Shown here piece by piece: positions 1 through 10,147 of a DNA stretch of 10,147 nt. A program made the translations under genes and the position numbers. The DNA lies in contig JAYUUO010000202.1 of assembly GCA_043754515.1 (NCBI GenBank), positions 1 to 10,147 of the forward strand, given 5' to 3'. The DNA comes from Armatimonadota bacterium. GTDB taxonomy: Bacteria > Armatimonadota > Armatimonadia > Armatimonadales > Armatimonadaceae. The notes below the pieces were generated by a model, which did no database searches, had not been told where the DNA came from, and saw nothing but the letters and a program-made list of their open reading frames with translations. Numbering within the stretch: position 1 is the first letter of the stretch; each line of letters opens with the position of its first letter.

Positions 1-6
1 TTGCCT

Positions 7-56
7 GTCCAGGCTACTTCGTAGCCGGACGTCGGGTACCCGCTTGCGGGTGGGAC
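7..56. repeat. Two adjacent short hairpins (GTCCa-GGCTAC-ttc-GTAGCC-GGAC; ACCCGC-tt-GCGGGT)
   Basis: Inverted repeats read directly at 7-30 and 38-51. Each is followed by a copy of its first bases (GTC at 31-33; AC at 55-56). Confidence 0.6.
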
Positions 57-93
57 GGACAGATCCGGGCATCCGAAACCGCCAACCGCGTAA

Positions 94-258
94 CTCCTAT
101 CTTTATTCTTCACCATCACGGAGCAGCCGGTGTATCCGGAGTTTACACAACACGGGCGGCTGTCTCAGGGCGAGATGAGCGTGCGCGACAACGGCGACGG
201 CACGGCGACGCTCACCGGCACGAGATGGTACTCGCTTCGGGTGCATCCTTTCTGGCCC
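94..258 (+). pseudogene. Internal fragment of an SRPBCC/polyketide-cyclase-like protein gene
   Basis: Frame 1 after the stop at 91-93 reads LFFTITEQPVYPEFTQHGRLSQGEMSVRDNGDGTATLTGTRWYSLRVHPFW. From memory this resembles the EQP..PE...H....G.....DNGDGT.TL.GT.WY.L.V.P segment of such proteins. There is no N-terminus, and the frame then runs antisense into polA. Confidence 0.4.
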
Positions 259-285
259 CGCGACAACACACAAGCCCCGCGAAAC

Positions 286-3222
286 TCACAACAGATCCGA
301 CACCGAATCGGCTGGCTCATCCGGGACGGGCGTCACGTCCGCCCATGTTTTACCGGTTTTAACCTCCACTTCGAGCGGCGCGTCGAGCGTGTACACCCCC
401 GTCATCGCCGCGCGAATATGCGGCGCGAGTCGCGGCACCTCGTCCGGGTCCGTTTCAAAGAGCAGTTCGTCATGCACCTGCAAGAGCATTCGCGCCTGAA
501 ACCCCTCCCGCGTCAGCATCTCGCGCACGGCTACCATCGCCAGTTTCATGATGTCCGCCGAGGTGCCCTGTACCGGCATGTTCGCCGCCGCGCGCTCCGA
601 CGCCTGACGGAACTGGAACACGCGGCTGTTGATGTCTGGTATGAAGCGGCGGCGACCGAACAGTGTTTGCACGTAGCCCTTGTCCTTCGCGAACTCAACC
701 GTGCCGTCAATATAGGCGCGGACACCGGGGAACCGGGCGAAGTACGACTCCTTGAGGGTCTTGGCCTCTGCGAAGGAAATGCTTAACCGCTTGGCGAGCG
801 CGAACTCCGAGATGCCGTAGATCACCGCGTAGTTAACGGTTTTGGCGGCGCGTCGCATGTCGCCGGTCACGTCCTCAGGCGGCACACCGTACATCTTGCC
901 CGCCGTGTATTTGTGGATGTCCTCGCCGGAATGGAACGCCGCGACCAGTGCCGGGTCCTTCGTGACGTGCGCGAAGATGCGCAGTTCTATCTGGGAATAG
1001 TCGGCGGAAATGAGGATCTTGTCCGGCGCGACGATAAAGGCGCGGCGTATTTCGCGCCCGATCTCGGTGCGTACGGGTATGTTTTGCAGGTTCGGGTTCG
1101 AGGACGAAATACGCCCGGTGGCAACGAGTGCCTGGTTCAGCGTCGTGTGCAATCGCCCCGTGTCGGCGCGCACCAACAGCGGCATGGCTTCGGCGTAGGT
1201 ATTCTTGAGTTTCATTAGCCCCCGGTGTTGAAGCACCTTCGCGACGATAGGGAACTGGGGCGCGAGTTCTTCGAGTGCCTCGACGCCGGTGGAATAGCCC
1301 GTTTTCGTTTTCTTGTTCGCGGGGATCTTCAGCCGCTCGAACAACACTTCCTGTAATTGCTTCGTGGAACCGATGGAAAACTCCTCGCCGCCCGCGAGCG
1401 CGAATATCTCCTTCTCCCGGTCGGCGATCTGGGTCGTCAGTTGCGCCGCCATTTTGTTCAGCGCATCCGAGTCGAGGACCATGCCCGTGGTCTCCATCTC
1501 GGCGAGGATTGGGGACACGGGAAGCTCCAGCGTTCGCATTACCTCTAGCGTCCCTTCGGAGGACAGGCGCGGCTCCTGAACTTTCGTGATCGCGAGCAGG
1601 GCGTCGGCGGCGGCGAACGATTCGCTCTTTTCGTGCGCCGCGATGTCGCCCTCCTCCATCGTTTTGCGCTCCTTCTTGTCGAGCGGGTGCAGTTCGCGCC
1701 CCGCGTAGTCGCCCGCCACATCAATGAGCGGGAAGGAGGCACGCCGCCCGGCGTTCAGCAGGTACGAGCCGATCTCGGTGTCGAACACCACGCCGCGTAG
1801 CATGATCCCGTGACAGAGCAATACCCCGGCGTCGGTCTTCTGGTCGTGACATATTTTCTTGACCGCCGGGTCGGAGAGGATGACACGCAGTATGTCTTTT
1901 TCGCCCACCGCCGCGTGCCCCGTCACACCAGCGGCGGCGGGTTCGCTTGTCGGCGCGTCGAATAGGGAGGGTTGTCCCGCGCCGCCCACGATCTTCGGCT
2001 CCGCGTCAGTCGCGGGGCGCGTCGCGTCGGGCATCATCAGCGGCACGTAGTAAACGGTTCCTCCGCCGGTCGCGAATGCCGCGCCGCGCAATTTCGCGTC
2101 TAGCACGCCGCCCTCGGTCACGTCGAGACGTACCCCGATCCGGTCCGCCCGCCGGATCGCGTCCATCATGGCGCGGACGGCGGCCTCGTCGTCCGGCTCT
2201 ATGCTCTGCCAGTCCGCGGCGACCATCTCGCGCGGCTCATCCGGGGGCGGCGCGGCGACCTCGGACTCGTCGGCGGCGAACGGGTCGTAATCATCCGCGT
2301 CGAGCCGCTCGTTCACCGTCACGGGCGCGTCCGCCGCTTTGCTCCCGGCGGGCAATCGTCGGAGCAACGTGCGAAACTCCAGCCGCTCGAACAGATCGCG
2401 GACCGCCTGCCAATCAGGTTCCACCCGCTCCGAGTCGAGCGCGGGCAGGTCAACATCGGGCAGGGGGACGTCGCGCACGATCACGGCGAGACGCTTGGAA
2501 AGCGTTATCTGCGCCTCGTTCGCGGCGACCGCCGCCTGAATCTTGGGCGGCTTGATCTCGTCCGCATGCGCGAAGACATTTTCGGCGGTGCCGTACTGTT
2601 GCAACAGCGTGGTTGCGGTCTTCTCGCCGACGCCGGGGACACCGGGTATATTGTCGCTCGTGTCGCCCTTCAAGGCGCGGTAGTCGGCGAGCTGGTTCGG
2701 CTTCAGGCCGTACCGTTCCTCCACTTTCGCCTCGTCGTAGATCACGGTGTCGGTGACGCCCTTCACGGTGGTCATGACGCGGACGTTCGGCTCGACGAGC
2801 TGTAGCGCGTCCAGGTCGCCGGAGACGATAATCACGTCGTAGCCGGCTTCTTTGCCCTGCCTCGCGAGCGTCCCGATGATGTCGTCCGCCTCGAAGCCCG
2901 GCGCGGTCACGGTCGGGATGCGGAACGCCTTGACCAGTTCGCGGGCGAGCGGTGCCTGCTCCGTCAGTTCGGGGGGTGTTGTTTTGCGGGTGCCTTTGTA
3001 CTCGGCGTACTCGTCGTGGCGGAACGTCTTGCCTTTGTCCCAGGCGCAGATCATGACATCCGGCTGTTGATCCTGCAAAAGCGTGAGCAGCATCATCGTG
3101 AATGAAAATATCGCGTTCGTGTGCAACCCCGCGCTGGTCGTCAGCGCACGCATCGCGAAGAAGCCGCGATAAAGGAGCGAATTCCCGTCAATCAGAACTA
3201 ACTTTTTAGAAGTGTCCGGCAT
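286..3222 (-). CDS. polA: DNA polymerase I (978 aa); 3'-5' exonuclease domain probably degenerate
   Basis: 5'-nuclease motifs LIDGNSLLYR, EADDIIGT, SGDLD and GDTSDNIPGVPGVGEKTA. Polymerase motifs TGRISSSNPNLQNIP, A (DYSQIELR), B (RRAAKTVNYAVIYG) and C (LQVHDELLFE). Confidence 0.98.
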   Translation of the reverse strand: MPDTSKKLVLIDGNSLLYRGFFAMRALTTSAGLHTNAIFSFTMMLLTLLQDQQPDVMICAWDKGKTFRHDEYAEYKGTRKTTPPELTEQAPLARELVKAFRIPTVTAPGFEADDIIGTLARQGKEAGYDVIIVSGDLDALQLVEPNVRVMTTVKGVTDTVIYDEAKVEERYGLKPNQLADYRALKGDTSDNIPGVPGVGEKTATTLLQQYGTAENVFAHADEIKPPKIQAAVAANEAQITLSKRLAVIVRDVPLPDVDLPALDSERVEPDWQAVRDLFERLEFRTLLRRLPAGSKAADAPVTVNERLDADDYDPFAADESEVAAPPPDEPREMVAADWQSIEPDDEAAVRAMMDAIRRADRIGVRLDVTEGGVLDAKLRGAAFATGGGTVYYVPLMMPDATRPATDAEPKIVGGAGQPSLFDAPTSEPAAAGVTGHAAVGEKDILRVILSDPAVKKICHDQKTDAGVLLCHGIMLRGVVFDTEIGSYLLNAGRRASFPLIDVAGDYAGRELHPLDKKERKTMEEGDIAAHEKSESFAAADALLAITKVQEPRLSSEGTLEVMRTLELPVSPILAEMETTGMVLDSDALNKMAAQLTTQIADREKEIFALAGGEEFSIGSTKQLQEVLFERLKIPANKKTKTGYSTGVEALEELAPQFPIVAKVLQHRGLMKLKNTYAEAMPLLVRADTGRLHTTLNQALVATGRISSSNPNLQNIPVRTEIGREIRRAFIVAPDKILISADYSQIELRIFAHVTKDPALVAAFHSGEDIHKYTAGKMYGVPPEDVTGDMRRAAKTVNYAVIYGISEFALAKRLSISFAEAKTLKESYFARFPGVRAYIDGTVEFAKDKGYVQTLFGRRRFIPDINSRVFQFRQASERAAANMPVQGTSADIMKLAMVAVREMLTREGFQARMLLQVHDELLFETDPDEVPRLAPHIRAAMTGVYTLDAPLEVEVKTGKTWADVTPVPDEPADSVSDLL

Positions 3223-3254
3223 GGCTTTACTATTCCCGTTTCCGTGGTGTTGTA

Positions 3255-3329
3255 CCTGCGAACTACTACGGCGTGAATGGAGGACGCGGAAATATCCTTC
3301 CGCATCGGTACTTTCCGCCGTAGTGCAGG
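3255..3329. promoter_or_regulatory. Long imperfect inverted repeat in the divergent polA/ung intergenic region
   Basis: Nested pairs: CCTGC 3255-3259/GCAGG 3325-3329; ACTACGGCG 3265-3273/CGCCGTAGT 3316-3324; GCGGAA 3286-3291/TTCCGC 3298-3303. Function unknown. Confidence 0.5.
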
Positions 3330-3362
3330 AGTAGTCACCTTTTTGGAGAATTGAGAAATATT

Positions 3363-4064
3363 ATGGATATGACCTTACCAGACGATTGGCGAGACGCGCT
3401 GTCCGCCGAACTCACGAAGCCGTATATAGCCGAACTCGCGGCTTTCGTAGATCAGGAGCGCACGGCGCACACGGTATTTCCGCCCGAACCCGACGTTTTC
3501 AACGCGCTGAAGCTGACGCCGCTCTCCGCGGTGAAGGTCGTCATTCTCGGTCAGGACCCCTACCACAACGACGACCAGGCGCACGGGCTGTCGTTCTCGG
3601 TGCGCCCCGGCATTAAGCCGCCGCCTTCCCTGCGTAACATCCTGAAGGAACTACAGAGCGACCTCGGGATCGAGTCGCCGAAGAACGAGGGCTATCTAGG
3701 CTCCTGGGCGGAGCAAGGGGTGTTACTGCTCAACACCGTGCTCACCGTCCGCGCGCACGAACCGGCGTCGCACAAAGGGCGCGGCTGGGAGACGTTCACC
3801 GACGCCGTGATTGGCGCGGTAGCGGCGAAGCCCGATCCGGTCGTTTTCGTCCTATGGGGTGCCTACGCGCAGAAGAAGGAGAAACTGCTCGCGGCGTCGG
3901 AGCAGCACATCGTCATCTCCACCGTGCATCCGTCCCCCCTGTCGGCCAAATCCGGGTTTTTCGCCAGTAAACCCTTCAGCAAGATTAACGAGGCTCTGGA
4001 GAAGGCGGGGGAGACGCCTGTGGATTGGCGTCTCGTCAAAGCCGAGGTATTAACGCTCGCTTGA
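3363..4064 (+). CDS. ung: Uracil-DNA glycosylase, family 1
   Basis: Catalytic GQDPYH, AHGLSFS, PPSLRNI, GVLLLN and the HPSPLS leucine loop. The start is uncertain (TTG 3351, ATG 3363 or ATG 3369). Confidence 0.97.
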   Translation: MDMTLPDDWRDALSAELTKPYIAELAAFVDQERTAHTVFPPEPDVFNALKLTPLSAVKVVILGQDPYHNDDQAHGLSFSVRPGIKPPPSLRNILKELQSDLGIESPKNEGYLGSWAEQGVLLLNTVLTVRAHEPASHKGRGWETFTDAVIGAVAAKPDPVVFVLWGAYAQKKEKLLAASEQHIVISTVHPSPLSAKSGFFASKPFSKINEALEKAGETPVDWRLVKAEVLTLA

Positions 4065-4140
4065 TCGGGGGCAATTGCGTCCGTTGCTGGTTGTTTGCAC
4101 CCGCGATAAGGAGCGGGGTGCGCTTGCGCCGTGAGTCAGA

Positions 4141-4199
4141 TCGCGTGTCGTCGGTATCCCCTCTCCTCCGGATACCCTCCAAATACCGATGACGCGCGA
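4141..4199. terminator. 17-bp stem-loop between convergent ung and the Rpn-like pseudogene (terminator- or REP-like)
   Basis: TCGCGTGTCGTCGGTAT (4141-4157) pairs with ATACCGATGACGCGCGA (4183-4199) with two G.U pairs on the + strand. There is no U-tract. Confidence 0.45.
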
Positions 4200-4832
4200 G
4201 CCGCTCTCTCAAATGGCATCCAGCAAGCCATCCCACGCCTCGACATCGAGTACGCGGTCGAGCAACTCCTCCAAAACCGTGAGCGAGCCAATGTCCCGCA
4301 CCCGTGCCTCTATCGCGGGCGGCGCGACGCCCAAGCGACGCATCCCCTGTCGGAGCAGAATACGCCGGGCTTCCCGCAACGCGCCTTCGACCTGCCCCTC
4401 GGTCCGGCCTTGCGTCAATCCCTCGGCTCGCCCCTCGGCTCGCCCCTCGCGCAAGATTTGTTGGTAAGCATTCGATTCCCGTATCTGATAAATACCCCGT
4501 CGCATCTGGTTTCGGAATGTCTTATCGTACCGCAAGCCCATAAAAATATTCGTCGCCGTCCACAGTTCGCCCTCCTCCGTCTCGCCTGTCGCCTCGGCCT
4601 CGATCCGCGCCCGCATCATCTTGATAACACGCCCCAACCCGGTCGGGCGCACGTTCGAGATCGGCGCGAACGGTAGCGTGGACAGTGCTCCTTCAAGTAG
4701 TTCTCCGACATCTAATTGCCATACGCGAACGACATTGTAGCGGAACGCGAAGTAAATGTTACCGGAAATGTCGGGCACGTCGAACGTGCCGGTGATGCGC
4801 GGATGATGCGGTCGGCGTAGAGGGTGATGTCC

Positions 4833-4855
4833 GACAAAACGCAGTTTTTGTCGTG
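4833..4855. repeat. 23-nt hairpin insertion GACAAAAC-GCA-GTTTTTGTC-gtg with GACA duplication
   Basis: GACA at 4833-4836 is repeated at 4856-4859. Removal restores the codons L-S-D-I-T. Confidence 0.7.
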
Positions 4856-4860
4856 GACAG

Positions 4861-4880
4861 GTTTGCAAGTGTGCAAACGC
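4861..4880. repeat. 20-nt hairpin insertion GTTTGCA-AGTG-TGCAAAC-gc
   Basis: Perfect 7-bp stem. Removal restores V-D-A-D-L-S. Confidence 0.8.
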
Positions 4881-4934
4881 GTCGGCGTCCACGAGCGACA
4901 CCTCGCCCGGCGGGAGCCCGAGGGACGCGACCCA

Positions 4935-4954
4935 GTCCACAAGTGTGCGGACGT
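4935..4954. repeat. 20-nt hairpin insertion GTCCACA-AGTG-TGCGGAC-gt with GTC duplication
   Basis: 14/20 identical to 4861-4880. Removal restores H-P-A-D-W-V. Confidence 0.8.
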
Positions 4955-5175
4955 GTCTGCGGGGTGCATCTCGATCAGGCGTTTGGTGACGGCATCGTAG
5001 GGTTTAGGGATACGACCGTAGTATGGCGCAGTCGGGAGTGATTCCAAAACAGGGCGTGGGCAGGTCTACCTTCAGTCGCGCCCTCACGTGGCGTACCGCG
5101 CGGAGTCACCGGGCGGGCTAATATGCCGCGCGTGTCGGGCGCGTTTATCATACCAGTGCGGCGTTACCGGTGGCC

Positions 5176-5200
5176 AAAGGCAAACAAATTGTTTGCTTTT
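5176..5200. promoter_or_regulatory. Palindromic operator-like site GCAAACAA-A-TTGTTTGC
   Basis: Perfect 8-bp arms at 5180-5187 and 5189-5196, extending to 12 bp with one mismatch. AT-rich and overlapping the predicted -35. Confidence 0.55.
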
Positions 5201-5222
5201 CGAGACCCCGGTTTGTTATCAT
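5193..5222 (+). promoter_or_regulatory. Sigma70-type promoter upstream of the sigma factor gene
   Basis: TTGCTT (5193-5198), 18-nt spacer, TATCAT (5217-5222), with extended -10 TG at 5214-5215. Confidence 0.55.
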
Positions 5223-5555
5223 GTACGGGTGAGAGCCACCCTCCGTGAAAAGACGCTGCAAGCCGCGCATGAATTTGTCGCGCGATCCCGCCTATTGGCA
5301 CGGATTGTGCGACTTACAGGTGTGCCCGAAGCGTTCCGAAGATGGTCGCGTCGGGGATACCGGGATCGCGCCGTAGTCGGGGTGACGGTTTACCCCGCCG
5401 GGGCGACCGGAGTCAAGTCCCCGGGGGCGGTTCCACGCGGAACGCCGTGCTTGCCGGATCGGTTCGCAAGCGGAGTTATCGAGACGTTGCGGGCGGATGG
5501 TGTCGGGCATCGCCGACAGTCCCCCCCCGCCGCGCCCGGTAACAAGGAGCAACTT

Positions 5556-6548
5556 ATGACCGTGACCGTTCCTGAAACGGGGGCGAGCGTCGCCCCCTGG
5601 ATCAACCTCGCGCCGCCCCCGTTCGCGGCGACGGACTTCGCGCCGCCCGCTGCCGCGCCGCGCGACGGGTCGTCCCCGGAAACGGAGGAAGACGCGGTGA
5701 CCACCGGGAATAACGGCACCGACCCGTACAGTTATGCCAGCCGCCTGACGCGCGCCGCGTTACTATCGCCGGAGCAGGAGGTCGTGCTCGCCAAGCGGAT
5801 TCAGCGGGGCGGGGCGGCGGGCGAGACCGCGCGGACGCGGCTGGTCGAGGCGAACATGCGTCTGGTATTCGCGGTCGCCAAGGCGTACCGCTCGTCGGGA
5901 ATCGCCCTCGAAGACCTGATCCAGGAGGGTGCCATCGGCCTGATGACCGCGACCGAACGCTTCGACTGGCGGCGCGGCTACCGCTTCTCGACGTACGCGA
6001 CGCAGTGGATACGCCAGTCCATCGGCCGCGCCGTTGACAACAAAAGCAAAAGTATCCGGTTGCCCGCGCACGTCTCCGAAGCACTGCGCAAGATCGAGCG
6101 CATCCGCGTCGAGTACCGGCGTGAGACGGGCGAGGAGGCCACCGCCGACGTGCTGGCACCGCGCATGGGTCTGACGCTACGCAAAGTCACCCTTCTATTG
6201 CAAACGCTGGCGGACCCGCTCTCGCTCGACATGCCGGTCGGGGAGGACAGCGGCGCGAGCCTCGGCTCGCTACTCCACGACCGCGACGCGCCCGACCCGC
6301 AGGCGATCCTGGCGTCCGCCGAACTCAACGCGGAGATCCACGTCATCATGGGGACGTTGGACGAGCGCGAGCAGGTGATCATGCGCAAGCGGTTCGGCTT
6401 CGACGGCGAGGAGGCGTATGTCCTGCAAAAGATCGGCGACGATCTGTCGATCAGCCGGGAGCGCGTGCGCCAGATCGAGGCGCAGGCATTGCGCAAGCTG
6501 CGCACCCTCGCCCGCCAGCGACAGATGCGCGACTACTTATACCGGTGA
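5556..6548 (+). CDS. RpoD/SigA-like alternative sigma70 factor lacking region 1.1 (330 aa)
   Basis: SD AAGGAG at 5544-5549, 6 nt before ATG 5556. Region 1.2 LLSPEQEVVLAKRI, region 2 LVEANMRLV..DLIQEGAIGL..RFSTYATQWIRQ, then IRLPAHV, SLDMPV and region 4 SRERVRQIEAQALRKLR. Confidence 0.93.
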   Translation: MTVTVPETGASVAPWINLAPPPFAATDFAPPAAAPRDGSSPETEEDAVTTGNNGTDPYSYASRLTRAALLSPEQEVVLAKRIQRGGAAGETARTRLVEANMRLVFAVAKAYRSSGIALEDLIQEGAIGLMTATERFDWRRGYRFSTYATQWIRQSIGRAVDNKSKSIRLPAHVSEALRKIERIRVEYRRETGEEATADVLAPRMGLTLRKVTLLLQTLADPLSLDMPVGEDSGASLGSLLHDRDAPDPQAILASAELNAEIHVIMGTLDEREQVIMRKRFGFDGEEAYVLQKIGDDLSISRERVRQIEAQALRKLRTLARQRQMRDYLYR

Positions 6549-6692
6549 CGCTCCTCTCTGCGGCGATCGCGCCACGGTTAGGCCACTTATCCGGCGGGGG
6601 CGGCGGGGCGCATCTGGTGGGAACGGTTCACCGTCCGCACTCGCGCCCACCGGAACGGCGCGCTGTCCGCACCCGCGAATATACGTTGTATT

Positions 6693-6759
6693 ACCAACGA
6701 AACTATGATGCCATCGCCTTGTGCCTTCCCTAGGGCGATTGCATCATAGTTTCGTTGGT
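6693..6759. repeat. 29-bp-arm inverted repeat, possibly two abutted IS-like ends or a MITE-like remnant
   Basis: ACCAACGAAACTATGATGCCATCGCCTTG (6693-6721), 9-nt loop, TAGGGCGATTGCATCATAGTTTCGTTGGT (6731-6759); 26/29 positions complementary. Confidence 0.8.
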
Positions 6760-6905
6760 TACGCGCCTCTCAGACCCTGGGGGGTGTGCCGCGCTCGCGT
6801 AACCACGCGGGCACCCACCCCGCGCCGACGCGGGCGCGGCGTGAAGCCGGGCGAGGGGAGCCGGAGAGTAAGAAGGCGAAGAGCGTTGCCCCAAGGCGCG
6901 GAGAA

Positions 6906-7793
6906 CTAGAAAGTGGGGACTGCCTCGACCGGCAGTGCCCGCGCTAGCGTCGCGATCTCTTCCAGGGTGAGCGTCTCGCCGCGGCGGGTGCCGTCAATTC
7001 CGGTCTCCTCTAATGCCGCTAGCACCGACTCTTTCGGGAACCCGCCCGGCGACGCGCCGATCAGGGCGTTCGCGAGCGTCTTGCGCCGTTGCCCGAACAC
7101 CCCGCGACTGACCCGGAAGAACGCCGCGTCGCTCGGCACCGCGACGGGCGGCACCGGGCGCGGCACCAGATGCACGATGGCGGAGTCTACGCGCGGCGGC
7201 GGGAAGAACGCGCCGCGCGGAACGGTTCCCGCGACTGTTACCACCGCCTGATACTGCGCGAACACGGAAAGCGAGCCGTAGGCGGGCGAATCGGGCGGTG
7301 CCTTCAGCCGTTCCGCCACCTCTTTCTGCACCATGAGCGTGATCGTCGAGAAAAGATGCTTGTGTTCGAGTAGCCGGATCAGAATCGGCGAGGTGATGTT
7401 GTAGGGGATATTGGCGACCACTTTGTACGGCGCGTCGCCCGACCACGCGCCCAGGTGTTCGGCGAGGAAGCTGGGCAGGTCGAACTTGAGTGCATCGCCC
7501 ATAACCACGGTGGCGTTGGGATACGGCGCGAGGACTTCGGCTAGCACCGGGGGCAGGGCGCGATCCAACTCCACCGCGACGACCCGCGCCGCCCGCGTCG
7601 CCAGCTCCACGGTGAGGGTCCCCGCGCCCGGCCCGATCTCGAATATACGGTCCCCTTCGCGGACGTCGGCGGTATTCACCACTTTGAGTAGGTGCGAACG
7701 GTCGGCGAGGAAGTTCTGGCCGAACCGCTTGGACAGGTTCATGCCGTGTCGCGCGAGCAGTGATTTGAGTTCGGAGGGTTTGGTTAAATCCAC
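6906..7793 (-). CDS. rsmA: 16S rRNA m6,2A1518/A1519 dimethyltransferase RsmA/KsgA (295 aa)
   Basis: GQNFL, EIGPGAGTLT, VELD, GDAL, VANIPYNITSP, MVQKEVAERL, FFPPPRVDSA and QRRKTL. Start placed at GTG 7793 (MDLTKPSELK), 6 nt below an extended -10. Confidence 0.97.
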   Translation of the reverse strand: MDLTKPSELKSLLARHGMNLSKRFGQNFLADRSHLLKVVNTADVREGDRIFEIGPGAGTLTVELATRAARVVAVELDRALPPVLAEVLAPYPNATVVMGDALKFDLPSFLAEHLGAWSGDAPYKVVANIPYNITSPILIRLLEHKHLFSTITLMVQKEVAERLKAPPDSPAYGSLSVFAQYQAVVTVAGTVPRGAFFPPPRVDSAIVHLVPRPVPPVAVPSDAAFFRVSRGVFGQRRKTLANALIGASPGGFPKESVLAALEETGIDGTRRGETLTLEEIATLARALPVEAVPTF

Positions 7794-7799
7794 GCGGGT

Positions 7800-7808
7800 A
7801 TTAAACCA
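7800..7808 (-). promoter_or_regulatory. Extended -10 element (TGgTTTAAT) for a probably leaderless rsmA transcript
   Basis: The minus strand reads TGGTTTAAT-acccgc-GTG, with no SD. Confidence 0.5.
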
Positions 7809-7849
7809 CGGGTGGGCACCCGCGACCGGCGGACCGACCACTTAGGCTC

Positions 7850-7869
7850 GGGCGATTGCATCATAGTTT
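7850..7869 (+). repeat. Solo copy of the 20-bp repeat GGGCGATTGCATCATAGTTT
   Basis: Identical to 6733-6752. Confidence 0.85.
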
Positions 7870-7986
7870 GGCCGCGTGTCTAATTGGCGGGCGCGGGACG
7901 GTGAAGCATCCCGGCGGGCGCGGGGCGTGGACGTATATTCGCGGGCGGCGGGGGTGGTTCCGGCAGGTCGCGGAACGTCCACCGGA

Positions 7987-8532
7987 CAGGAGCATTCTGG
8001 CACCGATGACGACGCGAACGGGCAGCTGGAAGCGGACGATTACGGCTCGCCCTTCGACAAAATATTGCCCTACGTCGGCGGGAACGACGCGGACAGAACA
8101 CAGCTATACGTCTCTCCGTCCGACCCCGACTCGCGCGGCGCGGCGATTCTGGATGCCGGTAGGAACTGCGTGGCGAACGGCGCGCCGCCGCCCGGCCCGC
8201 TATCCAGCTACGTGCTGAATGCCTACTACCTGTTCGGCGCGACCGAGGCGCGAATCTCTACCCCTTCGCAGTCCATTTATATCGCGGAGCGGCGTAGCGA
8301 CGGCGACAAGACGACGGACTTCCGCGACGTCCACTACCACCCATGGACGGGCGAGAGCGAGTCGCCTACTAGCACTACGGATCGGGCGAACCCCGCCGCC
8401 ATCGCGAGCAGTCGGCACTCCGGCGGCGGCAACTACGTGTACGCGGACGGACACGCTAAATGGCACCGGTTCGAGGATACCCGGCAGCCGTTCGACGGGC
8501 ACGCGCTGTATGGCGAGCATCAGGCGTTCTGA
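7987..8532 (+). pseudogene. 5'-truncated prepilin-type processing-associated H-X9-DG (DUF1559-like) gene
   Basis: ILPYV, LYVSPSD, SSYVLN, PSQSIYIAER and RH-SGGGNYVYA-DGHAKW (exact H-X9-DG). No FTLIELL-type prepilin N-terminus and no supported start. The left boundary is approximate. Confidence 0.75.
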
Positions 8533-8583
8533 CGCGCCGGGGGTGGCACCCGCGCCGGATGACGCCCGCCCTCGCGCGGGAGG

Positions 8584-9414
8584 CTACTTCGCGGACTTCC
8601 CGCCTACGCACCGGCTCATCACGCAGCAGAGGGCGAGGCCGAGCGCGAACAGGATTTGCGCCGACGGTTCCGGCACCACGACCGGCGCGACGGACGCGAA
8701 CCGGAAGTTCCACCGCGTGCTCGCCGAGGTCGTGTCATCCCCCAGAAACAGGTTGTTCGCGGTCGTGTAGGGATTAATGGGACCGCTGAACGCCGTGTAG
8801 TCGCGCAGGTTACCGGTCAGAAGCGGGAAGCCGCCCGCGGAAAGGGTGTAGGCGTTCCCGAGCACCCGCAGGTCGTAGCGCGTCATCAGGCTGGTGTCGG
8901 TGAGTCCTTCTTCGCCGTGCGTGAAAATCGTCGTCCCGCTCTGGCCGTCGTCGGCTGCGATACCGTCATTCTGCGCGAACACCCGATCCCCCCAGAACCC
9001 GAGTTCGATGCCGCGTTTATCGCTCCCGATGACGATGGTGCTGAACCCGGCGCGGTCGGGCCGAGTATGCGCTTCCTGACCGACTCCCACATCGAAGCGG
9101 ACGATATAGCCGGTGACGCGGTCGAGGGCGGAGGGCGTCAGGCGCGTGTAGCCGCCCTGGAACGCGTTCCCGCCCGTCGTATCCTGCGTTGTGTAGGGTT
9201 GCGCGGGCGGGTTGGGCGCGGTTTGTGTTCCCCCGGTCGCGAAGTAGGTCCAGCCCTGGCTACCGGGAACGGTCCCCAGCACGGCGTCGTAGATCGTCTG
9301 CGCCTGCGCGACGCCCGGCATCAACGCGGTCACGGCACACAAGAAAGCCGCGCCCCGGAAGGGCGCGCGCGAAAACGCGTTCCGCGAAGCGCGGAACGAA
9401 ACTGCTTGAAACAT
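8584..9414 (-). CDS. PEP-CTERM surface protein (probably choice-of-anchor Y-like domain), 276 aa
   Basis: SD AGGAG at 9423-9427; signal peptide ending AQA|Q; C-terminal VPEPS, hydrophobic helix and basic tail. The RAGFS..GIELGFW..LRDYTAF..FLGDDTTSA core was recognised from memory, so the domain name is tentative. Confidence 0.88.
   Translation of the reverse strand: MFQAVSFRASRNAFSRAPFRGAAFLCAVTALMPGVAQAQTIYDAVLGTVPGSQGWTYFATGGTQTAPNPPAQPYTTQDTTGGNAFQGGYTRLTPSALDRVTGYIVRFDVGVGQEAHTRPDRAGFSTIVIGSDKRGIELGFWGDRVFAQNDGIAADDGQSGTTIFTHGEEGLTDTSLMTRYDLRVLGNAYTLSAGGFPLLTGNLRDYTAFSGPINPYTTANNLFLGDDTTSASTRWNFRFASVAPVVVPEPSAQILFALGLALCCVMSRCVGGKSAK
9378..9398. repeat. 21-nt perfect hairpin CGTTCCGCG-aag-CGCGGAACG within the signal-peptide coding region
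   Basis: 9-bp stem. AACG is duplicated at 9374-9377 and 9395-9398. Confidence 0.6.
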
Positions 9415-9642
9415 CGAGATTTCTCCTGACCGGTCGCCGTTTTATAAACGGTGGACGCACATCGTCTTGCCGTCCGTAAGCAGGTACACCGTACGGGGTG
9501 TCAATTCCTCCACAAAGGATTAACAGCCGGCCCAATGGCACGCAAGGAGCCGCTACCATGAACATTTTATGTTATTACCTGTTACGTAGCATGTCCTCTA
9601 AAACTGCCGCCGCTTCCGAGAAGCTTGGAAGCAAGGAGCGTT

Positions 9643-9882
9643 ATGAAGCAATTCCGCAAGTATCTCGTGCTGGGTGTTTGCATGACAGCGCCGATCACTG
9701 TTTATGCGGGCGCAAACAGCGTCTTGGCGGCCGCTCCGGGCTGTTGCGGTACATGCGACAATGCAAACCGCCTAGAGATATGCAATGATTCATGTGACAA
9801 AGTTGATCATGGTACAGGAGCGACTGCCTACGATCTCTGCACTCATTGGTGTTCTGTACAGAGATATCCTGTCGCTGAATAG
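9643..9882 (+). CDS. Small secreted cysteine-rich peptide (79 aa)
   Basis: SD AAGGAG at 9633-9638; basic N-terminus plus hydrophobic signal-like segment (MKQFRKYLVLGVCMTAPITVYAGANSVLAA); mature part contains CCGTC, CNDSC and CTHWC. Confidence 0.7.
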   Translation: MKQFRKYLVLGVCMTAPITVYAGANSVLAAAPGCCGTCDNANRLEICNDSCDKVDHGTGATAYDLCTHWCSVQRYPVAE

Positions 9883-10004
9883 TCAACCGGTACGTTGCAG
9901 TGATAGGTGTTCTGCTAATCCGACCTCTGTCTTTTCTTACGAGAAGCGACTCAAGAACGGTGGTTGATTCATGGTTCGTCTGTGTGTGACCGGATCACCT
10001 CGGG

Positions 10005-10034
10005 TAGGCAAGTGTGCCTAGGCGCACTTGCCTA
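10005..10034. repeat. 30-bp near-perfect palindrome TAGGCAAGTGTGCCTAGGCGCACTTGCCTA with two inverted GCAAGTG(T/C)GC cores
   Basis: One mismatched pair. The left half is itself the hairpin TAGGCA-AGTG-TGCCTA, with the same core as the 4861 and 4935 insertions. Confidence 0.8.
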
Positions 10035-10147
10035 TTTTATACCAACTACTAAGTGCGTGTGCCAAAATACATGACATTTAGGATTTACCCGTCGCCGGTG
10101 TTTTTCAGAGGAAGCCCCATCAAATGACGGTGGCTCTAAATGTCATG

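Follow-up and report, generated by a model that had tools for sequence, protein, structure and literature searches.

Three short hairpin inserts in a broken gene of a fragmented bacterial genome are real, recurrent and lineage-restricted micro-hairpins, which resemble the small dispersed repeats (SDRs) of cyanobacteria and here occur in a new phylum; the existence of the hairpin families to which they belong is near certain. The inserts lie in the window, the whole stretch of 10,147 nt that was analysed, which is contig C202 of genome G000 (5.13 Mb, 92.7% complete, fragmented assembly). Armatimonadota is the label carried by the named records with the same element and by the close protein homologues. 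The features of the locus are as follows.

4209..5011, minus strand: host pseudogene of the multicopy DUF4351/YdaD ('Rpn-like') family, with ATG changed to ATC at 5011-5009
4935..4954, minus strand: insert 1, family A, 20 nt, after the Asp codon of P-A-D-W; the boundary slides by 3 nt
4861..4880, minus strand: insert 2, family A, 20 nt, TT/AA stem variant, after the Asp codon of D-A-D-L
4831..4854, minus strand: insert 3, family B, between the S and the T of D-L-S-T, net gain 23 nt
4796..4798, minus strand: junction of an internal deletion, 169 nt relative to C156 and 199 nt relative to C163 and C238
4209..4940, minus strand: surviving open frame of 243 aa, predicted, starting with a GTG inside insert 1

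Homologues of the host gene are named 'predicted transposase YdaD' and 'Rpn family', and the putative Rpn assignment is taken from source names alone. Pfam gave no match to an Rpn or Transposase_31 model for 10 proteins at E ≤ 0.1, and neither did NCBIfam for two proteins at E ≤ 0.01. The DUF4351 tail scores 20.8-24.8 bits in the window frame and in paralogue C156 against a cut-off of 25, which is exceeded in 3/9 homologues. In Rpn systems, a DUF4351 tail is described as the separately made antitoxin (bioRxiv 2023.05.02.539157). The H-x-E-x-E motif conserved in the homologue alignment falls within the 169-199 nt deleted from the window copy, and the surviving frame consists of about 30 junk residues followed by an intact C-terminal part with the DUF4351-like tail.

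G000 has 16 Rpn-like loci, four intact and 12 broken; hairpin inserts are present in five of the broken loci and in none of the intact ones, and none was detected in the other seven broken loci. An earlier note, made from the window alone, held that the three inserts had inactivated the gene. This is unproven: the frame is restored after insert 3, and the ATG and the 169-199 nt are lost as well. The inserts sum to 63 nt and the window copy has no stop across all three; in C238 the frame through the inserts runs into TGA. A 5' Rpn-like fragment on another contig (C174:27558-27629) has an intact ATG together with insert 1, so insert 1 likely predates the loss of the start codon and could have been the first lesion of the host gene. 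This fragment is truncated inside insert 1 by a transposase remnant.

All three stretches fold into hairpins, as the note had said. Specifically, insert 1 is composed of a 2-nt spacer and a 7-bp stem of the CC/GG variant closed by a CACT loop, and a single mismatch in the stem of the window's copy creates the GTG at 4940. The same variant is present in C238 and, cut short, in C174, and the corresponding site in a relative (G002:C543) holds a different A variant. Insert 2, identical in C238, has the CACT loop in common with insert 1, from which a compensatory pair change sets it apart; an 8-bp duplex joins its two flanks and ranks within the top 1.2% of the genome background. Insert 3 is laid out as 2 nt, a 20-nt stem-loop (4833-4852) and GG. 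Its hairpin recurs at the homologous site in C238 and in C229, which has 43% amino-acid identity to C156 and in which the element is 24 nt long and in frame, and a one-base variant of the hairpin is found in three RHS modules. Read against these copies, insert 3 is the 24-nt family B element minus one base, hence the net gain of 23 nt. Among 3000 random genomic windows, the hairpin energy of insert 2 was equalled in 24, that of insert 1 in 163 and that of insert 3 in 359, and by energy alone only insert 2 is unusual.

Empty counterparts of these sites exist. The inserts are absent from the intact paralogue C156, from paralogue C163 and from two paralogues in G002, leaving gaps of 20 and 43 nt, and they occur in none of the 120 listed homologues, in which private insertions of at least 6 aa were examined. 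Of the 58 homologues that match the D[AST]DL motif, S-T follows in 51 and S-D in none; the third site, when empty, therefore reads DLSTIT. The boundaries first proposed stand for inserts 1 and 2, and those of insert 3 move to 4831-4854, with DLSTIT in place of DLSDIT. Rfam at gathering scores has no match in the window or in C238.

A fragmented assembly and a multicopy gene family are the setting in which inserts could arise as assembly artefacts, an explanation that we find hardly credible. Logan contigs from two other studies (X6 and X5) contain the inserts. In X6, a window-type contig with one mismatch and a C238-type contig with 14 mismatches span 4832-4954, and in X5 a C238-type contig spans inserts 1 and 2. 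Furthermore, X8 matches 319 nt of the C238 copy with one mismatch, and X11 has a window-type contig. Because the inserts are seen on both window-type and C238-type flanks in independent studies, each filled allele with its own flanks, an artefact is excluded as far as contigs, rather than raw reads, allow. Among the contigs examined, none carries a clean empty allele of the window locus.

The inserts belong to families dispersed through the genome. Strict patterns find 25 copies of family A (20 nt) and 58 of family B (22-24 nt) in G000, against 0-2 in each of three block-shuffles; a looser first superfamily pattern was dropped as unspecific (201 matches against 88-115 shuffled). The cross-genome scan counts 55 B copies in G000, and 29 of the 58 strict-pattern copies represent one event nested in an amplified repeat. 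De-duplicated contexts number 13 for A (G000 plus relatives), 39 for B (23 in G000, 16 in G003) and 12 for C, a family of 30-nt elements. Family D, also 30 nt, has two copies, and both C and D occur in the Rpn-like paralogues C163 and C238. In an alignment of the genome to itself, 18/29 gap events of at least 14 nt contain such hairpins, seven of the 18 being one nested event. The stems of A and B covary by compensatory change: among 35 A copies, stem positions 3-4 are TC/GA in 20, TT/AA in 11, CC/GG in two and mismatched in two, and stem position 2 of B is paired in 29/34 distinct sequences. With identical or compensatory copies across the genome and in relatives, the idea of a dedicated recurrent process is supported; that of a single architecture is so in part, as all are hairpin inserts but of two families, of which B makes no duplication.

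Two further observations concern the window's ends. Positions 1-97 are part of an amplified palindromic repeat of about 30 copies with a nested family B copy; the contig breaks exactly at the nested B site, and repeat copies on C59 and C305 have no nested B. At 10005-10034 lies a near-perfect palindrome of 30 nt that contains the short core of family A twice, is not A by layout and is possibly an operator.

The range of the families is narrow. Family A is present in 6/32 genomes of the taxonomic family (G000 and 5/31 others); in the relatives, copies in either orientation occupy Rpn-like genes and genes interpreted as IS transposases. Outside the family, single hits in 3/287 genomes stay at the control level (two control hits). 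Family B has 32 copies in G003 and 0-3 elsewhere, and family C has 21 copies in G000, four in G002 and none in 30 other genomes. The G003 loci L140-L166 hold many near-identical B copies, several of them within another short intergenic repeat, which suggests recent activity in the G003 lineage. In viral contigs, the A pattern has four matches, one with a perfect stem, and the B and C patterns have none. A metagenome scan returned no match to the filled-site pattern and three to the C pattern, all in genes read as transposases. A scan of a genome collection gave 50 A matches, close to the chance estimate of about 69; the stem is perfect in 10/10 matches titled Armatimonadota and in 15/40 others, and the latter were dropped as likely chance.

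Within G000, family A is found in Rpn-like genes, three RHS modules, an IS fragment, larger palindromic repeats and 20-nt tandem arrays at the ends of C85 and C113, and the hosts of A and B together comprise IS, RHS, prophage, repeat and Rpn-like DNA. The flanks are multicopy for 19/25 A and 42/58 B copies, compared with a background of 6.3%, and the large contigs densest in elements are prophage. B and C copies nevertheless lie in frame within long open frames, among them those of a dprA-like gene (G003) and of the HerA and methylase genes of a prophage, and in-frame copies also occur in single-copy genes of G003. The simplest reading is a pile-up in dispensable DNA through selection.

Several individual loci have features of their own. 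On C143 and C138 (L167-L170), prophage genes (portal, major capsid, tail tube, tape measure and integrase) are linked to a full type I-E CRISPR-Cas set with an array, and both are dense in hairpin elements of several further families. A relative of the prophage (L177) lacks B and C copies and offers no usable empty sites. On C284 (L176), a serine recombinase sits beside a ThiF/Prok-E2/Prok-Ub cluster, with B and C copies present.

The ends of the elements differ between families. The A unit consists of a variable 2-nt spacer and an 18-nt hairpin ending in AC, and the target ends in AC at 6/13 distinct A sites (8/13 with a 1-nt slip; p=5e-5 against the genome frequency of AC). The duplication proposed for inserts 1 and 2 is therefore A's own AC terminus meeting a target AC, and the GACA at insert 3 is not a target duplication, because the unit there is a 24-nt B element that has lost one base. 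At de-duplicated sites, families B and C show neither target duplication nor flank pairing, with B boundaries resolved to 1 nt at best and flank-base biases that differ between G000 and G003 and are non-independent. Protein motifs point to net A lengths of 19 and 21 nt at other sites, and a 22-nt B copy gives the prophage HerA gene a net seven extra residues; we infer that junction length varies by about 1 nt, most empty sites being read from paralogues or protein motifs rather than from strain polymorphism. Pre-existing hairpins as targets were also considered: for A the signal is weak, with 5/13 targets in the top decile (p=0.02-0.05, a result exaggerated by long palindromes), and the idea was rejected for B (p=0.82) and C (p=0.82).

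The paralogues bear signs of copying that leaves the flanks behind. C238 has all three window inserts at the same sites, so the view of three separate events in the window gene needs amending, as one gene of the pair, at least, received its inserts by copying. Between the two, inserts differ at 1/63 positions and flanks at 25/142 (Fisher p=0.001), with 15/25 flank differences at third codon positions and differences 4 nt from both left junctions. In the insert region the window copy is no closer to C238 (11/54 and 13/57 differences) than to C163, which lacks inserts 1-3 (10/54 and 12/57). In addition, an insert of family D is common to C163 and C238 at a site that is empty in the window copy, so no single gene tree fits: inserts 1-3 group the window copy with C238, while D groups C163 with C238. 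The same disparity between inserts and flanks is found in RHS modules (0/44 vs 23/169 and 36/167) and in the C163/C238 pair (5/60 vs 80/348), although hairpin constraint could slow the divergence of inserts and thereby inflate the Fisher tests. Within G000, every site retains its own element variant. Likely, then, inserts were copied between paralogues without their flanks, and there are direct signs of such copying among genes 20-55% diverged; we infer transfer from filled to empty paralogues over very short tracts, and recurrent insertion at preferred sites.

Mixed arrangements are seen at other loci as well. A long RHS-repeat gene (C112:14875-14947) and two short modules (C158 and C300) share a same-site in-frame B and a frameshifting A. 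The Rpn-like loci G002:C110 and C522 (L033, L039) seem to be a mosaic of two subfamilies, and hold an A copy where C238 has an inverted A pair.

As to an enzyme, G000 contains a divergent single-copy HUH/Y1 gene (C71:14226-14498, L022). Genes of this type are present as one copy each in 14/32 family genomes and in 0/287 genomes outside the family at E≤1e-13, and all six family genomes with family A have one, as do eight genomes in which family A is absent, one of them being G001 from the same genus. The overlap is significant by genome (Fisher p=0.003) and not by genus (0.49), and amounts to one clade-level event. The H-x-H motif and the Tyr are retained in 10/10, and 7/10 lie downstream of a gene read as trpB. 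The C71 protein scores 26.9 bits with the NCBIfam IS200 model (cut-off 55) and E=0.2 against IS608 TnpA, and Atlas groups it with IS200-like Y1 at 0.93. It is possibly a domesticated transposase, and overlapping ranges make it a candidate mover.

No hairpins flank the C71-type genes, and no conserved 4-nt guide was found at the hairpin foot. The suggestion of a REP-like mini-element moved by a RAYT holds for the mini-element; in the 35 Y1 or RT loci examined, no RAYT is flanked by A-D hairpins, which are absent from all these loci save one unconfirmed pattern match in G010. Nor did the flanking hairpins predicted for a Y1, RT or Ku gene appear, and searches of G000, which is 92.7% complete, detected no IS110, Ku or RecT. 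The other two Y1 loci in G000 are broken or partial, and its two RTs have no elements nearby. One of these RTs, on C197 (L110), has a small gene upstream of it and a template-like stretch rich in AAC, a locus that we take to be a diversity-generating retroelement (DGR); the other, on C263 (L109), is retron-like, below cut-off and downstream of a gene with a BRCT-like tail. G000 also has MutS and, on C99, an AAA_24 gene, presumably Sak4-like, with no AAA_24 found in the element-bearing G002 or G003.

We propose that A and B are dispersed non-coding hairpin repeats that likely move as single-stranded hairpins, and that an HUH/Y1 enzyme probably cuts and pastes them in trans, the mover being perhaps the single-copy Y1 gene adjoining trpB on C71. 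Family A would prefer sites ending in AC, B and C would have no clear target or duplication, and junctions would vary by about 1 nt. A filled gene would then, likely by short-tract conversion, pass its element, together with hardly any of the DNA around it, to the corresponding site of a paralogue that is empty there. A folded 20-nt loop would escape mismatch repair while neighbouring point differences would get corrected. Selection would remove frameshifting copies elsewhere, so that they accumulate in dispensable DNA. Family membership, compensatory stems, empty sites, the lineage-restricted range and the presence of the same variant at the same site in diverged paralogues are observed; the mechanism as a whole is to us evenly poised between right and wrong. 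Its most specific form, in which a domesticated, single-copy, REP-less Y1 mobilises several tag-less families of 20-30 nt in one Armatimonadota lineage and filled sites home the hairpin alone into diverged paralogues, we consider unlikely.

The same mobile families might instead spread with no dedicated enzyme, by host recombination or repair with the help of phage annealing proteins, through micro-homology template switching or ssDNA/RNA-templated conversion. The ends of A agree with the target over 2-4 nt, and junctions that vary by 1 nt are more in keeping with repair than with a precise transposase; loop orientation flips from copy to copy (D in C163 vs C238, and the A arrays), several A copies are central in longer palindromes, tandem A arrays exist at C85 and C113, and the AAA_24 gene could supply an annealing function. 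This reading is nonetheless rather doubtful, since B and C lie at unrelated sites with neither flank homology nor pairing, AAA_24 and RecT were not found in the genomes named above, and the near-invariant unpaired ends (TC...KG) suggest recognition by a protein. That each hairpin originated locally, whether through snap-back repair synthesis or as the footprint of an excision, as the note had suggested, is extremely unlikely: outer stems partly match local sequence, but loops and inner stems are non-local and recur in unrelated genes and other genera, each insert having near-identical copies in unrelated genes, and Ku was not found in G000. The in-place origin is refuted for the hairpin cores, yet such synthesis may act on junctions, and fold-back extension may explain some long palindromes around A and the base lost at insert 3.

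Alternatively, a host system might deliberately scar mobile, foreign or toxic genes (IS, prophage, Rpn-like and RHS). The multicopy flanks and prophage-rich contigs fit this idea, as do the relatives' A copies in IS transposase and Rpn-like genes and an A copy that is the sole frameshift seen near its position in the long RHS gene on C112. However, 29 B copies are one nested event, B and C lie in frame in long open frames, purifying selection explains the bias, and 5/12 broken against 0/4 intact loci are too few to separate cause from accumulation, which leaves deliberate scarring quite improbable. The inserts might also be recoding signals for translational bypass, as the byps of yeast mitochondria, in genes that are still expressed. 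Insert 1 has matched in-frame GAC...GAC codons around its hairpin, and conserved inserts with third-position divergence of the flanks are also expected under recoding. Insert 2, however, has GAC/AAC, and insert 1 is the only one of the three with matched codons; A occurs in both orientations within genes, every insert-bearing Rpn-like locus has other lesions, and the codons after the putative take-off site are common (ACG rank 14 and GCG rank 1 of 61), making bypass very unlikely. Bypass needs a stop or hungry codon after take-off, and byps lie in essential genes (bioRxiv 2022.08.31.505936).

Compared by description only, the closest known kind is the cyanobacterial SDRs of Nostoc and relatives. 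These come in several families per genome with compensatory stems, and are not known to have a mover. The present elements are likewise dispersed multicopy units (A 20 nt, B 22-24 nt, C and D 30 nt), with empty and filled versions of the same site, tandem arrays (C85 and C113) and conserved stems with compensatory changes, as SDRs reportedly have. They differ in phylum and in target, which is AC or nearly none rather than HIP1. In the literature that cites Elhai et al. 2008 (Genome Res 18:1484), SDRs are about 20 nt, dispersed, in tandem arrays and possibly mobile (PMC2884548), SDR5 inserted precisely into HIP1, a short target (PMC4390886), and no SDR-like repeat is reported from HIP1-rich cyanobacteria outside Nostocaceae (PMC5861425). 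SDRs are also cited in PMC3116915; no mover for them is named in the citing passages of these four papers, and the passages of PMC3184786 on related elements do not mention SDRs.

The elements also resemble REP/REPIN-RAYT systems, 20-40-nt hairpins whose proposed mover, acting in trans, is a Y1 HUH enzyme, but they lack both the GTAG and the unpaired CGTC tag (the spacer of A is 2 nt and variable, and B-D start with TC), are mostly singlets, with one inverted A pair in C238, and no Y1 gene flanked by cognate hairpins was found in the 35 loci. For yeast mitochondrial GC clusters, empty alleles at var1 are converted. Unlike GC clusters and the byps derived from them, which are organellar and longer, the elements lie mostly in dispensable DNA and lack bypass signals. 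Unlike Rickettsia palindromic elements of about 150 bp, which they resemble in that some B and C copies are in frame, they are 20-30 nt and frequently frameshifting. The sources describe REP hairpins as sometimes intragenic and 20-40 nt long (PMC3733652), the REPIN mobile unit as a doublet (PMC3116915), GC clusters as short mobile hairpin elements of 30-80 bp in classes (PMC4464245) and Rickettsia palindromic elements as inserted in frame in protein genes (PMC10969869). Two other kinds were rejected: MITEs, which measure 70-300 bp and have terminal inverted repeats as well as a fixed target duplication (PMC3733652), as the elements have 20-30 nt and no fixed duplication, and non-autonomous IS200/IS605 elements, which have two subterminal hairpins each with a tetranucleotide guide (PMC6006769), as there is a single hairpin here and no conserved 4-nt guide. 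Searches of full texts, which covered few subscription papers and not the original SDR paper, turned up no description of such elements in Armatimonadota.

How repeats of less than 30 nt move is an open question, for which G000 provides no fewer than four families, empty sites alongside filled ones, and a specific enzyme as candidate. The elements provide a route by which accessory genes (IS, prophage, Rpn-like and RHS) acquire insertions of 7-10 residues or frameshifts. If they are moved by a domesticated transposase, as is possible, they would be among the smallest mobile DNAs known, and if a domesticated Y1 and homing both prove true, they would constitute a minimal homing element and the missing mover of SDR-class repeats would be named.

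Follow-up and report, generated by a model that had tools for sequence, protein, structure and literature searches.

The window, by which we mean the whole stretch of DNA that was analyzed (10,147 nt), is contig C202 of the Armatimonadaceae genome G000. Near its middle lies a pseudogene, and the neighboring genes at the four positions listed in Table 1 contain no inserts of the families described below. The pseudogene matches the Pfam model DUF4351 (E = 4e-4), as does its intact paralog on contig C156 (E = 2e-5), and its Atlas neighbors are DUF4351/DUF2887. We take the gene to encode an Rpn-like putative nuclease of the PD-(D/E)XK type; DUF4351 in Pfam was its only match, with none to the Rpn/PDDEXK_2 model in Pfam or NCBIfam. 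The preliminary description of this DNA, which dealt with two of the inserts, had missed three further lesions: an ATC start where paralog C174 has ATG, a deletion that takes out a conserved HNELE stretch, and a third insert at 4831-4854.

Table 1. Features of the window
Feature	Position	Strand	Remarks
Host pseudogene, DUF4351-domain protein	4209-5011	-	ATC start, three inserts, central deletion
Deletion junction	4796/4797	-	~169 nt lost relative to C156 (alignment)
Family B insert, bulged hairpin	4831-4854		24 nt with an adjacent 1-nt loss, or 23 nt at 4829-4851
Family A insert, TT/AA arms, 20 nt	4861-4880		7-bp stem 4861-4878, tail GC
Family A insert, CC/GG arms, 20 nt	4935-4954		tail GT, uncompensated G>A at 4939
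Inverted family A core double (probable variant), purine-first arms, 30-nt palindrome	10005-10034		z = -5.4
DNA polymerase I	among 286-3222, 3351-4064, 5556-6548, 6906-7841		by eye
16S rRNA dimethylase	among the same four		by eye
Uracil-DNA glycosylase, sigma-70 factor	among the same four		Pfam

The inserts at 4861 and 4935 had been described as equal in length, identical at 14 of 20 positions and different by transitions only, with each directly following a GAC codon on the minus strand. All of this is correct (six of the six differences are transitions), and each 20-mer proves to be an 18-nt hairpin with a 7-bp stem and a 2-nt tail. The paired positions were also said to covary. They do so at positions 3-4 and 15-16 (TT/AA versus CC/GG). 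The G>A change at 4939, by contrast, is uncompensated. It breaks a pair on the plus strand (fold of -2.9 versus -6.6 kcal/mol) and is likely to be later decay, because G is retained in the matching insert of paralog C238.

That both 20-mers were inserted is clear from copies of the gene in paralogs and relatives, which read straight through. The first shifts the frame between host codons GAC and CTG, at a site that is empty in the alignment in paralogs C163 and C156 and in relatives; the second shifts it between GAC and TGG, at a site that is empty in C163, C156 and contig C27 of genome G002. Paralog C238 is filled at both sites, with inserts that match those of the window at 20 of 20 and 19 of 20 positions, and on G002 contig C543 the TT/AA variant occupies the site at which the window has CC/GG. 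The third insert, of a family that we call B, is missing from C163, C156 and G001 contig C822, occupies the same codon boundary in both C238 and the distant paralog C229, and recurs in three Rhs genes. On contig C174 of G000, a near-identical start of the window gene (27558-27630) ends exactly at the loop of the hairpin found at 4935-4954, which suggests breakage or recombination at the hairpin.

When did the inserts arrive? The three that C202 and C238 have in common are identical at 62 of 63 positions in genes that are 67.6% identical, so they arrived after the paralogs split. C229, which shares the B insert, is 51% identical and groups with the empty G001 copy with 100% bootstrap support, in a paralog tree that is poorly resolved apart from this node. 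Inserts B and E are present or absent in all four combinations among C238, C202, C163 and C156, an Rpn-like site that is filled by the CC/GG variant in G000 has TT/AA in G002, and two organisms (L006 and L097; left 90 nt 53% identical) differ in the variant found at one IS3 site. Arrival after divergence is thus by repeated insertion or by copying over very short tracts. Purely independent insertion is counted against by flank changes that are shared between paralogs, namely a probable 1-nt loss beside B in C202 and C238 and GAC>AGC beside D in C163 and C238. Ordinary gene conversion is argued against by the DNA between the two A inserts, which is identical at 41 of 54 positions in C202 and C238, so that any copied tract is shorter than about 10 nt.

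One possibility is that no dedicated enzyme is involved. Short single-stranded copies of the hairpins would instead anneal at replication forks or nicks and be incorporated by template switching, and a few bases of homology would be enough for them to home from one paralogous site to another. The shared flank changes would fit such a process, as would the recurrence of one and the same variant at a given site in paralogs of 68% identity, the inverted loops (E in C163 versus C238) and the palindromic doubles in C238 and at window position 10005. We nevertheless consider it unlikely, given the short limit on the copied tract, the predominance of targets in unrelated genes without homology to a donor, and a fixed loop sequence that points to a protein reading the loop.

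This loop defines the family to which both 20-mers belong. Family A consists of 20-21-nt hairpins in which the loop core is fixed and the stem is variable but paired. The core, CAAGTGTGC, occurs 29 times in G000 compared with 11.7 expected from an order-5 Markov model; 18 of these copies have four of four outer pairs (0.6% in background) and 23 have at least three of four (6.3%). A core at background frequency and without hairpin flanks, the outcome named earlier as counting against a family, is therefore not what the genome contains. The variant CAAGTGCGC, which had been grouped with it, does not belong, as it was seen 26 times against 35.6 expected and never (0 of 26) with all four pairs. 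Among 25 family A copies, 11 of them distinct, double-sided changes occur at four of the seven stem pairs, a value that none of 500 shuffles reached. Since these 25 rows were picked as near-perfect hairpins, pattern searches provide the fairer test of covariation: the arms are fully complementary in 28 of 31 pattern matches in 32 genomes of the family (chance, 1 in 16), compared with 13 of 57 matches to a similar pattern in metagenomes (chance, 1 in 4); kin and array copies are not independent. A search of Rfam gave no match over threshold, and three sub-threshold miRNA matches to one palindrome are due to chance.

The 22 family A pattern matches in G000 lie in genes, in single repeats or in direct tandems. 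Copies occupy REP-type repeats, three Rhs genes, two Rpn-like genes and the remnant of an IS3 element, and others form a tandem array that is broken across C85 and C113. In relatives, translations examined by eye place family A in IS630, IS3 and IS982 transposases and in Rpn-like genes. A copy at C208:4629, with a perfect stem but inside an open frame, is probably native. Two tandem copies were also seen on a metagenome contig (L083:602-639).

Of the two origins proposed at the outset, a diverse family of donor hairpins is supported by this dispersal, by the arrays and by the paired arms. The other, in which one arm is copied from the other during insertion, is not needed for the window pair, as both arm types recur unchanged at unrelated targets; slight support for it comes from one double insert, in C238, with a terminal pair that follows a GC target, and from the palindrome at 10005-10034, which is probably a family A variant and for which we found no empty allele. 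Because half-changed stems occur in other copies, arms also change stepwise after insertion. A master locus, which had been suggested as something to look for, was not found, and the site that the tandem arrays occupy is an ordinary target. The C85/C113 array was considered as a donor and set aside, since it occupies the same repeat site as single inserts and no adjacent enzyme gene was recognized by eye. Its units alternate two loop variants with a 40-nt period (L045:1-99, on C85), as might result from a dimer circle or slippage. Long palindromes can also arise when a filled pair of repeats collapses.

Could the inserts be removed from RNA or bypassed by the ribosome, as tiny introns or bypass elements that make the gene switchable? 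The insert at 4935 has GAC at both take-off and landing, and conservation is far higher in the inserts than in the gene around them. However, the insert at 4861 would land on AAC, and the occurrence of family A in both orientations to host genes and in non-coding repeats, together with a host gene that has also lost its start codon and ~169 nt, excludes such a role in practice. We regard this explanation as very improbable.

Family A is largely confined to one bacterial family, likely the Armatimonadaceae. Its pattern was detected in eight of the 32 family genomes, two of which have unpaired arms, and perfect copies are found in six genomes of four genera. In a sample of the phylum, the pattern was present in four of 23 other family genomes and in one of 377 others, where the lone match reads as ordinary coding sequence. 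A genome-wide scan returned 19 loci, 10 of them labeled Armatimonadota or Armatimonadaceae; the other nine are mostly chance, as about 17 were expected by estimate and two (L028 and L347) read as ordinary coding sequence. Viral contigs gave one match to family A and none to families B or D. An assembly or library artifact, such as adapter-like hairpins, might be suspected because the family genomes that carry the inserts are fragmented assemblies and several copies lie at contig ends. Perfect copies spread over four genera, variants that covary and decay by point mutation, sites that are precise and recurrent, and the existence of nine families make this explanation scarcely credible.

On the strand that reads AAGTGT, the target of family A is CNR^GT. 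The C at -3 is found at 10 of 14 distinct sites (p = 0.002); the R at -1 is equally frequent (10 of 14), a value that is not significant (p = 0.09). The 2-3-nt tail of family A varies, and no rule for it emerged; a target-pairing rule fitted about six of 13 sites by eye and was dropped. One repeat that accepts family A at CCG^GTGG is empty in C47 (twice), C271, C88 and C226; it is filled by single inserts in C49, C68 and C139 and by the array in C85/C113.

Family A is one of several. An unbiased self-comparison of G000 identified 39 inserts of 14-60 nt relative to empty alleles, the best-folding of which form several hairpin families. Nine family patterns, built from these inserts and a hairpin census, gave 159 matches in G000 and none in the reversed genome; a single amplified repeat accounts for 36 of the 159, all of them B2 copies. 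The sister families have conserved bulges, and most of them, at 24, 27 or 30 nt, preserve the frame. Family D (~30 nt) is represented by 28 strict copies, among which 23 different tips occur and the Y/R pair is matched without exception (28 of 28), and it is found in G000, G002 (seven copies) and G001 (one copy) and in none of the 29 other family genomes. Tandem and nested copies include the C85/C113 array, the C238 double, and tandems of K and B4.

We are confident that the inserts belong to a mobile hairpin family. Insertion relative to empty alleles, unrelated targets, both orientations, tandem arrays, stem covariation and post-divergence arrival are all observed. How do the hairpins move? 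In the account that we favor as reasonably probable, family A is a non-autonomous mobile hairpin of 20-21 nt with a preference for CNR^GT, likely moved in single-stranded form and in trans, most plausibly by an HUH transposase. An enzyme acting in trans would excise the hairpin as single-stranded DNA and rejoin it elsewhere. Mobility would be retained only where the stem is paired and the loop intact, giving rise to covariation, and template switching within the hairpin could repair arms and flip loops. Filled sites may sometimes be copied between paralogs over very short tracts, and copies would persist mainly in dispensable mobile DNA.

Our candidate for the mover itself, an HUH transposase of the RAYT/TnpA-REP type, is a guess that we would expect to be wrong more often than right. 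The only link to an enzyme is indirect: on contig C320 of G002, an intact Y1 (RAYT) transposase is flanked on both sides by the CCG^GTGG target repeat of family A (L271). No Y1 gene flanked by family A hairpins was found at 30 search loci and 11 fetched regions, which cover part of the Y1 matches. The closest match to the G002 RAYT in G000, an assembly that is 92.7% complete, is on C279 (33-40%) and is frameshifted. Y1 genes are present in 24 of the 32 family genomes, compared with the eight that have the family A pattern, so the presence of the enzyme and that of the element do not track. Some Y1 genes themselves carry sister inserts (L266 and L278).

Group 3 TnpA-REP enzymes are described as requiring a short stem that is paired, together with particular loop bases, and as selecting the dinucleotide to be cleaved through base pairing to a guide located at the hairpin foot, a GTGG guide giving cleavage at CC or CA in vitro (PMC8266576). 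Family A shares this anatomy. Counting against the candidate are the lack of a 5' GT[AG]G tag in family A and its junction, which is AC/GT, unlike the CC or CA cut with that guide. By analogy, the terminal GT of family A could read AC as its target, which would fit one copy whose ends follow a GC target.

It is also conceivable, if improbable, that the hairpins spread by way of an RNA intermediate that a reverse transcriptase (RT) copies, a route that has reportedly been proposed for the small dispersed repeats (SDRs) of Nostoc. Two RTs, one retron-like and one group II-like, are encoded in G000, and tandem arrays and the G-T wobbles in some stems would be compatible with RNA. The retron-like locus, however, contains no family hairpin and the other RT locus only an unrelated repeat, while family A has no orientation bias relative to host transcription and no Rfam match over threshold. 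The retron-like RT (L237, G000 contig C263) lies downstream of a gene that by eye resembles SWIM/BRCT proteins and is followed by a long palindrome. Other candidate movers were rejected. IS110 had no matches in G000, none of the four DUF559 genes of G000 is flanked by hairpin families, and a PF01541 query of five genomes identified no stand-alone gene for a small GIY-YIG nuclease. That query gave one match in each of the five, in frames of 626-636 amino acids in four and in a 155-amino-acid frame at the homologous-looking match in G001.

Where the inserts sit was assessed by a Pfam scan of flanking frames, both at 40 control positions and at 90 site clusters, which were derived from 123 sites by merging neighbors within 150 nt, with arrays left out and 42 of the 48 regions required included. 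Transposase-type matches were obtained at 16 of the 90 sites and at none of the controls (p = 0.003). Among sites with any Pfam match, 25 of 30 were of mobile type, compared with one of 17 controls; these 25 comprise 16 transposase, seven phage-type (partly assigned by context) and two Rhs sites. Both comparisons are of clustered sites that are not independent, with some families first found in multi-copy DNA. No Pfam match was found at 60 of the 90 sites, several of which are Rpn-like by tblastn or prophage by PHROGs. Three contigs of G000 with prophage regions encoding terminase, portal, tape measure and endolysin (C138, C143 and C154) hold 20 pattern matches, 15 of them inside called ORFs, the tape measure gene included. 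We recognized no insert in a core gene, even for families with lengths of 3n. Non-coding or uncalled DNA makes up ~23% of G000 by a rough caller, and a codon-score filter separated the controls poorly, as 56% of random positions passed.

This bias toward mobile DNA may reflect selection alone or real targeting. One reading of it is that the host has a system for disabling foreign or mobile DNA by purposely inserting hairpins, and the transposase and prophage counts and the lack of recognized core-gene inserts are what such a system would produce. We give this little credence. Most sister families keep the frame, which would be poor sabotage, and the cell's own REP-type repeats are targets too. 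Moreover, survival in dead mobile DNA is what purifying selection would by itself predict, and selection against inserts in useful DNA could explain the entire bias; the dependence among sites noted above also weakens the case. A related proposal is that a lineage-specific machine writes structured cassettes of 20-33 nt site-selectively into mobile or foreign DNA and has possibly been domesticated to disarm mobile elements. It would account for hits in transposases, prophages, Rhs and Rpn-like genes at the same codon boundaries in diverged paralogs and in different species, and we consider it doubtful. If the bias did reflect targeting rather than selection, it would represent a new kind of genome defense.

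Of known systems, the Nostoc SDRs are the closest in kind. They were reportedly found by Elhai and colleagues in 2008 to keep their structure through compensatory changes, to include nested copies and to be restricted to a lineage; we know of no identified mover for them. Shared with the families described here are units of ~20-30 nt, dispersed and tandem copies, and precise insertion at a short site, SDR5 of Nostoc being described as inserting into HIP1 (PMC2884548, PMC4390886). Further SDR-like features found here are the unrelated contexts, empty alleles, compensatory changes and nested copies. The likeness is one of features. Our families come from another phylum and are strongly concentrated in transposase and prophage DNA, and family A is usually 20 nt long, shifts the frame and has a CNR^GT target. 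Yeast mitochondrial GC clusters and byps elements are also small mobile hairpins in genes. Unlike these, family A has no consistent take-off and landing codons, occurs in both orientations and resides in dead hosts.

The REP/REPIN-RAYT systems, especially group 3, resemble family A in their short paired stem and fixed loop and the sister families in their bulges (PMC8266576, PMC3116915, PMC3733652, PMC6006769), and one of the targets of family A is a repeat found on either side of a RAYT gene in a relative. However, inspection of its flanks revealed no 5' GT[AG]G tag at the hairpin foot, and family A forms neither inverted doublets nor extragenic, high-copy repeats, being mostly intragenic and of low copy. 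Membership in REP/REPIN thus fails on tag and organization, although the working mode may be alike. Rickettsia RPEs and intragenic CGTC/GTAG REPs are likewise palindromic inserts in coding regions, comparable to the 24-, 27- and 30-nt sister families that keep the frame, but they are described in working housekeeping genes (PMC3733652), whereas here no core gene was recognized and family A breaks frames. The NTS/SRM repeats of the Ssn nuclease are ~28-nt hairpins that are cut as single strands; for Ssn the loop is reported to be dispensable and the stem sequence to matter (PMC11893778), the reverse of family A.

This set of very small mobile hairpins is real, of a kind that is known but poorly understood, and apparently undescribed: a literature search that took in few subscription journals returned no published report of these families or of comparable elements in Armatimonadota. 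With nine families, alleles that have or lack the insert, a short target consensus, a loop of fixed sequence and, in a relative, a candidate HUH transposase, there are defined substrates for assaying directly how elements of SDR size move. If an enzyme does join a 20-nt hairpin into a simple site, this would be among the smallest known cargoes. The inserts are also an easily overlooked reason why transposase and prophage genes are broken in this lineage.

Several other repeats were noted. Window positions 1-99 correspond to the right part of a repeat for which blast gives 38 matches in G000. A 22-nt B2 hairpin is inserted in the majority of its copies and absent from others, and some have further nested inserts. 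An inverted pair at 6693-6759 and a single unit at 7850-7870 belong to a REP-type repeat that is abundant in G000 (dozens of copies) and whose head resembles the tip of family D. At the far end of the window, 10050-10147 is the end of a multi-copy element that is 95-100% identical on six other contigs and adjoins IS3-type remnants in C1 and C54. Finally, a family D insert in G001 (contig C282; L289:1202-1229) lies in a tRNA-like stretch within an array of 12 tRNA genes.
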